Positions 1 through 64,000 of a stretch of 64,000 nucleotides of DNA are shown piece after piece. Source of the DNA: Bacilli bacterium (GTDB lineage: Bacteria > Bacillota_I > Bacilli_A > ML615J-28 > CAG-698); NCBI GenBank assembly GCA_017450215.1, contig JAFSVH010000087.1, positions 48,287 to 112,286 on the forward strand. Direction: 5' to 3'. The notes under the pieces were generated by a model, which saw only the letters and a program-made list of their open reading frames with translations, had not been told where the DNA came from and did no database searches. Each line of letters starts with the position of its first letter. Positions within the stretch are counted from its first letter, which is position 1. A program made the position numbers and the translations under genes.

Positions 1-1841
1 CAATACAAATGGTTGTTGTATTTATTCCAGCAGAATTTGTTCAGATTTCAGCTGGTGTGTCCTATCCTATTTGGCAAGCTATATTAATATGTATGGCAGG
101 TGTTGTATTAGGTGCATCCATTATTTATTTCCTTGTTAATGTATTAAAATATGAAGGTCGTGCATCGAAGAAAGCTAGTAATCAGCTCGGAGCAATTGAA
201 AGAACTCAAAAGAAAAAAAGAAATGCTCAAATTTTGATGTATATTTTATTCATTATGCCAGCGATTCCTTTCGGGGCAATATGTTATTATGGTTCAAACA
301 AAAAAATACCATTTCATAAATACGTTTTAACATGTGCTACTGGTGTTATTCCATCTATTGCAACATCATGGGTGATGGGTAGAGTTGGAATTCATACACT
401 AGCAACTAATCCAAAGAATGTAGTTTGGATTGTTTTGGTTGTTGTCTTTCTAGCATTTTTGTTATTATTTATATTAGGCTTTATATTAAAGAAGATTTTC
501 TTCTCATCTGAAGTTGGTAAATATACACCAAATTCAATGTATGTTATTTTTAGATTATTAACTAATATCTTGGTAAGATTAAGTAGAAAAGTAGTTTATA
601 ATCGTGATAGATGTGATGAGATTTTAGGGCCAAGTGTAATTTTAGTTAATCATCAATCTTATCTTGATGTTGGTTTAGTTACGAACCTTTTAAAAGATTA
701 TGAGCTTACAATTGTTGCTAATAAGCACTTTGAAAGAAATCTATCTGGAGCAATGGCAAAAAAGAATCTAAAATTCATTTATAAGAAGTTATTCTATTTA
801 GATTTGAGTGCTGCAAAGAGTATAATTGGTGCTATCAATCAAGACCGTTATGTTCTTTTATTCCCAGAAGGTAGACTAACTACTGATGGAACATATATGG
901 AATCAATTGCTGACACAGCTAAATTACTCAAGAAATTAGGAGCACAAATTGTATTTGTAAATATTCAAGGTAATTATTTTGTTAGACCTAAATGGGCATT
1001 AAAATTAAGAAGAGGACAAACAAGTGTTTATATTAAAGATATTATTAATCCTGATGATTTAGTTAATATGACACTTGATGATGTAAAGAAAGCCTTAAAT
1101 GATAATTTAATAGTAGATGATTATAAATATATTGAAGATAACAAATTATCTTATAAATCAAAAGACATGACATTAGGACTTGATGGCATTCTTTATAAAT
1201 GTCCACATTGTGGACAAGAATTTAAAATGAGTACATATAAGAATCATATTAAATGTGAAGCTTGTGGATATGAAGTATTACTTAATAATAAATATGAATT
1301 CAAATATGAAATGAGCTTTGGTAAGATTGATAATAATGAATCACATATTAAAACTATAGTAGATTGGAATAAATATCAAAAAGAATCAATTAAAAAAGAA
1401 CTTGCTAATTTAGACAATTATAAATTTGTGTGTGATGTCAATGTTACTAGATATGATAATCGTTTAAAATATCTTGATATTAAAGGTGAAGGTAAATTTG
1501 TTATTGATAAAGATGGATATACATTTGAAGGCTTCTTGATGGAAATAGAAGAACATGATAAGATTCTTGTAAATCTTAAAAATAAGAAACCTAAGAATAG
1601 AGTTAGAAAATATTATAAATTTACAATTCCTTTTGATAAAATTGAAGGTATTCCATTCTCTTCAATTGAAAATGAATTTGAACTTTATTACAATGATAAT
1701 TTATATTATTTCTATCCAAGCACAAAAGCAAAAGGACTATGTGCTAAAATATCATTGATGGGTGATTATTTTAGAGATAATTATTATTATCCAGTAAAAG
1801 CAAATGAGAATAATTTAAATAATAAAGCTACTCAAAAATAA
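1..1841 (+). CDS. Fusion protein: DedA/TVP38-like membrane domain + 1-acyl-sn-glycerol-3-phosphate acyltransferase (PlsC/LPLAT) domain + C-terminal Zn-ribbon domain. Probably 5'-partial; the ORF track starts it at 9.
   Basis: N-terminus is multi-TM with a DedA-like 'FIPAEFVQISAGV' segment. Acyltransferase HxxxxD motif 'VNHQSYLD' and 'FPEGR' motif present. C-terminal 'CPHCGQEF...CEACGYE' Cys4 ribbon. No in-frame stop upstream within the window. Confidence 0.55.
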   Translation, partial: IQMVVVFIPAEFVQISAGVSYPIWQAILICMAGVVLGASIIYFLVNVLKYEGRASKKASNQLGAIERTQKKKRNAQILMYILFIMPAIPFGAICYYGSNKKIPFHKYVLTCATGVIPSIATSWVMGRVGIHTLATNPKNVVWIVLVVVFLAFLLLFILGFILKKIFFSSEVGKYTPNSMYVIFRLLTNILVRLSRKVVYNRDRCDEILGPSVILVNHQSYLDVGLVTNLLKDYELTIVANKHFERNLSGAMAKKNLKFIYKKLFYLDLSAAKSIIGAINQDRYVLLFPEGRLTTDGTYMESIADTAKLLKKLGAQIVFVNIQGNYFVRPKWALKLRRGQTSVYIKDIINPDDLVNMTLDDVKKALNDNLIVDDYKYIEDNKLSYKSKDMTLGLDGILYKCPHCGQEFKMSTYKNHIKCEACGYEVLLNNKYEFKYEMSFGKIDNNESHIKTIVDWNKYQKESIKKELANLDNYKFVCDVNVTRYDNRLKYLDIKGEGKFVIDKDGYTFEGFLMEIEEHDKILVNLKNKKPKNRVRKYYKFTIPFDKIEGIPFSSIENEFELYYNDNLYYFYPSTKAKGLCAKISLMGDYFRDNYYYPVKANENNLNNKATQK

Positions 1842-1872
1842 ATATCGATTTTGATTGAGTAGCTTTTTTATT
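1825..1872 (+). terminator. Rho-independent terminator (AAGCTACTCAA ... TTGAGTAGCTT + T-run)
   Basis: Perfect 11-bp inverted repeat overlapping the stop codon region, followed by TTTTTTATT. Confidence 0.6.
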
Positions 1873-1891
1873 ATGTATTGATATAAGATTC

Positions 1892-1920
1892 TTGTCATGA
1901 GCGATTAATAATGTTATAAT
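1892..1920 (+). promoter_or_regulatory. Sigma-70-type promoter: TTGTCA, 17-nt spacer, TGTTATAAT (extended -10)
   Basis: Read directly in sequence: -35 at 1892-1897, -10 at 1915-1920 with TG at -15/-14. RBS AGAGAGG precedes ATG 1961. Confidence 0.5.
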
Positions 1921-1960
1921 CTATATAGATAAAATTTAAAGAATAGAATGAGAGGCTATT

Positions 1961-4000
1961 ATGAGAAATATCAATAGAACATTATCTAAGTTTTTATTAT
2001 CTTTATTGTTTGTTATGTTATTTGTATCTATTCTCTCTGTATCAATAGTAAGTGCTGATACTGTTAAGACTGATGATGGTAGCTATAATTATACAACTAC
2101 TAGAGAGACAGTTAGAGAATTAACAAAGGGTTGTAATTTCATTTACAATCTAGGATATACTACAAGATCAAAAGTTAATTACGACCAAAGAGTAAGTTTA
2201 TTTTCTTGTGATGTAAGTGAGAATAGTGATATAAAGGTTGCTACATGGGCAATTCTAGATCCAAGTCATACTGGCTTTATTAGAAGAGGATTGCTTGAAG
2301 TTGCAAAAGATTATGAACGTCATAATCCAGGTTGGATTGTTCTTGCTGGAATAAATGCTGACCAATATTTTCCAACATTTGGAACAGGTATTGGAAGTAA
2401 TGGTAGTTATATGTATATTCCTTCTCCATATTATCCAATGGTATCAAATGGTGATAATTGGTTCACCATTTCAGCATTAGGTTATGCTACTATGAGTAAT
2501 GTAGTAGGCTTTAAGAATGATGGTTCAAAGGACCCTTTAGTTAATGGTCCAAGAACTGCAAATGGATTTATGTTATATGTTTATGATGAAAATGATAATG
2601 TAATTGATAAGCTTCCAGTTGATGGATTAAATTGTGATTTAGGTAGTAATAAAACTGTTGTATTTGCTACTTATAATGATGCAAAAGATTCATATAAAAG
2701 TATAACAAGAACAGCAAATAGTGATGAGACTATTTATTATGTAAGTACATCAGAATTATCTTATGTAAGTAATACAACTGCTTGGAAGAGTTGGAATGAT
2801 CGTGCACAAGATGCATTCTTCGGTAAAGGTGTTATTGCTTCTACTCCTGATTCAGTTACTTTAAATCGTGGTGCCTGCTTTGCTATTGTAACAAGTAATG
2901 CTGATGTTAAAGCTAAATTAGGTGTTGGTGTTAAAATTAAAGTTCAACTTGAATTTGATGATGGCTTTGCTGGAATTGAAGAAGCAATGGGATATCATAC
3001 AGTTCAAAGAAGAGGTGGAAAAGACCAAAACGTAGCTAATTCATACAATTCAAGAGCCTATCCAAGAAGTATGTTTGGTTGTGATGCTAATGGTAAAGTA
3101 TATTTAATGACTTGCTTTGGTGATAATTCTAGTCCTCTACAAGGTTTATATGCACAAGAATTCAATGCTGTATGTAAGAAATATGGTATCACTGATGCAT
3201 GGCAAATGGATGGTGGTGGTTCCGTTACTTCAATTGTAAGAGATGTTAACGGCACTGGTGAACTTAAATATAATGAAGCTTGTATTGAAGCATCACATAA
3301 TAAAAAGGTTGATACATATGAAGAATACCGTTATATCTTGAGCGGTTTATTTATCGTTATGAAATCACCTGAGTTAGATTTAGAAGTAACTGAGAAAAGC
3401 GATTCTAGCGTTAATTTAAGCCTAAATACAGCTAATCTACGCACTGCAAAAGGTGAAAAGTACGACTCTGTAACATTAAAGGTTTTAGACAAGAATAGTA
3501 AGGTATATAAGGATTTTGAAGTTGATTTAGAAAAAGAAGTAAATACATTTAATATTAAAGGTATGATTTCATTCAATGATTATTATTGTGAATTAAGTTA
3601 TACAAAAAATGGCTATGAACAACAAGGATATAAATATTTTAATTTCTATACTGACAAAGCAAAACCAAAGATAGATGTTTTAGAAGCAGTGAAGGTTGGA
3701 AATGGATATGAAATAAAGATATCTCTTATTGATACGGATGATAGTATTGAGAAAATGTATGCTGTTTATAATGATCAAAAATATGAAATGGCACTACATG
3801 ATGGTATTGCATCATGCACAATTACAGATAATATAGATATCAATAAATTAACTTATCAAGCTGAATGTATTTTTAAAGTTGCAAAGCAAGAAAAAGAAAC
3901 AGTTGATTTAGAAGTTCGTTATTTCAAATATCCAGTTAGTGATTTCTTTAGTCAAGCAATGAATAAAATAAATGAGATGATTGAAAGATTTAGTAGATAA
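1961..4000 (+). CDS. Secreted phosphodiester glycosidase family protein (NAGPA-like domain)
   Basis: N-terminal signal peptide. Conserved 'AWQMDGGGSVT' (DGGGS) block typical of the phosphodiester glycosidase family. Tandem paralog of 5698-7713. Confidence 0.5.
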   Translation: MRNINRTLSKFLLSLLFVMLFVSILSVSIVSADTVKTDDGSYNYTTTRETVRELTKGCNFIYNLGYTTRSKVNYDQRVSLFSCDVSENSDIKVATWAILDPSHTGFIRRGLLEVAKDYERHNPGWIVLAGINADQYFPTFGTGIGSNGSYMYIPSPYYPMVSNGDNWFTISALGYATMSNVVGFKNDGSKDPLVNGPRTANGFMLYVYDENDNVIDKLPVDGLNCDLGSNKTVVFATYNDAKDSYKSITRTANSDETIYYVSTSELSYVSNTTAWKSWNDRAQDAFFGKGVIASTPDSVTLNRGACFAIVTSNADVKAKLGVGVKIKVQLEFDDGFAGIEEAMGYHTVQRRGGKDQNVANSYNSRAYPRSMFGCDANGKVYLMTCFGDNSSPLQGLYAQEFNAVCKKYGITDAWQMDGGGSVTSIVRDVNGTGELKYNEACIEASHNKKVDTYEEYRYILSGLFIVMKSPELDLEVTEKSDSSVNLSLNTANLRTAKGEKYDSVTLKVLDKNSKVYKDFEVDLEKEVNTFNIKGMISFNDYYCELSYTKNGYEQQGYKYFNFYTDKAKPKIDVLEAVKVGNGYEIKISLIDTDDSIEKMYAVYNDQKYEMALHDGIASCTITDNIDINKLTYQAECIFKVAKQEKETVDLEVRYFKYPVSDFFSQAMNKINEMIERFSR

Positions 4001-4020
4001 TATTATATTTATCCATTAGA

Positions 4021-4072
4021 AGATAACTCTAGAAGTGATATCTTATCATTTTTGGAGTTATCTTTTGTTATT
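4021..4072 (+). terminator. Possible terminator (AGATAACTC ... GGAGTTATCT + T-rich tract), large loop
   Basis: 9-10 bp inverted repeat downstream of stop at 4000, followed by TTTGTTATTT. Confidence 0.35.
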
Positions 4073-4155
4073 TATGTTTAATTTTTATTTTTTTTAAGGC
4101 CAAAATGGTTTATAATGTTAATAGATTATAATTGTGAGGTTTCAAATCAGAAGTT

Positions 4156-5685
4156 ATGAAATTGCTTAGATTAATTTTTAGTAAATATTTTATATCAATA
4201 CTTATTATTCTTATTCAGATTACAGCAATTAATATTGGATTGAATTATTTGAAAGGTAAATTCTTGATTGCAGATGCGATAATATCACTTGTTGCATTTG
4301 TTATTTATTTTATAATTATTAATCGTAATCAAAATCCAGAATACAAAATTGCTTGGCTTGCCTTGGTTGCTACATTTCCAATAGTTGGTATTACTTTTTT
4401 CATTATGTTTGGTAATCCTAGACTAAAAAAGAAACAATCAGCAATGATGGAAAAGACTCACGAGAAGACTCAATTTTTAGTCGATTTAACAAGAGAAGAA
4501 AAAAAGAAATTATATGATTATTTAGGTGAATATGTAGGTATTGAAAAATATCTACGTCGTAATGGTCATACTGTAGGAAGTATGAACAGTAGAGTTACCT
4601 ATTATGATATTGGTGAGAAGATGTGGGAAGCTATGAAAGATGAATTAAGGAAAGCTAAAAAGTTCATCTTTATGGAATATTTTATAGTTGACCCAGGTGT
4701 GATGTGGAATGAGATACATGAAATATTAAAGGAAAAAGCAAAAGAAGGTGTTGAGGTTAGATTCTTATATGATGATTTAGGATCTATGACAATGCTTAAA
4801 AGTGGATATTATAAAACTTTAAGAGAAGAAGGAATTAATTGCTATAAGTTTAACAAAATTAGAGCAATTGTAAGTGGATCGTATAATAATAGAGACCACC
4901 GTAAAATCACAGTAATTGATGGCAAGGTAGGCTTTACTGGTGGTATTAATTTAGGTGATGAATATATCAATGTAAATAAAAGATTAGGCCATTGGAAGGA
5001 TGTTGGCATCAAGATTGAAGGAGAAGCAGTTAGAGATTTAACTGAATTATTCTTATTCAATTTTGATATGACTAGTAAAAATGTATCTAATTATGATAAA
5101 TATTTTGATTGTGACTATGAATCTTTTGAAAATTGTGGATACGTGCATCCATTTGGAACTGGCCCTAATCCATTCTATCCAGAACAAATTGGTGAAAATT
5201 TATTCATTTATTTGATTAATCATGCTAAACGTTACATCTATTTCACTACACCATATTTAATTATTGATTATAATCTTACTAATGCATTAAGGACAGCAGC
5301 CTTAAGAGGAGTAGATGTAAGAATTGTAGTACCTCATATTCCTGATAAAAAGCTAGTATTTAATATGACTAAATCTAGTTATGGATCACTCCTTAAAGCA
5401 GGAGTTAAGATTTATCAATATGAACCTGGTTTTATTCATGCAAAATCAATTATCAGTGATAATAAGATTGGTTTTGTTGGAACAATAAATATGGATTATA
5501 GAAGTTTAACTCACCATTATGAATGTGGTGCAGTCATCTATGATGCTCCTTGTTTAGTTGATTTGAAGGAAGATTTTCTTCATACATTTGATGTTTCTAT
5601 TGAGATAACTAAAGAAAATTATAAAATTAAAAGATTCCCAAAATTTATTATAACAATTATAAAAGCATTTTTCCCAATGTTTTAA
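4156..5685 (+). CDS. cls: Cardiolipin synthase (phospholipase D superfamily)
   Basis: Two HKD motifs ('HRKITVIDGKVGFTGGINLGDEY' and 'HAKSIISDNKIGFVGTINMDYRS'). N-terminal two TM helices. Length 509 aa typical for Cls. Confidence 0.85.
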   Translation: MKLLRLIFSKYFISILIILIQITAINIGLNYLKGKFLIADAIISLVAFVIYFIIINRNQNPEYKIAWLALVATFPIVGITFFIMFGNPRLKKKQSAMMEKTHEKTQFLVDLTREEKKKLYDYLGEYVGIEKYLRRNGHTVGSMNSRVTYYDIGEKMWEAMKDELRKAKKFIFMEYFIVDPGVMWNEIHEILKEKAKEGVEVRFLYDDLGSMTMLKSGYYKTLREEGINCYKFNKIRAIVSGSYNNRDHRKITVIDGKVGFTGGINLGDEYINVNKRLGHWKDVGIKIEGEAVRDLTELFLFNFDMTSKNVSNYDKYFDCDYESFENCGYVHPFGTGPNPFYPEQIGENLFIYLINHAKRYIYFTTPYLIIDYNLTNALRTAALRGVDVRIVVPHIPDKKLVFNMTKSSYGSLLKAGVKIYQYEPGFIHAKSIISDNKIGFVGTINMDYRSLTHHYECGAVIYDAPCLVDLKEDFLHTFDVSIEITKENYKIKRFPKFIITIIKAFFPMF

Positions 5686-5697
5686 AAGGAGTGAAAT

Positions 5698-7713
5698 ATG
5701 AAAATTAAGAATATAATTACAAAATGTTTTATTTTCTTGTTTGCTATTGCCTCTTCTTTTATCTTTATTAACTTAAATATAAAAGCAGAAGATACAGTAA
5801 AAACAGATGATAATAATTATTATTATACTACAAAAAGTGAAGTGACAAGAGAGCTTGCTAGTGGTGTTGAATATACAATTAATTTAGGTAAAACTGGACA
5901 CACAGCAAGTAATTTTGAAGAGAGAGTTAGTATATTTAGTGCTGATATTAGTAAGAATAGTGATGTGAAAATTGCTACATGGGCACCTCAAAATGGTAGT
6001 CATACGGGATATACTAGAAAAGCACTACTTGATATTGCGAAAGATTATGAAGCTAATAATCCAGGTTGGATTGTTCTTGCTGGAATTAATGCAGATCAAT
6101 ACTTCCCTTCATTTGGTACTGGAATTGGTAAAGATGGTTCTTATATGTATGTACCTTCTCCATATTATCCTATGATTACAAATGGAGATAATTTGTTCAC
6201 TTATACTGCACTTGGTAATGCTAGTAAAAATAATGTAGTAGGATTTAAAAATGATGGTTCGAAAACACCACTTGTAAATGGTGAAAGAACTATTGATGGA
6301 TTCTATATTACTGTATATGGTGATAGTGATGAAGTTATTAAATGCATGAAGATTGATGGATTAAATTGTGATTTAGGAAGTCAAGGAACTGTAGTACTTG
6401 CATCATATAATGTTGATAAGAATACTCAAGCTAGAATTACTAGAACTGGTAATAAGTATTATGTAGTTAATAATGCTGAACTATCATATGTAAGCAATAC
6501 AACTGAGTGGTTAAGCTGGAATAATAGAGCTGTTGATGCTTTCTTTGGTAAAGGTGTTATTGATGAAGTTAGAGATAATGTTGATATTACAGGTGGTAAT
6601 AAATTTGCAATTGAGACTAATAATGAAGAATTAAAAGCAGTTCTAAAAAAAGATGTAAGAATTAAAGTTGAAGTAGAATATGCAGATGAATTTAAAGACA
6701 TTGAAGAAGCAATGGGATATCATACAATTCAAAGAAGAGGAGGGCTTGATCAAAATGTTGACAACGCCTATAATTCTAGATGCTATCCTAGAAGTATGTT
6801 TGGTTGTGATGCCAATGGTAAAGTATATTTAATGACTTGCTTTGGTGATAATGCTGGTCCAACTAAAGGTTTATATGCTCAAGAATTCAATGCTGTATGT
6901 AAGAAATATGGAATTACTGATGCATGGCAAATGGATGGTGGTGGTTCTGTTACTTCAATTGTTAGAGATGAAAATGGAATCTTAGATTATGCTGAAGCAT
7001 GTATTGAAGCATCTCATTCAGGTGAAAGAAAATTCTCTGGTTATCGATTAGTCTTAAGTGCGTTGTTCATTGTTATGAAAGTACCTAATGCATCTATAAC
7101 AGTTAATGAAAAATATTCAACTGGTGTTAAGATGATTTGTGATTTAAAAGATATTTTAGGTAATTATGATGAAGCTAAATTAAAATTCTTTGATGAAGAA
7201 GGTAGTAATGTCTCTAATTATTCACTTGATTTAAGTAAAGCAATCAATGAATGCAATATTGATGGGTTGGAAGCTAATAGGAATTATACATATGAATTAT
7301 ATGTAAAGAAGAATGGCTATGATGAACAAAGAACATTTGTTAATGGTGCATTAAATACACTTAAAATGATTCCAGTTTTGAAAGCTTTAGAGATTGTATA
7401 TACTGATGATGGATTTATGATTGAAGCTTCTATTGATGATAAGCAAAAAGCGTTGATTTCATTATATGCATGGTTTGGTAATAGAAAAATTGCATTCAAG
7501 CAAAAAGGAGAAGTATATCAAGCCTTCGTGGAGGCTGAAAAAAATTATAATCCTCTTGATGTAGCAATATCAGCTGATTGTATGTTAGATTCTAAATTAA
7601 CAAAGCATGATGATTGTGAGTTAGAACTTAACAATGTCAGTTATCCAGCTTTAGCATTCTTTGCTTATCCTGAGAAAGCATTAGAAGAAATATTAAAGAA
7701 TTTGTATAATTAA
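5698..7713 (+). CDS. Secreted phosphodiester glycosidase family protein, paralog of 1961-4000
   Basis: Signal peptide. Same 'AWQMDGGGSVTSIVRD' block. Roughly two-thirds aa identity to the upstream paralog with near-identical nucleotide patches. Confidence 0.5.
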   Translation: MKIKNIITKCFIFLFAIASSFIFINLNIKAEDTVKTDDNNYYYTTKSEVTRELASGVEYTINLGKTGHTASNFEERVSIFSADISKNSDVKIATWAPQNGSHTGYTRKALLDIAKDYEANNPGWIVLAGINADQYFPSFGTGIGKDGSYMYVPSPYYPMITNGDNLFTYTALGNASKNNVVGFKNDGSKTPLVNGERTIDGFYITVYGDSDEVIKCMKIDGLNCDLGSQGTVVLASYNVDKNTQARITRTGNKYYVVNNAELSYVSNTTEWLSWNNRAVDAFFGKGVIDEVRDNVDITGGNKFAIETNNEELKAVLKKDVRIKVEVEYADEFKDIEEAMGYHTIQRRGGLDQNVDNAYNSRCYPRSMFGCDANGKVYLMTCFGDNAGPTKGLYAQEFNAVCKKYGITDAWQMDGGGSVTSIVRDENGILDYAEACIEASHSGERKFSGYRLVLSALFIVMKVPNASITVNEKYSTGVKMICDLKDILGNYDEAKLKFFDEEGSNVSNYSLDLSKAINECNIDGLEANRNYTYELYVKKNGYDEQRTFVNGALNTLKMIPVLKALEIVYTDDGFMIEASIDDKQKALISLYAWFGNRKIAFKQKGEVYQAFVEAEKNYNPLDVAISADCMLDSKLTKHDDCELELNNVSYPALAFFAYPEKALEEILKNLYN

Positions 7714-7767
7714 TAATTTTGAGTTTTTTTTAGTAATATGATAAAATGGTAGTGGAGTGAAAGAAAA

Positions 7768-8298
7768 ATGAATTTTGATGAATTACTACTTAAGAGATAT
7801 AGTTGTAGAAACTATATTGATAAAGAAGTATCTTTAGATGATATTATAAAAATCGTTAATGCTGGTAGATTATCTCCATCTGCTAGAAATTGTCAACCTT
7901 GTGAATATTATGTGATAAGAGGAAAAGAGAAAGTAGAGCAAATTAGAACAGAGCTTCAAAGGCCAGGCTTCAATAAATTTGTTCCTAATGTTTCTTCGTT
8001 TATTGTCATTGCTTTAAATGAAGCAATGTATAAAACTAAATTAGATGGATTGATGAGAGATTTTACAGATATTGACACGGGCATAGCAGTACATGCTATG
8101 GCACTAGAAGCTACTAATATTGGTTTAGCAACTTGTATCATGGGTGGCTTTGATTATGATGGTATAGCAAGACTTGTTGGTATTAAGGATTCAGGTCGAG
8201 TAAGGCTTGTCTTAGCTGTTGGTTATAGTAATGATGGAAAAATTCAAGATAAAAACGAAAGAAGAAAAAGAATGGAGGAAGTAGTTAAATACTATTAA
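7768..8298 (+). CDS. Nitroreductase family protein
   Basis: 'RYSCRNY...SPSARNCQP' N-terminal nitroreductase signature; size 176 aa. Confidence 0.6.
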   Translation: MNFDELLLKRYSCRNYIDKEVSLDDIIKIVNAGRLSPSARNCQPCEYYVIRGKEKVEQIRTELQRPGFNKFVPNVSSFIVIALNEAMYKTKLDGLMRDFTDIDTGIAVHAMALEATNIGLATCIMGGFDYDGIARLVGIKDSGRVRLVLAVGYSNDGKIQDKNERRKRMEEVVKYY

Positions 8299-8305
8299 AA
8301 AAAAT

Positions 8306-8857
8306 ATGGCAAAAGAAAAGAAGACTAAAGAACAAAAGAAAAAAGAAAGAAAAGGTATATTCAAAGAATTTATAGCATTCATTAATAAAGGTAATGCAAT
8401 GGCTCTTGCTATTGGTGTTATTATAGGTGCTGCATTTGGTGCTATTGTTACTGCAATTAATGTTAACATTATTTCACCATTAATTGCTTGGTTGATCGGT
8501 GATACTGATTTGAAAGATTCTCTTATTACTACATTAAAAGAAGCAGAAATAGATGGCGATACAGTTGTAAAAGCTGCTATTGAAATTAAATGGGGTGCAT
8601 TCCTTCAAGCAGTTGTTGATTTCTTATTAATAGCTCTTATTCTATTTATTATTTCTAAGATTGTTGGTGCAGTTGTAAGAAGAGTAAATAGACTTGCTGA
8701 AGAAGCAAAGAAGAAACTTGAAGCAAAGAAAGCTGAAGAAGAAAAGCCTCAAGAAGTTGTAGAACCTGAACCAGCTCCAGAACCAGTAGTTGATCCTAAT
8801 ACCGAATTACTTAAGGAAATTAGAGATTTATTAAAAGAGAGCAAAGAAGCTAAATAA
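8306..8857 (+). CDS. mscL: Large-conductance mechanosensitive channel MscL with extended charged/Pro-rich C-terminal tail
   Basis: 'GIFKEFIAFINKGNAMALAIGVIIGAAFGAIVTA' matches the MscL TM1 signature. Tail 'KKKLEAKKAEEEKPQEVVEPEPAPEPVV' makes it about 40 aa longer than typical MscL. Confidence 0.8.
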   Translation: MAKEKKTKEQKKKERKGIFKEFIAFINKGNAMALAIGVIIGAAFGAIVTAINVNIISPLIAWLIGDTDLKDSLITTLKEAEIDGDTVVKAAIEIKWGAFLQAVVDFLLIALILFIISKIVGAVVRRVNRLAEEAKKKLEAKKAEEEKPQEVVEPEPAPEPVVDPNTELLKEIRDLLKESKEAK

Positions 8858-8892
8858 ATTTTTAAAAATAACATAAATTAAAAAGTGTAATT

Positions 8893-8930
8893 AATAATCC
8901 ATCTAATTATTTGAATTAGGTGGATTATTT
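8893..8930 (+). terminator. Terminator hairpin AATAATCCATCTAATT/AATTAGGTGGATTATT
   Basis: About 15-bp inverted repeat (one G-U) downstream of the mscL stop, followed by TT-rich sequence. Confidence 0.45.
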
Positions 8931-8975
8931 AGATAAATAATTAATAAATAATAATTAATATTACAGAGGTTAGAA

Positions 8976-9689
8976 ATGAATAAGATAATTAATTATGACA
9001 ATTTAAGAAAATTTTGTTATTCAAATGATCATTTAATTAATGGTGAAATTAAAGGTATTGTTTTAGAATTTGTTGGTTTAGGTGGAATGACAATGTATAA
9101 TAATGATTTAGAGATTGGAATTAATTATGCTAAGAATAATATTGTTTACATTATTCCATATTATAATCCATGGTCATGGATGAATAAAAACACAATTTTA
9201 TTTGTTAATGAAATAATTGAAGTCATTATTAATCATTATGGATTGATGGATGCAAAAATTGTGTCAACTGGAAAAAGCATGGGTGGTTTATGCAGTTTAG
9301 TATATGCTCGATATGGAAAAATTAATAATGCAAAAGTAGTTAAGGTTGTTAGTAATTGTCCAGTATGTGATCTTGTATATCATTATAGTGAACGAGATGA
9401 TTTACCAAGAACTTTGTATAGTGCTTTCTTTAATGAAGAAGGTGATATTCAAAATGCATTAAGTAAATATTCGCCTATTCATTTAGTTAAAGAAATGCCT
9501 GATATTGATTATGTTATTTTTCATTGCTTAGAAGATAAAGCAGTGAATATTGATAATCATTCAAGGAAATTTATAAATTTGATGAATGAATATAATATAA
9601 AATTAATCGAAGTACCTGGTCGTGGCCATTGTGATTTGAGTGATGAAGCATTAAAGCTATTTTATGATGAAATCGCAAACATCCTATGA
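8976..9689 (+). CDS. Alpha/beta hydrolase fold esterase
   Basis: Nucleophile elbow 'GKSMGG' (GxSxG). Late 'GRGHCD' His. 237 aa. Confidence 0.5.
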   Translation: MNKIINYDNLRKFCYSNDHLINGEIKGIVLEFVGLGGMTMYNNDLEIGINYAKNNIVYIIPYYNPWSWMNKNTILFVNEIIEVIINHYGLMDAKIVSTGKSMGGLCSLVYARYGKINNAKVVKVVSNCPVCDLVYHYSERDDLPRTLYSAFFNEEGDIQNALSKYSPIHLVKEMPDIDYVIFHCLEDKAVNIDNHSRKFINLMNEYNIKLIEVPGRGHCDLSDEALKLFYDEIANIL

Positions 9690-9759
9690 TTTTATATATT
9701 TTTATTCTATTTTAGTAGTGTATGTGTTATAATCTTAATGTATTAAAAAGGAGCTTTTT

Positions 9760-11583
9760 ATGTTCAAATTTAAAAAAATATTTTTAATATTATGTATAGC
9801 ATTAACTATTTTTGTTATGACTGGATGTAAAGAAGAAGGTAATGACCCTGGTGGTAATACGGGTATAGTTACAAATTATTCAATTAATTTTGAATCTAAT
9901 GAAATATCTATTCGAGCTGGACAAGAGGAAGAATTATCTTATTCAACAAACCTTCCTGTTGAATTAGAATGGGAAAGTGATAATGATAAAGTTGCTGTTG
10001 TTGAAGAAGGAATTGTAACAGCAATTGATGCTGGTGTTGCTAATATCACAGCTAAAGGAACTGTCAATGGTGAAAGTTTTACTGCTAGTGTCAAAGTAAC
10101 TGTTACTAAAAAAGGTCCAAGCACTTTTAATGTTACAATAGGTGATAAAACATACAGTATTGCAGCTGGTAAACCAGTCTCTGCTTTAATTATGTCATTA
10201 TATGATGGTATTTATGAAAAGAAAGAAGGTTATGCATTTGAAGGTTGGTATATAGATCCTGCCTTTACAGTTAGCTTTGATATTTATCAAACACTTGATA
10301 AAGATGTAACTATCTTTCCAAAATATCGTGAAACAAGTGATAAAGTTGGTACACCTCTTGAAATAAATAAAACACTAAAATACAATAGTGGACTTGCTAC
10401 TGATTTGGGTAATGTATTTACAATTTCACCTGCTTATACTGGAAAAATGGATACAGCTCAATTGAGTAATTATACTGTTGTAAGTGCAAGATATGATATT
10501 CAAAGTAGTAAATATAAAGTCGTAGGATATCAATCTGGTAATTATGAGGTTCCTTATGATGGTATGTTAATAGGTATTAAGAATAGTTGGGAAAAATGTG
10601 ATGAAACATTACTTAAACTTATGACAGGTGCTACATTTGATTTAAATACTTATAGTGTTAATACTGCTACTAAGATTTATTTTGATCGTCAAATGGATAG
10701 TGGAAATGTTTATGAAGTAACTCCAGCAACTCTATCTTGTTCATTCTGTTCTGCTTATGATGTTACTTATGATAAATATTTATATACTAAGAATGGTGAT
10801 GGTAAAGCTTATCCTGCATCTACTACTAAGATAATTACAGCTATAACAGCATTGAAATATGCAAAGCCAACAGATACATATACAATTGGCAGTGAACTTG
10901 ATGTTATGTATCAAGGATCAAGTCCAAGTACAGCTGGACTTGTAAAGGGTCAAGTATGGACTTTACATCAATTATTATATGCTACTTTACTTCCTTCAGG
11001 AAATGATGCTGCATATGCTGTTGCAGCTCTTTGCATGGATGTAAAAGAACCTGGTAATAAATATGGAGCAAGAGAAAAGATAGATAAGTTTGCTGAATTG
11101 ATGAATGAAACTGCTAGAGAAGTAGGAGCAACTAATTCTCATTTCATGGTTCCTGATGGTAATAGTTATTATAAATCTAATGGTGCATGGGATGATAGAA
11201 TTACATATCATTATGTTACTGCTAATGATATGGTTAAGATTTGTAAATATGCTCTTACAATGGGTGAGTTTGCTGAAGTTGTTTCAACTCCAAGTGTAAC
11301 ATTTACTCTTGCTAATGGTAAACAATATTCATTTAATAATACTAATAATTTGATTAAACCATCTACTAGTTATTATTTAAGTGGCACAATTGGAATTAAG
11401 ACAGGTACAACTAATCCTGCTGGTAATTGTTTAATTACTGCAGTTGAATACAATGGTAGAGTAATTATTGTTGCTGTTCTTAATGCTAAAACATCAGCTA
11501 ATAGAAATATAGATTCTTTGAAAGTATATAGAGCTATATTCCCAGAAAGAACTGATGCAAGTTTAGTAAATTATGGTAAATAA
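9760..11583 (+). CDS. Lipoprotein with Big_2-like N-terminal domain and C-terminal S11 D-alanyl-D-alanine carboxypeptidase domain
   Basis: Lipobox 'LTIFVMTGCK'. PBP5-type motifs SxxK ('ASTTK'), SxN ('PSGND'), KTG ('KTGTT'). Confidence 0.65.
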   Translation: MFKFKKIFLILCIALTIFVMTGCKEEGNDPGGNTGIVTNYSINFESNEISIRAGQEEELSYSTNLPVELEWESDNDKVAVVEEGIVTAIDAGVANITAKGTVNGESFTASVKVTVTKKGPSTFNVTIGDKTYSIAAGKPVSALIMSLYDGIYEKKEGYAFEGWYIDPAFTVSFDIYQTLDKDVTIFPKYRETSDKVGTPLEINKTLKYNSGLATDLGNVFTISPAYTGKMDTAQLSNYTVVSARYDIQSSKYKVVGYQSGNYEVPYDGMLIGIKNSWEKCDETLLKLMTGATFDLNTYSVNTATKIYFDRQMDSGNVYEVTPATLSCSFCSAYDVTYDKYLYTKNGDGKAYPASTTKIITAITALKYAKPTDTYTIGSELDVMYQGSSPSTAGLVKGQVWTLHQLLYATLLPSGNDAAYAVAALCMDVKEPGNKYGAREKIDKFAELMNETAREVGATNSHFMVPDGNSYYKSNGAWDDRITYHYVTANDMVKICKYALTMGEFAEVVSTPSVTFTLANGKQYSFNNTNNLIKPSTSYYLSGTIGIKTGTTNPAGNCLITAVEYNGRVIIVAVLNAKTSANRNIDSLKVYRAIFPERTDASLVNYGK

Positions 11584-11680
11584 ATTTGAATAAGATTTAA
11601 TAACGGGAGATTTAATTAGTTCAGGCATCATTTTAGAAAAACAAGATTTAAGTTTTTTTTGGTAAGAGGAGCGAAAGATT

Positions 11681-13165
11681 ATGCACGGAATTAAGAATTC
11701 TTTGGACAATAAACTATATTTAAAATTACAAGGAGATAAAATCCTTGAAAGAGTATCACAATTCGATAAATTATATATTGAATTTGGTGGTAAATTATTT
11801 GATGATTATCATGCATCACGCGTTTTTAAAGGCTTTGAAATTGATTCAAAAGTAAGTGTACTATATAGTTTGAGAAGTAAAATTGAAATATTGATAGTTA
11901 TTAATTCTGATGATATTCAAAAATCAAAAGTAAGAAGTGATATTGGTTTATCATATGATAATGATGTTCTATATATGATTGATGAATATGAAAGTAAGAA
12001 ATTGTCAGTTTGTGGAGTTGTTTTAACTCATTTCAATAATCAACCTTCAGCAATTCAATTTAGAGAAAAATTAGATAATTTAGGAATTAAAACTTATTTA
12101 CATTATGTAATTGAAGGTTATCCTAAGAATATTGAAAAGATATTGAGTGAAGAAGGTTTTGGTATGAATGAATATGTTGAAACGACGAAGCCTATCATTG
12201 TTGTCACTGCACCTGGTCCAGGTAGTGGAAAGATGGCAACATGTTTATCTCAACTATATAATGAAAATGTTCATGGAATTAAAGCAGGGTACGCAAAATA
12301 TGAAACATTCCCTGTTTGGAATTTGCCACTTAAGCATCCAGTAAATCTTGCATATGAAGCTGCTACTGCAGATTTAAATGATGTTAATATGATTGATAAT
12401 TTCCATTTAGATGCTTATGGAGTATCTGCTGTTAATTATAATCGTGATATAGAAGTATTCCCAATATTAGAAAAGATATTTGCTAATATTTATGGTGAAA
12501 GTCCATATAAGTCACCAACTGATATGGGAGTAAATATGATAGGTTTTGCTATTATCGATGATGAAGCAGCACGGGAAAGTAGCAAGCAAGAAATAATTAG
12601 AAGATATTATGATGCTAAAAGCAATGTGAAAATTGGAAAGATGAAAGAAGAGGCTCTTGATAAGATAGAATTAATTATGAGTCAAATGGACATCAATCCA
12701 GAAGAAAGGGTTTGTGTTGCTGCTGCTTTACAAAAAGAAAAAGAAGCAGGTGTTCCTGCAGTTGCAATTGAACTTAATAATGGAAAGATAATTACTGGAA
12801 AAAGAAGTGATTTGTTTGAAGCGGAAAGTGCAGCTATCATCAATGCTATTAAATTATATGCCAAAGTAGATGATGAAATGCCATTACTTTCATATTCTAT
12901 TATTGAGCCTATTCAACAATTAAAACTAACAAAATTAAAGAGAAAGTCAGCTAGACTTACTCTTGATGAAGTGTTAATTACATTATCTATCAATGCAACA
13001 ACTAATGCAATGGCTCAAAAAGCATTAGAACAGTTGCCTAAATTAGCAGGTGCTCAAATGCATTCATCAATTATGTTGTTCCCTGATGCTCTAGCAACAT
13101 TAAAGAAACTAAAAATTGATGTTACTAGTGAGCCAATTCAAGATACAAAATTAATGCAAAGATAG
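11681..13165 (+). CDS. UPF0371 / DUF1846 family protein
   Basis: Strong resemblance to the conserved Firmicutes UPF0371 family: 'VVTAPGPGSGKMATCLSQLYNE', 'FPVWNLPLKHPVNLAYEAATADLNDVNMID'. Length 494 aa matches the family. Confidence 0.7.
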   Translation: MHGIKNSLDNKLYLKLQGDKILERVSQFDKLYIEFGGKLFDDYHASRVFKGFEIDSKVSVLYSLRSKIEILIVINSDDIQKSKVRSDIGLSYDNDVLYMIDEYESKKLSVCGVVLTHFNNQPSAIQFREKLDNLGIKTYLHYVIEGYPKNIEKILSEEGFGMNEYVETTKPIIVVTAPGPGSGKMATCLSQLYNENVHGIKAGYAKYETFPVWNLPLKHPVNLAYEAATADLNDVNMIDNFHLDAYGVSAVNYNRDIEVFPILEKIFANIYGESPYKSPTDMGVNMIGFAIIDDEAARESSKQEIIRRYYDAKSNVKIGKMKEEALDKIELIMSQMDINPEERVCVAAALQKEKEAGVPAVAIELNNGKIITGKRSDLFEAESAAIINAIKLYAKVDDEMPLLSYSIIEPIQQLKLTKLKRKSARLTLDEVLITLSINATTNAMAQKALEQLPKLAGAQMHSSIMLFPDALATLKKLKIDVTSEPIQDTKLMQR

Positions 13166-13222
13166 ATTAAATATATAGTCTCTGTTAATTAATTTGTTGA
13201 AATGTAATATTTTTAATATTAT

Positions 13223-13262
13223 AAAAAGAGAAGCGATATTTTATTAATATCGTTTCTCTTTA
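13223..13262. terminator. Bidirectional rho-independent terminator between convergent genes
   Basis: AAAAAGAGAAGCGATATT ... AATATCGTTTCTCTTT: 15-bp inverted repeat flanked by an A-run and a T-run. Confidence 0.6.
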
Positions 13263-13299
13263 TTTATTTTAATAATTATTTATTAATAATTATTTATAA

Positions 13300-15114
13300 T
13301 TATTTATTTATTTTACCAGTCTTAGGATCAACACCTAATCTCTTTAGTGTTTCCACAACGTAGCTTTCTTTATATTCATCTTCAGGTTTACGATTGTAAT
13401 ATGAGATGAAGAATTCTTCATTTGCTTTCTTGTAATCAATCTTTGCAAGATTAGCAATAATTCTAGTTGATCTATCGATTAACTTTTTATTAGTAGGTAA
13501 TACTTGAATCATCCAGTTACCCCATACACGACCCATCTTTGCCATTGTTGCAGTTGATAATGTATTGAAGATAAGTTTGATTGCTAAATGATACATAATA
13601 TCTTGGCAAGTGAATGGTACATCAATTGGGATGTGGATTTCATTTGAATATAATTTCTTCTTTGGATCAAATTTACCAATTCTAATTACTAGTCCACCAC
13701 TAAATTTAGAAACATTGTCATTGAACCACTTCATTACTTTTTCATTAGCAGATCCGTTAACATCGATTACTACAAGTTGAGATACTTCTCTTGAATATCT
13801 ACTTGGATCATCTTCATTACCGATATTGTATTTTAATACTTGTTCACTGCCAACTTTTGGAGGATTGTTAACGATATCTTTTTCAGCGTTCATTCTTACA
13901 TAATCTTCACTAGTCCAGTCTAAACCTTTGATAGGACGACGGAATACATGTTGCCATGCTACATCACTAGGATATAGTGGATCTTTAATGTATGCCCAAC
14001 TTAAGTTGTCTGTAACTTCATCAAACATTTTGAATGGAGGAAGTGTGAATGTAGGTTGACGTTCAGTTGTGTCTGTCATGATATCAAGTAGATAATCATG
14101 AGTTACATAAGTGATTAAACCTTTTTGTTCATATGTTGCAGCTTCGAAATCTACAGCTTTTGCAATTCCTCTTACAGTTTTACCACTTGATAATTGCTTT
14201 GATAGATTTTCAAACCATGTAGCATATTCTTGTGGTTCTAAAGCGATTGTGCCTAAAGTATCAAGTTCTGCTTTTGATAGATTTTCTTCTAACCACATTT
14301 TAGATGCAAGTTCTAGTGCAGCACCAGCAACTAATAATTCAACTGTAGTTACTTGCATACGTGTAGAACCAGCAACAGCCATATTGCCAACGAATAATGG
14401 AAGTTTGATTATTTTTTCTTCTTCAAATACAACACGAACTCTGTCTAAGTATTTGCAAAGAATCTCTTTTGGATTACAGAATAGATAGAAAGTAGTACAA
14501 CCTTGTCTAATTCCTTCTAATACTGAACCATTGATACTAGCAGATAATCCACATTCAGATAATCCAACTAATACATCACCTTCATGAATGTCAGCTTCAA
14601 TAACTTGTTGTGCACCAAAAGTCATATAGTCTTCAAAGTTTTCAACTGATCTAACTAATGCTCTATCTCCACCTGTTGTGAAAGATGATACAACTTCTGT
14701 TAATTTTGCAAATTGTTCATGACGCTCTGGTAAAACTTGAGTTAAGCCATTCCAGAATTTTCTCCAATCAGAATCAAGTGTGATAGCCATTCTTCCACTA
14801 GCACCAACTGATGAGAATACAACTTTCTTGCCTTCATCCATTGCTCTTTTTATTTCTTTAACCATGAATTTGAATTCTTCTGTTTCGAAGCATTCACTTG
14901 CTTTTTTTGCAATGTACTTATCAGCTTTGTAAACAGTTTGAACACCTTTTACAGTACTCTTTTGAATGTCATAGCTTAAGTTCTTTGTTAATGGATTTGA
15001 TTGTTCTGTAGGTATAACACCTAAGTGAAATTGCTTTTCATTCTCTAAAAAATCTTTAGAGGCAGCTTTGTAATTGTCTATTGTCTTATAAATCATATTT
15101 TTCTCCTTTTTCAA
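13300..15114 (-). CDS. Two-SIS-domain protein of the MurQ/GckR (N-acetylmuramic acid 6-phosphate etherase / glucokinase-regulator-like) family
   Basis: 'VVFSSVGASGRMA' and 'AGSTRMQVTTVELLVAGA' resemble the SIS-domain motifs of MurQ/GckR. 604 aa length fits the double-SIS GckR-like architecture. No search run. Confidence 0.35.
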   Translation of the reverse strand: MKKEKNMIYKTIDNYKAASKDFLENEKQFHLGVIPTEQSNPLTKNLSYDIQKSTVKGVQTVYKADKYIAKKASECFETEEFKFMVKEIKRAMDEGKKVVFSSVGASGRMAITLDSDWRKFWNGLTQVLPERHEQFAKLTEVVSSFTTGGDRALVRSVENFEDYMTFGAQQVIEADIHEGDVLVGLSECGLSASINGSVLEGIRQGCTTFYLFCNPKEILCKYLDRVRVVFEEEKIIKLPLFVGNMAVAGSTRMQVTTVELLVAGAALELASKMWLEENLSKAELDTLGTIALEPQEYATWFENLSKQLSSGKTVRGIAKAVDFEAATYEQKGLITYVTHDYLLDIMTDTTERQPTFTLPPFKMFDEVTDNLSWAYIKDPLYPSDVAWQHVFRRPIKGLDWTSEDYVRMNAEKDIVNNPPKVGSEQVLKYNIGNEDDPSRYSREVSQLVVIDVNGSANEKVMKWFNDNVSKFSGGLVIRIGKFDPKKKLYSNEIHIPIDVPFTCQDIMYHLAIKLIFNTLSTATMAKMGRVWGNWMIQVLPTNKKLIDRSTRIIANLAKIDYKKANEEFFISYYNRKPEDEYKESYVVETLKRLGVDPKTGKINK

Positions 15115-15288
15115 CTTACAAGATTTTTACATATAGGATTATAGCACTTTTTTTCAATAATAACAATTGTTATGTAATAAATGTTACTTATTGTATTTAT
15201 TAAGATTTATTGATTGTTATATTTTGGGGTTTGTGATAAAATGATATAAATAGCAAATAAATATTGAATATTAAAAAAGGAGTATAAT

Positions 15289-16611
15289 ATGAAAGATATT
15301 AAATTAGAAGAAATTAAAAAGTATAATGAATCTTATGATGGTAATTTTAAAAGACGTTTAATGGAAAATGTATTAAAATCTACAGCCATTGATGTTAGTG
15401 TAAGAATTAGTGATAAGGCTAAAGATACACTTCATAATTTTGAAGTTGACATTGATACAATGAGTGCTCCACATCAATATTCTAGTGGTAGATGTTGGAT
15501 TTTTGCTGGAACTAATGTATTACGTGAAATCGTAAAGAAAAAATGTAATCTTGATAATTTTGAATTATCACAAAGTTATATATCATTCTTTGATCGTTTT
15601 GAAAAAGCTAATTATTTATTAGAAGCTGTAATTGAATTAAAAGATGTATGCCATGATGATAGAACATTAGCTAGATTATTAGAAATCGGTGTTCAAGATG
15701 GTGGACAATGGGATATGTTTGTTAACGTTGTGAAAAAATATGGTGTATGTCCAAAGAGTGTATATAATGAAACTTTCCAATCAAATAATACACGTCAAAT
15801 GAATAGCGTTATTAACGTATTGATTAGAAGATTTGCTGCTTTTGCATCTCGCAATAAAGATAATATTGAATTAATTAGAAAAGAAAAAGAAAAAGTAATT
15901 GCTTCAATTTATGAATTTATGTGTACATGCTTAGGAAAGCCAGTTGAAAAGTTCGATTTTGAATATGTGACTAAAGATAAAAAATATAATCTAGTTCAAG
16001 ATTTAACACCAATAGAGTTTTATGATAAATATGTTGGCTGTGATTTAGATGAATATGTAAGTATTATTAATGCACCAACAAAAGATAAACCTTATTATAA
16101 TGTATTTACTGTTAAATACTTAGGTAATGTTGTTGGTGGAAAAGATATTAAATATTTGAATTTGCCAATTGAAGAATTTAAAGAATTATGTGTTAAACAA
16201 TTAAAAGATGGCCAAATTACTTGGTTTGGTTGTGATTGTGGAAAATATGGAAGTAGACAAGATGGCATTTGGGATAATGAAAGCTATGATTATCTTGGTG
16301 CATTTGATTTTGATCTTAAAGTAAGTAAAGAAGATATGCTTGATTATTATGTTAGTTCAATGGACCATGCTATGGTATTAACTGGAGTTAGTTTCAAAAA
16401 TGGTAAAGTAACTAAATGGAAGATTGAAAATAGTTGGGGAACTGACCACGCTAATAAAGGATATTATTTAATGAGTGATAGTTGGTTTGATAATTTTGTA
16501 TATCAAGCAGTTATTAATAAGAAATATCTAAGTGAAGAACAAAAGGCTGCTCTTGATAAAGATTTAATTAAATTAGAGCCTTGGGATCCAATGGGTACTC
16601 TTGCTGACTAA
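15289..16611 (+). CDS. pepC: Aminopeptidase C (bleomycin hydrolase family, peptidase C1B)
   Basis: Active-site block 'QYSSGRCWIFAGTN'. C-terminal 'ENSWGTDHANKGYYLMSDSWF'. 440 aa. Confidence 0.85.
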   Translation: MKDIKLEEIKKYNESYDGNFKRRLMENVLKSTAIDVSVRISDKAKDTLHNFEVDIDTMSAPHQYSSGRCWIFAGTNVLREIVKKKCNLDNFELSQSYISFFDRFEKANYLLEAVIELKDVCHDDRTLARLLEIGVQDGGQWDMFVNVVKKYGVCPKSVYNETFQSNNTRQMNSVINVLIRRFAAFASRNKDNIELIRKEKEKVIASIYEFMCTCLGKPVEKFDFEYVTKDKKYNLVQDLTPIEFYDKYVGCDLDEYVSIINAPTKDKPYYNVFTVKYLGNVVGGKDIKYLNLPIEEFKELCVKQLKDGQITWFGCDCGKYGSRQDGIWDNESYDYLGAFDFDLKVSKEDMLDYYVSSMDHAMVLTGVSFKNGKVTKWKIENSWGTDHANKGYYLMSDSWFDNFVYQAVINKKYLSEEQKAALDKDLIKLEPWDPMGTLAD

Positions 16612-16625
16612 TTAAGGGAATGTAA

Positions 16626-17270
16626 ATGAATAGTATTAGTAAGGGTAAATTATTAGATATTATTGCAATTTGTAGTACTTTATTGCTTTTTACAAATCTT
16701 GGTGCTTATAAAATACTTTACTCAGTACTAATCATTTATGGTTTTATTACAATAATTTTATATTTGATTCATTTAGATAATCTACATGGTGAGAGTAAGA
16801 CAATAGATTTAATATTAGGTATAATAAAACTAATTGGTGGTTTTACGTTATTATCTCTTCATAATTTGTTTGGTGATTATTATAAGCATATTATCTTATT
16901 CATTTGTTTATTACATGGTATAGGTAGAATGTTTATTAATAGCCATCGTGGATTAATCTTAAAGTTAGCTCAAATTGGAGTTGGTATATTATTTATTGCT
17001 TATGCAGTATTGAGTTTAGATTTTTTACATATAGGATTTTTAGGAGATTTTAAAACATCACTTTATGTGATGTTGGGTATTGTTTTTTTGGATATAATAA
17101 TTCTTGTTTTATCACGCATTCTTCCACGTAATGATTTAGAAAATGATGATGTTTCTATAAAATATGGTAGTGAAGAAGATAGAATAATGATGGAATATAA
17201 AAGTAAAATAAAACGGGATGAAGTTATTGATATAGATAAATTATTTAAGAATGAAGGAGAAGAAGTATGA
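16626..17270 (+). CDS. Integral membrane protein, unknown function
   Basis: 5-6 predicted TM segments. Stop overlaps the start of the next gene (ATGA). Confidence 0.4.
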   Translation: MNSISKGKLLDIIAICSTLLLFTNLGAYKILYSVLIIYGFITIILYLIHLDNLHGESKTIDLILGIIKLIGGFTLLSLHNLFGDYYKHIILFICLLHGIGRMFINSHRGLILKLAQIGVGILFIAYAVLSLDFLHIGFLGDFKTSLYVMLGIVFLDIIILVLSRILPRNDLENDDVSIKYGSEEDRIMMEYKSKIKRDEVIDIDKLFKNEGEEV

Positions 17271-17791
17271 AATATTGTAAAAACTGTGGTGGACAATTAG
17301 AAGATGATGCTAAGTTCTGTGTGTATTGCGGAAGCAAAGTAGAGGAAGTAAAAGAGGAAGTAGAAGTTGTTGAAGCGGAAGCTGTTGAAGTTGCATGTCC
17401 TATTTGTGGAACAAAAGTTTCAAGCAATGAAACAAATTGTCCAGTATGTGGTGCATTAATTAAAAAAGATTATTATAAAAAAGAAGTGACAGCTAATACA
17501 TCAAGCAAGAAAAAAGACCCTGTGATGATGGTGGGCTTTATATGCTCAATTGCTGGTTTTATTTTTAGCGGTAATGTTTTTGCTTTAATTATTTCTCTAG
17601 CTGGATCTATTATGGGTATTATTGGTATGTCAAGAGCAAAGACAAACAATAGCCCTAAAGGCTTTGCTGTAGCTGCTATTATTGTTGGTTTTGTTGGAAT
17701 TGCTACATCATTATTCTGGATTGCTTTCGGTGATCAAATTATGGCATATTTAAAAGAAATGATGGAACAATTAGCAAATGGAATGAATTAA
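17267..17791 (+). CDS. Zinc-ribbon domain membrane protein
   Basis: Two CxxC-x-CxxC ribbons ('CKNCGG...CVYCGS', 'CPICGT...CPVCGA') followed by TM helices. Translationally coupled to the upstream gene. Confidence 0.45.
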   Translation: MKYCKNCGGQLEDDAKFCVYCGSKVEEVKEEVEVVEAEAVEVACPICGTKVSSNETNCPVCGALIKKDYYKKEVTANTSSKKKDPVMMVGFICSIAGFIFSGNVFALIISLAGSIMGIIGMSRAKTNNSPKGFAVAAIIVGFVGIATSLFWIAFGDQIMAYLKEMMEQLANGMN

Positions 17792-17801
17792 GAGGTTTTT
17801 T

Positions 17802-19565
17802 ATGAATTGGGATTTAACATATTTATTTAAAGATGAACAAGAATTTGAAAAAGCATTTAATGAATCAAAAGAAATGGTTCAAAAGCTTGCTTCATTTAAA
17901 GGCAAATTAGGATGTGAAGAAGATTTTGTTGCTTATTTAAAGTTATCAAAAGAAGCTGAACTTAAGTTTTCTAAGGTTTATTTATATTCTCATTTGAGAA
18001 GTGATTTAAATAAAAAAGACATGACAAGTGCTGCATTGTTCTCTCGTGTTATGGGATTATATCAATTGTATGCTACATCTACATCTTTTGAAGGCCCAGA
18101 GATTTTATCTTTAGGCAAAGATAAAGTAATGACTTTCATTGATAATAATAAAGATATTGAAGAATTTAGATTTAAAATGGATAAGATGTTCCATTCTAAT
18201 GATCATTTCTTAGATGAAAAGAGTGAAGAAATTATTGCTGTAATGAGTGAAGCATGTGGAAGAAGTAGAGAACTTTATAGTGCTTTATCAGTTGCAGATG
18301 GTAAAGGAGTAGAAGTAGAATTAAGTAGTGGTAAAGTTACTGTTACACAAGGTAACTGGAGAATGTTGATTAGTGGAGCTGATAATAAAGAAGATAGAAA
18401 GAAAGTATTTGAAGCTATATTCAATTATTATGAGGTTCATAAAAATACTTATGCAACTATTTATGAAGGAGCTATTCTTGCTAATAAAGCAAGGGCAAAA
18501 AATAGAAAATATGATTCTATTTTAGATAGTTATTTAAGTCCAAATAATATTCCTACTTCTGTATATTTAAATTTAGTTGATGTTGCTAGTAATAATAATG
18601 CTGGATTAAAGAAGTATATTAAATTACGTGAAAAATATCTAGGTTTAGATCGTCATAATACTTATGATAGATTTTTAGAATTAGCAAAATCTGATAAGAA
18701 ATATAGCTTTGAAGAAGCAAAAGAAATATTCTTTGCTTCAATCAAGGATTGTCCACAGGACTTCCAAGATAAAGCAAGAGAAGCATTACAAGATGGTTTT
18801 GTTGACGTGATGGAAAAAGATGGAAAGAGAAGTGGAGCTTATTCATCTAGTGTTAGTGATATTCATCCATTTATTCTTCTTAATTTCAATGGAACACTTG
18901 AAGATGTATTTACACTTGCTCATGAATCTGGTCATTCAATGCATACTTTATATAGTGAAGAGAGTCAACCAGCAATGCTACAAGATTATACAATCTTTGT
19001 TGCTGAAATTGCATCAACTTTCAATGAACATATGTTACTTGATTATTTGATGAAATCAGATAAGCTTGATAAGAATGATAAGATTATGTTACTTCAAAAG
19101 GCTATTGATGAAATCTATGCTACATTCTATCGTCAAACATTATTTGCTGAATATGAATTAAGAGCAAACAAGATGGCTGAAGAAGATAAACCAATTAATC
19201 ATGAAGTTTTATCACAAATCATGATTGATTTGTATAAACAATATTATGATATTGATATTACACCAGAACGTGTAAAGCAATATGTATGGGCTTATATACC
19301 ACATTTATTCTACACACCATTCTATGTATATCAATATGCAACATCTTTTTCAGCGAGTTTCAAACTTTATAAGAATGTAAAAGAAGGTGGCAAAGAAGCA
19401 TTTGATAGATATCTAGGTTTATTAAAGGCTGGTGGAAGTAAATATCCAATTGATGAAACTAGGGATGCTGGTGTTGATTTCACTAATAAAGAAACATTCA
19501 TGGCCGTTGTTGAAAGAGTTGATGATTTAGTTAATCAATTAGAAAAATTATTAGAAGAAAAATAA
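17802..19565 (+). CDS. pepF: Oligoendopeptidase F (M3B)
   Basis: Zinc-binding 'HESGHSMH' (HExxH). Overall M3B layout. 587 aa. Confidence 0.85.
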   Translation: MNWDLTYLFKDEQEFEKAFNESKEMVQKLASFKGKLGCEEDFVAYLKLSKEAELKFSKVYLYSHLRSDLNKKDMTSAALFSRVMGLYQLYATSTSFEGPEILSLGKDKVMTFIDNNKDIEEFRFKMDKMFHSNDHFLDEKSEEIIAVMSEACGRSRELYSALSVADGKGVEVELSSGKVTVTQGNWRMLISGADNKEDRKKVFEAIFNYYEVHKNTYATIYEGAILANKARAKNRKYDSILDSYLSPNNIPTSVYLNLVDVASNNNAGLKKYIKLREKYLGLDRHNTYDRFLELAKSDKKYSFEEAKEIFFASIKDCPQDFQDKAREALQDGFVDVMEKDGKRSGAYSSSVSDIHPFILLNFNGTLEDVFTLAHESGHSMHTLYSEESQPAMLQDYTIFVAEIASTFNEHMLLDYLMKSDKLDKNDKIMLLQKAIDEIYATFYRQTLFAEYELRANKMAEEDKPINHEVLSQIMIDLYKQYYDIDITPERVKQYVWAYIPHLFYTPFYVYQYATSFSASFKLYKNVKEGGKEAFDRYLGLLKAGGSKYPIDETRDAGVDFTNKETFMAVVERVDDLVNQLEKLLEEK

Positions 19566-19592
19566 TTATTACATTGGAGGACTAATGGATAA

Positions 19593-20204
19593 ATGGATAG
19601 AAATAGAATTAATAAAGTTCTTATTGAAACAAAAGATGTTAATCTTGTTGTTGCAAGTAAGTATTTAGATTCTAAAGGAATTCTAGAATTATATGAATAT
19701 GGTATTTGTAATTTTGGAGAGAATAGAGTTGATGCTTTTTTAGAAAAGTATGAACAATTAAAAGAATATAATATTACATGGCATTTTATTGGTCATCTCC
19801 AAAAGAATAAAGCCAAAAATGTGATTAATAAAATTGATTATTTGCATTCTTTAGATTCATTAGACCTTGCAAAAATAATAAATGATAAATGTGATAAGAA
19901 ATTGAAGTGTTTTGTTGAAGTGCATCTCACTTCATCAGAAACTAAAAATGGAGTTAGAGAAGAAAATTTAGATTTATTTATGGAAGAAATAAAAAAATAT
20001 CAAAAAGCTGATGTCATCGGTTTTATGACAATGGCTGATGTGAATCAAAATGATGATGAAAAAAGAGAAGTATTCCATAAATTAGCACTTCTTGCAAAAA
20101 AATATGATTTAAAAGAGTTGTCTATGGGCATGTCTTTAGATTATCATATTGCAATGGAAGAAGGTGCAACGTTTGTCCGTTTAGGTCACATTATTTGTGA
20201 TTAG
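19593..20204 (+). CDS. yggS: YggS-family pyridoxal-phosphate homeostasis protein
   Basis: 'VVASKY...NFGENRVD...WHFIGHLQKNKAK' conserved YggS blocks. About 200 aa. Confidence 0.7.
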   Translation: MDRNRINKVLIETKDVNLVVASKYLDSKGILELYEYGICNFGENRVDAFLEKYEQLKEYNITWHFIGHLQKNKAKNVINKIDYLHSLDSLDLAKIINDKCDKKLKCFVEVHLTSSETKNGVREENLDLFMEEIKKYQKADVIGFMTMADVNQNDDEKREVFHKLALLAKKYDLKELSMGMSLDYHIAMEEGATFVRLGHIICD

Positions 20205-20215
20205 GAGGTTTTATT

Positions 20216-21028
20216 ATGAAAATATTAACAGTGCAAGATATATCATGTTATGGTCAATGCTCTACTACAGTAGCTTTACCTGTTCTTTCTAATTATGGAC
20301 ATGAAACTGTTATTCTCCCTTCAGCAATTCTTTCAACTCATACTGGAGGATTTAAGAATTTTACTGTTCATGATTTAACAGATGAGATGCCTAAAATCAT
20401 CTCACACTGGAAAAGCGAAAATATAACATTTGATGCTCTATATACAGGATATATTGGTGATGCAAGACAATTTGATTATATTTTAGATATTAAAAATAGT
20501 ATGATGAATAAAGGTGGGCTATTCTTTGTAGATCCTGCCATGGCAGATCATGGTAAGATGTATTATGGATTGGGAGAAGAAATTGTTAATGGAATGAGAA
20601 GAATGTGTGAAGTAGCAGATTATATACTTCCAAATATTACTGAAGCTTGCTTTTTAACAGGTACATCATATCAAGAAGTTCAAACTGAAGAATTCATTAA
20701 TACATTACTAGAAAGATTGTTAGCACTTGGTACTAAGAATGTTATTTTGACTGGATATGAAGTGGGTGGACAAATTGGTGCTATCGCTTATGATGGAAAG
20801 AATAAAGTATGTGTATTGAAAGATAAACAAATACCATCATATCATGGGACTGGAGATATTTTCTCTAGTGTTATTATTGGAAATATTTTAAATAACAAAT
20901 CAATGAAAGAAACATTGGATGATGCTACATCATTTATTGTAGATTCTATATTAGAAACTAGGTCAGATTCTACCCATGGATATGGTGTAAAATATGAACA
21001 AGTTATCTATAAGAAGTATTCTAAATAA
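20216..21028 (+). CDS. pdxK: Pyridoxal/pyridoxamine kinase (PfkB/HMPP kinase family)
   Basis: Pattern of the PdxK family ('DISCYGQ...', 'ALYTGYIGD', 'FVDPAMADHGK', C-terminal 'GTGDIFSS'). Adjacent to yggS. Confidence 0.65.
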   Translation: MKILTVQDISCYGQCSTTVALPVLSNYGHETVILPSAILSTHTGGFKNFTVHDLTDEMPKIISHWKSENITFDALYTGYIGDARQFDYILDIKNSMMNKGGLFFVDPAMADHGKMYYGLGEEIVNGMRRMCEVADYILPNITEACFLTGTSYQEVQTEEFINTLLERLLALGTKNVILTGYEVGGQIGAIAYDGKNKVCVLKDKQIPSYHGTGDIFSSVIIGNILNNKSMKETLDDATSFIVDSILETRSDSTHGYGVKYEQVIYKKYSK

Positions 21029-21051
21029 TTAAATAATTAAGGAGGTAATTT

Positions 21052-21444
21052 ATGAGTCCAAGAAAAAAGATTATGGCTATTACGCCAATTATGTGTTTGA
21101 TTATTTACCTAAGTTTAGGCTTTTTGATTAAAGAACCAAATATGTGGGGATGGGGATTGTTTGTTTTCTTACTTGTCCCAATTATGCCATATTTAATTGG
21201 TTTAAAGAAGTTAGTTATTTCAGTTTCAGCTACTATTACAATTGTATATGTAGTAGTCGGAAAATTATCAACTGTATTAAAATTTCCAGATGAACATGGA
21301 TTATGGCATCCATTGTGGATAATCTTCTTGCTTATTCCAGTTATTCATATTTTGATCACTCCAAATAAAAAGAAAGAAGAAAAGAAAGAACCTAAAAAAG
21401 AAGCATATGTAGATGTTGATAATAATACATATGATGCTAAATAA
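21052..21444 (+). CDS. Small membrane protein, unknown function
   Basis: Four hydrophobic helices; Lys/Glu-rich C-terminus. Confidence 0.4.
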   Translation: MSPRKKIMAITPIMCLIIYLSLGFLIKEPNMWGWGLFVFLLVPIMPYLIGLKKLVISVSATITIVYVVVGKLSTVLKFPDEHGLWHPLWIIFLLIPVIHILITPNKKKEEKKEPKKEAYVDVDNNTYDAK

Positions 21445-21463
21445 TTAGAAATTACGTAATATT

Positions 21464-21500
21464 AAAAAGGTCTATAGAAACTAATTCTATAGACCTTTTC
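21464..21500. terminator. Bidirectional terminator, perfect 15-bp inverted repeat AAAAGGTCTATAGAA/TTCTATAGACCTTTT
   Basis: Read directly; sits between the convergent genes ending at 21444 and 21537. Confidence 0.65.
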
Positions 21501-21536
21501 TAAACAATTCTATTAATAATTTTATTATTAATTTTA

Positions 21537-23327
21537 TTATTTCATAATATAATAAAGTGAATACCAATCTTTTCTTTCTTTTGCATACCTGCTATTCTTT
21601 AAGACATTGATTGAAAAATCAAGACTTGTGCGTTCAAAGAGTTCAGTTATTCCTTGCGTTCTTACTTGCATAATAAAGTCATCAATCATTTCATTACGAT
21701 ATTTAGTATCTAATGGTAGTCTTGTTATTTTTGCATAATAATATGAAAGGAATACATTATTAACACGTTTGAATATTTCTTTTTTATTTTTAACTGCTTG
21801 TAAAGCTTGATTTAAGATTTTACCAGCTTTATCTAAATTCTCATCAGTAAACATAGGATGATCACTATCATCATATAACCATAATTCATAAGGCTTTACT
21901 GCATCTTCCCAAAGATTAAGGTATTCTATGATATATGGACTAGCATCTTCATAATAAGCATTACAAAATTCTTTTATTAATTCATTTAAATCATAATTAG
22001 GATTCTTTAATAATCTAGCAGTAATATAACTTTTAAGTTCATCTAAATATCCTTTTCCACCTTGTGAGAAGTTACCTTCCATAAGGATGCCTTTTACATT
22101 ATATGCCTTATATAATTTAATGTTATCAGCCATACTTCTTATATTAGGGAAAGGAAGAAGATAATTTCGATAATTAACTGCATAATCCCAAATATATAAC
22201 CTATTAGTCATGTTGCTCCAACTATGTAGATCTTGTAAGAATAAATCATCACGTCCACCTGGGTTTTTACTTGCACTAACTCTTAATGGATTAGACCAAG
22301 AGCATTCAATGTTACATAGACGTACAATCACATTTTTATCAGGTATTACATTTGTTGGTGCTTTTCTTGAGAATTGATAAGCAAATGTATGAATTAGTTT
22401 ATCTGGATATTCTTTATTTATTTCCTTTGCTATTTTATTAACAAAGGAAATGATTGAACCACTTTGACTTCCGTTTTCTTCATCTATCTTTTTACAATTC
22501 TCACACTCGCAAGCCATTCTTGTAAAGTGCCCCATCCATTCATCTTGTGCAACACTGAATACTTTACATTCAGGATTATCTTTTATCCATTGTTTTACCT
22601 TTTTCACAACGATATTTAATACATCAGGATTAGATAAACATAATTCAGTATGTTCTTTAATTCTTTTTCCATCAATCATTGAGAAATATTCTGGATGTGA
22701 ATCAAAATATTCATTTGGGTTTATTAGGTCGGAGAATGAATGATGAAAATTATACCATTTAGTTTTTCCACCTAATTTATTAGATAGATCAGCAAGATTA
22801 CTATTTAAATAATTTTTAGATGCAAAAGATGAATTCCATGCATCAGTGAAATAAGCTTCACGATATTCAAATGGAAAATCAAAAACAATATCTAATGAAT
22901 CAAACATTATTATTTCTTTTTCATCCCATTTCTCACAATCAAATGTGAAACATTTAAAATTTATAGCAAGTTCAAGAAAATGATATACAGCATAAAGTGT
23001 TGCTCTTGGACTATTACCAACTATGATAATATCTTCATTATCGATTTCTCTTATTATAAATGCTTCATCAGATAAAGAATTTAAATCATTATAAATTTTA
23101 TCATATGCATTTTTGATTTGTTCATTATAATCATATCTTGAATTTTTACCGATTAAAATTTCTTTTCCTCTTTTTTTACATTTATCTGAAAAATATGGAA
23201 TAGAGCAAAGAGTAGATTTATATAAATATTTTGCAAGTTCAGTTGCAGCGAATCTTTCGCACTCACTTGCGTTAGTATTTGTGACTATATGGTAATCACT
23301 ATTTAAATTGTTTGTAAGTATAATCAT
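21537..23327 (-). CDS. Hypothetical cytoplasmic protein with a CxCxxC cluster; possibly a DUF4838-type glycoside-hydrolase-like protein
   Basis: Long ORF with good coding statistics and 'MACECENCKK' cysteine cluster. No signal peptide. Family assignment from memory only. Confidence 0.3.
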   Translation of the reverse strand: MIILTNNLNSDYHIVTNTNASECERFAATELAKYLYKSTLCSIPYFSDKCKKRGKEILIGKNSRYDYNEQIKNAYDKIYNDLNSLSDEAFIIREIDNEDIIIVGNSPRATLYAVYHFLELAINFKCFTFDCEKWDEKEIIMFDSLDIVFDFPFEYREAYFTDAWNSSFASKNYLNSNLADLSNKLGGKTKWYNFHHSFSDLINPNEYFDSHPEYFSMIDGKRIKEHTELCLSNPDVLNIVVKKVKQWIKDNPECKVFSVAQDEWMGHFTRMACECENCKKIDEENGSQSGSIISFVNKIAKEINKEYPDKLIHTFAYQFSRKAPTNVIPDKNVIVRLCNIECSWSNPLRVSASKNPGGRDDLFLQDLHSWSNMTNRLYIWDYAVNYRNYLLPFPNIRSMADNIKLYKAYNVKGILMEGNFSQGGKGYLDELKSYITARLLKNPNYDLNELIKEFCNAYYEDASPYIIEYLNLWEDAVKPYELWLYDDSDHPMFTDENLDKAGKILNQALQAVKNKKEIFKRVNNVFLSYYYAKITRLPLDTKYRNEMIDDFIMQVRTQGITELFERTSLDFSINVLKNSRYAKERKDWYSLYYIMK

Positions 23328-23640
23328 ATAATACTCCTAATAATTAATTGATAAATATATTATAATTCAAAGAAAACTAAAAATCAATTTTCGAATGAAA
23401 TAAGAAATATTTTGTAAATAATGATTCATTTATTAATTAATGATTAATGGTTAATTTATCTTATATAATTAATTGTTAAGAAAACTATAATATGTAATCA
23501 GTACATAAAAACAATTAAATAATTTAATAAAAGAATCAAAAAAGGGTTTTTATATGTAAACTAAAAGATTCCTTAAAGAAAAGAAAAAAATATTGACAAC
23601 GCTATTATTATTGTAATAAAATATGGTTGTGAGGTGAATT

Positions 23641-24552
23641 ATGAAAAAAATTAAAAAATCTATTTTCTCTTTTTTGTTGTTTTTATTATTTTCGTCTTTT
23701 TTTACACTATATATTGGAATAAATATTTATGGTGATGAAATAAGATATGGCGATTCAATTCTTGATGAATTTTATGCTCTTGATGATAGTATGCTTGAAT
23801 ATACAATTTATGGCTCTATGGAACCTTATTGGAGTTCAATCGATGATAATTTTGGCTATAATGTTGCTACACCAGGGACTTGTGTTAATCTTGCTACTGC
23901 AATGTATTTAGGATATTTTGATGATATTTATAATGACAATATTATTACAAATTCAAATTATGAACCTAATGATGGTATTGGGACTACTGAAGCTCTTCAT
24001 CAATATATGATAACTTATGGTGGAACAACAGGGCAACCAAATATTTTTAATACTGCTCTAACTGCATATTTTTCTAATCTTAGTCCCAACGTTTGTTTTG
24101 GTAATATTAGTTTCCAAACATATATTGGTTATAGTAATGCAGCTAATGTTTTGCAAAGTTACCCTTGTGTAGGCTTTTTTAGTGATGGTGAAACAGGACA
24201 TTGTGTTGTAACATGTGGAATTCTTGAATATAATAATGAAGAATTTGTTTTATGTCATATCGGTCATCATGTAAATCAACCGATTAGATTTATCCCTACT
24301 AGTTATTTTGTGGAATGTCGAAGAGTAGTTGGTCTTGAGTATGTTACTGGACATCAATATCTTTATGTTATGTATCCTAATAATCATAGTTTGGGCCATA
24401 TAAAAAATTGTGTAGATTGTGATTATTCCGCTTTTGAAGCACATAATTTAATTTCTATAGGCTTAAATAGATATCAATGTACTAAATGTGGATATACATT
24501 TAGATCAAATGGCCCTGTTCATGGTATTGAAAATATAGAATTAGGAGATTAA
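23641..24552 (+). CDS. Secreted hypothetical protein with C-terminal Cys-rich/zinc-ribbon-like region
   Basis: Signal peptide 'MKKIKKSIFSFLLFLLFSSFF'. C-terminal 'CVDCDY...CTKCGY'. Confidence 0.4.
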   Translation: MKKIKKSIFSFLLFLLFSSFFTLYIGINIYGDEIRYGDSILDEFYALDDSMLEYTIYGSMEPYWSSIDDNFGYNVATPGTCVNLATAMYLGYFDDIYNDNIITNSNYEPNDGIGTTEALHQYMITYGGTTGQPNIFNTALTAYFSNLSPNVCFGNISFQTYIGYSNAANVLQSYPCVGFFSDGETGHCVVTCGILEYNNEEFVLCHIGHHVNQPIRFIPTSYFVECRRVVGLEYVTGHQYLYVMYPNNHSLGHIKNCVDCDYSAFEAHNLISIGLNRYQCTKCGYTFRSNGPVHGIENIELGD

Positions 24553-24557
24553 TTATT

Positions 24558-25610
24558 ATGAGAAAAAATACTTTAATATTACCACTATTTTTAATAATTC
24601 TATTCTTATTAGTAGCCGGTCTATTAACAGCTTGTGAATATAAAAATGATGATGAAACACATATTAAATATAACAAATCATCATTAATGATTGGAGAATC
24701 TATTACTCCAACATTATGGAATGTTACAGATTGTAAAATAAGAACTAATGAAAAATTAAGAATGCTTGATGATGGAACAATAGTTGCAATGGAAAGTGGA
24801 CTTGGAATTGTGACTGTTGCTTTTGGAAGTGAAATAATTCAAACAATTGAATTAGAAATTTTTGCTAATGAGCTTGAATTTGATAAGTATTATCCAGATT
24901 ATATTACTATTTATGTAGGTGAAGAATTTAAGATTAAACCTCAAATTAAGACATTTTGTAAGTATAAATCTTCGAATAATGAAATTGTGAATAAAAGTGA
25001 AGTTAATAATAATATAGAATATAATGTAAAATATGATGATAAGATTGTAGTTTATGATTATAATGATAATATGATAAAAGCAATTGGTGAAGGTAAAGCA
25101 GAGATTGTTTTTGAATGCGATGGATTAGAAAAAAAACTAACATTATATGTTCTAGATGAAAATAAGATTTATGATTTTAATCTTCTTAATTCATTTTATT
25201 TTTCTTATAATATAGAGAAAAGTAATAATGATTTTATAAATAGAATTATGATGATTGGAAAAGGAACATTTGAATATGTTGTTCCTAGTGGTTTAGAATA
25301 TCAAAATATCTATGGTTGTCCTAGATATGAAACAGAAGATGGTGAATTGTATTTATACGGTAGATTTGAAAATGATGAATATGCTTTTTTCAAAATTATT
25401 GAATGTGAGACTAGTGAAGATGGAAAAATATTAAATAGCGATTATGAATATGCATACCCATATAATATTTCAAAAACTAAATTTGTGATTTTAGATGAAG
25501 TATATTCTCTTTCAGGTGAAGGAAAGTTAAATAAAAATGATGACTTAACTCAAAAAATGGTTCAAATTTTATATGATTATACTCACCCAACTGAAGTATT
25601 ATATCATTAA
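24558..25610 (+). CDS. Lipoprotein, unknown function
   Basis: Lipobox 'LLTACEY'. 4-bp gap from the upstream gene. Confidence 0.4.
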   Translation: MRKNTLILPLFLIILFLLVAGLLTACEYKNDDETHIKYNKSSLMIGESITPTLWNVTDCKIRTNEKLRMLDDGTIVAMESGLGIVTVAFGSEIIQTIELEIFANELEFDKYYPDYITIYVGEEFKIKPQIKTFCKYKSSNNEIVNKSEVNNNIEYNVKYDDKIVVYDYNDNMIKAIGEGKAEIVFECDGLEKKLTLYVLDENKIYDFNLLNSFYFSYNIEKSNNDFINRIMMIGKGTFEYVVPSGLEYQNIYGCPRYETEDGELYLYGRFENDEYAFFKIIECETSEDGKILNSDYEYAYPYNISKTKFVILDEVYSLSGEGKLNKNDDLTQKMVQILYDYTHPTEVLYH

Positions 25611-25643
25611 AAATTAATATTTAATTTATCTATAATTATCTAA

Positions 25644-25685
25644 GAAGACCTAATTAGTTAAATAATGTCTAGTTAGGTTTTTTAA
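25644..25685 (+). terminator. Terminator AAGACCTAATTAG ... CTAGTTAGGTTTTTT
   Basis: 12-bp inverted repeat with one mismatch followed by a T-run. Confidence 0.5.
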
Positions 25686-25813
25686 TTATTATCAAGATTT
25701 AAAGCTTTCAAATAGTAAACAATAATTTTAAAGATAGTACTTTTTAATTATAATAAAATATTTGAATTGTTTTTTTTGTGCTCAAATGTTATACTGAATA
25801 ATAGAGGTAGATT

Positions 25814-27487
25814 ATGAGTAATATAAAGTTTTTTGCACTTGGTGGCTTGGGTGAAGATGGTATGAATATTTATATTTGTGATTGTGATAATCAAATATTT
25901 ATTCTTGATGCAGGTCTCAAATTTCCAAATTCAGAATTATTAGGAGTTGATAATGTTTATCCAAACATTAATTATCTCATAGAAAATGAAGATAGAATTG
26001 CTGGTTTATTTTTAACCCATGCTCATGATGAGAATATAGGTGCAGCAATAGAAATAATTAAAAAGTTTAATATTAAGGTTTTTGGCTCTTTTTTTACTCT
26101 TTCTGTTTTGGAAAGTAGAATTGAAGATGAGGGCTTGAATGTTAGTGATTATAAATTATACAAAATTAATGAAACAAAGACACTTAAATTTGATAGTGCT
26201 ACTGTTGAATTTTATTTTGTATGTCATAACATTCCTGAAACAGCTAATATTGCTATTATTACAGATGATGGTGCATTTGTTTATGCTCCAGATTTCACAT
26301 TTGATATCATTAATGATAAAAGATATCGAATTAATTTCGATAAGATTACATCAATTGGTAGAAGTGGTGTTTTAGCATTGGCTTGTGGAAGCATGGGAGT
26401 GAATAACGTTAATGGTACACATAATAATAATGCATTAGAATATAATGTTAGTCAGCTAGCAATGAAGGATAAACGTATTATTATTTCTATGTATTCTACT
26501 GATTTGATTAAGCTACAAAGAGTAATTAATATTTGTATGTCTTATAATAGAAGAGTTGCTATATTTGGAAGAAAAACTCAAAGACTAATCTCTTCAGCAT
26601 TGACACATAAATATTTTTATGTTGATGAAGCAAAGCTTATTAATCTTAGATTTATGGATGATATTAATCAAAATAAAGATAAAGATCTTGCAATTATTGT
26701 TACTGGTGAACGTCATGAACCATATTTCTCTATTCAAAGAATGTGTAGAGGTTTAGATAAATTAATTAAAATTGATAGCGATGATGAAGTATTATTTATT
26801 GCTCCAGTAGATGCTAATTGCGAACGAATTGCTTCACGTGCAATGGATGAAATTTTGATGGCTGGTGCTAAATATTATTATATGAGGGAAGAAGAATTAA
26901 GAAGTGGTTATGCTGATGGTGAAGAATTAAAGATTCTTTATGATATGCTTAAACCAAAATATTTGATTCCGATTGTTGGTGAATATCGTCATCAATTTGT
27001 TCATCGAAAAATAGCCTTACAATATGGATTTAAAGATAGGGATATTGTGATGCTAGAAAATGGAGATGTTCTTGAAATAGAAAATGGCGATATTAAAAGC
27101 ATTGAAAAAGGCAAAATTGAATGCGGTGATGTTTTAGTTGATGGTTCATTTGTTGGTACTAATGTAAATGATGTAGTACTAAGAGATAGAGAATTATTAA
27201 GTGAAGAAGGTATTATTGTAGTTTCTATTTTAATCAATAAAACTAAAAAAGAAATAATTGATGGACCTATTGTGAAAAGCAGTGGTTATATCTTTGAAGA
27301 TGGTGAACCTACTATTGATGATTTAAAGAATGAAGCAATTAAATTTATGAATTTATATTTTAAAATGGTTATTGATAACACTGGACCATCATGTAATGAA
27401 TTGTTAAGAGATTATTTGTTGAGATATATGTTTCCAAAAATTCAAAAAAGACCAATTATTGTTCCAGGAGTTATTGCAATTATATAA
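25814..27487 (+). CDS. rnj: Ribonuclease J (metallo-beta-lactamase/beta-CASP)
   Basis: 'FLTHAHDENIGA' MBL motif. 557 aa. N-terminal 'FFALGGLGEDGMN' typical of RNase J. Confidence 0.8.
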   Translation: MSNIKFFALGGLGEDGMNIYICDCDNQIFILDAGLKFPNSELLGVDNVYPNINYLIENEDRIAGLFLTHAHDENIGAAIEIIKKFNIKVFGSFFTLSVLESRIEDEGLNVSDYKLYKINETKTLKFDSATVEFYFVCHNIPETANIAIITDDGAFVYAPDFTFDIINDKRYRINFDKITSIGRSGVLALACGSMGVNNVNGTHNNNALEYNVSQLAMKDKRIIISMYSTDLIKLQRVINICMSYNRRVAIFGRKTQRLISSALTHKYFYVDEAKLINLRFMDDINQNKDKDLAIIVTGERHEPYFSIQRMCRGLDKLIKIDSDDEVLFIAPVDANCERIASRAMDEILMAGAKYYYMREEELRSGYADGEELKILYDMLKPKYLIPIVGEYRHQFVHRKIALQYGFKDRDIVMLENGDVLEIENGDIKSIEKGKIECGDVLVDGSFVGTNVNDVVLRDRELLSEEGIIVVSILINKTKKEIIDGPIVKSSGYIFEDGEPTIDDLKNEAIKFMNLYFKMVIDNTGPSCNELLRDYLLRYMFPKIQKRPIIVPGVIAII

Positions 27488-27559
27488 TAATTGGTATATA
27501 ATCGAATAAGCAAAAAAAGGCAATGATTAAAGAATTTAATGAATGTGGTATATAGAGAT

Positions 27560-27760
27560 AAATGGGGTGGTGCAACATTTAAAAAGCGTTCATTAATGCT
27601 ACTTTATAGCTGAGAGTAATGATCTACGTTTATTGGCGTTAACAATAAAATGAGTGCAAACATATGATATGTTTGAAATAGGATGGTACCGCGATAATAA
27701 TCGCTCCTATATAGGATTGAAATTTATTCTAATTTCGTTTTATATAGGATTTTTTATTTC
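27560..27760 (+). promoter_or_regulatory. T-box riboswitch leader upstream of alaS (likely Ala specifier GCU), boundaries approximate
   Basis: T-box consensus 'AATAGGATGGTACCGCG' at about 27678-27695. Candidate specifier region 'AGCUGAGAG'. Downstream AT-rich palindromes 'CCTATATAGG' / 'TATATAGGATTTTTT' could form the terminator. Position 5' of an aminoacyl-tRNA synthetase gene is the classical context. Confidence 0.5.
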
Positions 27761-27837
27761 CTATTTTTGTAAATTAGAATAAAGAAAAAATATAAATTAT
27801 AGAAGAATTATAGAAGAATTATAGAAGGAATATTAAA

Positions 27838-30528
27838 ATGAAAAAATTAAAAGGTTATGAAATAAGACAAATGTGGTTAGATTTCTTTAAGAGTAAAGGA
27901 CATGATGTAATCCCTTCAGCATCTTTGATTCCATATAATGATCCAACATTATTATGGATTAATGCTGGTGTTGCACCATTAAAAAAATATTTTGATGGTA
28001 GAGAAGTTCCTCAAAATAAAAGAATGACAAATGCACAAAAATCAATAAGAACAAATGATATTGAGAATGTTGGTAAAACAGCAAGACATCATACCTTCTT
28101 TGAAATGTTAGGTAATTTCTCAGTTGGTGATTATTTTAGAGATGAAGCACTAACTTGGGCTATTGAATTATTAACTAGTAAAGAATGGTTTGATTTTGAT
28201 ATCAATAAACTATATTTTACTTATTATCCTAATGATTTAGATACCTATAATAAATGGATTGAATGTGGAGTAGATCCAAGTCATTTGGTTCCTGTTAAAG
28301 GCAATTTCTGGGAGATTGGTGAAGGACCATGTGGACCTGATACAGAGATTTTCTTTGATCGTGGTGTTAAATACGATAAGGATAATATTGGACCTAGACT
28401 TATTAAGGATGATATTGAAAATGATCGATATATTGAGATTTGGAATATCGTATTTTCTCAATTTAACGCAAAAGCTGGAGTGAAGAGAGAAGATTATAAA
28501 GAATTGCCTTCAAAGAATATTGATACTGGTTGTGGTTTAGAACGTATGGCATGTGTAATGCAAGAAGTTGAAACTAATTATGATACTGATTTATTCATGC
28601 CTATTATTAATAAGACAGAAGAAATTACTGGAAAAACATATGATGGATCAATGCCATTTAAAGTAATAGCAGATCATGTAAGAAGTACTGTCTTTGCTTT
28701 ATCTGATGGAGCAAGTTTTTCTAATGAAGGAAGAGGCTATGTTTTAAGAAGAATTTTAAGACGTGCTGTAAGATATGGTAAAAAGCTTGGAATGAATGAA
28801 GCATTCCTTTATAGATTAGTAAAACCATGTGTTGATAATATGAAGGTTTTCTATCCATATTTATTAGAAAAAGAAGAATTAGTTACTAAACAAATTAAAT
28901 TAGAAGAAGAGAAATTCTTATCAACTTTAGAAAGTGGTGAAAAGAGATTATTAAATTATATTAATAATAATAGTGGTGTTAAAGTAATTGGAAAAGACAT
29001 TGCTTTCCAATTATTTGATACATTTGGTTTCCCACTTGAATTGACTCTAGAAGTTGCTAGTGAATATGGTTTAGAAGTTGATGTTGAAGGGTTTAATAAT
29101 GAACTTGCAAGACAAAAGAAGATGTCAAGGGAAGCAAGAGGAAAACTTAATTCAATGTCTACACAAAATGAAGCAATGATGAAGAATACATTTAAAGCTG
29201 ATTTTATCGGATATGATACTTTAAGTTGCGATAGCTTTGTGAAATACATTTATTCAAATGGTGAAGAAGTTAGTGAAGCTAGTGGTAAAGTGTTAGTTAT
29301 TTTTGATAAGACTCCATTCTATGCTGAAAATGGTGGTCAAATTGGAGATAGAGGAACAATTTTACTTAATGGTGAAGAATTTGATTGCTTAGATACTATT
29401 AAGATGCCAAATGGTTGTTCTAGTAGTGTTATTGATATGATGGAAGTTAGTTTAAAAGTTGGTGATGAGGTTAAATGTATAGTCGATAGTGATTTTAGAT
29501 TAAGTATTACTAAAAACCATTCAGCAACTCACCTTTTAAATGAAGCATTAAGAGAAGTTGTGGGATCTCATGTTTTCCAACAAGGTTCAAATGTGGCTAA
29601 TAATGTTCTTCGTTTTGACTTTAATAATTTCGACCCTTTAACAAACTCACAAATATTGACTATTGAAGCAATTGTTAATGAAAAAATTAAAGAAGGTTTA
29701 ACTGTTGATATAAGTGAAATGGATATTAATAAAGCAAAAGAAAAAGGAGCTCAAGCTGTCTTTGGTGAGAAATATGGTAAAGTAGTAAGAGTAGTTGATA
29801 TGGGTTATTCTATTGAATTATGTGGTGGTTGCCATGTTAAGAATACAAAAGAGATTGAGCGTTTTGCTATTTTAGGTTTAGAAAGCAAGGGATCTGGTAT
29901 CTTTAGAGTAACTGCTTGTAGCAGTGATTTTGTTGAAGAGGAAATTGATAATGTACTTGTTAATGTTTATAAAGAGATTAATACATTAGAAGCAAAGATC
30001 GATGAACTTGCTAAGAACTTAAATGTTGATGCTAATTTAAATAAACCTGATGTATGGAAGAATAGTTATTTATATATTGTGAAAACTAAAGAATATTTAG
30101 AAGAATTAAAAGAAAAAGCAAAAGAATTATCTAAGCTTGCTATGAAGCAACAAAAAGAATCAAGTGTAAGTTTAGATGATTATGTAGCTAAGATGATAAC
30201 TATTAAAGATGCAAAAGTTCTCACTTGTAAAGTTAGTGAAAATAGCGGTCTTGATGTCAATAAATTAAAAGATTTAAGTGATAAATTGGCTGATAAAGTT
30301 GGTAAATCAGTAATAGTATTGGCTTTAGTAAGCAATGGTAAAGTTGTATTTGTAGTTAAGAGTAAAGTGGCTCAAGTTAATGCAGGAATGATTGCAAAAC
30401 TAGTTGCAACTATTACTGGTGGTAATGGTGGTGGTAGACCAGATTTTGCTCAATCTGGTGGAAAAGTTGCATCTAAGGTTGATGAAGCTCTTGTAGCTGT
30501 TAATAAAGAATTAGAGAGCTTAATCTAA
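27838..30528 (+). CDS. alaS: Alanine--tRNA ligase
   Basis: 896 aa. Class II motifs, 'HSATHLL' editing-domain HxxxH, C-terminal DHHA1-like 'GGNGGGRPDFAQ'. Confidence 0.95.
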   Translation: MKKLKGYEIRQMWLDFFKSKGHDVIPSASLIPYNDPTLLWINAGVAPLKKYFDGREVPQNKRMTNAQKSIRTNDIENVGKTARHHTFFEMLGNFSVGDYFRDEALTWAIELLTSKEWFDFDINKLYFTYYPNDLDTYNKWIECGVDPSHLVPVKGNFWEIGEGPCGPDTEIFFDRGVKYDKDNIGPRLIKDDIENDRYIEIWNIVFSQFNAKAGVKREDYKELPSKNIDTGCGLERMACVMQEVETNYDTDLFMPIINKTEEITGKTYDGSMPFKVIADHVRSTVFALSDGASFSNEGRGYVLRRILRRAVRYGKKLGMNEAFLYRLVKPCVDNMKVFYPYLLEKEELVTKQIKLEEEKFLSTLESGEKRLLNYINNNSGVKVIGKDIAFQLFDTFGFPLELTLEVASEYGLEVDVEGFNNELARQKKMSREARGKLNSMSTQNEAMMKNTFKADFIGYDTLSCDSFVKYIYSNGEEVSEASGKVLVIFDKTPFYAENGGQIGDRGTILLNGEEFDCLDTIKMPNGCSSSVIDMMEVSLKVGDEVKCIVDSDFRLSITKNHSATHLLNEALREVVGSHVFQQGSNVANNVLRFDFNNFDPLTNSQILTIEAIVNEKIKEGLTVDISEMDINKAKEKGAQAVFGEKYGKVVRVVDMGYSIELCGGCHVKNTKEIERFAILGLESKGSGIFRVTACSSDFVEEEIDNVLVNVYKEINTLEAKIDELAKNLNVDANLNKPDVWKNSYLYIVKTKEYLEELKEKAKELSKLAMKQQKESSVSLDDYVAKMITIKDAKVLTCKVSENSGLDVNKLKDLSDKLADKVGKSVIVLALVSNGKVVFVVKSKVAQVNAGMIAKLVATITGGNGGGRPDFAQSGGKVASKVDEALVAVNKELESLI

Positions 30529-30536
30529 ATGGTGAA

Positions 30537-30962
30537 GTGATGAAAATACTTGGAATTGATTTAGGCTCTAAAACCGTAGGAATGGCCATCTCTGATTATT
30601 TGGAGATTGTTGCAACACCTATTGGCACAAGCACTATAGAAGAAAATAACTTGGTTCAAGCATTGGAGTGTGTTAAAATAGTAGTGAAGGAAAGAGATGT
30701 AAAAAAAATAGTTTTAGGTTTACCTAAAAATATGGATGGAACTGAAGGTTACCAATCTGAATATTCTCTTAATTTCAAAAAAATGTTAGAGGAAGAATTA
30801 AAACTTCCTGTTGTAATGCTAGATGAACGTTTGACTACGCGTATGGCTCATAGTGTAATGCTACAAGCAGATATGAGTAGAAATAAAAGAAAGCAAAATG
30901 TCGATAAGATTGCAGCTACAATAATATTACAAACATATTTAGATACTCAAGCAAGACATTAA
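30537..30962 (+). CDS. ruvX: Holliday junction resolvase-like protein RuvX/YqgF
   Basis: 'ILGIDLGSKTVGMAISD' N-terminal motif. 141 aa. Conserved position after alaS. Confidence 0.85.
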   Translation: MMKILGIDLGSKTVGMAISDYLEIVATPIGTSTIEENNLVQALECVKIVVKERDVKKIVLGLPKNMDGTEGYQSEYSLNFKKMLEEELKLPVVMLDERLTTRMAHSVMLQADMSRNKRKQNVDKIAATIILQTYLDTQARH

Positions 30963-30988
30963 TATTAATAAGAAAAGGAGAAATAAAC

Positions 30989-31327
30989 ATGGCAAAAGAA
31001 AAAATTGTAAAAGAAGAAGTAGAAGTTAATGAAACACAAATTTCATTCGTAAAGGAAGATGGAACAGAAGAATTATGTCAAATTCTATTCACATTTGAAG
31101 ATGAAGAAACAAAGAAAAGTTATATGTTTTTCTATCCAATAAGTGTTGCTGATGAAGCAAGTGAAGATGAGGATATTGAAGTATATTGTGCAACATATGA
31201 ACTTATTAATGGTGAACTTGCTAATATTAAAGAAGTGGATAGCAGTGATGAAAAAGAAAATAAATTAATTGAAGAAGTATTCAATCAATATTTAGAAGAT
31301 TGTGCTTTAGAGGATGATGAAGAATAA
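30989..31327 (+). CDS. DUF1292 family small acidic protein
   Basis: Conserved alaS-ruvX-DUF1292 gene order in Firmicutes. Acidic 112-aa protein. Confidence 0.55.
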   Translation: MAKEKIVKEEVEVNETQISFVKEDGTEELCQILFTFEDEETKKSYMFFYPISVADEASEDEDIEVYCATYELINGELANIKEVDSSDEKENKLIEEVFNQYLEDCALEDDEE

Positions 31328-31352
31328 TTTGGGAATTCGTTAATAATAATTA

Positions 31353-31396
31353 TAAAAGTCGTGATTGTCATTAATTTGATATCACGACTTTTTTTA
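31353..31396. terminator. Bidirectional terminator AAAAGTCGTGAT ... ATCACGACTTTTTTT
   Basis: Perfect 11-bp inverted repeat between convergent genes (ends 31327 and 31418). Confidence 0.65.
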
Positions 31397-31417
31397 GAAA
31401 TATTCATTTATTGATAA

Positions 31418-32839
31418 TTAATCAAACAATATATCCGATGTGAAATCTTTTCTTACTATTCCAGAATAATTGTTTTTTTTCAAACCATTTAAAGTAATTA
31501 ATGTTAATTGAATAGATTTTTTTGTTTTTGTGTCTTCTCTAAATACGTTTATTTTATTCATGAGATTTGTCTCATATGTTTTATCGATTACGAATTCTGA
31601 ATTACTAAACTTGATTTCACAAAGATTAATGATGTTGTCTTTTCTATCAATTAATAAATCAATTTGTGCGCCACCTAATTTAGAGTTATAATATGAATAG
31701 TTTAATGAGTCTATGCCCTCAATTTTTAAAGCCTTTTTTATTGAATTGATATGGTTTATGCATACTATTTCAAATGCATATCCACACCAACTATAATATC
31801 CTGGCTGACCTACAAAGTTAGACCAAAGTTCAAAGTTTTTTTTCTTTAAAAAATTAATTGAGAACAATGTGAATGGATCAATTAATTGGTATAAAGCATT
31901 ATTAGCACTTGTTTTGAAGTTTGTATATTTCCGGATGAATCCACATTCTTCAAGCTCACACAATACTTTTGAAAAAGAACTGCCTGAAGCTAATTTTGTT
32001 GCTTCTAATAATTCGTTACGACTCATGCCTCTTTTTACTTTTGCAAGTTGGTTGATAATTTTTGAATGATTTTCATATTTATCAAATAGTGATGAAAAAA
32101 GATTCTCGTATTCATTGATTAAATCTCCTCCATCCCTGAAACATATATTATCAATGTTTTGAATAAGGGAAAAGTTTCTATTAATTAGATTTAAATAATA
32201 TGGAACTCCTCCAAATACCATATATGCTTCTATTATTTCTTGTTTACTTAAGTCATTACCATTTTGGACATTTACCAATAATTCAACTTCTTTAATGTTA
32301 AATGGCTGTAATGATATTTTTGCAGTAATTCGATTATGAAATCCACCTTTTTCATTTATTAGGTTTTTTAGTATCCATGATGTTGCTGATCCACACACAA
32401 TTAACACAAGATTATTTTGTGTTGATGCGAAAGAATTCCAAAAGAGATCAAAGGCTGCTTTGAAGTCGCTTCTACCATTATCAAACCATGGAAGTTCGTC
32501 TAGGAATATTATTCTTTTATTATATCTATTATCAATTTTGATTGTGTTATCGATAATCATACTTTTTAATCTATTGAATGCTTCAATCCAGTTTTCTGGT
32601 ATACTAGAAAACTTTGAACCGTATTCTTTTAATGATGTATTAAATGCATATAATTGTGTCTTGCTTTTTTTCGATAATACTCCAGTAGCATAAAAAGAAA
32701 ATTTATTTTGGAAAAATTCTTTAATCAAAAAAGTTTTTCCGATTCTTCTCCTTCCATATACAACTAAGAATTCAGGTTTATTACTTTTAAGTATGTCATT
32801 TAATTTGTTTTGCTCTTCAATTCTTCCAATTATGTTCAT
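31418..32839 (-). CDS. AAA-superfamily ATPase (archaeal-type ATPase domain + DUF234-like C-terminus)
   Basis: Walker A 'VYGRRRIGKTFLIKEF'. Walker B 'IIFLDELPWF'. 473 aa, typical of this widespread 'ATP-binding protein' family. Confidence 0.6.
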   Translation of the reverse strand: MNIIGRIEEQNKLNDILKSNKPEFLVVYGRRRIGKTFLIKEFFQNKFSFYATGVLSKKSKTQLYAFNTSLKEYGSKFSSIPENWIEAFNRLKSMIIDNTIKIDNRYNKRIIFLDELPWFDNGRSDFKAAFDLFWNSFASTQNNLVLIVCGSATSWILKNLINEKGGFHNRITAKISLQPFNIKEVELLVNVQNGNDLSKQEIIEAYMVFGGVPYYLNLINRNFSLIQNIDNICFRDGGDLINEYENLFSSLFDKYENHSKIINQLAKVKRGMSRNELLEATKLASGSSFSKVLCELEECGFIRKYTNFKTSANNALYQLIDPFTLFSINFLKKKNFELWSNFVGQPGYYSWCGYAFEIVCINHINSIKKALKIEGIDSLNYSYYNSKLGGAQIDLLIDRKDNIINLCEIKFSNSEFVIDKTYETNLMNKINVFREDTKTKKSIQLTLITLNGLKKNNYSGIVRKDFTSDILFD

Positions 32840-32855
32840 TTATATTACTCCTTAA

Positions 32856-32990
32856 TTACAATTAGATTATATTACTAGAATAGCCAAAAGTCAACTAAAA
32901 TATGTAATTTTGGCTATTCTAAAGCACTTTTATGCATTAAAATAGCCAAAACCTTGCTTTTTTACTAGGTTTTGGCTATTTTAGTGATTT
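32856..32990. promoter_or_regulatory. Two 14-bp inverted-repeat pairs built on AATAGCCAAAA (candidate operator sites) in the promoter region of the ATPase gene
   Basis: AGAATAGCCAAAAGT-(16)-ATTTTGGCTATTCT and AAATAGCCAAAACC-(14)-GGTTTTGGCTATTT read directly in sequence. Confidence 0.45.
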
Positions 32991-33000
32991 TTGTATAATA

Positions 33001-33040
33001 AAAACTATACTAATTGTATTTAATTAGTATAGTTTGTTTT
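33001..33040 (-). terminator. Terminator hairpin AAACTATACTAATT/AATTAGTATAGTTT downstream of the mrp/apbC gene
   Basis: Perfect 14-bp inverted repeat followed, on the minus strand, by a T-rich tract. Confidence 0.5.
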
Positions 33041-34011
33041 TATAATATTGATTGAATTATTGTTGCTAAATCAATGAATAATTTATAGTTTTCATCATTT
33101 TCGTCATATAGATATGATCTTGTTTTCGGCTTTTCATACGGAATAAAAGCTAGTGCAGGAATTCCTAATTTTTCAGTTAGATACTCTTCAGCAAAATTAT
33201 CAATAGTCTTTTTATTAATTACAACACCTAGTAAGTTTTGACCTAATTCCTTATGAGCTACTCCAGATTTTAGTGCTGTGTGAGCACTTAGCATATCCTC
33301 TTCACTAACAATAATTACATTTGCATCTTTCAAGTCTTTTGCAATTGACAAGAAGACATCTCCAGTTCCTGTTGGCATATCAACAAGTATATAATCTAAA
33401 TCTTTACTCCAAGCGACTTGATATAAGAAATTAGATATCATTGTATATAATGAAGAGCCTTGCCAGTATATTGGTTTTTCGTATTCTGAGAAGAATTCAG
33501 TTGAAATTATTTCCATATTCCATTTTTTAAATGGATTAATTTTATTGAATTCACCAACTGATATTTCATCTTTAAACATAGCAAGCATTGTTGGTACGCT
33601 TGCACCATAGATATCAGCATCAATTATGCCAACCTTTTTCCCAATTTTGTTTAATGCATAAGCTAAATTGACAGTAATGAAAGTTTTACCAATACCACCT
33701 TTACCACCTGAAATAAGAATGAATTTTGTATTTTTGCCTGCAATTTTATCTGATTTTTTTGTTTCCTCAAAATTGATTTTTACACCGCTAAAGCCATGAT
33801 CGATTTTCACAATCTTTGCAATTTGACGTTTTAAGATATTATCGTTGTTTAAATTGTTTTGACCAACTTCAATAACAAGTTCGATTACACCTTTTTCTTC
33901 ATCATATTTCATTGATAATATTTTATTCTTTAGTTTTAAACCAGTGGAATAATCAATTAATTCTTCAATTTTTTGTTTTATTATTTCTTTTGATTCATTT
34001 AAATTTCCCAT
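33040..34011 (-). CDS. mrp: Mrp/NBP35-family iron-sulfur cluster carrier ATPase (ApbC)
   Basis: Deviant Walker A 'SGGKGGIGKT'. N-terminal DUF59-like domain. 323 aa. Confidence 0.8.
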   Translation of the reverse strand: MGNLNESKEIIKQKIEELIDYSTGLKLKNKILSMKYDEEKGVIELVIEVGQNNLNNDNILKRQIAKIVKIDHGFSGVKINFEETKKSDKIAGKNTKFILISGGKGGIGKTFITVNLAYALNKIGKKVGIIDADIYGASVPTMLAMFKDEISVGEFNKINPFKKWNMEIISTEFFSEYEKPIYWQGSSLYTMISNFLYQVAWSKDLDYILVDMPTGTGDVFLSIAKDLKDANVIIVSEEDMLSAHTALKSGVAHKELGQNLLGVVINKKTIDNFAEEYLTEKLGIPALAFIPYEKPKTRSYLYDENDENYKLFIDLATIIQSIL

Positions 34012-34061
34012 AAAATTATCCCTTAATGAAATGTGTAATAATGTAAATTAATTACAATAAT

Positions 34062-35246
34062 TTAATATTTGATTGGAGTTTTAAACTCTAATTCATATGT
34101 TGATTTGTCAGTTAAGATATCAAATAGACGAGAAGATTTAAGTTCATATTCTAAAATATTAGGATAATTATCTAATTTACTTATGTTTGAAATAAGCATT
34201 TTTTTAGTATCTTTATCCAGCTTTGAGAGATATTTTTTCCCTTTTTCATTCATTCCTAATATTCTTAGATAAGTGAATATTTCCTTATCTTGTTCTTTTT
34301 GTTCTTTGTTTTCTAATAAAATATTAACGAAAATTCGATTTATTCTATTTAGATTATATCTCTTTGTTTGAACTAATTTTGTTAATTCATCATAATTGGT
34401 AGCTTTATTAATAAAAGATTGAATTCTATTTTCAATTCCTTCGTTTATTAAATGAATAGAATTAAAATATTCAATTGGATGAATTAGAAAATTATATTTT
34501 AATATTTCTAACATTCTCTCTTTTGCGATGTTCTCATTAATAAATAAATTTGAGCCAATCTTTTCATATTGAGCTGAAGGAATGTATTTATTAATATCAT
34601 TTTTATTATTGAGTAAAGCTCTTATTTGACTTGCAGAAGCAATATCAATGTCATTTGTTATTTTAGTATCATAATAATTATTCTGAGTTCGTTTAATTGT
34701 ATGAAGGTTAATATTTAAATTTAGTTCCTTTATTGCATTAATATAACCAATAGCAAGAGTGTTATTTGGCTTTGTATATTCATTAACATCATCCTTACAA
34801 ACACCTAAATCTAGAAGAGCTTTGTTGATACTTGTGCTATAAGATAAACCATTATCTAGATGGTTTTTAAGATACATATTAAATGATGGATTATCTTTTA
34901 ATGATGAATATTCCATTAATTTATTAATATCACCTATTTCGCTACCAAAGCAAAGATCAGTAATGTGAAAGGATGATAAAATGTTAATATTAAAAAGGCA
35001 AAATTTATCGCTTGAATTAATAGATAAATAATTTGGTAATTCTAAAACTAAGTCTATATTATTTTCTAAATATAATTTAGTTTTAGTGAATTTATCGATT
35101 AAACTAATTTCACCACGCATATTAAATGATGTAGTAGTTATTGCAATAACTAAATCATATTGATCTGTCGCTATAGCTTGTTCTATGAAATATTTATGAC
35201 CATTATGAAATGGGTTAGCTTCTAATATTAGACCGAGTATTTTCAT
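34062..35246 (-). CDS. tmcAL: tRNA(Met) cytidine acetate ligase TmcAL (YlbM/UPF0348, nucleotidyltransferase fold)
   Basis: 'ILEANPFHNGHKYFI' HxGH motif at the N-terminus. About 394 aa. Confidence 0.6.
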   Translation of the reverse strand: MKILGLILEANPFHNGHKYFIEQAIATDQYDLVIAITTTSFNMRGEISLIDKFTKTKLYLENNIDLVLELPNYLSINSSDKFCLFNINILSSFHITDLCFGSEIGDINKLMEYSSLKDNPSFNMYLKNHLDNGLSYSTSINKALLDLGVCKDDVNEYTKPNNTLAIGYINAIKELNLNINLHTIKRTQNNYYDTKITNDIDIASASQIRALLNNKNDINKYIPSAQYEKIGSNLFINENIAKERMLEILKYNFLIHPIEYFNSIHLINEGIENRIQSFINKATNYDELTKLVQTKRYNLNRINRIFVNILLENKEQKEQDKEIFTYLRILGMNEKGKKYLSKLDKDTKKMLISNISKLDNYPNILEYELKSSRLFDILTDKSTYELEFKTPIKY

Positions 35247-35274
35247 TTTTCCCTCATAAATTATGTGAATTATA

Positions 35275-36255
35275 TTAATCTTTATAATATTCTTTTGCGA
35301 TTAAACTAGCAAGTAAGCAATTGTTTTGTACTAGCTTGATATTTGATTCTAAGCTTTCTCCGTTTGTTTCTTTCACAATCTTAGCAAGTAGGAATGGAGT
35401 TATTTCTTTCCCAACAATGTGCTTATCTTCAGCTTCCTTTACTGCTTCATCAATTTTTTCATTGATTAAGGCTTCATCCATTTCGAATTCTTTTGGAATA
35501 GGATTTGTAACTAATACTCCACCATTTAAACCTAAATCCCATTTAGTTTTTAATAACTTACTAATCTCACCTGGATTATCGATTCTAACATCACATTCAA
35601 ATGGTGAATGAGATGTATAGAAAGCAGGCAAAGTTTTAGTTTTATAGCCAATGACTAAGACACCTTTGGTTTCTAAATATTCTAATGTTTTGCCTAAATC
35701 AAGAATTGATTTTGCACCAGCACATACTACACATACATTTGTTTTTCCGAGTTCTTCAAGGTCACATGAAATATCCATAGTGATGTGAGCATTACGATGA
35801 ACACCACCAATGCCACCAGTTGCAAAGATTTTAATTCCTGCAAGATTTGCTATAATCATGGTTGCTGAAACAGTAGTAGCACCATCTTTATTTAAAGATA
35901 CTATATATGGAATATCTCTACGAGATGTTTTGATTACTTTAGGTCCCATTTTACCTAAATAATCTAATTCATCATCAGTTAGACCAACTTTAATTTTACC
36001 ATTGATGATAGCAATAGTTGCTGGAACGCAGCCATTATCTCTTATTATCTTTTCACATGATTTTGCCGTCTCAACATTTTTTGGGTAAGGCATACCATGA
36101 GAAATGATAGTAGATTCTAATGCAACAACTGGAATATTGTTTTCTAATGCATGCTTAACTTCTTCATTTATTGATAAATAAGATTGATATTTTAAATTTT
36201 CTTTTTCCATTTTTATTTTCCTACCTAATTTATAAACTAATAAATTATTTGTCAT
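35275..36255 (-). CDS. psuG: Pseudouridine-5'-phosphate glycosidase
   Basis: 'VVALESTIISHGMPYP' and 'GGIGGVHR' blocks characteristic of PsuG/IndA. Confidence 0.8.
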   Translation of the reverse strand: MTNNLLVYKLGRKIKMEKENLKYQSYLSINEEVKHALENNIPVVALESTIISHGMPYPKNVETAKSCEKIIRDNGCVPATIAIINGKIKVGLTDDELDYLGKMGPKVIKTSRRDIPYIVSLNKDGATTVSATMIIANLAGIKIFATGGIGGVHRNAHITMDISCDLEELGKTNVCVVCAGAKSILDLGKTLEYLETKGVLVIGYKTKTLPAFYTSHSPFECDVRIDNPGEISKLLKTKWDLGLNGGVLVTNPIPKEFEMDEALINEKIDEAVKEAEDKHIVGKEITPFLLAKIVKETNGESLESNIKLVQNNCLLASLIAKEYYKD

Positions 36256-36397
36256 TTATATTTTGATTATAGCATTTAAGAATAATATTTTCAAATATAA
36301 CAACTATTGATTAAATTTGATGTCTAAATAATAGTGATAAAACACATTATATGATTTAAAATTATAAAGAAATGTGTTATAATCTTTATTAGAAGAG

Positions 36398-37198
36398 GTG
36401 TTAAAAATGAATAAAAACATTAATAATAAACCAATTGGTATTTTTGATTCTGGTATCGGTGGAGTTACCGTACTTGATAAAATTGTAGATAAATTTCCTA
36501 ATGAAGATTATGTATATTTAGGCGATACAAGAAATTGCCCTTACGGAATAAAAACAAAGGAGCAAATCATGAGTTATGTTCGCCATGCTATTAGGTATTT
36601 AGAAAAACAGGATGTGAAGATGATTGTCATCGGATGTAATACTGCAACAGTTAATAGCTATGATGTAAAATCAAGTGTAGGAATAATGAGAATAATCGAG
36701 CCAACTGCAAAAGAAGCTTTAAAAATTAAGAAAGAAAAAGACAATGATGGAAAAATTATTGTTCTTGCAACTAATTATACAATTGATGCAAAAGGGTATG
36801 ACCGTTTCTTAGGCGATGAAATGATTGGAGTTAGAAGCAGTGATTTCGTTACTATTGCAGAAGCGGGATTACAAAATAGTCCTGAATCATTAAAAGTATG
36901 TGAAGAAGTATTAAAGGAAGCTAAAGGCAAAGGTAAAGTAGTTATCCTTGGTTGTACTCATTTTGGTTTATTAGAAGATGATATTAGAAAAGTATTGGGT
37001 GATGATATCATTACTGTTGAAAGTAGTGCATGCATTGTCGGTAGTGTAAAAGAAGAACTTGATAGAATTGGCTATAATGAAAAGAATGAAACAGGAAAAA
37101 AAGGTCATATTTCAATCAGTGTAACAGGAAAAGCAAAAGATGTTCATATTGAATGGTTTAAAAAAGAATATGATGGCATCTTTGAAGTAGAAGATTAA
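36398..37198 (+). CDS. murI: Glutamate racemase
   Basis: 'IGIFDSGIGGVTV', 'YLGDTRNCPYG', catalytic Cys blocks 'IGCNTATV' and 'LGCTHFGLL'. Confidence 0.85.
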   Translation: MLKMNKNINNKPIGIFDSGIGGVTVLDKIVDKFPNEDYVYLGDTRNCPYGIKTKEQIMSYVRHAIRYLEKQDVKMIVIGCNTATVNSYDVKSSVGIMRIIEPTAKEALKIKKEKDNDGKIIVLATNYTIDAKGYDRFLGDEMIGVRSSDFVTIAEAGLQNSPESLKVCEEVLKEAKGKGKVVILGCTHFGLLEDDIRKVLGDDIITVESSACIVGSVKEELDRIGYNEKNETGKKGHISISVTGKAKDVHIEWFKKEYDGIFEVED

Positions 37199-37213
37199 TA
37201 GTGAGGTATTCTT

Positions 37214-38077
37214 ATGGGTCTTTTTTCAAGAAAAGGAAAGGTACAAACAAATATTGTTTATAAAGCGAATTCAATGGATGGTGCTATAGTACTACTTGAT
37301 ATGAACATTACTAATATAAGCATTGTCAATAATTTAAAGGAAAAATTACCTCAAGAGACAATATGCTATATTAATGATTTAGAATATGGTGAATATGAAG
37401 GACATGAACCTGCAGATATTAGATCAAGAATAAAGAAGATAATTGAATTTATTAAAAATAAAAATCCAAAGCTTCTTTATGTCATCAATAGTGTATATAT
37501 TGAATATGGTGAAGAATTCTTTACTGATTTACCATTCCCAGTATTAAATATTGTTACTGACCTAGTGAATTATGTAAATGTAAATTATCCAAACAAGGAT
37601 TTAGCATTCCTAGCTAATGATGGAATAATTGAAGCTAATCTTTATCAAAAATCAATTCATTATAATAGATTATATAATGCAAGATGTAATGCTTTAATTG
37701 ATTGTGTAAATAATAAAATGATGAAGACAAAAGAATCTTTTAATGCAGTAAAAGATGTTTATTTAACACTTCAAAAGAAAGAATTCTCTATTATTGTTAC
37801 ACCTGAAATTAATTTACTTCTTTTATATACTGAATTTGGTGAATATTTTAAAGATGTTGAACTAGTAAGGACTGATAATGCAGTGATTGAATCAATTAGT
37901 AATGAATTAGAATTTAGAAGATTATTAAATAAAGATAATAAAGATGGAAGTACAGGTGTAGATTTATATTTATATTTAAATGCTAATCAATTCCAAGATG
38001 AAAATGCATTTAGAAAATTACTTGATTCTTCAATTGTTATAAAGACAGAAAATTATTCATTAAAAGAAAATAAATAA
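37214..38077 (+). CDS. MurI-like paralog lacking both catalytic cysteines (probable non-catalytic racemase-fold protein)
   Basis: 'ICYINDLEYGEYEG' parallels MurI 'YVYLGDTRNCPYG'. Positions equivalent to the two catalytic Cys read 'YVINSVYIEYG' and 'SIIVTPEINLL' (no Cys). Placed 15 bp after murI. Confidence 0.4.
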   Translation: MGLFSRKGKVQTNIVYKANSMDGAIVLLDMNITNISIVNNLKEKLPQETICYINDLEYGEYEGHEPADIRSRIKKIIEFIKNKNPKLLYVINSVYIEYGEEFFTDLPFPVLNIVTDLVNYVNVNYPNKDLAFLANDGIIEANLYQKSIHYNRLYNARCNALIDCVNNKMMKTKESFNAVKDVYLTLQKKEFSIIVTPEINLLLLYTEFGEYFKDVELVRTDNAVIESISNELEFRRLLNKDNKDGSTGVDLYLYLNANQFQDENAFRKLLDSSIVIKTENYSLKENK

Positions 38078-38156
38078 TAAATAAATAATATATAAATAAT
38101 AAATACTATATAATTATTTATAATTATTAAATTATATTAAAAAAAATAGGAGTATT

Positions 38157-39659
38157 ATGAAATACATTTTATCAATTGACCAAGGTACAACAAGTTCAAG
38201 AGCAATTGTCTTTAATAAAAAAGGCGAGATTGTTGGTAGTGCAAGCCAAGAGTTTAAACAAATATACCCAAAGAGTGGTTGGGTTGAACATGATCCAAAA
38301 GATATTTTAGGTAGTACTTTAGCTGTAATTATGCAGGCAATAGTTAATGCTTCAATTGACTTCAAGTCAATAAGTGCTATTGGAATTACTAACCAAAGAG
38401 AAACAACAATTGTTTGGGATAAAATAACTGGTGAACCAGTTTATAATGCAATTGTATGGCAATGTAGAAGAACTAGTGAATATTGTGATGAATTAAAAGA
38501 ACAAGGATATGATAAAGTTATTTATGATAAGACTGGACTTGTTTTAGATGCTTATTTTAGTGCTACTAAGATTAAATGGATATTAGATAATGTTGAAGGG
38601 GCAAGAAAGAAAGCTGATGAAGGAAGATTATTATTTGGAACAGTTGATACATATTTAATGTGGTGCTTATCTGGTAATAAGAATGGAAGTACTCATCATA
38701 CTAGAATTCATGCAACAGATTATTCAAATGCTTCTCGTACAATGCTTTTTAATATTCATTCTCTAAAATGGGATGAAGAATTATTAAAATTATTTAATAT
38801 CCCAGTATCAATGCTTCCTGAAGTTCATCCTTCATCATATGAATATGGTTATACAGATGAAAGTGCATATGGTTTTCGTATTCCTATTACAGGAGTTGTT
38901 GGAGATCAACAAGGTGCTTTATTTGGTCAATTATGTGTTAACGAAGGTGATATTAAAAATACTTATGGTACTGGATGCTTTATGCTACTTAATGCAGGTA
39001 AAAACAAAATTAAGTCTCATCATGGTTTAGTTACTACTTTAGGTGCTAGTATTGATAATGAACCTCCATATGTACTTGAAGGTAGTGTCTTTGTTGGTGG
39101 TGCAATTGTTCAATGGTTAAGAGATGAAATGAAATTAATTGATAAAGCCAGTGATTCTGAAAAATTGGCTTTAAAGGTTGAAGATACTAATGGAGTGTAT
39201 ATTATTCCTGCTTTTGTAGGTTTGGGTGCTCCATATTGGAAGAGTAATGTAAGAGGTATTATTACTGGTTTAACTCGAGGAACAAAAAAGAACCATTTAG
39301 TTAGAGCTTGTTTAGAAGCAATTTGCTATCAAGTATATGATATATATAAGGCAATGGAAAATGATTTGGGTAAAAAGATAACAACACTAAAAGTTGATGG
39401 TGGTGCTTGTGCTAATAATTTCTTAATGCAATTCCAAGCTGATATATTAAATGCATCTGTAGTAAGACCAAAAGTAATCGAAGTTACTGCACTTGGTGCT
39501 TGTTATTTAGCTGGCTTAAAAGTTGGATATTGGAAAAATATCGATGATATTAAAGCAAATGTGGAGATGGAAAAAACATTCGAGCCATTAATTAATGATG
39601 AAAAACGAGATGAATTAACTAAAGGTTGGAAAGAAGCAATGAATATGCTTTTAAAATAA
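38157..39659 (+). CDS. glpK: Glycerol kinase
   Basis: '[17 protein letters not shown]' N-terminus, FGGY family blocks. 500 aa. Confidence 0.9.
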
Positions 39660-39678
39660 AAATAGAATTATAAAAAAA

Positions 39679-40059
39679 ATGAATGAATTAAAGAATTTAA
39701 AAGATTATTTTGTATCAAAAAACATAGATGAAATTATAAAATTAATAGATGATGAATGTAATTATAGATTCATGAATGATAATGCCTCTTTTGCAAATAA
39801 TAATGCAAAGAATAAAGATGATTTCATTCTTCATTTAAAGGAATTGTTTACTTTAGAGATAATAGAGGTTAATAAATTATATCAATATGATGATAAACAT
39901 TATTCTAATGATAAACATAAAGATTATACAAGAATCGCTATTTTTATCACTTTTAAAGGTGGTAAAGATATTTATGATAAAAAAGTAAACATCTTCTTTA
40001 AATTAAATAATGAAAAAATAATTGATATAGAAGAATATCTATTTAATGTTTTTAAATAG
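39679..40059 (+). CDS. Hypothetical protein
   Basis: 126-aa ORF with coding-like composition; no recognisable motif. Confidence 0.35.
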   Translation: MNELKNLKDYFVSKNIDEIIKLIDDECNYRFMNDNASFANNNAKNKDDFILHLKELFTLEIIEVNKLYQYDDKHYSNDKHKDYTRIAIFITFKGGKDIYDKKVNIFFKLNNEKIIDIEEYLFNVFK

Positions 40060-40084
40060 ATATAAATTATAATAATATGATTAT

Positions 40085-40822
40085 ATGATAAAAAATAAAA
40101 TGAGTTTTGAAGATGCATCAGCTAAAGCATTAAGTCATAATCTCCATCCTCAAGGAATTGGAGAATATAAAGAAAAAGTGATGCATAGTATTTTAAAAAA
40201 TTATTATGAAGATGATTTGAATAAACAAGAAATCAAGATTGATCGCTTTTATTGTGATATCTTAAATGAAAATGGGATTATAGAAATTCAAACAGCCAAT
40301 TTCAACATGTTAAGAGAAAAATTAAAAGTATTTCTTGAATCTTACGATGTTACAATTGTATATCCATTAGTTCATAATAAGTTCATTAATTGGGCAAATT
40401 CTAATGATGATTATATGCGAAAAAGTCCAAGACATGATTCAATTTTTAAAGCAAGTCGTGAGCTTTATAAGATTAAGATGTTTTTGAATAATCCTAAATT
40501 ACATTTCATGTTTGTCTTTTGTGATATGATTGAACTTAAAAATTTAGATGGATGGAATAAAACAAAGAAAAAAGGTGCAAGTAGCATTGTGAAAATACCA
40601 AATAGAATTGAAAAAGAAGTTTATTTGCATCATATCGATGAAATGAAAGAATATATCAATAATAATGGTAGTGAATTTAGTGCCAGTGAATTTGCGAAAA
40701 TGAATAAAGTAAGTTTGCGGATTGCTCAATTAACTCTTAATATATTAAAACATGTAAATGCTGTGAGTGTTGAAAGAATTGAGAAAAGAAAATATATTTA
40801 TAAAATTAATCATAGTGATTAA
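40085..40822 (+). CDS. Hypothetical protein
   Basis: 245-aa ORF; no recognised motif. Confidence 0.35.
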   Translation: MIKNKMSFEDASAKALSHNLHPQGIGEYKEKVMHSILKNYYEDDLNKQEIKIDRFYCDILNENGIIEIQTANFNMLREKLKVFLESYDVTIVYPLVHNKFINWANSNDDYMRKSPRHDSIFKASRELYKIKMFLNNPKLHFMFVFCDMIELKNLDGWNKTKKKGASSIVKIPNRIEKEVYLHHIDEMKEYINNNGSEFSASEFAKMNKVSLRIAQLTLNILKHVNAVSVERIEKRKYIYKINHSD

Positions 40823-40848
40823 TTATATTATTAGGAGATGAATAAAAA

Positions 40849-41634
40849 ATGGAAGAAAATATGAAAATAGAAAAAATTGTTTCTTGGAATGTTAATGGAT
40901 TACGAGCTGTAATTGGTAAAGAATTCTTTAAAATTATGGATAATTTCAATGCACAAATTGTTTGTATTCAAGAAACTAAAATGCAAGAAGATCAAATTAC
41001 ATTTTTAGATGATAATCATAAATATAATGATTATTATTTTTATTCATCTAGCGCTATTAAAAAAGGTTATTCTGGTACAGCTATATTTACTAAAATTGAA
41101 CCATTAAGTGTTAAATATGGACTTGATGATGGTAAATATAATGATGAAGGAAGAATAATAACATTAGAATTTGATAAATTTTATTTGGTTAATATGTATG
41201 TACCTAATGCCAGAGAAGGTTTAGTTAGAATTGATTATCGTCTTGAATATGAAGATGATATTAGGTCATATCTAAGTGAACTTAAGAAAACAAAGAATGT
41301 TATTGTATGTGGTGATTTGAATGTTGCTCATAATGAGATTGATTTAAAGAATCCACAAAGTAATATTGGTAATCCAGGTTTTAGTTATGAAGAACGTGAT
41401 GCCTTTGGTAAATTATTAAATAGTGGTTATATTGATACATTTAGACATTTATATCCAGATAAAGTTAAATATAGTTGGTGGAGTTATCGCTTTAATGCGA
41501 GAACGAAAGGAATTGGTTGGAGAATAGATTATTTTCTTGTGAATAATGAATTTATTGATGCGGTTAAGGATAGTGAAATATATGATGATATTTATGGTAG
41601 TGACCACTGTCCTGTTGCTATTATTTTAAAATAA
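40849..41634 (+). CDS. xth: Exodeoxyribonuclease III (AP endonuclease, EEP family)
   Basis: 'IVSWNVNGLRA', 'QETK', 'GDLNVAHNEIDL', C-terminal 'SDHCP' motifs. Confidence 0.85.
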   Translation: MEENMKIEKIVSWNVNGLRAVIGKEFFKIMDNFNAQIVCIQETKMQEDQITFLDDNHKYNDYYFYSSSAIKKGYSGTAIFTKIEPLSVKYGLDDGKYNDEGRIITLEFDKFYLVNMYVPNAREGLVRIDYRLEYEDDIRSYLSELKKTKNVIVCGDLNVAHNEIDLKNPQSNIGNPGFSYEERDAFGKLLNSGYIDTFRHLYPDKVKYSWWSYRFNARTKGIGWRIDYFLVNNEFIDAVKDSEIYDDIYGSDHCPVAIILK

Positions 41635-41644
41635 TAATTATTAG

Positions 41645-42409
41645 GTGTTTATTATGAATAATATAGATAATAAAAAACTACAAAAATTATATGAACTCAT
41701 AAATAAAAGCAATCGTATTGTTTTCTTTGGTGGTGCTGGTGTTTCAACTGCATCTGGTATTCCAGATTTTAGAGGTGCTAACGGTTTATATTCTTATACT
41801 CCTGAAGAGATAATAAGTCATTCTTTCTTTGTGAGAAATCCTAAAATGTTCTATGATTTCTATCTTGATAAAATGGTATATCATGATGCTTTGCCTAATG
41901 CTTGTCATAAGTTACTAGCAAAATTAGAAGAAGATGGTAAATTATTATCTATTGTGACTCAAAATATTGATGGCTTACATCAAGAAGCTGGAAGTAAAAA
42001 GGTTAGAGAATTGCATGGATCTATTAAAAGAAATTATTGCATGAAATGTCATAAATTCTATACATTAGAAGAACTAGAAAGTAGTTTAAAAGATGGAGTT
42101 CCAAGATGTAGTTGTGGTGGGATTATAAAGCCTGATGTTGTTTTATATGAAGAACCACTAGATAATGATACAATGTATGAAGCAGTTGATGATATTAGAC
42201 GTGCTGATTTATTAATTGTAGCAGGAACTAGTTTAGTTGTTTATCCTGCTGCTGGATTTATCAGATATTTTAATGGTGATAATATTGTCGTTATTAATCT
42301 TGGTAGAGCTAATGAAAATGCCTTCTATGGATTAAATAAAGATATATTATATATTGATGGTAGAGTTGAAGAATATTTAAATATTGGTAATTTAAATAAT
42401 TTGAAATAA
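41645..42409 (+). CDS. cobB: NAD-dependent protein deacylase (sirtuin, CobB family)
   Basis: 'GAGVSTASGIPDFRG', 'TQNIDGLH', zinc CxxC...CxxC ('CMKCH...CSCGG'). Confidence 0.8.
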   Translation: MFIMNNIDNKKLQKLYELINKSNRIVFFGGAGVSTASGIPDFRGANGLYSYTPEEIISHSFFVRNPKMFYDFYLDKMVYHDALPNACHKLLAKLEEDGKLLSIVTQNIDGLHQEAGSKKVRELHGSIKRNYCMKCHKFYTLEELESSLKDGVPRCSCGGIIKPDVVLYEEPLDNDTMYEAVDDIRRADLLIVAGTSLVVYPAAGFIRYFNGDNIVVINLGRANENAFYGLNKDILYIDGRVEEYLNIGNLNNLK

Positions 42410-42440
42410 GGTATATTAAAAAAGATGAAATGGTGGATGT

Positions 42441-43976
42441 ATGAGCAGCAAGGAATTAAAAGATATTGAAAGAAGCTTGATAAAGAAATTTAGAGGAGAA
42501 ATTTGGGCTAAGTTTGTTCAAGCAGTTGATGATTATAAGTTAATTAATGAAGGTGACAAGGTTGCTGTTTGTATGTCTGGTGGTAAAGATTCATTCTTAA
42601 TGGCTAAACTTTTTCAAGAATTGAAAAAGCATTGGCTTGTAAAATTTGATCTTGTTTTTTTGTGCATGAATCCTGGCTATAATGAAGTTAATAAAAGTAA
42701 AATTATTGAAAATGCCAATTACTTAGATATCCCACTTGAAATGTTTGAAACATCAATATTTGATAGTGTTAATAACATTGAAGATTCACCTTGTTATATT
42801 TGTGCAAGAATGAGAAGAGGATATTTATATCGTGAAGCCAAGAAGAGAGGATGCAATAAAATTGCATTAGGTCATCATTTTGATGATGTAATTGAAACTA
42901 CTTTAATGAGTATGCTTTATGGTAGTCAAGTTCAGACTATGGTACCAAAGATTATTAGTTCTAATGTAAGTGGAATGGAATTAATTAGACCAATGATAAA
43001 AATCAAAGAAGAAGATATCATTAGATGGTCTAATTATAATGGACTTGAATTTATTAATTGTGCTTGCAAGATGACTGAGAAAAAGCTTGATGAAGATAAA
43101 GATCAAGGTAAAAGAAAAGAAATCAAGAATTTGATTAAAAAATTAAAAGAAGTATATCCTATTGTTGATATTAATATTTTTAAATCAATGGAAAATGTTA
43201 ATTTAAATATGGTATTAGGATATAAAGATGATAATACGAAATATAATTTTTTAGATATTTATAATGCAAATAAAAACATTAGTGATTATAATTATAATGA
43301 TGCTTTATCTAGACAAATCGCTTTAATTGGCTTAGAAAAGCAAGAAAAGATTAAAAATAGTAAAGTCTTAATTTTTGGTCTTGGTGGTGTTGGTAGTTAT
43401 GCTTTAGAAGCAATAGTAAGAAGTGGTGTTGGTGAAGTTGGGATTGTTGACAACGATTGTTTAAGTGTTAGCAATCTTAATAGACAATTAATTGCTACAC
43501 TTCCTAATATTGGCAAGAAAAAGATTGATGTTTGTGAAGATAGAATTAAATCAATTAATCCAAACTGCATTGTGAAAAAATGGGATAATTTTGTATTAAA
43601 TAATAGTAATGAAATCTTTGACTTTAAATATTATGATTATGTCATTGATTGTATAGATACTGTTTCAGGGAAAATTGATATTATTACTTCGTGCACTAAT
43701 TTAGGTGTTAAAGTTATATCATCAATGGGAACAGCAAGAAAAATGGATCCTACAAAATTAGAAATAACTGATATTTATAAGACTCAAAATTGCCCTCTTG
43801 CTAAGGTTATGAGACATGAACTAAAGAAAAGAGGAGTTAAAGAATTAAAGGTAGTTTATTCAAAAGAAGATCCAATCATTAACGAAGATACTCAAGTATT
43901 GGGTAGTGTAAGCTTTGTACCAAGTGTTGCAGGGTTATATATAGCAAGTTATGTTATAAATGATATTGTGAAGTAA
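42441..43976 (+). CDS. Fusion protein: N-terminal TtcA-family PP-loop tRNA thiolase domain + C-terminal ThiF/TcdA-type E1-like domain (tRNA threonylcarbamoyladenosine dehydratase-like)
   Basis: N-terminal 'CMSGGKDS' PP-loop with Fe-S cysteines 'CYIC' and 'CAC'. C-terminal 'KVLIFGLGGVGSYALEAIVRSGVGEVGIVDNDCLSVSNLNRQ' Rossmann E1 motif without a rhodanese domain (TcdA/CsdL-like). Total 511 aa. Confidence 0.7.
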   Translation: MSSKELKDIERSLIKKFRGEIWAKFVQAVDDYKLINEGDKVAVCMSGGKDSFLMAKLFQELKKHWLVKFDLVFLCMNPGYNEVNKSKIIENANYLDIPLEMFETSIFDSVNNIEDSPCYICARMRRGYLYREAKKRGCNKIALGHHFDDVIETTLMSMLYGSQVQTMVPKIISSNVSGMELIRPMIKIKEEDIIRWSNYNGLEFINCACKMTEKKLDEDKDQGKRKEIKNLIKKLKEVYPIVDINIFKSMENVNLNMVLGYKDDNTKYNFLDIYNANKNISDYNYNDALSRQIALIGLEKQEKIKNSKVLIFGLGGVGSYALEAIVRSGVGEVGIVDNDCLSVSNLNRQLIATLPNIGKKKIDVCEDRIKSINPNCIVKKWDNFVLNNSNEIFDFKYYDYVIDCIDTVSGKIDIITSCTNLGVKVISSMGTARKMDPTKLEITDIYKTQNCPLAKVMRHELKKRGVKELKVVYSKEDPIINEDTQVLGSVSFVPSVAGLYIASYVINDIVK

Positions 43977-43986
43977 AGGAAGAAAA

Positions 43987-44526
43987 ATGATTAATTTAGT
44001 ATTATTTGAACCTGAGATTCCTCAAAATACAGGTAATATTATGAGAACATGTGTAGGTACTAATACACATCTACATTTAATTGAACCACTAGGATTTAGA
44101 CTTGATGAACATCATATTAAGAGAAGTGGTGTTAATTATATTAAGTATTTAAAATATGATGTCTATATGGATTTTGATGATTTCATTGAAAAAAGAATTA
44201 AAAGTAATCCTAATGCGAGAATGTTCTTTTTAACAAGATATGGTAGACATCATCTTCATGAAGTTGATTGTCATAATAAAGATTTAGATTATTATTTTAT
44301 TTTAGGAAAAGAATCTACTGGAATACCTAAAGACATATTGAAAGATTATTTAGATACTTGCATTAGACTTCCTATGACAGATAAAGTAAGAGCACTGAAT
44401 GTAAGTAATGTTGCTGCTATAATGGTATATGAAGCATTAAGGCAACAAGGCTTCCCAGGTTTATATGAATATGAACCTAGTGCTGATAAAGAAGGCTTTA
44501 AAGGTGAAGATTACCTTGAAAGATAA
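43987..44526 (+). CDS. trmL: tRNA (cytidine/uridine-2'-O)-methyltransferase TrmL (SpoU/TrmH family)
   Basis: 'INLVLFEPEIPQNTGNIMRTC' N-terminus. SPOUT fold size 179 aa. 'LGKESTGIP' motif. Confidence 0.7.
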   Translation: MINLVLFEPEIPQNTGNIMRTCVGTNTHLHLIEPLGFRLDEHHIKRSGVNYIKYLKYDVYMDFDDFIEKRIKSNPNARMFFLTRYGRHHLHEVDCHNKDLDYYFILGKESTGIPKDILKDYLDTCIRLPMTDKVRALNVSNVAAIMVYEALRQQGFPGLYEYEPSADKEGFKGEDYLER

Positions 44527-44603
44527 GTCCTAGTAGCTCAGTTGGATAGAGCGATAGCCTCCTAAGCTGTAGGTCGGGGGTTCAATTCCCTTCTAGGACG
44601 CCA
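44527..44603 (+). tRNA. tRNA-Arg (anticodon CCT), CCA encoded
   Basis: Cloverleaf readable. Acceptor GTCCTAG/CTAGGAC. D-arm GCTC/GAGC. Anticodon stem ATAGC/GCTGT with loop CTCCTAA. T-loop TTCAATT. 3' GCCA. Confidence 0.85.
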
Positions 44604-44657
44604 TATTAGTTGTACTATATTGATACCAAGAAAAATATCAATATTTGTAATAAAATT

Positions 44658-44688
44658 GGGTAAAATCGGTGTATTTTGCCCTTTTTTT
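44658..44688 (+). terminator. Rho-independent terminator after the tRNA (GGGTAAAAT cggtgt ATTTTGCCC + TTTTTTT)
   Basis: 9-bp stem (one G-U) plus a 7-T run. Confidence 0.6.
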
Positions 44689-44753
44689 ATGCTTTTATAG
44701 TAAAAATGATGAGAAATATAGGATAAAAATCTTAAAAAAAGTTGATCATCAAT

Positions 44754-44832
44754 AAATTTTTACACGATTACAATTGATTTTACACGTTTTACACGATTTG
44801 AAGACAATTTTACACGATTTTACACGATTTAA
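44754..44832 (+). repeat. Iteron-like direct repeats, family A: five copies of (TTT)TACACGATT(T) at about 10/20-bp phasing
   Basis: Copies start at 44761, 44781, 44790, 44811, 44821. Confidence 0.7.
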
Positions 44833-44837
44833 AAAAG

Positions 44838-44925
44838 AACCTTTTAGAGGTTCGTGAACGATTTGGGGGGTTCGTAAACGATTTGAGGGTTCGTGAACGA
44901 TTAGGGGGTTCGTGAACGATTTCAG
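44838..44925 (+). repeat. Iteron-like direct repeats, family B: four copies of GGGG(G)TTCGTGAACGATTT at 19-20 bp spacing, preceded by the palindrome GAACCTTTTAGAGGTTC
   Basis: Copies start at 44851, 44871, 44890, 44909. Each core has a mini-palindrome TCGT-GA-ACGA. Family A and family B share the ACGATT core. Confidence 0.7.
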
Positions 44926-45557
44926 ATTTTCATGCATTTTTTATCATTTACTAGTCTAAAAAATGTTCCTCTAGATACTCCTATTATTTTAGCAGCTTCT
45001 ATGTTGGTAAGTTGATGATTTATATATTGGGTTAGAATCTCATCGGTGTTAGGTGGGGTGACCGCTCTAGGTCTTCCAAACTTAACACCTTTTTCTTTTG
45101 CTATTCTTATTCCTTCCATCTGTCTTTCTCTTATGTTGTTCCTCTCATTCTCCGCAACAAAGCTTAATACTTGTAAAACAATATCACTTATAAACTTACC
45201 GACTAGATTCTTGCCTTCTATTCTAGTATCCAAAAGGGGCATATCTAATACTTTAATATCAGCACCTATTGTTTTTGTGATTCTTGTCCATTCTTCTAAT
45301 ATCATATGATAATTTCTACCTAAACGATCTATTGACTTAATAATCAGTAGGTCGTCTTTTTTTATTTTCTTTATTAATCTTTGGTAATTAGTTCTATTAA
45401 AGTCTTTCCCTGATTCTTTGTCTATATAAATGTACTTGTCTTCAATATTAAGAGTTTTAATCTCTTCATATTGCCTGTCTATTTTTTGTTGTTTCGTGGA
45501 AACACGTATGTATGCATATATCATTGAATTAATACCTCCGCTCTCATATATAGCCAT
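44922..45557 (-). CDS. Small serine recombinase (resolvase/invertase family) with C-terminal HTH
   Basis: N-terminal 'YAYIRVSTKQQ' catalytic-Ser motif, 'DRLGRN' motif, C-terminal 'AAKIIGVSRGTFFRL' HTH. 211 aa. Confidence 0.85.
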   Translation of the reverse strand: MAIYESGGINSMIYAYIRVSTKQQKIDRQYEEIKTLNIEDKYIYIDKESGKDFNRTNYQRLIKKIKKDDLLIIKSIDRLGRNYHMILEEWTRITKTIGADIKVLDMPLLDTRIEGKNLVGKFISDIVLQVLSFVAENERNNIRERQMEGIRIAKEKGVKFGRPRAVTPPNTDEILTQYINHQLTNIEAAKIIGVSRGTFFRLVNDKKCMKI

Positions 45558-45800
45558 AAAAGAAAAAATTATTCAAGCAAAACAGGTATAAAAAAAGAAG
45601 CATCAAAGAAGATATAAAAATGTATACCTTTTGATACTTCGTTATTTCTTTTATTATACCATGATTTTTATGAAAATTCCACGAAAAAATTGAATAATAA
45701 GCTAATTTTGAAATTTTTTGATATAACTTCAATCATTCTAATTAACCATACAATTTTAGACTAACAAGATTGTGTAATCTTAAAAAGAGGTAATTAGAAC

Positions 45801-46751
45801 ATGGATTTTATTAGATCACCATTAAATTATACTGGAAATAAATTTAGGATTTTAGATCAAATAGTTCCTTTATTTCCAAAAAAAATATCATGTATGATTG
45901 ATCTGTTCTGTGGTGGAGCTACTGTAGGATTGAATGTAAAAGCGAATAAAATAATTTTTGTTGATTCAAATGAGCATATCATCAATTTGTTGGTCTATTT
46001 ATCAAAGCATTCTTTCGAATCAGTACTTTGTTCTTTTGAAAACATTATTAATAAATATAATCTTTCTTATTCATATAAGTACGGATATAAAAAATATAGA
46101 GATTATTCAAAAAATAAAAATGATAATAATGGATTAAAAGAATACAATAATAAAGGCTTTTACCTGCTTCGTGATGACTATAATTCTTTGATAGATAAGA
46201 ATACAGATGAAGCCAATGCTATGCTTTATATATTAATGGTATATGCATTTAATAATGATATACGATTTAATTCGGATGGTGATTTTAATCTTCCAGTTGG
46301 AAAAACGGATTTAAATCGAATGAATGTAAATAAAATACGACAATATATAGATAGAATTAAAAGTATTAATGCAGAGTTTGTTTGTACTGACTTTACAAGT
46401 GATGATTTTCAATTATTGGTCAAAAAAGCTGACTTCATATATATGGATCCACCATATTTATTGGGTGATGCTGTATACAATTCTTGTTGGAACAATGAAA
46501 TGGAGCATAAATTATTAGATTTCATTGATTATATTAGAAATGAAAAAATTGATTTTGCCTTATCAAATGTTATGACAAAAATTGGAAAAACAAACGAGCC
46601 ACTTTCCTATTGGGTTTATAAAAATAAAGATTATTTAAAAGTAAATCACATTAAATATAATTATCGCAGCTCAAGTTATAACAAAATAATGCGCGATGCA
46701 AAAGAAGATGAAGTACTCATTTGTAATAAGAGGTATCGCCATGAAAATTAA
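45801..46751 (+). CDS. Dam-like (D12 class, alpha group) N6-adenine DNA methyltransferase 1
   Basis: 'YTGNKFRIL' N-terminus, motif I 'DLFCGGATVG', motif IV 'IYMDPPYL'. RBS AAGAGG. Confidence 0.8.
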   Translation: MDFIRSPLNYTGNKFRILDQIVPLFPKKISCMIDLFCGGATVGLNVKANKIIFVDSNEHIINLLVYLSKHSFESVLCSFENIINKYNLSYSYKYGYKKYRDYSKNKNDNNGLKEYNNKGFYLLRDDYNSLIDKNTDEANAMLYILMVYAFNNDIRFNSDGDFNLPVGKTDLNRMNVNKIRQYIDRIKSINAEFVCTDFTSDDFQLLVKKADFIYMDPPYLLGDAVYNSCWNNEMEHKLLDFIDYIRNEKIDFALSNVMTKIGKTNEPLSYWVYKNKDYLKVNHIKYNYRSSSYNKIMRDAKEDEVLICNKRYRHEN

Positions 46752-47751
46752 TAATAGACGATACATAGGATGTAAAACGAAATTATTAGACTTCATTTAT
46801 GATTCAGTTGAAAGATACAACATTTCTAAAGACTCGGTATTTGCTGATATTTTTGCAGGAACGGGAGTTGTAGCTTATAGATTTGCTTTAGAAGGATATA
46901 AAACAATTTTAAATGATACTTTATTTTCAAATTATGTGATTTATAAAACTATTTTTAATAATGAAATAATGAGAATAGATTTGTTGAAAAACGAAATAAA
47001 TTATTTTAATTCAATAGATAGTGATTCATTAAAAGCAAATTATTTTTCAAACACTTATGGTGGAAAATACTATTCTTTTGATAATGCCAAAAAAATAGGA
47101 TTTATAAGAGATTACATTGAAGAAAACAAACAAAAGTATAATGAAAGGGAATATTACTATTTAATTACCTGTTTATTATATGCATGCGATAAAATTGCAA
47201 ATACAGTTGGACATTTTGAATCATATCTACATAGTGCTCCTAAAGGAGAAAAACTTATGTTAGAAGAGTTTGAGATGAATAGCAATCTTCCTGAATCTTA
47301 TATATATAACGAAGATGCTAATAATCTTGCAAAAAAAATAAATGCAGATATTGTATATATTGATCCTCCTTACAATGCTAGACAATATGTGAATTTTTAT
47401 CATGTTTTAGAAAATTTAGCAAGGTGGAATAAGCCGACTGAATTTGAAGGAAAATCAATGAAATTTAAACGAGACAATCTTAAAAGTGATTATTGTAGAA
47501 GTAAAGCACCTTTATTGTTTGAGGATTTAATTCAATCACTAAAATGTAAATTAATTGTTGTCTCATATAATAATACATACAATGCAAAAAGTGTATCCTC
47601 TAATAATACAATTAGTGAAGATCAAATAATTGAAATATTAAGTAAAAAAGGAAATGTAACTATTAAGACAATTGATTATAGTGCATTTAATGCTGGCAAA
47701 ACAGATTTAAAAAATCACAAAGAATATTTGTATATATGTGAGGTATTTTAA
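46741..47751 (+). CDS. Dam-like (D12 class) N6-adenine DNA methyltransferase 2. Start chosen at ATG 46741 (RBS AAGAGG) rather than the ORF-track start 46696.
   Basis: 'RYIGCKTKLL' Dam N-terminal signature, motif I 'DIFAGTGVVA', motif IV 'VYIDPPYNA'. Overlaps MTase 1 by 11 nt. Confidence 0.8.
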   Translation: MKINNRRYIGCKTKLLDFIYDSVERYNISKDSVFADIFAGTGVVAYRFALEGYKTILNDTLFSNYVIYKTIFNNEIMRIDLLKNEINYFNSIDSDSLKANYFSNTYGGKYYSFDNAKKIGFIRDYIEENKQKYNEREYYYLITCLLYACDKIANTVGHFESYLHSAPKGEKLMLEEFEMNSNLPESYIYNEDANNLAKKINADIVYIDPPYNARQYVNFYHVLENLARWNKPTEFEGKSMKFKRDNLKSDYCRSKAPLLFEDLIQSLKCKLIVVSYNNTYNAKSVSSNNTISEDQIIEILSKKGNVTIKTIDYSAFNAGKTDLKNHKEYLYICEVF

Positions 47752-48668
47752 TGACAATACTTGAATACTATATTAAACAACAATCCATTGATATTTGGTA
47801 TGAAAAGTTCATTAGTAGTTCAAATAAACAAAGTGGAAAATCATTTAGTTATGTTAATACTAACTATAGAAATTTACTTTCATTTTTAATTCAATTTGAT
47901 CGATTTAGATCAAAAGTAGGAATTGAACGAAAAGATTGGAATGACAAATTGCCTGGTGGACAAGAATTAGACAAACATAGAATATCTAATTTGATTTTGT
48001 CGGGATTTATTCGAAAGGAAGACACTTATTATTACTATACACCAAAAGGTGTTGCTGCTTTGGATTTAATAGATAAAAACTATGGTGATTCCATAAAATG
48101 GATATTATTATACTTACTTCTTTTAGATTATAAAAGTGAAAATAGAAACTGCGATATTATTCACACTACAAAAGATCTTTTTTCAAAGTTACAATCAATT
48201 GGTTATACAAATGAATGTATATTAAATAGTCTAAGAAAAATAATAAAAGTAACTGATAAAATAAAACTTTTTAACGAAGATATATTTTGGTTGATCTCGT
48301 TTGTTAATGATGAAGATTTTATTAAAATGTATAAGAATAGTAGCGAACAAGAAAAAAACGATTTGAAAGAATTTGTAATTAATCGTTCAAAAGACGAACA
48401 TAGTACTGATTTGATAGCACACAAATACACACCTGGTGGAATTTATAGTGGAATAATGTTTAGGGAAGATGTTAAGGTATTTTATTATACATATAAAATA
48501 ATTGGAATACTTTCAGAGCCATTTGATTCATTTATTAATGAAATAATAAAAGTATATTGTGAAGATTTTTGTTCAGAAAATGACGCTGATATAATAAAAG
48601 AATTCATTAGCAGTCATAAAAGTATTTATATTAAAGTTAAACAAGAATTATTAATGGGGGTAAAGTAA
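47751..48668 (+). CDS. Hypothetical 305-aa protein, translationally coupled between the MTases and the GmrSD-like gene; candidate restriction endonuclease or specificity partner
   Basis: Start ATG overlaps the MTase 2 stop (TAATG). No recognised motif. A loose D...(D/E)xK candidate sits at 'TDLIAHK...FREDVK'. Position after paired MTases is where Type II REase genes sit. Confidence 0.3.
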   Translation: MTILEYYIKQQSIDIWYEKFISSSNKQSGKSFSYVNTNYRNLLSFLIQFDRFRSKVGIERKDWNDKLPGGQELDKHRISNLILSGFIRKEDTYYYYTPKGVAALDLIDKNYGDSIKWILLYLLLLDYKSENRNCDIIHTTKDLFSKLQSIGYTNECILNSLRKIIKVTDKIKLFNEDIFWLISFVNDEDFIKMYKNSSEQEKNDLKEFVINRSKDEHSTDLIAHKYTPGGIYSGIMFREDVKVFYYTYKIIGILSEPFDSFINEIIKVYCEDFCSENDADIIKEFISSHKSIYIKVKQELLMGVK

Positions 48669-48669
48669 A

Positions 48670-50742
48670 ATGCCAAATGTAAGACCTGATAGATTTGAAT
48701 TATTAAGATTTTTTAAATATGCTCCAAATACCCAATTTGTAATCCCTGTATATCAAAGAAATTATATATGGACTGCCAAAAAACAAGTAAGAAAATACTT
48801 AGATGATTATAAAGCTGTATTAAGTGGTGAGCGTGTAAAACATTTTATTGGTATTATAATGTACTTACAAATACAAAGAAGCATTGGATTTTTTGAATTT
48901 TCTGTAGTTGATGGTCAGCAGAGATTTGTAACCACATTTTTGATGCTATATGCTTTAAAGAAAATTGCTATGGAAGCTGGTAATCTTACTTTCGCGACTC
49001 AAATTAATGATTTATATTTAACAAATCAATATGCGAAAAATTATAATGATAAACTAAAATTAAAACCATTGGTATCTGATGATGATGTATTCAGCAAAAT
49101 AATAAAAGATGATCTACAGAATTTAACAAAAGAAGAAAAAAAGTCGAATGTTTATATTAATTATATTACTGTAAAAAAATATTTAAAAGAACTATATGGA
49201 CATTTTCAACTAGAACAAATGTTAGAAGCTTTTGATAAGTTTTATTTTGTTGCAATTCCATTAGATAGTAGTGAAGATGATGCTCAAAAGATTTTTGAAA
49301 CCATAAATTCTGCTGGTGCTGCATTGACAAAATCAGACTTAATTCGAAATTATATTTTGATGAATATGCAGAGCTATGAGCAAGATAGATTATACAAGGA
49401 ATATTGGTATCCTATGGAAAAATCTTTTGCTAGTTCTGGAAAAATAGAAAATTTCTTTAGAATGTTTTTGGCTAATAGAAATTACAATCTAAGTAATATG
49501 GAAGACATTTATGATGTTTTTCAAATTTGGTTTGATAAAAACAGATCAAATTATGGAATAGAACAGTCTTTAAAAACAATTTGTAAATATGCAAAATATT
49601 ATAATGATTTATTTATTAAAGAAAAGGTTGAAATTGCTCCAGAAATAGATGTTGCTTTAAAAGAATTCAAAAAAAATGCAATAGAACCTACTGCTCCTTT
49701 GTTAATGGAAATTTATAATCTATACGATAGTAAAGATGATAAGAACGACCGCCTTGTTTCAGCTATGGAATTTGCAAAGATTATTAATTTATTTAATATT
49801 TATAATGTTAGAAGAAATATTTGCAATCAAAGAACTGGTATATTAACTCGTATAGTTCCATTAATGTTGAAGTATGTTCTTGATAATTGCGATGGTGTCT
49901 ATTCAAAGATTTATGAACATTGTGTTCGTTATCTAGTAGACAATTCAAAAGGCAAGCAATCATTTATGCCAGATGATGAATATTTGAAATTAAATTTATC
50001 TGGTGCTAATGCTTATAGTTTGAGAAATTATGTAAAAACTATATTTGAAAAGATAGAGTCATATAATAATCCTGCAGTAATTGATTTTTCAAATTTAAGT
50101 ATAGAACACTTAATGCCACAGACTCCAACGGATGAGTGGCTTAAAACTTTGAATATAAAAAAGGAAGACTACGAATTTAATGTTCATAGACTTGGTAATT
50201 TAACTCTTGCTACGTCAGTAGATAATAGTAAAATGTCAAATAATCCATTTGAATATAAAAAGCAAGTTCTTCAAAATACATCTCATTTAAAAATGAATAT
50301 GGAGATAATTAACAAACCAACGTGGGGAATAAAAGAAATAGAGGAAAGAACTGCATATTTAATTCAAAAAATATGCGATTTATATCCATATGTTTCAGTT
50401 GGAGAGCAAACTGTTAATCATTATAATGTTTATTTAAAGAATGATAATTCTGACATATCTGCATTTTTGTTTTCGGATGAAACAATTGAAATTCAAGAGG
50501 GTAGCATAATAAAATGCTCATATAATAATTTCATTAGGGACTTGGTTGAAGATGGAATAATAAAGGAATCGGGAGAAAAATACGAATTTTTGCAACCATA
50601 TTCATTTAGTAATATTGAAGAAGCAACAAATACAATGGCACCCGATATTACAAATTGCTGGGAATCATGGGTAGACTATAATAAACAACCATTAAGTCTT
50701 GAATTAAGAGCAAAGTTGCTAAATTCTAAAGCAAAAAAATAG
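48670..50742 (+). CDS. GmrSD-family Type IV restriction-endonuclease-like protein (N-terminal DUF262 ParB-like NTPase/nickase + C-terminal DUF1524 His-Me finger nuclease)
   Basis: DUF262 'VVDGQQRF' (DGQQR) motif. C-terminal 'IEHLMPQTP...HRLGNLTLATSVDNSKMSNNPF' HNH-like DUF1524 motif. 690 aa. Starts 1 nt after the previous stop. Confidence 0.75.
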   Translation: MPNVRPDRFELLRFFKYAPNTQFVIPVYQRNYIWTAKKQVRKYLDDYKAVLSGERVKHFIGIIMYLQIQRSIGFFEFSVVDGQQRFVTTFLMLYALKKIAMEAGNLTFATQINDLYLTNQYAKNYNDKLKLKPLVSDDDVFSKIIKDDLQNLTKEEKKSNVYINYITVKKYLKELYGHFQLEQMLEAFDKFYFVAIPLDSSEDDAQKIFETINSAGAALTKSDLIRNYILMNMQSYEQDRLYKEYWYPMEKSFASSGKIENFFRMFLANRNYNLSNMEDIYDVFQIWFDKNRSNYGIEQSLKTICKYAKYYNDLFIKEKVEIAPEIDVALKEFKKNAIEPTAPLLMEIYNLYDSKDDKNDRLVSAMEFAKIINLFNIYNVRRNICNQRTGILTRIVPLMLKYVLDNCDGVYSKIYEHCVRYLVDNSKGKQSFMPDDEYLKLNLSGANAYSLRNYVKTIFEKIESYNNPAVIDFSNLSIEHLMPQTPTDEWLKTLNIKKEDYEFNVHRLGNLTLATSVDNSKMSNNPFEYKKQVLQNTSHLKMNMEIINKPTWGIKEIEERTAYLIQKICDLYPYVSVGEQTVNHYNVYLKNDNSDISAFLFSDETIEIQEGSIIKCSYNNFIRDLVEDGIIKESGEKYEFLQPYSFSNIEEATNTMAPDITNCWESWVDYNKQPLSLELRAKLLNSKAKK

Positions 50743-50749
50743 AGGACTA

Positions 50750-51409
50750 ATGATGATGACAAAAGGATTTATTTATATTTTAACTAATCCATCTTTCGAA
50801 GGTCATGATTGGGTGAAAATAGGCTACACAAAGAATGTGGAAAAAAGAAGAAAGGATTTGTCCACTACCGCATTACCTTTTGAATATGAGATATACGCAT
50901 ATTATGAATTACCAGAAGGAGTTGAACTAGCAGATAAAGCTGTTCATAATCTTATCCAACAATTGAATCCAGGCATTAGATTAAATCCCAATAGGGAATT
51001 CTTTGATATGAAACCAGAAGATGCATATAATTTATTAAATTGTATTGCTAAAATTAATGGTAAGGAACTAGTTAATGGACCTGGTAGAATAGAATATGAA
51101 AAAACTTTACAAATAAAAACAAAAGATTCGCCCAAAAAATATCCTAAAATGGATTGGCTAATGGAACAGGGAGTAATTAAGCCAGGTGATGACATTTATG
51201 TCGTAAACCATCCGGAAGATGTTGCAACTATAATTGATGCTGATACTGTGGAATATAATGGCGATAAATTATCTTTTAATCAATTTGGATGTAAAGTTAC
51301 TGGATGGAGTGCTATACAGACATATGCATTAATGAAAAAGGTTGGTTGCAGCGAAACACTTCATGAATTAAGATTGGCAAAAATGCAGGAAGTTAATTGG
51401 AAAGGTTAA
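50750..51409 (+). CDS. GIY-YIG-like (T5orf172) nuclease-domain protein with C-terminal DUF4357
   Basis: 'GFIYILTNPSFEGHDWVKIGYTKNVEKRRKDL' matches the T5orf172/GIY-YIG pattern. C-terminal region is of DUF4357 type. 7 bp after the GmrSD-like gene. Confidence 0.65.
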   Translation: MMMTKGFIYILTNPSFEGHDWVKIGYTKNVEKRRKDLSTTALPFEYEIYAYYELPEGVELADKAVHNLIQQLNPGIRLNPNREFFDMKPEDAYNLLNCIAKINGKELVNGPGRIEYEKTLQIKTKDSPKKYPKMDWLMEQGVIKPGDDIYVVNHPEDVATIIDADTVEYNGDKLSFNQFGCKVTGWSAIQTYALMKKVGCSETLHELRLAKMQEVNWKG

Positions 51410-51527
51410 TAATATTATTATATCGATAGCACTAGAGATAATATCAAAGGTGCTTTTTGTATATTAGGGAGGTGATGATATGTTAAAATAAATAAAATAT
51501 TATCTTTTCTTATTAGGAGGTGATTAA

Positions 51528-53000
51528 GTGTTAGGAAAAGAACAATATTTGAAATTGCAAGAATTAAAAGAATTGGGATTATCAAAACTAAAAGTATCTG
51601 AAAAACTAAATCTTTCATATAAGACTGTTTGTAATTGGTGGGATAAGGACGAATCATATTTTGAATCTTTTGAAAAAGAACATGAGTTTATGCTTGATAA
51701 TTATCGTCAATACATTATTGAGATATTAAAAATAAGTCCTCAAATTCATAATACAGTAATATTAAGAAGGATTAAAGATGACTTTAAAGATTTTGATGTT
51801 CCAAAGCAAACATTTTTTAGGTACATTAAAAAACTGAGAGAACAATCTGGTTTAATTAAACCACCTAGAAAGTTTCAAATTAGAGAACAAACAGAACCAG
51901 GATATGAAGGACAAGTTGATTTTGGTCAGTATGTTATGCAAACGGCATACAAGAAGAACATAAGAATATATTTCTTTTGTATGACATTATCATATTCCAG
52001 AATGAAGTTTGCTTGTTTTAGTGTAGAACCATTTGATGCTAGAATGGTAGTAGATGCTCACATTGCCGCATTCAAGTACTTTGGTGGAAGACCGCAAATG
52101 CTAGTATATGACCAAGACAAAACAATGGTAGTATCAGAGAATTTAGGAGAAGTAGTATTTGTTAAAGAATTTGAAGATTTTATCAAACAAACAGGATTTT
52201 CAATTTATCTATGTAAAGGTTATGATCCATCTACTAAAGGTAAGATTGAAAAAACTGTAGACTTTGTTAAACATCAGTTTTTAGATGGAAGAATCTATTA
52301 TGGCCTTGATAGACTTAATTGTGAATTTATTGATTGGTTAGATCGTGAAGGAAATGGATTAATTAATGACACAATAAAGAAAGTTCCACGAGATATGTTT
52401 AAGCATGAATATCCAAAACTTCAAAAGTTTTATGAAATTAAAAATGATGATATTGTGGTTCATACTGTTTATCATGATACTGTTGAATATAAGGATAATC
52501 TGTATAAGCTTCCTCAAGCATTAGTTGATGAAGGAGATAGAATTAGAATTGAAAAGTACGACGATGATTTACTATTTTACCATGCATTAACAAGTGAACT
52601 ATTGTGTAAACATAAGATAGTTGGTGGAATGGGTAATATTGTAACACTAAAAGATGAGAAAATAGTTAATGATACAGTAGAAGAAGTATTATTAAAAGAT
52701 TTCAAAGATAGTGATGTAGCGATTAAGTTTATTAAAAGAATGAGAGAACAAAAACCAAGATATGTATATCCTCAGTGTAGAAGGCTCCAAAGTATGAGAA
52801 AGTATTATTCTGATAAGGCGATAATAGATGCAATGGAATATTGTGTTAGTGTTGACACATGTACGATATTTGAATTATCTAGTTATCTAATTTATAAAAT
52901 GGGAGATACAATAGCTAAGAAGTTTATAACTACACATGTTATAAGACATTATAAGGATAGAGCAGAAGAGATTAGAAAGGAGTTAATTAATAATGGCTGA
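51528..53000 (+). CDS. istA: IS21-family transposase IstA (HTH + DDE integrase core)
   Basis: N-terminal HTH 'LSKLKVSEKLNLSYKTVCNW'. DDE core 'GQVDFGQ'. 490 aa. GTG start with RBS AGGAGGTG. Confidence 0.85.
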   Translation: MLGKEQYLKLQELKELGLSKLKVSEKLNLSYKTVCNWWDKDESYFESFEKEHEFMLDNYRQYIIEILKISPQIHNTVILRRIKDDFKDFDVPKQTFFRYIKKLREQSGLIKPPRKFQIREQTEPGYEGQVDFGQYVMQTAYKKNIRIYFFCMTLSYSRMKFACFSVEPFDARMVVDAHIAAFKYFGGRPQMLVYDQDKTMVVSENLGEVVFVKEFEDFIKQTGFSIYLCKGYDPSTKGKIEKTVDFVKHQFLDGRIYYGLDRLNCEFIDWLDREGNGLINDTIKKVPRDMFKHEYPKLQKFYEIKNDDIVVHTVYHDTVEYKDNLYKLPQALVDEGDRIRIEKYDDDLLFYHALTSELLCKHKIVGGMGNIVTLKDEKIVNDTVEEVLLKDFKDSDVAIKFIKRMREQKPRYVYPQCRRLQSMRKYYSDKAIIDAMEYCVSVDTCTIFELSSYLIYKMGDTIAKKFITTHVIRHYKDRAEEIRKELINNG

Positions 53001-53655
53001 TAATATTGAAATACAAGCACTTGCTAGAGTACTTAATTTACAAAACATAGCTAATGGTAATATTGATCTAAATAATGAAAGAATATCAAATAAAGATTAT
53101 TTATATCAGATTTTACTTGAAGAAGTAAATATTAGAAATAAAAACAAGTTAATGGATATTAGAAAAATGGCTAAGCTTCCTAATAAGGTATTTGATGAAA
53201 CAAGAATAACTGAAGGATTAAAGTGGCAATTATCTAAACTTAAAGAATTTGATTTTAAATTAAACAAACAAAACATATTTATTGTTGGGGACTGTGCAAC
53301 AGGAAAAACTTCTCTTGCAACACTATTAGGCAATAAAGCACTTGACAAAGGTGCTAAAGTATCTTACATTACTTATGATGATTTAGTTATTGAATCTAAA
53401 ATAAAGAAAAGAGTATGGAATCATATTTTAGAATCTGATGTACTAATACTAGATGATGTGTTTTATTTACCACCAACTGAAGAAGAACTAATTCAAATAT
53501 ATAAGGTTTTAATGTTTTTACAAGAAACAAGGAGTATTATTGTAATTACTAATAGAAGCTTATCTAGTTGGAAAGATATGAAGGTAGATACACATTTAAT
53601 TGAGACATTGCAAAAAAGACTGATGCAGAACGCTCAAATAATTACACTTGGCTAA
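52993..53655 (+). CDS. istB: IS21-family helper ATPase IstB
   Basis: Walker A 'FIVGDCATGKTSLA'. Walker B 'VLILDDVF'. Overlaps istA by 8 nt. Confidence 0.85.
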   Translation: MADNIEIQALARVLNLQNIANGNIDLNNERISNKDYLYQILLEEVNIRNKNKLMDIRKMAKLPNKVFDETRITEGLKWQLSKLKEFDFKLNKQNIFIVGDCATGKTSLATLLGNKALDKGAKVSYITYDDLVIESKIKKRVWNHILESDVLILDDVFYLPPTEEELIQIYKVLMFLQETRSIIVITNRSLSSWKDMKVDTHLIETLQKRLMQNAQIITLG

Positions 53656-53934
53656 AGAGTAGTAGGTTCATCAGTTGCCATAAAGATAACCTCCTTTGTG
53701 ATAAGTGATGAGTTTAATATTTGACTGTTAGGAACTCGTAGGAGTGTATAAAAATTCTCAAAAATTACCAATTAATTAGCAAAATTTGAGAATATTTTAT
53801 AAAAAAGGGGTAGGGGGGTCTAAATCTCTGTACCTTTTTACCCGGGCATCGGCCTGGGGTTTCGTGCGAATTTTTTTGAGTTCAAACTGTGAAAATAGTA
53901 TTATCGTAACAATTCCATTCAATTGGATTAATGT

Positions 53935-54184
53935 GGTTGGTAATAAAGTTGGTAATAAGGTTGGTAATAAAGTTCTAGGGAAAGATGAAAAGGCAGACTT
54001 GACCGAAAACAGAAAGAAAATAATAAGTGAAATTAGAAACAACCCTAATATCACAAAAGAACAATTATCGATGATTATAGGAATTAGCACAACAGCTATT
54101 GATAAGAATTTAGAATACTTAAAAGTGCATAATTATATTGAAAGAGTAGGCTCTAAGAAAACAGGATATTGGAAAGTAAAATAA
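53935..54184 (+). pseudogene. C-terminal remnant of a wHTH transcriptional-regulator/ATPase gene (RecG-C-terminal-like 'HATPase_c_4 + wHTH' family), preceded by VGNK tetrapeptide-repeat linker; 5' part missing
   Basis: 'KKIISEIRNNPNITKEQLSMIIGISTTAIDKNLEYLKVHNYIERVGSKKTGYWKV' is the characteristic C-terminal wHTH of that family. Upstream 'VGNKVGNKVGNKV' is encoded by 3 tandem 12-bp repeats at 53947-53982. There is no upstream ATPase domain; an IS sits immediately 5'. Confidence 0.5.
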
Positions 54185-54317
54185 AAAAGATTGATCTGAT
54201 AGAATAATACATAGTGACTATTTCACTTATGAAATTTACAATTAAAGAAGGAGGTGTTGTTTTACGAAGAATAAATATGGAAAAAACAATTTTATAATTG
54301 CTATAATATCTATATTT

Positions 54318-54806
54318 TTGATTCTTATTAGTTTTATTTGGATGTTTACATATGAGCCTCCTAAAATGGAATCATTAAAAACAACAACCGGTATCATTAA
54401 AGAATACGAACAAAAAGACAAAAAATGGTATTCAAAATTACTTGGTAATGAAGATGTGCCACGTTTCAGTATAAAATTAGTTAATGGTGAATTTTATAAG
54501 GCAACAGGAATAATGTATGATAATATTAATCATGAGTTATTTGATGTAATTGAGTCGGGAAAAGAAATCAAAATTACATACATTGATGGTGGCTTTTGGT
54601 CGCAAAATGATATTATGCAAATAGAATATGAAGGTATCAGTTATCTTAAGGTTGATGATATTATAGAAGACATGAAGAAAAGTGATAGAATTAGTAAAAT
54701 AATATGTTCTTGTATTATTGTAATCACAACAGTTTTATCTTTTTCGTTGTTTATATTAAATTATAAAAAATATCGGGGTGCAAAAAATTCACACGATTAT
54801 AAGTAG
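54318..54806 (+). CDS. Small membrane protein (N- and C-terminal TM helices), unknown function
   Basis: 162-aa ORF. Start codon uncertain (ORF-track start is probably a non-ATG codon). Confidence 0.35.
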   Translation: MILISFIWMFTYEPPKMESLKTTTGIIKEYEQKDKKWYSKLLGNEDVPRFSIKLVNGEFYKATGIMYDNINHELFDVIESGKEIKITYIDGGFWSQNDIMQIEYEGISYLKVDDIIEDMKKSDRISKIICSCIIVITTVLSFSLFILNYKKYRGAKNSHDYK

Positions 54807-54858
54807 GGGTGTTAAAATTGTATTAAAACATTTCTACTTAGACATATAAAAATAATTG

Positions 54859-54908
54859 CATTGATACTATAGCAAATGTTATTTGCTTTTGTATCAATGT
54901 TTTTTTAT
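54859..54908 (+). terminator. Rho-independent terminator, nested hairpin (ATTGATAC[AGCAAA..TTTGCT]GTATCAAT) + TTTTTTT
   Basis: Read directly in sequence. Confidence 0.55.
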
Positions 54909-54994
54909 AAAAAACTATATCAATTACAAGATATAATATCATTATTATAACACTTTTATAAAATTCGGCAATATTATAAAATTGCAGAAACATA

Positions 54995-55024
54995 TTGAAA
55001 TATTGGAATTATTTATGATATAAT
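54995..55024 (+). promoter_or_regulatory. Promoter for the abiEi-like gene: TTGAAA, 18-nt spacer, TGATATAAT
   Basis: Near-consensus -35 and extended -10, 25 bp upstream of ATG 55049. Confidence 0.45.
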
Positions 55025-55048
55025 GATGCTACAAAGGAATGTGATATT

Positions 55049-55630
55049 ATGAATAAAAATGAAGTTACATTTGACAAAAGATATTATGATATTAAAGAAC
55101 TACTATCAATGGGATTTAGTTATTATAAAATAAAGAATCTTGTAGATATAGGCATATTTAATAAACTTAGTAAATCACTTTATGAAAATAATAATTATCA
55201 AGGTAATATTAATGATTTTGAAACTGTATGTGCTTATGTTCATCAAGGTGTTGTTTGTATGCTTTCTGCTGCAAGATTTTATAATCTCACTAATTATATT
55301 CCTGATTCAGTCGATATTGCGATAGATAGGAAGATGAAAATATCTAGTTATCCTGCTTCACCATCTATAAATGTTTGGTATTTTAGTAATGAGCGCTATG
55401 AGGAAGAAGTAATTACAGTAGATAAAGAAAGGCAATTTAAAATCTATAGTATTGAAAAAACCGTTATTGATATTATTTATTATCGTAATCGTGTAGGAAT
55501 AGAGGAAACTAAAGAAGTGCTGAACAATTATCTAAAAAGGAGCGATAGAGATCTTATTAAACTACATAAACTTGCAAGTAAGCTTGGTTGCATAAAAATA
55601 CTTAAGACATATTTAGAGGTATTAGTATGA
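55049..55630 (+). CDS. AbiEi-family antitoxin-like transcriptional regulator (type IV TA)
   Basis: Size (193 aa), N-terminal wHTH-like region, and its stop overlapping (ATGA) the start of an AbiEii-like N-terminus. Family call from pattern memory. Confidence 0.55.
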   Translation: MNKNEVTFDKRYYDIKELLSMGFSYYKIKNLVDIGIFNKLSKSLYENNNYQGNINDFETVCAYVHQGVVCMLSAARFYNLTNYIPDSVDIAIDRKMKISSYPASPSINVWYFSNERYEEEVITVDKERQFKIYSIEKTVIDIIYYRNRVGIEETKEVLNNYLKRSDRDLIKLHKLASKLGCIKILKTYLEVLV

Positions 55631-55912
55631 TTAGTGCTGATTCAGTCAAGAATAGACTATATAATAAAGCTAAAGCAACAGGTAAAAAGGAATATAGTTA
55701 AATTTCCGGAAGATTTAATGTTTCAATTGACAATATCCGAATATAATAAAATCTTGATGTCACAAAATGTGACATCAAACTGGTTATTGGAAGGTTTTAA
55801 AATAATGAAAGATCTAGTAGATGTAACTAGTTTTGATACTTTGCAAAGAATTAAATCTTTCTTCATAAGTGATAATGAAATTACATTCCATGAATATTGT
55901 GATAAATTTTAA
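55627..55912 (+). pseudogene. Frameshifted and 3'-truncated AbiEii/AbiGii-family nucleotidyltransferase toxin gene
   Basis: Frame 1 'MISADSVKNRLYNKAKATGKKEYS*' matches the typical AbiEii N-terminus and stops at 55699-55701. It continues in another frame ('FPEDLMFQLTISEYNKI...') to a stop at 55912, about 100 aa where full-length proteins are about 280-300 aa. No NTase GG(S/T) motif. Confidence 0.5.
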
Positions 55913-55941
55913 GAATTATAATATTTTTGATTAATTATTTA

Positions 55942-55970
55942 AGATACTAGAGAGCATCTAGTATCTTTTA
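55942..55970 (+). terminator. Rho-independent terminator AGATACTAGA gagca TCTAGTATCT + TTTTAATTTCCTTTT
   Basis: Perfect 10-bp stem, 5-nt loop, T-rich tail. Confidence 0.65.
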
Positions 55971-56090
55971 ATTTCCTTTTAATTTTAAATTTGTTATAAT
56001 CTAAATATAAATATTTTGTTTAATAGCTTTATTTTTAGAGGCTAAAATTGGCTGTGTGAAATCTAGCTATTAGAAATGCTTAGGTGATAT

Positions 56091-58181
56091 ATGAAGAGAT
56101 TATTAAGTTCTATTTTTGTTTTATTAATGTTATTTTTAGTTGTTGGTTGTGATAACCATAATAACCAAGTTGTATATTATAACGTTACAGTTAATTTGAT
56201 GGATGATGTTGATGATCCAACAATTCTTATGCAAAAGGTTTTAAGTGGTAATAAAGCAGTAGAACCAGAAGTTCCTTTGATTCCTCATATGAAGTGTTTA
56301 GGCTTTTATGATGGTGATACATTATGGGACTTTGAAAATGATTTAGTTACTAAAGACTTAGAATTAATTGCGAAATGGGAAGAAGGTATTCAAGATTACG
56401 AAGAAGCTGAAGAATTGATTGCTGCAATTGACACTAAAGATTTTGAATCAATTAAGTTAGCTAGAAATAAATATGATAGCTTGGCAGATGATGTGAAGAA
56501 ATATGTATCAAATTATCGTAATCTTTATAGAGCTGAGATTGAATATTATAACGTAGAAGTTGAAAAAGCTGATACTGTAGAGAGATTATATGAAATTATT
56601 GACTTGATTAAAGATTATCCTTCAGATACTTTACTTCGTATGGGAAAGAATGTACAAATTCCATTTAATAAATTGTTTGAACTTTACTATGGAGAAAAGA
56701 TTAGTAATGCTAATGATGATCAACAAAATGTAATTAAAGCTATTGCTAATGCCTTTCTTTATAAAGGTGTTTATAATCAATATGACCAAACGAGAAGAGT
56801 TGCTGGCTCTAGTCCATATGATGCAAGTATTTACGATACTTTGTATTTAGATTGTAGTGCATATATTTATAGTGTTTATACATATGCATTTGGTACTTCG
56901 CATCATTTACAGCTTAATACAGCGATGAATGATAATTATGCTAGTAGTCATATTGGTACTAGTGAAATTGTATATTATGTTGATGTTAGAGATTATCCTG
57001 ATGAGAAGAGTCAAAAAGCATTGCTTTCTGAAATCTATAGTAATTTACAAGTTGGTGACTGTATTAATTATCGACATGGTACTTCATCTGGTACTGCTGG
57101 TCACATTGTAATGTATATTGGTAATGATACTATTATTCATTCAACTGGAGATGATATGAGCGCTAATGAATATTCAAGTAATCCTGAATTATTCCAAGAA
57201 ATGCAAACAAACAAGGAAAAGGTCGATGGAACTGTATTTACATTTTCTGCTCAAGATATGTTTGTAAATGATTCTAGTCATAGATATTTGTTTAAAAAAA
57301 CAGCATCAGATTCTGTTTGGACATTTGCGATAATTAGACCACTTGCTAATAGTACTAAGATGAAAATTACTGATAAAGCATTATCTAATTATCTACTTAG
57401 TGATGTTGATATTTATAAGACATCAAGTGCTGGTTCTAGAACTAGTGTGAAAAGAGGACAAGAAGTTACTTTTACTTTGACTTTTGTCAATCATAGCAAT
57501 GTTGATATTGAGAATGTTCCTGTATATAAAGATTTAGGAAATAATTCATATGATTTTATTAGTACTAGTGATAATGGTATTTATATTGAAAATGCTGGGG
57601 TATTTCATCTTATAAATATTAAGGCTAATGAAACTAAAGAGATTACTTATACTGTGAGAGTCAAAGAAACAGCTTCAGGAACAATATCTGAAGGAGATAC
57701 ATATGTTCATAATATTGTAATACCTAAGATTACAAATACTGTATGTACTGATTTTGATCATAAAGAATTTACTAGAATTGCTACTGAATTACTTAATACT
57801 AAACAATACAATTCAACATTAGAATTGATTGAAGATAGTTATAAGCAAATGGGTATTGAGATTGGTGATTTGTTTGATTTGTCTTTAGAAGATGAAGCAT
57901 TTATCAATGGAATTGATTATCGAGTATCTGATTTACGTAAAGGTACAAAGGTAAAGAGGTTGCAACAAAACACAATTGAGATTGGTGATATATTGTGCAC
58001 ATATAATCAAAAGACTGGTGAATATACTAATTATTTATATATTAGAGAAGATTTATTAGTTAAGATTGTTGATGGAAGAGTTAGTAAAACCTCGGTTCCA
58101 TCAGGTGTACAATTTATCTTAGATAAGTTCTTTGCTTTCTCTAAGTGGGAGGTAATGAGACCAACAATAATTAAGAAATAA
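56091..58181 (+). CDS. Lipoprotein with NlpC/P60-like (C40 peptidase) domain and additional beta-rich domains
   Basis: Lipobox 'LVVGCDN'. 'LDCSAYIYSV' and 'GDCINY...AGHIVMYIGNDTIIHS' resemble the NlpC/P60 Cys and His motifs. Confidence 0.45.
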   Translation: MKRLLSSIFVLLMLFLVVGCDNHNNQVVYYNVTVNLMDDVDDPTILMQKVLSGNKAVEPEVPLIPHMKCLGFYDGDTLWDFENDLVTKDLELIAKWEEGIQDYEEAEELIAAIDTKDFESIKLARNKYDSLADDVKKYVSNYRNLYRAEIEYYNVEVEKADTVERLYEIIDLIKDYPSDTLLRMGKNVQIPFNKLFELYYGEKISNANDDQQNVIKAIANAFLYKGVYNQYDQTRRVAGSSPYDASIYDTLYLDCSAYIYSVYTYAFGTSHHLQLNTAMNDNYASSHIGTSEIVYYVDVRDYPDEKSQKALLSEIYSNLQVGDCINYRHGTSSGTAGHIVMYIGNDTIIHSTGDDMSANEYSSNPELFQEMQTNKEKVDGTVFTFSAQDMFVNDSSHRYLFKKTASDSVWTFAIIRPLANSTKMKITDKALSNYLLSDVDIYKTSSAGSRTSVKRGQEVTFTLTFVNHSNVDIENVPVYKDLGNNSYDFISTSDNGIYIENAGVFHLINIKANETKEITYTVRVKETASGTISEGDTYVHNIVIPKITNTVCTDFDHKEFTRIATELLNTKQYNSTLELIEDSYKQMGIEIGDLFDLSLEDEAFINGIDYRVSDLRKGTKVKRLQQNTIEIGDILCTYNQKTGEYTNYLYIREDLLVKIVDGRVSKTSVPSGVQFILDKFFAFSKWEVMRPTIIKK

Positions 58182-58196
58182 AATTCTTTTTCTTAC

Positions 58197-58238
58197 AAAA
58201 ACGACTCAACTCAATAATGAACTGGGTCGTTTTTATTA
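58197..58238 (+). terminator. Possible terminator AAAACGAC ... GTCGTTTTTATT
   Basis: Short stem with a large loop followed by a T-run. Confidence 0.35.
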
Positions 58239-58428
58239 TGTAAAAAATGTATTATTTAGTATAGTCATAATAGTAAATATTATTTTTTAATTTATAATAC
58301 ACATATTTTAAATATATTTGTTTTTCTTGTTTTATTAAAAAGCATAATATGATATAATGGATATGGTGAGGCTAATAATATTGCCTTTATCGTAATAAAA
58401 CTACAGAATATAAATTATAGGAGGAATT

Positions 58429-59583
58429 ATGAAAAAATTTATTTTTGTATTTATGTTAGTTTTTGTTTCTTTATTTGCTTTAGTTGCTTGTAAAGAGAAT
58501 GGTGATGATGATAAGACTTTTAAAGTTGCTATGGTAACTGACTATGGTGACATTACTGACCAATCATTCAACCAAGCTACTTATGAAGGATGCAAAGATT
58601 GGTGTCAAAAGAATAATGTTGATTTCAAGTATTACAAACCTGCAACAAACTCTGATGATGACCGTATTGCTTCTACAAAAGAAGCTATTGCTGCTGGATA
58701 TAATGTAATTGTTATGCCTGGTTATGCATTTGCTCCAACTATTGAAGCTGTTGCTACTAAATATGCTGATGTATATTTCATCGCTCTAGATGTTGCTTTA
58801 GGTGATTTACTTGCTGCCCATTTCCCAGATTACAATTATGATCCAAGTGATTCAAAGTGGGCTAGTTATTCACTTCCTGCTAATGTATATTGCGCTGTAT
58901 ATCAAGAAGAAATCGCTGGATATTTAGCTGGTTATGCTGCTGTTCAAGAAGGGTATACTAAGCTTGGATTCTTAGGTGGAATGAGTGTTCCTGCTGTTGT
59001 AAGATATGGATATGGATTCGTTCAAGGAGCTGATAAGGCTGCTCAAGAAAAGGATGTTGAAATTTCAATTAATTATGTATATGGTGGACAATTCTTTGGT
59101 GATAGTGATATTACTGCAGTTATGGACACTTGGTACAATGGTGGAACTGAAGTTGTATTCGCTTGCGGTGGTGGTATCTTCAGTAGTGCTGCAGAAGCTG
59201 CAAAGAAGAAAAACGCTAAAGTTATCGGTGTTGACGTTGACCAAAGACCTACAATTGATGGGTTATATGGCGAAGGTATGACTGTTACTTCAGCAATGAA
59301 AGGTTTATATGCTACTGTTCAAACTTCTTTAACTAACTTAATTACAGATGGTAAATTTGTTTCTAAAATTGATACATTAGGCTTAGTATCTAAAGATAAT
59401 TTATCTTTGAACTATGTTCAATTACCAACTGAAGGCTGGGCTATGAAGAACTTTACAGTTGAACAATATAAAGATTTAGTTGCTAAGATTTTCGATAAGG
59501 AAATTGTTATCTCTGCTGATATTTCAGCTCATCCAACAGTATCTGATAAGACTGAAGTTGATTATCAAGCTGATATTAAGTAG
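58429..59583 (+). CDS. BMP-family (PnrA/Med/TmpC-like) ABC transporter substrate-binding lipoprotein, probably nucleoside-binding
   Basis: Lipobox 'ALVACKE'. 'FKVAMVTDYGDITDQSFNQATYEG' BMP family signature. Confidence 0.8.
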   Translation: MKKFIFVFMLVFVSLFALVACKENGDDDKTFKVAMVTDYGDITDQSFNQATYEGCKDWCQKNNVDFKYYKPATNSDDDRIASTKEAIAAGYNVIVMPGYAFAPTIEAVATKYADVYFIALDVALGDLLAAHFPDYNYDPSDSKWASYSLPANVYCAVYQEEIAGYLAGYAAVQEGYTKLGFLGGMSVPAVVRYGYGFVQGADKAAQEKDVEISINYVYGGQFFGDSDITAVMDTWYNGGTEVVFACGGGIFSSAAEAAKKKNAKVIGVDVDQRPTIDGLYGEGMTVTSAMKGLYATVQTSLTNLITDGKFVSKIDTLGLVSKDNLSLNYVQLPTEGWAMKNFTVEQYKDLVAKIFDKEIVISADISAHPTVSDKTEVDYQADIK

Positions 59584-59676
59584 TAAAATTATTTATTTTT
59601 AAAGGTATTTAAAAAATTACAATTTAGGGGAAAGTAAAATATTTACTTTCCTCTTCTTAAGATTAGGAGTACATTT

Positions 59677-61239
59677 ATGGAAGAATATAAAATAGAGATG
59701 TTAGGTATTAGAAAAGAATTTTCTGGATTAGTTGCTAACGATGACATTACTCTTCAGCTTAGAAAAGGTGAAATACATGCATTACTTGGTGAGAATGGTG
59801 CTGGAAAGTCTACTTTGATGAGTATTCTTTTTGGTATGTATCAAGCTGATAAAGGTGTTATTAAGATTGATGGTGAAGAGGTTAATATAACTGACCCAAG
59901 TGTTGCTACTAAATATCATATCGGTATGGTTCATCAACATTTTAAGCTTGTTGAAATATATACAGTTTTACAAAATATTATTCTTGGTGTTGAACCAAGA
60001 GGATTTATGGGCTTTATTGATATGAATAAGGCACGTAAGCGTGTAACTGAATTAATAGATCGATATGGATTAGGTGTTGATCTTGATGCTAAGATCTCAG
60101 ATATTACAGTTGGTATGCAACAACGTACAGAAATCTTAAAAATGCTTTATCGTGATAATGATGTACTAATTTTTGATGAACCTACTGCTGTATTAACTCC
60201 ACAAGAAATTGATGAACTTATGGAGATAATGAGGGGACTAAAAAAAGAAGGTAAATCAATTTTATTCATTACTCATAAGCTTAATGAGATTATGGCTGTA
60301 GCTGATAGATGTACCGTTTTAAGAAAGGGAAAGTGCATAGGAACTATTAATACTAGTGATACTACTATTGAACAATTATCAGAGATGATGGTTGGAAGAA
60401 AGATTGATTTAAATATTGAAAAGAAAGATCCAACTATTGGAAAAGAAGTCTTAAGAGTAGAGAATCTTGTTGTAGCTGATAAGGTTCATAAAAAGAATGC
60501 TGTTAATGATGTCAGTTTCAATGTTAGACAAGGAGAAGTAGTAGTAATTGCTGGTATAGATGGAAATGGCCAAAGTGAATTAGTATATAGTCTTACAGGC
60601 TTGTCGCTTGTTAAGAGTGGCCATATCTATCTTAATGGTCAAGATATTACAAAAGTATCTGTAAAGAGAAGAAATGAATCAGGTATGAGTCATATTCCTG
60701 AAGATAGACATAAACATGGTTTAGTTCTTGATTTTACATTAAGTAATAATTCAGTTTTAGAATTATTTGAACATAAAGAATTCAATACTTTAGGTTTCAT
60801 TAATCAAAAAAATGTAAAAGCATATACTGATCAAATTATTGAAAACTTTGATGTAAGATCTACACAAGGTGCAAGTACTATATCAAGAAGTATGAGTGGT
60901 GGTAATCAACAAAAAGCTATTGTTGGAAGAGAAATCAGTAGAGATACAGATTTATTAATTGCTGTTCAACCAACAAGAGGTCTTGATGTTGGTGCTATTG
61001 AATATATTCATAATAGATTAATAGAGCAACGGGATAATGGTAAAGCTATTTTGTTAGTATCATTTGAACTTGATGAAGTAATGAATTTAGCTGATCGTAT
61101 TCTAGTAATGCATGAAGGTGAATTAGTTGGTGAATTTGAATATAATAAAGTTACTAGAAATGAATTAGGTCTTTATATGGCTGGTGCTAAAAAAGATGAA
61201 GTCAATGCGATAAAGGAGGGAAAAAATGGACAAAATTAA
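59677..61239 (+). CDS. ABC transporter ATP-binding protein with two fused ABC domains
   Basis: Two Walker A motifs ('GENGAGKST', 'GIDGNGQS'), LSGG-like signatures, Walker B 'LIFDEPTA'. Confidence 0.85.
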   Translation: MEEYKIEMLGIRKEFSGLVANDDITLQLRKGEIHALLGENGAGKSTLMSILFGMYQADKGVIKIDGEEVNITDPSVATKYHIGMVHQHFKLVEIYTVLQNIILGVEPRGFMGFIDMNKARKRVTELIDRYGLGVDLDAKISDITVGMQQRTEILKMLYRDNDVLIFDEPTAVLTPQEIDELMEIMRGLKKEGKSILFITHKLNEIMAVADRCTVLRKGKCIGTINTSDTTIEQLSEMMVGRKIDLNIEKKDPTIGKEVLRVENLVVADKVHKKNAVNDVSFNVRQGEVVVIAGIDGNGQSELVYSLTGLSLVKSGHIYLNGQDITKVSVKRRNESGMSHIPEDRHKHGLVLDFTLSNNSVLELFEHKEFNTLGFINQKNVKAYTDQIIENFDVRSTQGASTISRSMSGGNQQKAIVGREISRDTDLLIAVQPTRGLDVGAIEYIHNRLIEQRDNGKAILLVSFELDEVMNLADRILVMHEGELVGEFEYNKVTRNELGLYMAGAKKDEVNAIKEGKNGQN

Positions 61240-62461
61240 GTCATTCTTTGCTAGATTGATTAGAAAAGATGTCTTTAAAACCCTTTTAACAAGCTTCTCT
61301 TGTGCTTTGGTTGGATTATTAATAGGTTTTATTATTTTACTTATTGTTAGTCCTGAAGCATCACTTAAAGGATTTAAGACTTTAGCTTTAGGATTTTTAG
61401 ATGTCCCAACTAAATATGGATTGAGGCTTGAAAGCTTTGCTAAGACTTTAACAAGAACTGCTCCATTGATTGTTTCTGGTGTTGCTATCTTAGTTGCATA
61501 TAAAGCAGGTTTATTTAATATTGGTGCAAGTGGTCAATTCACTATGGGAGTATTTGCTGCTTTATTTATGGCATTAGTATGGCATCTACCTTGGTATTTA
61601 TGTATGCTCGGTGCTGTTATCTTTGGTGGCTTGTATGGTGCTATAGTTGGTGTGTTAAAGGCATTCTTGAATGTTAATGAAGTTATATCGGGTATTATGC
61701 TTAACTGGATAGGTTTGTATTTTACTTCGATGATTATAAAGCAAAATAGTACAATGTGGGATTCAATTAAATATGAAACAATACCAATTGAAAGAGTATC
61801 ACCTGGATCTTTAATTCCTACACTTGGACTTGATAAATTATTTAATGATTATAAATATATTACTATTGGTATATTTATTGCGATAATTGTTGCTGTTTTC
61901 TATTATATTGTAATTGAAAAGACAACTTTAGGCTATAAAATGAAAGCAACAGGATTTAATAAAAATGCTGCTAAATATGCTGGAATGAAAGAAAAATTAA
62001 ATATTGTTATTATTCTAGCATTATCAGGTTCTCTTGCTGGTTTATCTGGTGCTCTTTTATATTTAACAGGAATAGAGAATTGGTATTGTCCAACAAATGT
62101 ACCTTCAATGGGATTTGATGGTATTAGTGCAGCCTTCTTAGGTGGTTTATCTCCACTTGGTTCTATTCTTTCATCATTCTTTATTACACATATTACAATT
62201 GGTGGATCTAGACTTGATACAAGCTTCTATTCTCCTGAAATTGCAAAAGTTGTAACAGGTGTTATTATTTATCTTTGTGCATTTGTGTTATTTATTAAGG
62301 ATCAATTGAATAAGAGAATTCTTAAGAAAGATAGAGAACTTGGTTTAGAATTATTAAAACCAAATGATAATGGTGATAATAATATTAAGGAAGAAACGAA
62401 AGAAGAAGAATCAATTGTACCAAATGAGCCTTCTTTAAAAGAAGAGGAGGTGAATAAATAA
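61226..62461 (+). CDS. ABC transporter permease (BMP-system type)
   Basis: Multi-TM; overlaps the ATPase gene by 14 nt. Confidence 0.7.
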   Translation: MDKIKSFFARLIRKDVFKTLLTSFSCALVGLLIGFIILLIVSPEASLKGFKTLALGFLDVPTKYGLRLESFAKTLTRTAPLIVSGVAILVAYKAGLFNIGASGQFTMGVFAALFMALVWHLPWYLCMLGAVIFGGLYGAIVGVLKAFLNVNEVISGIMLNWIGLYFTSMIIKQNSTMWDSIKYETIPIERVSPGSLIPTLGLDKLFNDYKYITIGIFIAIIVAVFYYIVIEKTTLGYKMKATGFNKNAAKYAGMKEKLNIVIILALSGSLAGLSGALLYLTGIENWYCPTNVPSMGFDGISAAFLGGLSPLGSILSSFFITHITIGGSRLDTSFYSPEIAKVVTGVIIYLCAFVLFIKDQLNKRILKKDRELGLELLKPNDNGDNNIKEETKEEESIVPNEPSLKEEEVNK

Positions 62462-63402
62462 TGTTGTTATTAATACAATATACATTAATATTTGCTTCAG
62501 TTTTATCAGTTGTTGCTATTGGAGGAATGTTCTCTGAAAGAAGTGGTGTTATCAATTTAGGTCTTGAAGGATGTATGGTTATGGGTGCACTTGCTGGTGC
62601 ATTAGTAATGTCATTCATTCCAGAAACAGTACCAGGCTTCTTTGTGGTTATTCTTACACTTCTTGCAAGCATTACAACTGGTATGTTGTTTTCAATGTTA
62701 CTTGCTGTTGCTGCAATTAAGTTTAAAGCAGATCAAACTATCACAGGAACTGCGATGAATATAATAGCTCCTGCACTTGCAACTGCAATTGTAAAAGCTA
62801 TTACACTTAATACTGGGGAGAAGAAAGCTACACCTTATTTATATTATATTCAAACACATGAATATTTTATTATTAAGATTGGCTCATTTGAACTTAATTG
62901 GTTCATCATTTTGATGGTTTTAGTAGTAGTTGCTGCTTGTATTGTTCTTTATAAGACAAGACTTGGATTGAGATTGATGAGCTGTGGTGAGCACCCTCAA
63001 GCAGCAGCATCAAATGGTATTGATGTTATCAAGATGCGTTATACAGGAGTTTTAATCAGTGGTGCTTTAGCTGGACTTGGAGGAATTGCTTTTATCAATT
63101 CAGCAAATTCAAGCTGGCCATTTGATTCTGGTGTTGTTGGCTTTGGTTTCCTTGCTTTAGCAGTTATGATATTTGGTAAATGGAAACCAATTAATATATT
63201 CTTTGGTGCAATTCTATTCTCATTGTTTAGAGCCTTAGGTTCAGTTTATACAGGCTTTGAATTCTTAAAGAATTTAGAAATCAATGCAACGATTTATAAT
63301 ATGCTACCATATATAGTATGCTTAGTAATTCTTGCTATTTCATCTAAGAATTCGAAAGCACCTAAAGCAGAGGGTATACCTTATGATAGAGGAATGAGAT
63401 AA
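62461..63402 (+). CDS. ABC transporter permease (second permease of the BMP system)
   Basis: Multi-TM; start overlaps the previous stop. Confidence 0.7.
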   Translation: MLLLIQYTLIFASVLSVVAIGGMFSERSGVINLGLEGCMVMGALAGALVMSFIPETVPGFFVVILTLLASITTGMLFSMLLAVAAIKFKADQTITGTAMNIIAPALATAIVKAITLNTGEKKATPYLYYIQTHEYFIIKIGSFELNWFIILMVLVVVAACIVLYKTRLGLRLMSCGEHPQAAASNGIDVIKMRYTGVLISGALAGLGGIAFINSANSSWPFDSGVVGFGFLALAVMIFGKWKPINIFFGAILFSLFRALGSVYTGFEFLKNLEINATIYNMLPYIVCLVILAISSKNSKAPKAEGIPYDRGMR

Positions 63403-63557
63403 AATTAATAATCATTATAAAGACAAGAGATTTATGCATATTTATCTCTTGTCTTTTATTATTTTTCCATTTATCAAAAAGTAATTATTTTATATAAGTA
63501 TTAGGTGTGATATAATCTATTCATAAATTATGAATAATTTTAAAAGGCGTATATTAA

Positions 63558-64000
63558 ATGAAAAAAATAAAATCTTTGTTTCTTAAATTAAAATCTAAGA
63601 CTACTGTTAAGTCTTACCAAAATCCTTTGTTACTAACAATATTAACACTATTATTGATAAATTTAATAATCATTATTATTGCATCAATTGTTGGTATAAT
63701 TATTGATCCTGATTATTTTGAAAATAATATATTTAATGCATTAGCACATTTCTTTTCATGTATGCTTACTGCTAATACAATTACTAAACTTCTCGATATT
63801 ATTAAAACTAATATTGAAGTATTTTTATTAAGTGTTGTTGTAATTGCAATTGAACTTGTTTTATTCTCAGGTGCTATTATTGCAACTCTTACAACAGCAG
63901 TAAGAAATTTTATTGATAAGAAGAGCAATGCAAAAGGTAAAATTTACCTTGATAATCAATTTGTAATACTTAATTATAATAGTAAAGTTCCTGATATAAT
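63558..64000 (+). CDS. Membrane protein, 3'-partial (runs off the window)
   Basis: ATG at 63558, open to the window end. Two hydrophobic helices. Not in the ORF track because there is no stop in the window. Confidence 0.4.
   Translation, partial: MKKIKSLFLKLKSKTTVKSYQNPLLLTILTLLLINLIIIIIASIVGIIIDPDYFENNIFNALAHFFSCMLTANTITKLLDIIKTNIEVFLLSVVVIAIELVLFSGAIIATLTTAVRNFIDKKSNAKGKIYLDNQFVILNYNSKVPDI

What the first reader, a model, noticed from the sequence alone, without database searches (positions are those of the whole stretch)
45801..51409. Five-gene, translationally coupled defence operon: two Dam-like MTases + 305-aa unknown + GmrSD-like DUF262/DUF1524 + GIY-YIG/DUF4357
All five genes sit on one strand with overlaps or gaps of 7 nt or less (46741 inside MTase 1; TAATG at 47751; 1 nt at 48669; 7 nt at 50743-50749), so they are almost certainly one transcription unit. 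The composition is unusual. Two alpha-class Dam-type N6-adenine methyltransferases normally indicate a Type II or Type IIS R-M system. Here the only recognisable nucleases are a GmrSD-type (DUF262 DGQQR + DUF1524 His-Me) enzyme, a class that normally restricts modified DNA, and a GIY-YIG(T5orf172)/DUF4357 protein. Co-transcribing m6A writers with a modification-dependent-type nuclease would be self-defeating unless the GmrSD-like protein has been re-wired. It might read unmethylated DNA. It might act as the effector of an MTase-marked self/non-self system, analogous to SspE or BrxU being recruited into PT or BREX systems. Or the 305-aa protein may mediate specificity. I do not recognise this exact gene order as a described system.
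Basis: partly seen in the sequence, partly recalled or inferred. Interest (0 to 1): 0.8.

Follow-up and report, generated by a model that had tools for sequence, protein, structure and literature searches.

The report
Methylase-guarded restriction system using GmrSD nuclease
Four of the five genes form a conserved, mobile restriction-modification cassette: two adenine methylases probably protect the host, a previously unnamed 305-aa DNA-binding protein probably picks the target, and a GmrSD-type enzyme, normally known for cutting modified DNA, probably does the cutting.

Summary
The five ORFs, their junctions and most domain calls are real. DUF4357 on gene 5 is not confirmed.

Comparative data split the block in two. 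The core is four genes: M1, M2, the 305-aa protein X, and a GmrSD-like protein G. This order was found in all 11 distinct loci examined, whether I started from X or from G, at X identity down to 39%, on prophages, plasmids and integrative elements. Gene 5 (a T5orf172 nuclease, PADLOC candidate PDC-S57) is a variable add-on.

X is an all-helical winged-helix protein with no nuclease motif. The same domain occurs fused to an HNH nuclease in about 48 metagenome loci, always behind M1-M2 orthologues. It also occurs fused to, or placed next to, a LlaJI-type McrB-like NTPase with an McrC-like nuclease. X therefore looks like a portable target-recognition module.

G keeps its NTPase (DGQQR) and His-Me motifs. 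Its closest solved structures are DndI and SspE, which are effectors of modification-protected systems.

Best reading (about 0.6): a LlaJI-like hybrid restriction-modification system in which X reads the unmethylated asymmetric site and G cleaves. I found no description of it in the literature searched. REBASE could not be queried. I rate it a new variant of a known kind, and it needs experimental test.

The parts
45801..46751 (+). M1: D12-class (alpha) N6-adenine DNA methyltransferase, 316 aa. It resembles the C-terminal half of fused two-domain, FokI-MTase-sized Type IIS methylases.
   Evidence: Pfam MethyltransfD12 2.3e-27 and TIGR00571 dam 4.5e-36. PADLOC MTase_II PDLC03383 1.6e-84. It also aligns to positions 443-641 of 646 and 417-716 of 722 of the fused MTase models. 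Orthologues lie first in every related cassette.
46741..47751 (+). M2: second D12-class N6-adenine methyltransferase, 336 aa from ATG 46741. It overlaps M1 by 11 nt and resembles the N-terminal half of the fused Type IIS methylases.
   Evidence: Pfam MethyltransfD12 5.5e-30. PADLOC PDLC03373 1.1e-112, and positions 2-327 of 646 and 78-408 of 722 of the fused models. Start chosen from the RBS and from orthologue lengths of 336-346 aa.
47751..48668 (+). X: 305-aa protein of a rare, unnamed family. It is all-helical with a winged helix at about residues 75-108. Proposed role: the target-recognition (specificity) subunit.
48670..50742 (+). G: GmrSD-family protein, 690 aa. It has a DUF262 NTPase domain (DGQQR at 81-85), a helical linker, a DUF1524 His-Me nuclease (EH 479-480, HRLGN 506-510, DN 518-519) and a less conserved C-terminal extension (about 567-690). 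Proposed role: the NTP-dependent cleavage engine.
   Evidence: Pfam GmrSD_N 7.4e-30 and GmrSD_C 2.2e-25. The motifs are invariant in the clade. AF2 pLDDT 86.5. Foldseek PDB: DndI 7.6e-15, SspE 3e-10, BrxU 9e-6. Three clade members at 49-56% identity (P0183, P0197, P0156), picked from the G search, all lie in M1-M2-X-G operons.
50750..51409 (+). Gene 5: GIY-YIG/T5orf172 nuclease, 219 aa, with an unassigned C-terminal domain. It is probably co-transcribed, but it is a separate, exchangeable defence gene and not part of the core.
   Evidence: Pfam T5orf172 1.2e-13. PADLOC PDC-S57 1.6e-49. 4589 homologues. Present after G in the window, L002/3 and L015-17 only; replaced or missing in the other loci. 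Weak RAMA hits in 3 of 25 homologues.
44527..44603 (+). tRNA-Arg(CCT), at the left edge of the inserted region. Context only, not part of the system.
   Evidence: ARAGORN.
44922..45557 (-). Serine recombinase (resolvase/invertase), divergent from the operon. A mobility marker of the island.
   Evidence: Pfam Resolvase 3.8e-26. A resolvase also lies next to the cassette in L008.
51528..53655 (+). IS21-type istA/istB pair directly downstream of gene 5. A mobility marker.
   Evidence: Pfam rve 6e-10 and IstB_IS21 4.9e-28. An IS21 pair also flanks the cassette in L010.

Best explanation
Genes 1-4 form one mobile restriction-modification system of the LlaJI/LlaI 'Type II behaviour, Type IV machinery' kind, with a GmrSD-family enzyme in place of the McrBC-like pair.

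Proposed mechanism:
- M1 and M2 each methylate one strand (m6A) of an asymmetric site in the host genome.
- X is a nuclease-less winged-helix protein. It binds the same site when it is unmethylated, as on incoming phage or plasmid DNA.
- X recruits or licenses G. G uses its DUF262 NTPase and DUF1524 His-Me nuclease to nick or cut that DNA.
- Gene 5 is an independent, co-located single-gene nuclease defence.

Shown here: gene order, coupling, domain content and intact motifs; strict co-occurrence and co-variation of X with one G clade; and the modular use of the X domain with three different nuclease engines behind the same MTase pair.

Inferred: that X reads the unmethylated site; that X and G interact physically; that G cleaves; and the methylation motif.
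For: (1) Conservation of the core.
- M1-M2-X-G occurs in the same order in every locus retrieved via X: L001, L002/3, L004-6, L008, L010, L011/12, L013.
- It also occurs in every locus retrieved independently via G: L015-17, L018-19, L021-22.
- X identity falls to 39% and G identity to 45%.
- The flanks differ: prophage, Rep/Mob plasmid, integrase elements, IS21.
- X-G spacing runs from a 14-nt overlap to a 12-nt gap in all 11 loci.

(2) Co-variation. Pairwise X and G identities correlate (Spearman 0.71, p 2e-5). Both are under purifying selection, with dN/dS about 0.2 for X and about 0.07 for G.

(3) X has no nuclease features.
- The confident model is all-helical with a single beta-hairpin.
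- Across 55 sequences the conserved polar residues are K/R/N/Q/S/T/G, with a single acidic residue.
- No REase family matches.

(4) Domain fusions.
- 55 of about 90 full-length representatives of the X family are about 441-520 aa; the seven whose C-termini I read carry a C-terminal HNH, except P0024.
- About 48 metagenome loci show M1-M2-X-HNH.
- Eight representatives are X fused to McrB-like AAA_5.
- In L007 a separate X is followed by an McrB-like and a RE_LlaJI (McrC-like) gene.
- That McrB-like protein aligns end to end with residues 314-876 of the fusion protein P0031 (42% identity).
- So X sits where McrB homologues carry their DNA-binding domain.
- The MTases of L007 are as close to the window's (62% and 67%) as those of the GmrSD loci. 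The engine is what was swapped.

(5) G is intact. DGQQR, EH, HRLGN and DN are invariant. Its nearest solved structures are DndI and SspE, GmrSD-like effectors of modification-protected systems (PMC11662687).

(6) Precedent. LlaJI restricts an unmodified asymmetric site with two MTases plus McrB-like and McrC-like proteins (PMC1459862). LlaI and BsuMI use a separate DNA-binding R1 protein (bioRxiv 10.64898/2026.08.31.748284).
Against: - There is no experimental or interaction evidence.
- No X-GmrSD fusion was seen among the 130 representatives.
- GmrSD-like genes are known to sit inside or beside other defence systems as independent Type IV modules (HEC-05/06, bioRxiv 10.1101/2024.01.29.577857; PMC4619093).
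- I saw that pattern too. Distant GmrSDs (25-42% identity to G) follow some complete M1-M2-X-HNH operons. A GmrSD+DUF4357 protein follows a complete AlwI-type R-M system.
- Co-variation of X and G could partly reflect co-inheritance on one mobile cassette.
- One X-HNH gene (L071) lies among housekeeping genes with no MTase nearby.
Confidence: 0.6

Rival explanations
1. Two independent systems lie side by side. G is an ordinary stand-alone modification-dependent (Type IV) GmrSD enzyme embedded next to an R-M module, as BrxU and HEC-06 are embedded in BREX, Hma and Type I loci. M1-M2-X is a separate unit whose cutting activity lies in X (an unrecognised nuclease) or elsewhere.
For: GmrSD-like genes are often embedded in or beside other systems, in the same orientation (bioRxiv 10.1101/2024.01.29.577857; PMC4619093). 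Unrelated GmrSDs follow some complete M1-M2-X-HNH operons. A GmrSD+DUF4357 protein follows a complete AlwI-type R-M system. G matches PADLOC HEC-06 (6e-53) and mREase_IV models.
Against: X is all-helical with no conserved catalytic-type residues, and it is fused to nucleases elsewhere. M1-M2-X alone would therefore be an R-M system without a nuclease. The G clade (>=47% identity) was in this cassette in all three members sampled from the G search and in every locus reached via X. It is distinct from the GmrSDs that follow X-HNH. In L007 the G slot is taken by a LlaJI-type McrBC pair, which in LlaJI is the R-M nuclease (PMC1459862). X-G junctions are overlaps or gaps of at most 12 nt in all 11 loci.
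Confidence: 0.2
2. The same four-gene system works by DndI/SspE-like logic. G is the default DNA-damaging enzyme. X (or G's own C-terminal domain) senses the methylated self sites written by M1 and M2, stimulates G's NTPase and releases or silences G on self DNA. DNA lacking the marks is then attacked without sequence-specific targeting.
For: The closest solved structures to G are DndI and SspE. In DndI, the host modification stimulates the ATPase and causes release from self DNA (PMC11662687). G has a variable C-terminal extension with a weak DUF4357 match.
Against: In the commonest relatives X is fused directly to an HNH nuclease behind the same MTases. That arrangement only makes sense if X binds the unmethylated site; otherwise the host would cut itself. 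In X-McrB fusions X takes the place of the target-binding domain.
Confidence: 0.12
3. X is a regulator (a large controller protein) or an MTase accessory factor. The cassette is then two orphan or regulatory methylases plus an unrelated nuclease gene.
For: X has a MarR-like winged helix. LlaJI expression is controlled through its own recognition sites (cited in PMC11779793).
Against: Small separate HTH genes already precede M1 in several loci: L004-6, L021/22 and L023. A regulator would not be repeatedly fused to HNH or McrB-like enzymes. At 305 aa with about 40 invariant positions among its standalone orthologues, X is far larger than a C protein.
Confidence: 0.05

Closest known systems
LlaJI (Lactococcus pNP40) and its relatives: a Type II/Type IV hybrid R-M system
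   Same: It is a four-gene, same-strand operon. Two MTases cover the two strands of an asymmetric site. Restriction of unmethylated DNA is carried out by an NTP-dependent machine of a family otherwise known for modification-dependent restriction. Specificity and cleavage are on different polypeptides (PMC1459862, PMC12707154). A true McrB-like/RE_LlaJI version carrying an X orthologue exists in L007.
   Different: LlaJI uses m5C MTases, a B3-type DNA-binding domain fused to the McrB-like GTPase, and a PD-(D/E)XK McrC-like nuclease. The window uses m6A (D12) MTases, a free-standing X protein of a different fold, and a single GmrSD-type NTPase/His-Me nuclease.
LlaI and BsuMI: non-canonical McrBC systems with three restriction genes
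   Same: A separate protein of about 300 aa (R1), encoded between the MTase(s) and the NTPase, is the DNA-binding module. The LlaI MTase is said to be a fused FokI-like two-domain enzyme; that detail is my own recollection, not checked here (bioRxiv 10.64898/2026.08.31.748284).
   Different: LlaI.R1 is an alpha/beta ERCC4-like two-domain protein. X is all-helical with a winged helix, so it is analogous, not homologous. The engine is R2 (AAA+) plus R3 (McrC-like), not GmrSD.
SspE and DndI: GmrSD-like effectors of phosphorothioate systems
   Same: They are DUF262-DUF1524 proteins that act as the restriction arm of a system whose host DNA carries a protective modification. They are the closest solved structures to G (PMC11662687).
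   Different: Their modification is backbone phosphorothioation made by Dnd/Ssp proteins, and the GmrSD-like protein senses it itself. No dnd or ssp genes are present here. The modification genes are two adenine methylases, and there is an extra specificity protein.
GmrSD, BrxU and HEC-06: Type IV enzymes
   Same: G has the same two catalytic domains and motifs. PADLOC HEC-06 matches at 6e-53.
   Different: Those enzymes are stand-alone and modification-dependent. G belongs to a clade found here only in operons with two MTases and X. BrxU is a more distant structural match than DndI and SspE.
FokI-type Type IIS R-M systems

Membership tests
LlaJI-type R-M (Type II behaviour with a Type IV-type engine) | Two MTases in the operon, one for each strand of an asymmetric site | tested here: inconclusive
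   Two intact D12 MTases are present, each resembling one half of the fused two-domain Type IIS methylase models. Strand and site specificity cannot be read from sequence. LlaJI itself uses m5C MTases (PMC1459862).
LlaJI-type R-M (Type II behaviour with a Type IV-type engine) | McrB-like GTPase plus McrC-like PD-(D/E)XK nuclease as the restriction subunits | tested here: not met
   The window has no AAA_5 or RE_LlaJI gene; G is GmrSD-type. The feature is met in the related locus L007.
LlaJI-type R-M (Type II behaviour with a Type IV-type engine) | Restricts unmethylated DNA; the MTases are needed for host viability | not testable with these tools
   Needs cloning, plaque and transformation assays.
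GmrSD family (Pfam GmrSD_N + GmrSD_C) | DUF262 domain with the DGQQR NTPase motif | tested here: met
   GmrSD_N 7.4e-30. DGQQR at 81-85, invariant in 38 sequences.
GmrSD family (Pfam GmrSD_N + GmrSD_C) | DUF1524 His-Me (EHxxP ... N ... N) nuclease domain | tested here: met
   GmrSD_C 2.2e-25. E479, H480, P483, H506-N510 and D518-N519 are invariant. The fold matches DndI, SspE and BrxU.
Type IV (modification-dependent) restriction enzyme | Acts alone and cuts only modified DNA; no cognate MTase | tested here: inconclusive
   The context argues against it: the gene is always co-operonic with two MTases and X. Activity was not tested.
SspE/DndI PT-sensing systems | Partner dnd or ssp modification genes nearby | tested here: not met
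   The neighbours are MTases, X, a resolvase, IS21 and housekeeping genes. PADLOC SspE matches only weakly, at 1e-14, over the nuclease motif.
DpnII-type cassette (two Dam-like MTases + R.DpnII) | The third gene is a DpnII/MboI-family endonuclease | tested here: not met
   X has no Pfam hit of any kind, so the DpnII family is not matched, and no PADLOC REase_II hit. The fold is all-helical.
LlaI.R1/BsuMI.R1 DNA-binding subunit | Two-domain alpha/beta fold with an ERCC4-like domain 1 | tested here: not met
PADLOC candidate PDC-S57 (gene 5) | Sequence match to the PDC-S57 T5orf172 model | tested here: met
   PDLC05043 1.6e-49, covering 1-214 of 221. T5orf172 1.2e-13. Defence activity of this candidate was not tested here.
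   No DUF4357 at E<=1 in gene 5 or its C-terminal half. None of the full-length homologues listed carries it.

The most novel reading that the evidence does not exclude
X defines a new plug-in DNA-recognition module. Behind one conserved pair of adenine methylases, it can drive three unrelated nuclease engines: a fused HNH, a LlaJI-type McrBC pair, or a GmrSD-type enzyme. The window would then hold the first methylation-protected, sequence-targeted restriction system whose cutter is a GmrSD-family protein. That would be a second independent case, after McrBC/LlaJI, of a 'modified-DNA-only' machine re-wired to attack unmodified DNA.
Probability: 0.55. Interest if true: 0.72.

Novelty: new variant of a known kind. 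Interest (0 to 1): 0.66.

Why it matters
GmrSD-family enzymes are classed as Type IV, meaning modification-dependent. The known exceptions, SspE and DndI, work with phosphorothioation. A GmrSD engine placed under m6A protection and directed by a separate specificity protein would have three consequences.

- It would extend the 'Type II behaviour, Type IV machinery' class beyond McrBC.
- It would show that recognition modules and nuclease engines of restriction systems are exchanged as cassettes.
- It would flag a blind spot in annotation. PADLOC would report orphan MTases, a Type IV/HEC-06-like gene and PDC-S57. NCBI calls X 'hypothetical' and G 'DUF262 domain-containing'.

The X-HNH relatives may also be an uncharacterised family of Type IIS-like enzymes with a new recognition fold, which is of practical interest for enzyme discovery.

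Tried and rejected
- **DpnII-like cassette** (two Dam-like MTases plus a REase of about 290 aa). Rejected: X has no DpnII or REase family match and is all-helical.
- **X as a homologue of LlaI.R1.** Rejected on fold: LlaI.R1 is an ERCC4-like alpha/beta protein, X is helical.
- **tblastn of X against 72,556 plasmids and 50,697 phages.** No match. No annotated record could be used.
- **Foldseek of X against PDB.** Nothing significant, best E 0.17. The afdb50 library was unavailable.
- **PDB sequence searches.** A single-sequence search with X found only a chance-level match (E 0.87). A profile search with the X-HNH alignment matched only through the HNH part, similar to McrA.
- **Genome-contig scan.** Only 2 species-level genomes, a Bacilli MAG and an Anaeroplasma MAG. 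Too few for taxonomic statements.
- **Promoter scan.** Fewer hits than in shuffled sequence, so uninformative in this AT-rich DNA.
- **Island boundaries.** A search for a direct repeat of the tRNA 3' end found none.
- **C-terminal halves of gene 5 and G.** No meaningful similarity.
- **Not attempted.** An X+G co-fold, because the structure tool reports no interface measures. Motif-avoidance statistics in 64 kb, because the sample is too small.

Full report
**1. The observation**

The window is AT-rich (about 28% GC). It comes from a 'Bacilli bacterium' metagenome-assembled genome. There NCBI names the 305-aa protein 'hypothetical protein IJS58_06595' (MBQ7276904.1) and the 690-aa protein 'DUF262 domain-containing protein' (MBQ7276905.1).

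Five + strand ORFs lie at 45801-46751, 46741-47751, 47751-48668, 48670-50742 and 50750-51409. I read every junction:
- M2 starts 11 nt inside M1.
- M2 and X share TAATG.
- One nucleotide separates X from G.
- Seven nucleotides separate G from gene 5.
- Each start has a GGAGG-like ribosome-binding site.
- No terminator-like hairpin lies on the + strand inside the block.

Domain calls:
- M1 and M2 are D12-class adenine methylases (2e-27 and 5e-30).
- G has GmrSD_N and GmrSD_C (7e-30 and 2e-25).
- Gene 5 has T5orf172 (1e-13).
- X matches nothing in Pfam, NCBIfam, PADLOC or PDB sequences.

A weak DUF4357 signal (E 1e-3, below Pfam's threshold) sits instead in the C-terminal extension of G.

The block lies in an inserted region. 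On its left are tRNA-Arg(CCT) (44527-44603) and a divergent serine recombinase. On its right is an IS21 istA/istB pair.

**2. Is the gene combination more than a defence-island accident?**

X is rare: 18 homologues among 5.8 billion clustered proteins, all unnamed. I fetched the contigs of diverged homologues.
- L001 (53% identity to X), L002/3 (42%), L004-6 (46%), L008 (39%), L010 (51%), L011/12 (50%) and L013 all carry M1-M2-X-GmrSD in the same order.
- As an independent test I searched with G. I then fetched contigs for three G homologues at 53%, 49% and 56% identity. All three again lie in M1-M2-X(302-308 aa)-G operons (L015-22).
- That makes 11 distinct loci, on prophage-like elements, a Rep3/Mob plasmid, integrase/MobL elements and next to IS21.
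- X-G junctions range from a 14-nt overlap to a 12-nt gap.
- Pairwise identities of X and G co-vary (Spearman 0.71, p 2e-5).
- Both genes are under purifying selection. dN/dS is about 0.2 for X and about 0.07 for G. In the closest pair X has pN 0.06 against pS 0.85.

Below about 47% identity, G's relatives are the very abundant stand-alone GmrSD+DUF4357 proteins. One of those sits after a complete AlwI-type Type IIS R-M system.

The fifth position is not conserved:
- T5orf172 in the window, L002/3 and L015-17.
- A second GmrSD with DUF4357 in L004-6 and, split by a frameshift, in L013.
- A PLD nuclease with a DpnI_C domain in L010.
- A 65-aa ORF in L001.
- Nothing in L018 or L021/22.

Gene 5 belongs to a family with 4589 homologues that PADLOC lists as the single-gene candidate PDC-S57. 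The unit is therefore four genes plus an exchangeable neighbour.

**3. What is X?**

The AlphaFold model from 17 sequences is confident (pLDDT 87.4, pTM 0.87). It is all-helical apart from one beta-hairpin, with a winged helix around residues 75-108. To my knowledge all known restriction-nuclease catalytic folds are built on beta-sheets, so this argues against a catalytic role.

Structure searches:
- Foldseek against PDB gives nothing significant.

A profile search of 1.84 billion representatives found 130 members. They fall into three architectures:
- 23 free-standing proteins of about 305 aa.
- 55 proteins of 441-520 aa, whose extra C-terminal part is a classical HNH (NYLEIHH...CPxCH) in nearly all of those I inspected.
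- 8 proteins of 580-930 aa in which X precedes a McrB-like AAA_5 NTPase.

Across 55 sequences of all three architectures, the conserved polar residues are S22, G29, T37, N38, R40, R60, Q71, E72, K75, T97, K99, G100, K225 and G230. Only one is acidic, and there is no nuclease motif. The most conserved stretch (residues 22-40) is predicted disordered, as expected for a segment that orders on DNA or on a partner.

**4. The relatives identify the role of X**

A metagenome scan for X-HNH returned 80 loci. I scored them with HMMs built from the cassette proteins. About 48 loci with enough upstream DNA read M1-M2-X-HNH, with the same MTase order as here. That is the layout of a Type IIS-like enzyme: recognition domain, then cleavage domain, behind two strand-specific methylases.

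In L007 a free-standing X (38% identity) follows M1-M2 orthologues that are 62% and 67% identical to the window's. It is followed by an McrB-like AAA_5 protein and a RE_LlaJI (McrC-like) protein. PADLOC scores those two as the REBASE-derived REase_II models. The L007 McrB-like protein aligns from its first residue to residues 314-876 of P0031, whose first 297 residues are X (42% identity). So X and the NTPase exist both as neighbours and as one chain. In the fused form X sits where McrB homologues carry their target-binding domain.

The published parallels are direct.
- In LlaJI, two MTases protect an asymmetric site. An McrB-like subunit supplies specificity and an McrC-like subunit cleaves (PMC1459862; PMC12707154).
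- In LlaI and BsuMI, the DNA-binding module is a separate R1 protein (bioRxiv 10.64898/2026.08.31.748284).
- LlaI.R1 is an alpha/beta ERCC4-like protein, so X is an analogue, not a homologue.

**5. What is G?**

The NTPase motif (DGQQR) and the His-Me motifs (EH479-480, HRLGN506-510, DN518-519) are invariant in 38 clade members and relatives. The C-terminal extension (567-690) is the least conserved part.

The model (pLDDT 86.5) matches, in this order:
- DndI (9jfl), 7.6e-15.
- SspE (7drr, 6jiv, 7dri), 3e-10 to 3e-6.
- BrxU (7p9k), 9e-6.

DndI and SspE are the GmrSD-like proteins that serve as restriction arms of systems protected by a host DNA modification (PMC11662687).

**6. Most likely mechanism (confidence about 0.6)**

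- M1 and M2 methylate the two strands of an asymmetric site.
- X binds that site when it is unmethylated.
- G, recruited or licensed by X, uses NTP hydrolysis and its His-Me domain to nick or cut.
- Gene 5 acts separately.

Shown: architecture, conservation, co-variation, motif integrity, and the modular reuse of X.

Inferred: the methylation sensitivity of X, the X-G contact, and cleavage by G.

**7. Rivals**

(a) G is an independent Type IV enzyme that merely travels with the cassette (0.2).
- For: GmrSD genes are known to embed in other systems (bioRxiv 10.1101/2024.01.29.577857; PMC4619093). Distant GmrSDs (25-42% identity, not the G clade) follow some complete X-HNH operons.
- Against: M1-M2-X would have no nuclease. 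The G clade was found only in this cassette in the loci examined. An McrBC-type R-M nuclease can take G's place.

(b) DndI-like logic, in which methylated self DNA switches G off (0.12). This fits the structural neighbours. It fits poorly with X-HNH fusions behind the same methylases.

(c) X is a regulator (0.05). This is contradicted by the fusions and by separate small HTH genes upstream in several loci.

One unexplained exception remains. An X-HNH gene in L071 lies among housekeeping genes with no methylase nearby.

**8. Novelty**

The 2025 EcoSal Plus review cites only one McrBC-related case, LlaJI, as a modification-dependent-type machine acting on an unmodified site with MTases. It treats GmrSD as modification-dependent, apart from SspE. 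The 2015 GmrSD phylogenomics paper reports enrichment of Type I R-M neighbours but no such system. Three further full-text searches found no description. PADLOC 2023 has no model for X and would split the locus. REBASE could not be queried.

I rate it a new variant of a known kind: a LlaJI/LlaI-type hybrid R-M system with a GmrSD engine and a specificity module of a new fold. It is a comparative-genomic prediction that needs the experiments listed under next steps.

Noticed in passing
window 44758-44927: Two arrays of short direct repeats lie between tRNA-Arg(CCT) and the 3' end of the serine recombinase gene. One is TTTTACACGATT x4. The other is GGGTTCGTGAACGATTTG x4 at 19-20 nt spacing. They may be recombinase-binding or res-type sites, or iterons.
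   Followed up: no
L010 6400-7233; L004 11017-13122; L002 9874-10575; L015 9138-9887: The slot after G is repeatedly filled by small nucleases carrying putative modified-base reader domains. These are PLD + DpnI_C (5.9e-27), GmrSD + DUF4357, and T5orf172 with weak RAMA-like hits. So predicted methyl-dependent enzymes sit next to an m6A-writing system.
   Followed up: partly
L071 5025-6356: An X-HNH gene lies among housekeeping genes (HisRS, YqeY, MerR-type regulator). No methylase lies within 5 kb on either side. This is an exception to the M1-M2-X-HNH rule.
   Followed up: partly
protein P0024 (463 aa), residues about 300-463: One X-family representative carries a C-terminal extension that is neither HNH nor AAA+ and has no Pfam or PADLOC match. 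This may be a fourth partner domain or a truncated fusion.
   Followed up: no
window 53786-54184: A small ORF with a GNKV x3 repeat (DNA repeat at 53929-53974), followed by a winged-helix HTH (HTH_24/MarR_2), lies just after the IS21 element.
   Followed up: no
L004 vs L013, X and G genes: The proteins are 90% and 86% identical, but synonymous sites differ at 82-85%, above random expectation. This suggests transfer between hosts with different codon usage or base composition, under strong protein-level constraint.
   Followed up: no
window 47751-48668, X residues 22-40: The most conserved stretch of X (S.S..KQSGK.FS..NTN.R) is the only part that AlphaFold predicts with pLDDT below 50. It is a candidate DNA-contact or partner-contact loop.
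   Followed up: no
window 41645-42409: A Sir2-family protein (7.9e-53) lies among the housekeeping genes upstream of the island. It was not examined for a defence role.
   Followed up: no

Follow-up and report, generated by a model that had tools for sequence, protein, structure and literature searches.

Which function is carried by a protein that stands between two DNA methylases and a nuclease gene? This question is raised by gene X (47751-48668, + strand), which encodes a protein of 305 amino acids (aa) from an ATG start in the window, i.e., the whole analyzed stretch of 64,000 nucleotides from a Bacilli bacterium. An earlier, sequence-only reading described X as an orphan that is either a divergent restriction endonuclease or a new component that links the nucleases encoded downstream with methylation status. 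Here, X is predicted to be a stand-alone target-recognition module without a nuclease domain. Our main reading, to which we assign a probability of roughly 0.6, is that X recognizes the DNA target, without catalytic activity of its own, as a subunit of a restriction system that is protected by methylation and comprises the methylases M1 and M2, X and a GmrSD-family protein.

The cassette and its borders

The open reading frame of X is real and coupled on both sides, as initially claimed. The junction between M2 and X reads TTTTAATGACA, in which the last A of the M2 stop codon TAA (47749-47751) is the first A of the X ATG. X closes with a TAA stop codon whose last base is 48668, and after one intervening base the ATG of GmrSD begins at 48670. 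Shine-Dalgarno-like GAGG and GGGGG lie approximately 8 nt ahead of the ATGs of X and GmrSD, and no terminator-like site is present on the + strand between 45800 and 51409. The neighbours also correspond to those first reported. Upstream are two D12-class adenine methyltransferases, namely the N6-adenine DNA methyltransferase M1 (45801-46751, +; Pfam MethyltransfD12, 2.3e-27; TIGR00571, 4.5e-36) and M2 (46696-47751, +; Pfam, 1.3e-29; PADLOC PDLC03373, 6.9e-113), the true start of which is probably the ATG at 46741, judging by homologues. Downstream follow a GmrSD-family protein with DUF262 and DUF1524 (48670-50742, +; Pfam GmrSD_N, 7.4e-30; GmrSD_C, 2.2e-25) and a T5orf172/MUG113 (GIY-YIG-like) protein (50750-51409, +; Pfam T5orf172, 1.2e-13; PADLOC PDC-S57, 1.6e-49). 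The T5orf172 gene is an accessory that not all cassettes contain: it is found after GmrSD in the related loci L001-L003 and is absent in L004, L007, L008, L011 and L014.

A tRNA-Arg(CCT) gene (44527-44603, +; ARAGORN), located directly after a SpoU-family methylase gene and before a resolvase, is the probable left edge of an inserted island. The serine resolvase/recombinase (44922-45557, -; Pfam Resolvase, 3.8e-26) is the mobility gene of this island, and genes for a resolvase or an integrase likewise adjoin the cassettes of L004, L007 and L008. On the right, the cassette is bounded by an IS21-family element (51528-53655, +) with istA (51528-53000) and istB (52993-53655), recognized by Pfam rve and IstB_IS21.

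The methylases appear to be two parts of a known whole. M1 is matched by the PADLOC model MTase_II PDLC03383 (1.6e-84) and by positions 417-716 of the fused model PDLC03292 (722 positions), and is similar to the C-terminal half of type IIS methylases in which two domains are fused. M2 is matched by positions 77-408 of the same fused model and resembles the N-terminal half. The two methylases, one per strand, of a type IIS restriction-modification (R-M) system are thus found here through homology to the halves of MTase_II models of 646-722 positions, and the site of M1 and M2 is presumably asymmetric. The closest plasmid relatives of M2 (45-47% identity) adjoin type IIS restriction endonucleases of the AlwI family. 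M1 and M2 precede X in every locus examined, whatever the effector (the short contig L005 reaches M2 only). Across these loci, identity to the proteins of the window amounts to 50-66% for M1, 55-68% for M2 and 32-53% for X.

Fold, family and conserved motifs of X

The initial statement that X contains no recognizable motif holds for profile and sequence libraries, as no match better than E ~0.05 is obtained in Pfam, NCBIfam, PADLOC or PHROGs, nor does X match any PDB chain in sequence. The term orphan has to be dropped, since 17 full-length homologues (39-65% identity) exist and a profile search for X yields 138 representative protein clusters. All members are unnamed or called 'hypothetical', with the exception of WP_167845058.1 ('McrB family protein'). 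A tblastn search of PLSDB plasmids gave a chance match only, and no relatives were found in viral contigs.

The AlphaFold model of X (pLDDT 89.8, pTM 0.89) consists of 19 helices, and its sole two short strands (87-90 and 93-96) form the wing of a winged helix-turn-helix fold, i.e., a helix bundle with a beta-hairpin wing. According to the fold search, this winged helix is of the MarR/PadR kind. The domain spans approximately residues 44-108 (47880-48074, +) and includes the motif GQExDKHR (residues 70-77; 47958-47981, +), which runs into the start of the helix preceding the wing. The most conserved motif of the family, S..KQSGKxFSYxNTNFR (residues 22-40; 47814-47870, +), served as the search pattern to find related loci. 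S22, G29, K30, F32, S33, N38 and R40 are invariant in the homologue alignment. These residues form a loop of low model confidence (pLDDT 56-77) that may touch DNA or a partner protein. A further conserved block, DLIAHKYxxGGxY (residues 220-232; 48408-48446, +), comprises a short helix (221-225) followed by a loop, with a mean pLDDT of 83-88 in the model. K225, G230 and Y232 are invariant, while D220 and H224 are near-invariant. One property that does not favour a DNA-reading role is the overall charge, as X is not basic (pI 6.55).

It is from this last region that the sequence-only reading took its loose D...(D/E)xK candidate. Conservation of D220, H224, K225, D240 and K242 is confirmed, but these residues are found in or beside alpha-helices and not on beta-strands: D220 borders helix 221-225 and D240-x-K242 lies in the middle of helix 234-253. 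A PD-(D/E)xK core is excluded by the helical model, which has no central beta-sheet, and fold searches with the model returned no structural match to any nuclease. The idea of a divergent restriction endonuclease could then be maintained only for an enzyme whose catalytic fold is new and all-helical. Conserved D126, D187, D220, H224, K225 and D240 and the place of X in the endonuclease position of an M-M-R cassette would fit such an enzyme. We nevertheless regard it as highly improbable: the model is confident and lacks a beta-sheet core, the PADLOC restriction endonuclease models do not match X, and a recognized nuclease is fused or encoded next door in almost every X relative and would be superfluous beside a DNA-cutting X. 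Fold-search matches of X to FokI, AlwI/N.BspD6I and BpuJI are not significant, and hhalign gives a probability of 0.1% against AlwI-family restriction endonucleases. The N-terminal likeness between F-S-Y-x-N-T-N-F-R...W in X and F-N-L-G-D-T-S-F-R-R...W in the AlwI family is not significant either.

Partners of the X module

Proteins of 430-520 aa in 57 clusters carry X and a C-terminal HNH domain in all but P0024 and P0151, and X::HNH is the commonest architecture. The HNH domain contains YLEVHHLIPREF...LCPxCHRxxH and resembles the HNH of McrA. One X::HNH orthologue is that of Subdoligranulum sp. CAG:314 (FR900989.1, locus L019, 8001-9431). Less frequently, X is fused to an AAA_5 McrB-like motor (eight clusters) or to NOV_C, a PD-(D/E)xK domain (one protein). 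The remaining clusters are stand-alone proteins or fragments. It had been argued that the position of X holds the endonuclease in MTase-MTase-R cassettes. This is correct for the approximately 57 related clusters, but the catalytic part in those proteins is the C-terminal HNH domain that the window protein is without: X lacks an HNH/His-Me finger motif and ends, in the alignment, before the HNH domain with YLEVHH...CPxCH of its relatives of approximately 460 aa. In McrB-type fusions, X forms the N-terminal part, a position that holds the DNA-binding domain in canonical McrB homologues (bioRxiv 10.64898/2026.08.31.748284; PMC12707154). Based on the predicted fold and on this N-terminal place in both McrB-type and HNH proteins, we infer that X binds DNA.

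Stand-alone X is followed by GmrSD in nine distinct loci, by a McrB-like motor and a LlaJI-type nuclease in three and by nothing in one. In L025, the McrB-like protein counts 370 aa and is an AAA+ motor only, with the LlaJI-type nuclease behind it, which leaves X as the only candidate DNA reader. L006 and L033 have a similar layout (X, McrB-like, LlaJI/McrC-like). The McrB-like partner of L006 carries approximately 280 residues ahead of its AAA+ domain, and the same is deduced from protein length for L033; these extra residues could bind DNA themselves, which counts against our main reading. In L020, L021 and L028, the X and McrB parts are fused, giving the order M1-M2-[X::McrB]-[LlaJI R2 or McrC]. 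L020 belongs to Mycoplasmopsis gallinacea (CP047225.1), with M1/M2 at 6050-8013 of the locus.

In the window, the GmrSD protein has the DGQQR motif of DUF262 (residue 81) and the EHxxP His-Me motif of DUF1524 (EHLMPQ...HRLGNLTL...N, residue 479), as is characteristic of GmrSD-type enzymes, followed by a DUF4357-like C-terminal tail without meaningful similarity to the C-terminal domain of the T5orf172 protein. PADLOC matches are Orf5, HEC-06, mREase_IV and SspE. The catalytic motifs are intact in eight X-linked orthologues. The junction between X and GmrSD measures -11 to +12 nt in eight distinct loci with sequence; the ninth, known from gene calls only, has a 16-nt overlap. Between the nine GmrSD-linked loci, X shares 31-53% identity, except for the close pair L008/L012 (90%). 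Pairwise identities of X and of GmrSD correlate with r = 0.84, a value inflated by the one close pair. In addition, L008 and L011 share 73/71% identity in M1/M2 and 46/56% in X/GmrSD, and because of this difference X and GmrSD are considered to travel as one unit, apart from the methylases. We therefore propose GmrSD as the nuclease partner of X.

The same material bears on a rival explanation, in which M1-M2-X is a decayed type IIS system. X would be an X::HNH protein minus its HNH domain, hence an inert DNA-binding remnant left with orphan methylases, and GmrSD an independent type IV neighbour. The prevalence of the HNH-fused form agrees with such decay, and L034, with M1-M2-X and no effector downstream, indicates that decay does happen and also speaks against our main reading. 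Two further points have this double weight. No X::GmrSD fusion occurs among the 138 clusters, and GmrSD genes often neighbour R-M genes within defence islands (PMC4619093), which makes mere adjacency a weak argument. Still, an inert remnant is not expected to keep its junction with GmrSD over eight loci at the divergence seen for X, nor to co-vary with GmrSD and recombine jointly with it relative to M1/M2. The stand-alone X proteins of the alignment retain every family motif, which argues for continued selection, and the motor-only McrB partner in L025 is difficult to combine with an inert X. Overall, we consider this explanation unlikely.

A regulatory role deserves consideration as well, given the kind of winged helix and the location of X between the M and R genes. 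X could act as a regulator or self-recognition sensor that binds the methylated site or the operon promoter and restrains or times the nuclease, in the manner of an antitoxin or of a controller (C) protein. Enzymes of the SspE type have their activity modulated by the modified site itself (background cited through PMC12707154). However, a place at the N-terminus of HNH nucleases, McrB motors and a NOV_C nuclease would be unexpected for a pure transcription factor. The controller position is already filled in related loci, which have their own HTH_3/HTH_26 genes (63-66 aa) or an HTH_3::M1 fusion ahead of the methylases. With 305 aa and no match to Pfam HTH_3, X is moreover three times as large as typical C proteins (HTH_3 dimers of ~80-100 aa) and was rejected as a member of that group. 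This makes a regulatory X a distinctly unlikely option, although it is not as improbable as a helical nuclease.

Proposed role and comparison with known systems

Taken as a target-recognition subunit, X would function as follows. M1 and M2 would each methylate adenine, one strand apiece, at a presumably asymmetric site, as suggested by their homology to the halves of FokI/AlwI-type fused methylases. X would read the same site when it is unmethylated, via its winged helix and conserved loops. It would then recruit or license the NTPase/His-Me nuclease GmrSD, whose gene starts one base downstream, upon which foreign DNA would be cut or nicked. The initial suggestion of a component that couples methylation status to downstream nucleases comes close to this comparative evidence, in that X looks like a non-catalytic DNA-reading module serving a nuclease.

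A broader version regards X as a 'specificity subunit' of novel fold that is portable: it would co-evolve with a single methylase pair and serve at least five back-ends (HNH, McrB-McrC, McrB-LlaJI, NOV_C and GmrSD). In the window, it would make a GmrSD-family NTPase/nuclease act as the restriction arm of an R-M system that is sequence-specific and protected by methylation. We give this version even odds. If true, M1, M2, an S-like reader and GmrSD constitute an undescribed R-M architecture, and the X modules make up a new family of DNA-recognition proteins that none of the profile libraries searched contains; its roughly 140 clusters stem for the most part from Bacillota and Mycoplasmatota metagenomes. 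One reader and one methylase pair on five effectors would represent a natural experiment on activating unrelated nucleases, and the HNH-fused relatives would be candidate new type IIS enzymes. Defence-finding pipelines would score the GmrSD protein as a stand-alone type IV system and the methylases as orphans or an incomplete type II system.

Type IIS enzymes (FokI, the AlwI/N.BspD6I family, BpuJI) join a winged-helix recognition module to a separable nuclease, as proposed for X, and M1/M2 correspond to the separately encoded halves of fused two-domain adenine methylases, which accompany AlwI-family restriction endonucleases on plasmids. X of the window has no cleavage domain in cis.

The supply of DNA binding in trans, as predicted for X, has a counterpart in the separate subunits LlaI.R1 and BsuMI.R1, which bind DNA in 'non-canonical' three-gene McrBC systems (bioRxiv 10.64898/2026.08.31.748284). 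Like X, these are separate proteins of ~300-330 aa encoded just upstream of motor and nuclease genes in a methylase-protected system. X occupies the R1 position in L025, L006 and L033 (M...X-McrB-like-LlaJI/McrC-like), while the window has this layout with GmrSD as the partner instead of McrBC. Homology to LlaI.R1, suggested by the context of L006, was rejected because the described fold of LlaI.R1 is alpha/beta, with a seven-stranded, ERCC4-like sheet and a second mixed domain, whereas X is helical with one winged helix. The best reading is that X is a putative analogue, in function, of both LlaI.R1 and BsuMI.R1, without homology to LlaI.R1.

LlaJI combines two methyltransferases with R1, i.e., an N-terminal B3-like DNA reader plus a McrB AAA+ motor, and the nuclease R2, comparable to L020, L021 and L028, in which the AAA+ part of the fusions is matched by PADLOC REase_II PDLC03547. 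Positions 1-250 of this model remain unmatched. The N-terminal part of the fusions, the proposed reader, is X and not a B3 domain. The LlaJI methylases are cytosine-5 enzymes, whereas those described here are D12 adenine enzymes, and the window is without McrB or McrC. The N-terminal domain of LlaJI reads an unmodified asymmetric site (PMC12707154).

For the nuclease partner, the closest counterparts are GmrSD/BrxU and SspE, which share DUF262 (DGQQR) and DUF1524 (EHxxP) and are reflected in the PADLOC mREase_IV and SspE matches. Characterized GmrSD and BrxU enzymes target hmC/glc-hmC DNA on their own. Such a preference for modified DNA argues against our main reading, in which the proposed role would be new for the family outside SspE; the protective methylases in the operon suggest the opposite polarity for this GmrSD protein. 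In the literature examined, no separate specificity protein is described for GmrSD/BrxU or SspE, and we found no report in which GmrSD is combined with adenine methylases and a DNA reader of its own. SspE itself, a DUF262-DUF1524 protein, provides the restriction in a system protected by modification (PMC12707154), so this domain architecture can serve such a system, although SspE pairs with phosphorothioation and not with methylation. If our reading of X is true, the borrowing of modification-dependent-type nucleases by modification-protected systems, as in LlaJI, LlaI and BsuMI, extends from McrBC to GmrSD.

Probable operon and surrounding island

The 305-aa protein under study, here called X, is encoded on the + strand (47751-48668), downstream of two D12-class adenine methyltransferases, M1 (45801-46751) and M2 (46696-47751), and upstream of a GmrSD protein with DUF262 and DUF1524 domains (48670-50742) and a T5orf172 protein (50750-51409). 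The ATG of X and the TAA of M2 have one base in common, within TTTTAATGACA, while the TAA of X ends one base ahead of the next gene's ATG. Both starts are preceded by a purine-rich ribosome-binding site. Sequence junctions and domain matches thus confirm the ORF, its tight coupling and its neighbours as described in the sequence-only reading. As starts and stops are tightly joined and the + strand contains no terminator-like site in 45800-51409, the five genes of 45801-51409 look like a single operon.

On this chromosome (G+C ~28%), a tRNA-Arg(CCT) and a divergently oriented serine resolvase (44527-45557) lie to the left of the cassette and an IS21 istA/istB pair (51528-53655) to the right, which suggests a tRNA-adjacent mobile defence island. 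Resolvases or integrases also flank related cassettes (fetched loci L004, L007 and L008). The T5orf172/MUG113 (GIY-YIG-like) gene matches the PADLOC candidate PDC-S57 (1.6e-49), and the last 90 residues of its product give weak matches to the C-termini of methyltransferase models, CcrM included. It also follows GmrSD in L001-L003 and is missing from most other X-GmrSD loci, and is therefore regarded as an optional add-on. Some loci have a controller-like HTH gene of 63-66 aa immediately ahead of M1 (L008, 5838-6029; L021, 5846-6046), and the M1 of L033 (4856-5986) is itself fused to an HTH_3 domain. The window's 243-bp gap upstream of M1 is without such a gene.

Family members and their effectors

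In line with the earlier statement that X lacks a recognisable motif, no match was found in Pfam, NCBIfam, PADLOC, PHROGs or PDB sequences. Its description as an orphan is not borne out: a word-indexed search returned 17 full-length homologues (39-65% identity) and one 483-aa protein in which the X module precedes an HNH domain, and a profile search with the family in 1.84 billion representative proteins yielded 138 clusters. Fragments excluded, both searches comprise 40 stand-alone proteins of 290-345 aa, 57 of 430-520 aa and 8 of 580-930 aa. Of the members looked up, only WP_167845058.1, a 'McrB family protein' of Mycoplasmopsis gallinacea, has a name; the others are 'hypothetical' or unnamed. 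The M. gallinacea locus (L020) required table 4 for translation and a called gene in L007 (5996-6874) has an in-frame stop under table 11, so some carriers are Mycoplasmatota that read TGA as Trp.

All but 2 of the 57 mid-length proteins carry a C-terminal HNH domain, YLEVHHLIPREF...LCPxCHRxxH, resembling that of McrA. P0151 (481 aa) combines X with a NOV_C PD-(D/E)xK domain (2.9e-12), and the ~160-aa tail of P0024 (463 aa) has no Pfam match; a 795-aa variant, P0179, belongs to the same cluster as P0024. The eight long proteins all join X to a McrB-type AAA_5 motor on its C-terminal side. X is N-terminal in these fusions, and canonical McrB homologues carry at their N-terminus a DNA-binding domain whose fold differs while its role is constant (preprint 10.64898/2026.08.31.748284; review PMC12707154).

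The genes of 34 fetched loci were classed by local phmmer and precomputed Pfam matches. M1-M2 precede X in every locus whose contig extends far enough upstream. X is fused to HNH in L005 (contig begins inside M2), L015, L017, L018, L019, L029 and L031, and to McrB, followed by McrC or a LlaJI-type nuclease, in L020, L021 and L028. Separate McrB-like and LlaJI-type nuclease genes follow X in L006, L025 and L033, and GmrSD follows it in the window, L001, L004, L007, L008, L011, L012, L014 and the locus of P0038. L034 (5083-7954), where a short M1 (275 aa) and M2 precede a stand-alone X that no nuclease gene follows, is probably a decaying system and the sole exception to the rule that an effector follows X. 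The McrB-like protein of L025 (370 aa) matches the AAA+ part only of the LlaJI.R1-like PADLOC model, leaving X as the sole candidate DNA reader. Across all architectures, identity to the window proteins is 50-66% for M1, 55-68% for M2 and 32-53% for X; the better conservation of the methylases suggests that the target site is shared or similar. Among plasmid-borne methylases, the nearest relatives (45-47% identity) sit with AlwI-family type IIS REases.

Linkage of X to GmrSD

The X-to-GmrSD junction measures -11 to +12 nt in the eight GmrSD-type loci with sequence in hand, among which X is 31-53% identical (close pair L008/L012: 90%); for the ninth, that of P0038, gene calls only indicate a 16-nt overlap. 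The GmrSD motifs DGQQR and EHxxP...HRxGNLTL...N are intact. X and GmrSD are correlated in their pairwise identities (r = 0.84, n = 28), with one close pair inflating the value. L008 and L011 share 73/71% identity in their methylases versus 46/56% in X/GmrSD, which indicates that the latter two move as a unit, apart from the methylases. Since the clusters found include no X::GmrSD fusion and GmrSD genes are generally frequent beside R-M genes (PMC4619093), their functional link is one that we infer. Given the short junctions and this joint movement, independent neighbours, i.e., a decayed R-M system beside an ordinary type IV enzyme, are rather unlikely.

A further GmrSD paralogue, whose DUF4357 tail is clear, stands in tandem with the first (X-GmrSD-GmrSD) in L008 (11017-13122), as well as in L009, L010 and, partially, L012 (11017-12459); members of the family may act as hetero-oligomers, or else the additional copy may be a type IV enzyme in its own right. 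In L011, the X-linked GmrSD is immediately followed by a gene (6400-7233) for a PLD-nuclease protein that bears a DpnI_C winged helix. This domain reads methylated GATC in DpnI, and the L011 protein looks methyl-adenine-directed; it adjoins an adenine-methylating cassette.

Predicted fold and proposed role

The AlphaFold2 model of X (18-sequence alignment; pLDDT 89.8, pTM 0.89) comprises 19 helices and one beta-hairpin. Residues ~44-108 form a winged helix, with the conserved GQExDKHR motif leading into the start of the helix ahead of the wing, and Pfam HTH_45 matches sub-threshold in 4 of 20 family members. The D...(D/E)xK candidate, which had raised the reading of X as a divergent REase, is conserved in the family, yet its residues lie in or beside helices. 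That reading is rejected: the helical model excludes a PD-(D/E)xK core, and the proposed fold search gave no Foldseek match in the PDB below E 0.3. That X is a nuclease of a novel, helical fold, to which such conserved residues might belong, is highly improbable. The most conserved motif (47844-47939), F-S-Y-x-N-T-N-F-R with W ~23 residues on, is reminiscent of the invariant N-terminal sequence in REases of the AlwI family, F-N-L-G-D-T-S-F-R-R, where W occupies position 43 (L023, 7962-8090). With an hhalign probability of 0.1% against these REases, and best Foldseek TM-scores of 0.26-0.31, with the type IIS nickase N.BspD6I, kinship with FokI/AlwI-type recognition domains is unproven and the motif likeness may be chance.

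The other earlier suggestion, a component coupling methylation status to the nucleases, is broadly supported in a more specific form, with X as a probable target-recognition subunit that belongs to an unannotated modular family. M1 and M2 would methylate both strands of a presumably asymmetric site; X would read the unmethylated site and recruit or license GmrSD, which would cut via its NTPase and His-Me nuclease. In its simple form, the scheme would be realised in a single chain by the X::HNH relatives, as type IIS-like enzymes; the McrB-linked relatives would be its LlaJI-like or LlaI-like forms. Weighing the winged helix against the fusions to nucleases and motors, a role of X as regulator or self-sensor is improbable.

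In the literature searched, no GmrSD enzyme is described as pairing with adenine methylases plus a dedicated reader. A precedent for the proposed role of GmrSD is SspE, which shares its DUF262-DUF1524 architecture and carries out restriction in the phosphorothioate-based Ssp system (PMC12707154). In its proposed function, X is closest to LlaI.R1 and BsuMI.R1, which bind DNA as separate subunits of three-gene McrBC systems. As LlaI.R1 has an ERCC4-like alpha/beta fold (preprint 10.64898/2026.08.31.748284), X would be its analogue rather than its homologue.

Follow-up and report, generated by a model that had tools for sequence, protein, structure and literature searches.

A GmrSD-family nuclease gene from an uncultured Bacilli genome is the fourth gene of a compact five-gene defense operon, in which it is preceded by two adenine methyltransferase genes (M1 and M2) and a gene called ORF305 and followed by a T5orf172 gene. 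At a probability of roughly 45%, we tentatively read this operon as a methylation-protected restriction system in the style of LlaI and LlaJI, in which ORF305 would read the site and GmrSD would supply the NTPase and the nuclease. Slightly more doubtful is the corresponding role of the nuclease itself, which, guided by a separate recognition protein, may provide the NTP-driven cleavage in a classical restriction-modification (R-M) system protected by methylation, that is, be a GmrSD equivalent of LlaJI; the GmrSD family has so far been known only as modification-dependent (Type IV) or phosphorothioate-sensing nucleases. The mechanism is deduced from gene context, the starting points being the observed domain content, operon packing, cassette conservation and modular architectures of the ORF305 relatives. 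The features concerned are the following (positions are those of the window, i.e. the whole stretch of 64,000 nucleotides that was analyzed):

44527-45557, no strand assigned: island border with tRNA-Arg, short direct repeats and serine recombinase
44527-44603, + strand: tRNA-Arg(CCT) (ARAGORN)
44756-44927: short direct repeats
44922-45557, - strand: serine recombinase (Pfam Resolvase, E = 3.8e-26)
45558-45800, + strand: intergenic region 5' of M1, presumed operon promoter
45801-46751, + strand: M1, D12-class (Dam family) N6-adenine DNA methyltransferase, 316 aa, DPPY and FCGG motifs
46741-47751, + strand: M2, second D12-class N6-adenine methyltransferase, 336 aa, DPPY motif
47751-48668, + strand: ORF305, predicted sequence-recognition (DNA-binding) subunit, 305 aa, between M2 and GmrSD
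48670-50742, + strand: GmrSD-family NTPase/His-Me nuclease with C-terminal RAMA-like domain, 690 aa, ATG start
48730-49356, + strand: DUF262 of the GmrSD ORF (DGQQR at 48910-48924)
49969-50367, + strand: DUF1524 of the GmrSD ORF (EHLMPQ at 50104-50121)
50383-50739, + strand: DUF4357/RAMA-like domain of the GmrSD ORF
50750-51409, + strand: T5orf172 (GIY-YIG-like) protein with C-terminal extension, 7 nt after the GmrSD stop
51528-53655, + strand: IS21-family element (istA, istB) just 3' of the cassette (Pfam rve, IstB_IS21)

The five genes lie head to tail, overlapping or at most 7 nt apart, and each is preceded by a Shine-Dalgarno-like sequence. The start of M2 overlaps the end of M1 by 11 nt (its most likely start is the ATG at 46741, with the ribosome-binding site AGAGGT; the mechanical ORF begins at 46696, and M2 homologs measure 336-342 aa), the start of ORF305 overlaps the stop of M2 (TAATG), and the ORF305/GmrSD junction (TAA at 48666-48668, one A, ATG at 48670) is a gap of 1 nt. 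No terminator-like site was found on the + strand between 45801 and 51409. The initial annotation had called the nuclease gene co-operonic with m6A methyltransferases, a claim borne out by this packing, by the lack of such a terminator and by the persistence of the arrangement in at least seven further contexts. It had also placed the gene directly behind the methyltransferases, 1 nt after the previous stop; the gap is right, but the stop is that of ORF305, which had been overlooked. The C-terminal domain of GmrSD (aa ~572-690) and the T5orf172 gene had been missed as well. In the presumed promoter region, the promoter-like matches are weak (45670-45698 and 45708-45736, 9/12 each) and fewer than in shuffled sequence of this AT-rich DNA, and no C-protein-like or regulator-like ORF of at least 20 aa was found upstream of M1. 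The island begins at the tRNA-Arg(CCT) gene and also bears an AbiEi gene.

Judged by its domain content, the product of 48670-50742 is a genuine member of the GmrSD family. It combines an N-terminal DUF262 with DGQQR (Pfam GmrSD_N, PF03235, E = 7.4e-30, aa 21-229) and a C-terminal DUF1524 His-Me finger with (D/E)H...N (GmrSD_C, PF07510, E = 2.2e-25, aa 434-566), so that the two hallmark motifs reported initially, DGQQR and HLMPQ...N, are both found. The translation reads SVVDGQQRF at aa 78-86 (DGQQR being aa 81-85), SIEHLMPQTPTDEW...HRLGNLTLATSVDNSKMSN from aa 477 and EHLMPQ...GNLT...DN from aa 479; residues D81, G82, Q83, Q84, R85, E479, H480, N510 and N519 are all invariant in a family alignment of 42 sequences. 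The PADLOC model of HEC-06 (PDLC04157) covers the full core (E = 6.3e-53, aa 20-566), and the PADLOC model 'Orf5' (PDLC02693) fits better still (E = 3e-100). The closest solved structures by sequence are an unnamed DUF262 protein (20yv, E = 1.9e-14) and SspE (6jiv, E = 1.4e-11). BrxU was not detected by the GmrSD family profile at E <= 0.01, and a contig scan with the single GmrSD protein as query recovered one distant locus only.

The intact catalytic motifs and the match to the single-gene HEC-06 model also speak for another scenario, in which GmrSD would be an autonomous Type IV enzyme that cuts foreign-modified DNA by itself (5mC, 5hmC, glucosyl-hmC, like BrxU and GmrSD) and travels with the methyltransferases. 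It would be kept beside m6A-type enzymes since it is not in conflict with the mark they set, the operon would be a two-pronged defense cassette, and ORF305 would be either a regulator or the remnant of a restriction enzyme minus its HNH domain. HEC-06 defends alone, and the nearest tested relatives (HEC-06, BrxU and GmrSD) all defend as single genes (bioRxiv 10.1101/2024.01.29.577857). Moreover, GmrSD-like genes are embedded in other systems elsewhere, BrxU in BREX and RloF in Type I loci (PMC4619093, PMC12707154). We nevertheless regard this scenario as rather unlikely, since it gives no role to ORF305, which is conserved at full length, is translationally coupled to GmrSD and has as homologs recognition modules that are in every case fused to a nuclease or encoded ahead of one.

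ORF305 itself has no match in Pfam, PADLOC or NCBIfam. Its AlphaFold2 model, obtained with 17 homologs, is confident (pLDDT 87.4) and all-helical, with one winged helix at aa ~75-100 and no nuclease fold, and the protein is predicted to be a winged-helix DNA-binding or recognition protein without nuclease. ORF305 as the nuclease of the operon is ruled out by the same model. The model weakly resembles the recognition domains of FokI and N.BspD6I; when the profile of the ORF305 family was compared with the FokI homolog, the result was negative (probability 0.5%), so that homology to the FokI recognition domain is not established. Similarly, tblastn of ORF305 and of the homolog from locus L109 (see below) against the plasmid collection gave no match, and neither homology to LlaI.1 nor a link to the lactococcal LlaI plasmids is thus demonstrated. 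Scans of viral contigs with ORF305 alignments found nothing.

The relatives of ORF305 are more informative. Among 1.84 billion representative proteins, a profile search recovered 130 of them, in three architectures: stand-alone proteins of about 305 aa, proteins of about 460-490 aa with an HNH nuclease at the C-terminus (P0138, P0163), and proteins of 580-930 aa fused to a McrB-like AAA_5 GTPase (P0146, P0149, P0151, P0152, P0179, P0184, P0233). In the first four of these AAA_5 fusions (P0146, P0149, P0151, P0152), the N-terminal 300 aa are the part homologous to ORF305. Whether the relatives carry HNH, are fused to the McrB-like GTPase or precede a McrB-like plus LlaJI-type pair, they always follow the same pair of methyltransferases, M1-M2. 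In two loci (L105, L107) no other defense-like gene accompanies the HNH-fused form; there, it is therefore the restriction enzyme in an R-M system of three genes, and self DNA that is methylated must escape it. In another locus (L106) a different GmrSD-type gene lies downstream of it, and in L009/L010 it is adjoined by a divergently oriented GmrSD-DUF4357 gene. In L109, a stand-alone ORF305 homolog (39% identical) comes after the M1-M2 pair, and the next two genes encode a McrB-like protein and a RE_LlaJI nuclease. P0151 joins the ORF305 homolog and the McrB-like protein of L109 end to end in one chain (aa 1-309 against the former, 47%; aa 314-876 against the whole of the latter, 42%), which shows that proteins of the ORF305 type cooperate with the NTPase of the downstream gene. 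In a neighbor-joining tree of the family, reconstructed without support values, the ORF305 proteins linked to GmrSD form a monophyletic group that is sister to those linked to McrBC, and the HNH clade falls outside.

These contexts lend no support to the Type IV label that the nuclease had been given. The operon has a recognition protein without nuclease, and the effectors of its relatives are HNH or McrBC/LlaJI-type; since these relatives belong to methylation-protected systems, a role blocked by modification is equally or more plausible. Nor is the operon devoid of cognate methyltransferases, as a Type IV system would be: two intact D12 genes stand in it, and they are conserved in the other loci with the cassette (L001-L008, L035).

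The core M1-M2-ORF305-GmrSD is found in at least seven further distinct contexts (contigs L001-L008, plus L035 from a metagenome scan), with GmrSD proteins that are 53-76% identical. The order M1, M2, ORF305 homolog, GmrSD is the same in every cassette of L001-L008 and L035, and the surroundings vary, from prophage-like regions (with portal, repressor and primase genes) to an integrase and IS elements. The ORF305/GmrSD junction is always either a gap of 1-2 nt or an overlap of 4-8 nt in the cassettes examined. The fifth gene is less constant: it encodes T5orf172 in the window, L004 and L007/L008 and a PLD nuclease with a DpnI-type winged helix (PLD-wH) in L001 and L002, and L003 and L005/L006 have no comparable gene. 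Across seven cassettes, the divergence of ORF305 is in step with that of GmrSD (Spearman 0.93, a correlation that could come from mere adjacency); M2 tracks both moderately (0.64) and M1 neither (0.09). No close DNA relatives of the cassette were found by megablast in the plasmid and phage collections.

Taken from these results, several arguments favor a coupling between ORF305 and GmrSD. ORF305 is conserved yet nuclease-less, and each of its relatives either has a cleavage machine attached or lies ahead of one; the sister clade fuses ORF305 to the downstream NTPase, and GmrSD holds the equivalent position; finally, all examined cassettes show translational coupling of ORF305 and GmrSD, and both diverge in step in the seven compared. 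Against it, none of the 130 family representatives is an ORF305-GmrSD fusion. Furthermore, GmrSD-DUF4357 relatives (38-46% identity) adjoin R-M systems that have their own nuclease, namely a FokI homolog (L055), AlwI-type enzymes (L011, L046) and an ORF305::HNH protein (L009, where the gene lies on the opposite strand), and one relative is found on a 13.5-kb Lactococcus plasmid with no methyltransferase annotated in the 10.7 kb inspected. The GmrSD family can therefore act without ORF305, as an autonomous Type IV enzyme would. In addition, since the GmrSD-linked ORF305 clade is monophyletic, the constant linkage of both genes may go back to a single evolutionary event.

The two Dam-like enzymes noted initially upstream of the nuclease are indeed D12-class proteins, each with DPPY and a Pfam PF02086 match (M1, E = 2.3e-27; M2, E = 1.3e-29). 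M1 is also recognized by PADLOC MTase_II (PDLC03383, E = 1.6e-84) and by NCBIfam TIGR00571 (dam, 124.9 bits, above cutoff), and M2 by PADLOC PDLC03373 (E = 6.9e-113). Both match, in PADLOC, fused methyltransferase models of 646-722 aa, M1 in the C-terminal half and M2 in the N-terminal half. An artefact from a tandem-duplicated methyltransferase is ruled out, as each protein matches a different half. The pair is 33-36% identical to the methyltransferases beside the complete FokI homolog of L055.

Because M1 and M2 match the two halves of fused FokI-type methyltransferases, each would methylate one strand of an asymmetric site. According to the preferred reading, ORF305 would bind this same site when it is unmethylated, and GmrSD, translated right after ORF305, would contribute the NTPase (DUF262) and the His-Me nuclease (DUF1524) and cut foreign DNA. 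ORF305 and GmrSD would be physically coupled and together be the 'R' of this system of the tRNA-Arg-linked island, and methylation would block cleavage. The RAMA-like C-terminal domain may provide an extra DNA contact or a read-out of the methylation state, and the T5orf172 gene would be an exchangeable accessory nuclease.

LlaJI sets a precedent for this mechanism, as a Type IV-type machine that, in combination with methyltransferases, is directed against sites lacking methylation (PMC1459862, PMC12707154). LlaJI, LlaI and BsuMI are Type II systems with McrBC-like, NTP-dependent restriction subunits; they target unmethylated DNA, and their recognition module is separate from or fused to the NTPase, with the nuclease elsewhere (PMC1459862). 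Like them, the window has two methyltransferases and restriction genes in one operon, the asymmetry of the site being deduced here from the halves of the fused models, and its recognition module is separate from the NTPase, ORF305 being homologous to the stand-alone L109 protein and to the part N-terminal to the NTPase in the AAA_5 fusions. Unlike them, the operon has neither a McrB-like AAA+ GTPase (AAA_5) gene nor a McrC/RE_LlaJI PD-(D/E)XK nuclease gene: the slot of the McrB/McrC-like pair is filled by a single GmrSD polypeptide with ParB-like DUF262 and His-Me DUF1524. Besides, the LlaJI methyltransferases are m5C enzymes, whereas those of the window are m6A enzymes of the D12 class. FokI-type Type IIS systems share with the window the two methyltransferase halves, M2 corresponding to the N-terminal and M1 to the C-terminal one, and the logic of a recognition domain plus an unspecific cleavage module, but the FokI combination of D1-D3 recognition subdomains and cleavage domain was not found, the cleavage domain being absent from the operon.

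The third domain of GmrSD (aa ~572-690, ~120 residues) appears to have a RAMA/SAND-like fold. DUF4357 (PF14267) scores 19.8 bits there, below the Pfam gathering cutoff of 38.4, and Pfam PF18755 has no match; PF14267 is present by Pfam in GmrSD homologs at 42-46% identity. The genomic neighbors of two sets of homologs were compared. Around DUF4357-bearing homologs (33-43% identical; 25 metagenomic loci, 73 neighbors), the top family is the D12 methyltransferase, with nine of the 73 neighbors; others include further adenine or N4 methylases, a complete FokI homolog, AlwI-type enzymes and McrB-like genes. A single neighbor (1/73) is a C5 methyltransferase, which would fit an avoidance of cytosine methylation by an autonomous Type IV enzyme. 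In contrast, GmrSD homologs without DUF4357 (29-32% identical, 41 loci) neighbor Type I and Type IIG genes, and D12 methylases are absent from their 25 commonest neighbor families. The link with a pair of Dam-family methyltransferases is therefore a trait of the DUF4357-bearing subfamily and not of GmrSD enzymes generally. Thus the placement behind methyltransferases, initially deemed atypical, is so with respect to BrxU and GmrSD but habitual for this subfamily. The autonomous Type IV scenario explains neither this clade-specific association with the D12 pair nor the presence of a RAMA-like domain, a type of domain linked to adenine methylation (PMC4738411).

The same domain suggests a further alternative, in which it would read m6A and GmrSD would be an adenine-methylation-sensing nuclease. 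Either GmrSD would attack a foreign m6A pattern (Dam-type or phage hypermethylation) or, as for SspE with phosphorothioate, the self mark of M1 and M2 would set its activity, the methyltransferases being shared with whatever conventional nuclease is present. RAMA domains occur in fusions with N6-adenine methylases as well as with nucleases, ParB-type and T5orf172 domains among them, and were proposed to be m6A discriminators (PMC4738411, Iyer et al. 2016); they are also listed among candidate Type IV readers (PMC11037411). The fold at aa 572-690, the specific association of the subfamily with m6A methyltransferases and the position of SspE as the closest by sequence among the named solved structures are consistent with such a sensor. 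So is the PLD-wH gene that comes next in L001 and L002: this family shows Dam-dependent toxicity (PMC11037411), and m6A-directed nucleases do hence accompany the cassette. On the other hand, a structural study of MPND found no preference for m6A (PMC9963953). We hold this alternative to be improbable, well behind even the autonomous Type IV enzyme. The RAMA-like domain makes the adenine-methylation state a more specific candidate for sensing than modified cytosine.

With respect to the known members of its family, the window protein has in common with GmrSD, BrxU and HEC-06 the DGQQR of DUF262, the (D/E)H...N of DUF1524 and a similar length of the two-domain core, and BrxU is likewise embedded in a defense operon in the same orientation. 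It differs from them by its distant sequence, by the additional RAMA-like domain and by the translational coupling of its gene to a recognition protein and two methyltransferases in a conserved cassette. SspE, a phosphorothioate-sensing nickase of the GmrSD family, is also functionally tied to a co-encoded DNA modification module; its N-terminal DUF262 is detectable by profile, but only ~90 residues align, and the modification in the window is m6A. No sspABCD or dnd genes are among the annotated neighbors of the operon.

Fusions of ParB/DUF262 nucleases with RAMA or DUF4357 and their loose link with adenine methylases were noted before, by Iyer et al. for RAMA (PMC4738411) and by Machnicka et al. 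2015, who already listed the GmrSD+DUF4357 architecture (PMC4619093); a literature search found no experimental data on any GmrSD-DUF4357 member. These two surveys are without the conserved four-gene cassette, the ORF305 recognition module and the exchange of this module among HNH, McrBC-like and GmrSD effectors, all of which appear to be new. Should ORF305 and GmrSD work jointly, McrBC would be joined by a second nuclease family that crosses the boundary between 'Type IV' and 'Type II', and thousands of genes labelled only 'DUF262/DUF4357 domain-containing protein' could not be assumed to target modified DNA. In that case, the ORF305 family would also be a portable sequence-reading module, naturally combined with three cleavage machines and of interest for enzyme engineering. 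If the nuclease is autonomous, the operon would instead be an ordinary clustering of defense genes. The window system offers a tractable test of the proposed reading of adenine methylation by RAMA-type domains, a point on which published MPND data disagree.

The fifth gene product matches Pfam T5orf172 (E = 1.2e-13) and also MUG113, as well as PADLOC PDC-S57 (E = 1.6e-49), and its aa 120-208 weakly match the C-terminus of methyltransferase models (PADLOC, E = 1e-3). The idea that the C-terminal domains of this protein and of GmrSD are the same domain is unsupported (hhalign probability 1.9%). The five operon proteins are identical to MBQ7276902-06 of a 'Bacilli bacterium' metagenome-assembled genome, which NCBI names as Dam family methyltransferase, hypothetical protein, DUF262 domain-containing protein and GIY-YIG nuclease family protein.

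The two cassettes that are closest to that of the window, on contigs L001 and L002, share the M1-M2-ORF305-GmrSD arrangement and carry as their fifth gene:

L001, 12109-12942: PLDc_2 nuclease plus DpnI_C winged helix
L002, 6400-7233: PLDc_2 nuclease plus DpnI_C winged helix

This fifth gene belongs to the 'PLD-wH' family, for which toxicity in Dam+ cells has been reported (PMC11037411). The presence in both cassettes of a gene from a family with this toxicity implies that GATC methylation would not be what their M1 and M2, both D12-class N6-adenine methyltransferases, write. In a comparison of the window with L001-L007, covering seven cassettes, M1 diverges in a pattern incongruent with the one shared by the other three genes: the window M1 is nearest to that of L005 and the window GmrSD is nearest to that of L001. 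This pattern suggests that M1 has been swapped between cassettes. For the nuclease, the nearest solved structure by sequence is an 818-aa 'DUF262 domain-containing protein' (PDB 20yv / 20yw, E 1.9e-14).

Two other loci with ORF305 relatives carry further genes:

L106, 8411-10270: GmrSD-type gene without DUF4357 (GmrSD_N, E 8e-35; GmrSD_C marginal, 22.7 bits)
L109, 6922-9800: HamA and a helicase, a Hachiman-like pair, 3' of the McrBC/LlaJI version of the cassette

In L106, the GmrSD-type gene follows that of an ORF305::HNH enzyme and does not have the C-terminal domain of the window subfamily; GmrSD-type genes have therefore joined the ORF305-linked R-M family more than once. L109 is a further case of stacked defence genes. 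Finally, the ORF305-family protein P0144 (463 aa) combines the ORF305 domain with a C-terminal extension of ~160 aa that matches no Pfam family at E<=0.01. In the neighbour-joining tree of ORF305 relatives, P0144 clusters with the AAA_5-fused clade, and its extension may represent a fourth type of effector module.

The surroundings of the window operon comprise the following features:

51528-53655: IS21-family element, istA with rve and istB with IstB_IS21
55049-55912: AbiEi antitoxin gene (PADLOC, E 3.9e-72)
44756-44927: repeat family 1, five copies of TTTTACACGATT
44756-44927: repeat family 2, four copies of GGTTCGTGAACGATT
within 40849-43976: Exo_endo_phos protein
within 40849-43976: SIR2 protein
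within 40849-43976: PP-loop ATPase-ThiF fusion, 511 aa

Since the IS21-family element begins <120 bp 3' of the T5orf172 stop, the operon's original 3' end may be disrupted. The AbiEi gene is followed by nothing but a 92-aa ORF6N fragment and, as the AbiEii toxin gene is absent beside it, the AbiE pair looks degenerate. The two families of short direct repeats, with a spacing of 19-20 nt, are located between the gene for tRNA-Arg(CCT) and that for the serine recombinase; they may be recombinase sites or att-related sites. The last three genes listed stand immediately 5' of TrmL and the tRNA.
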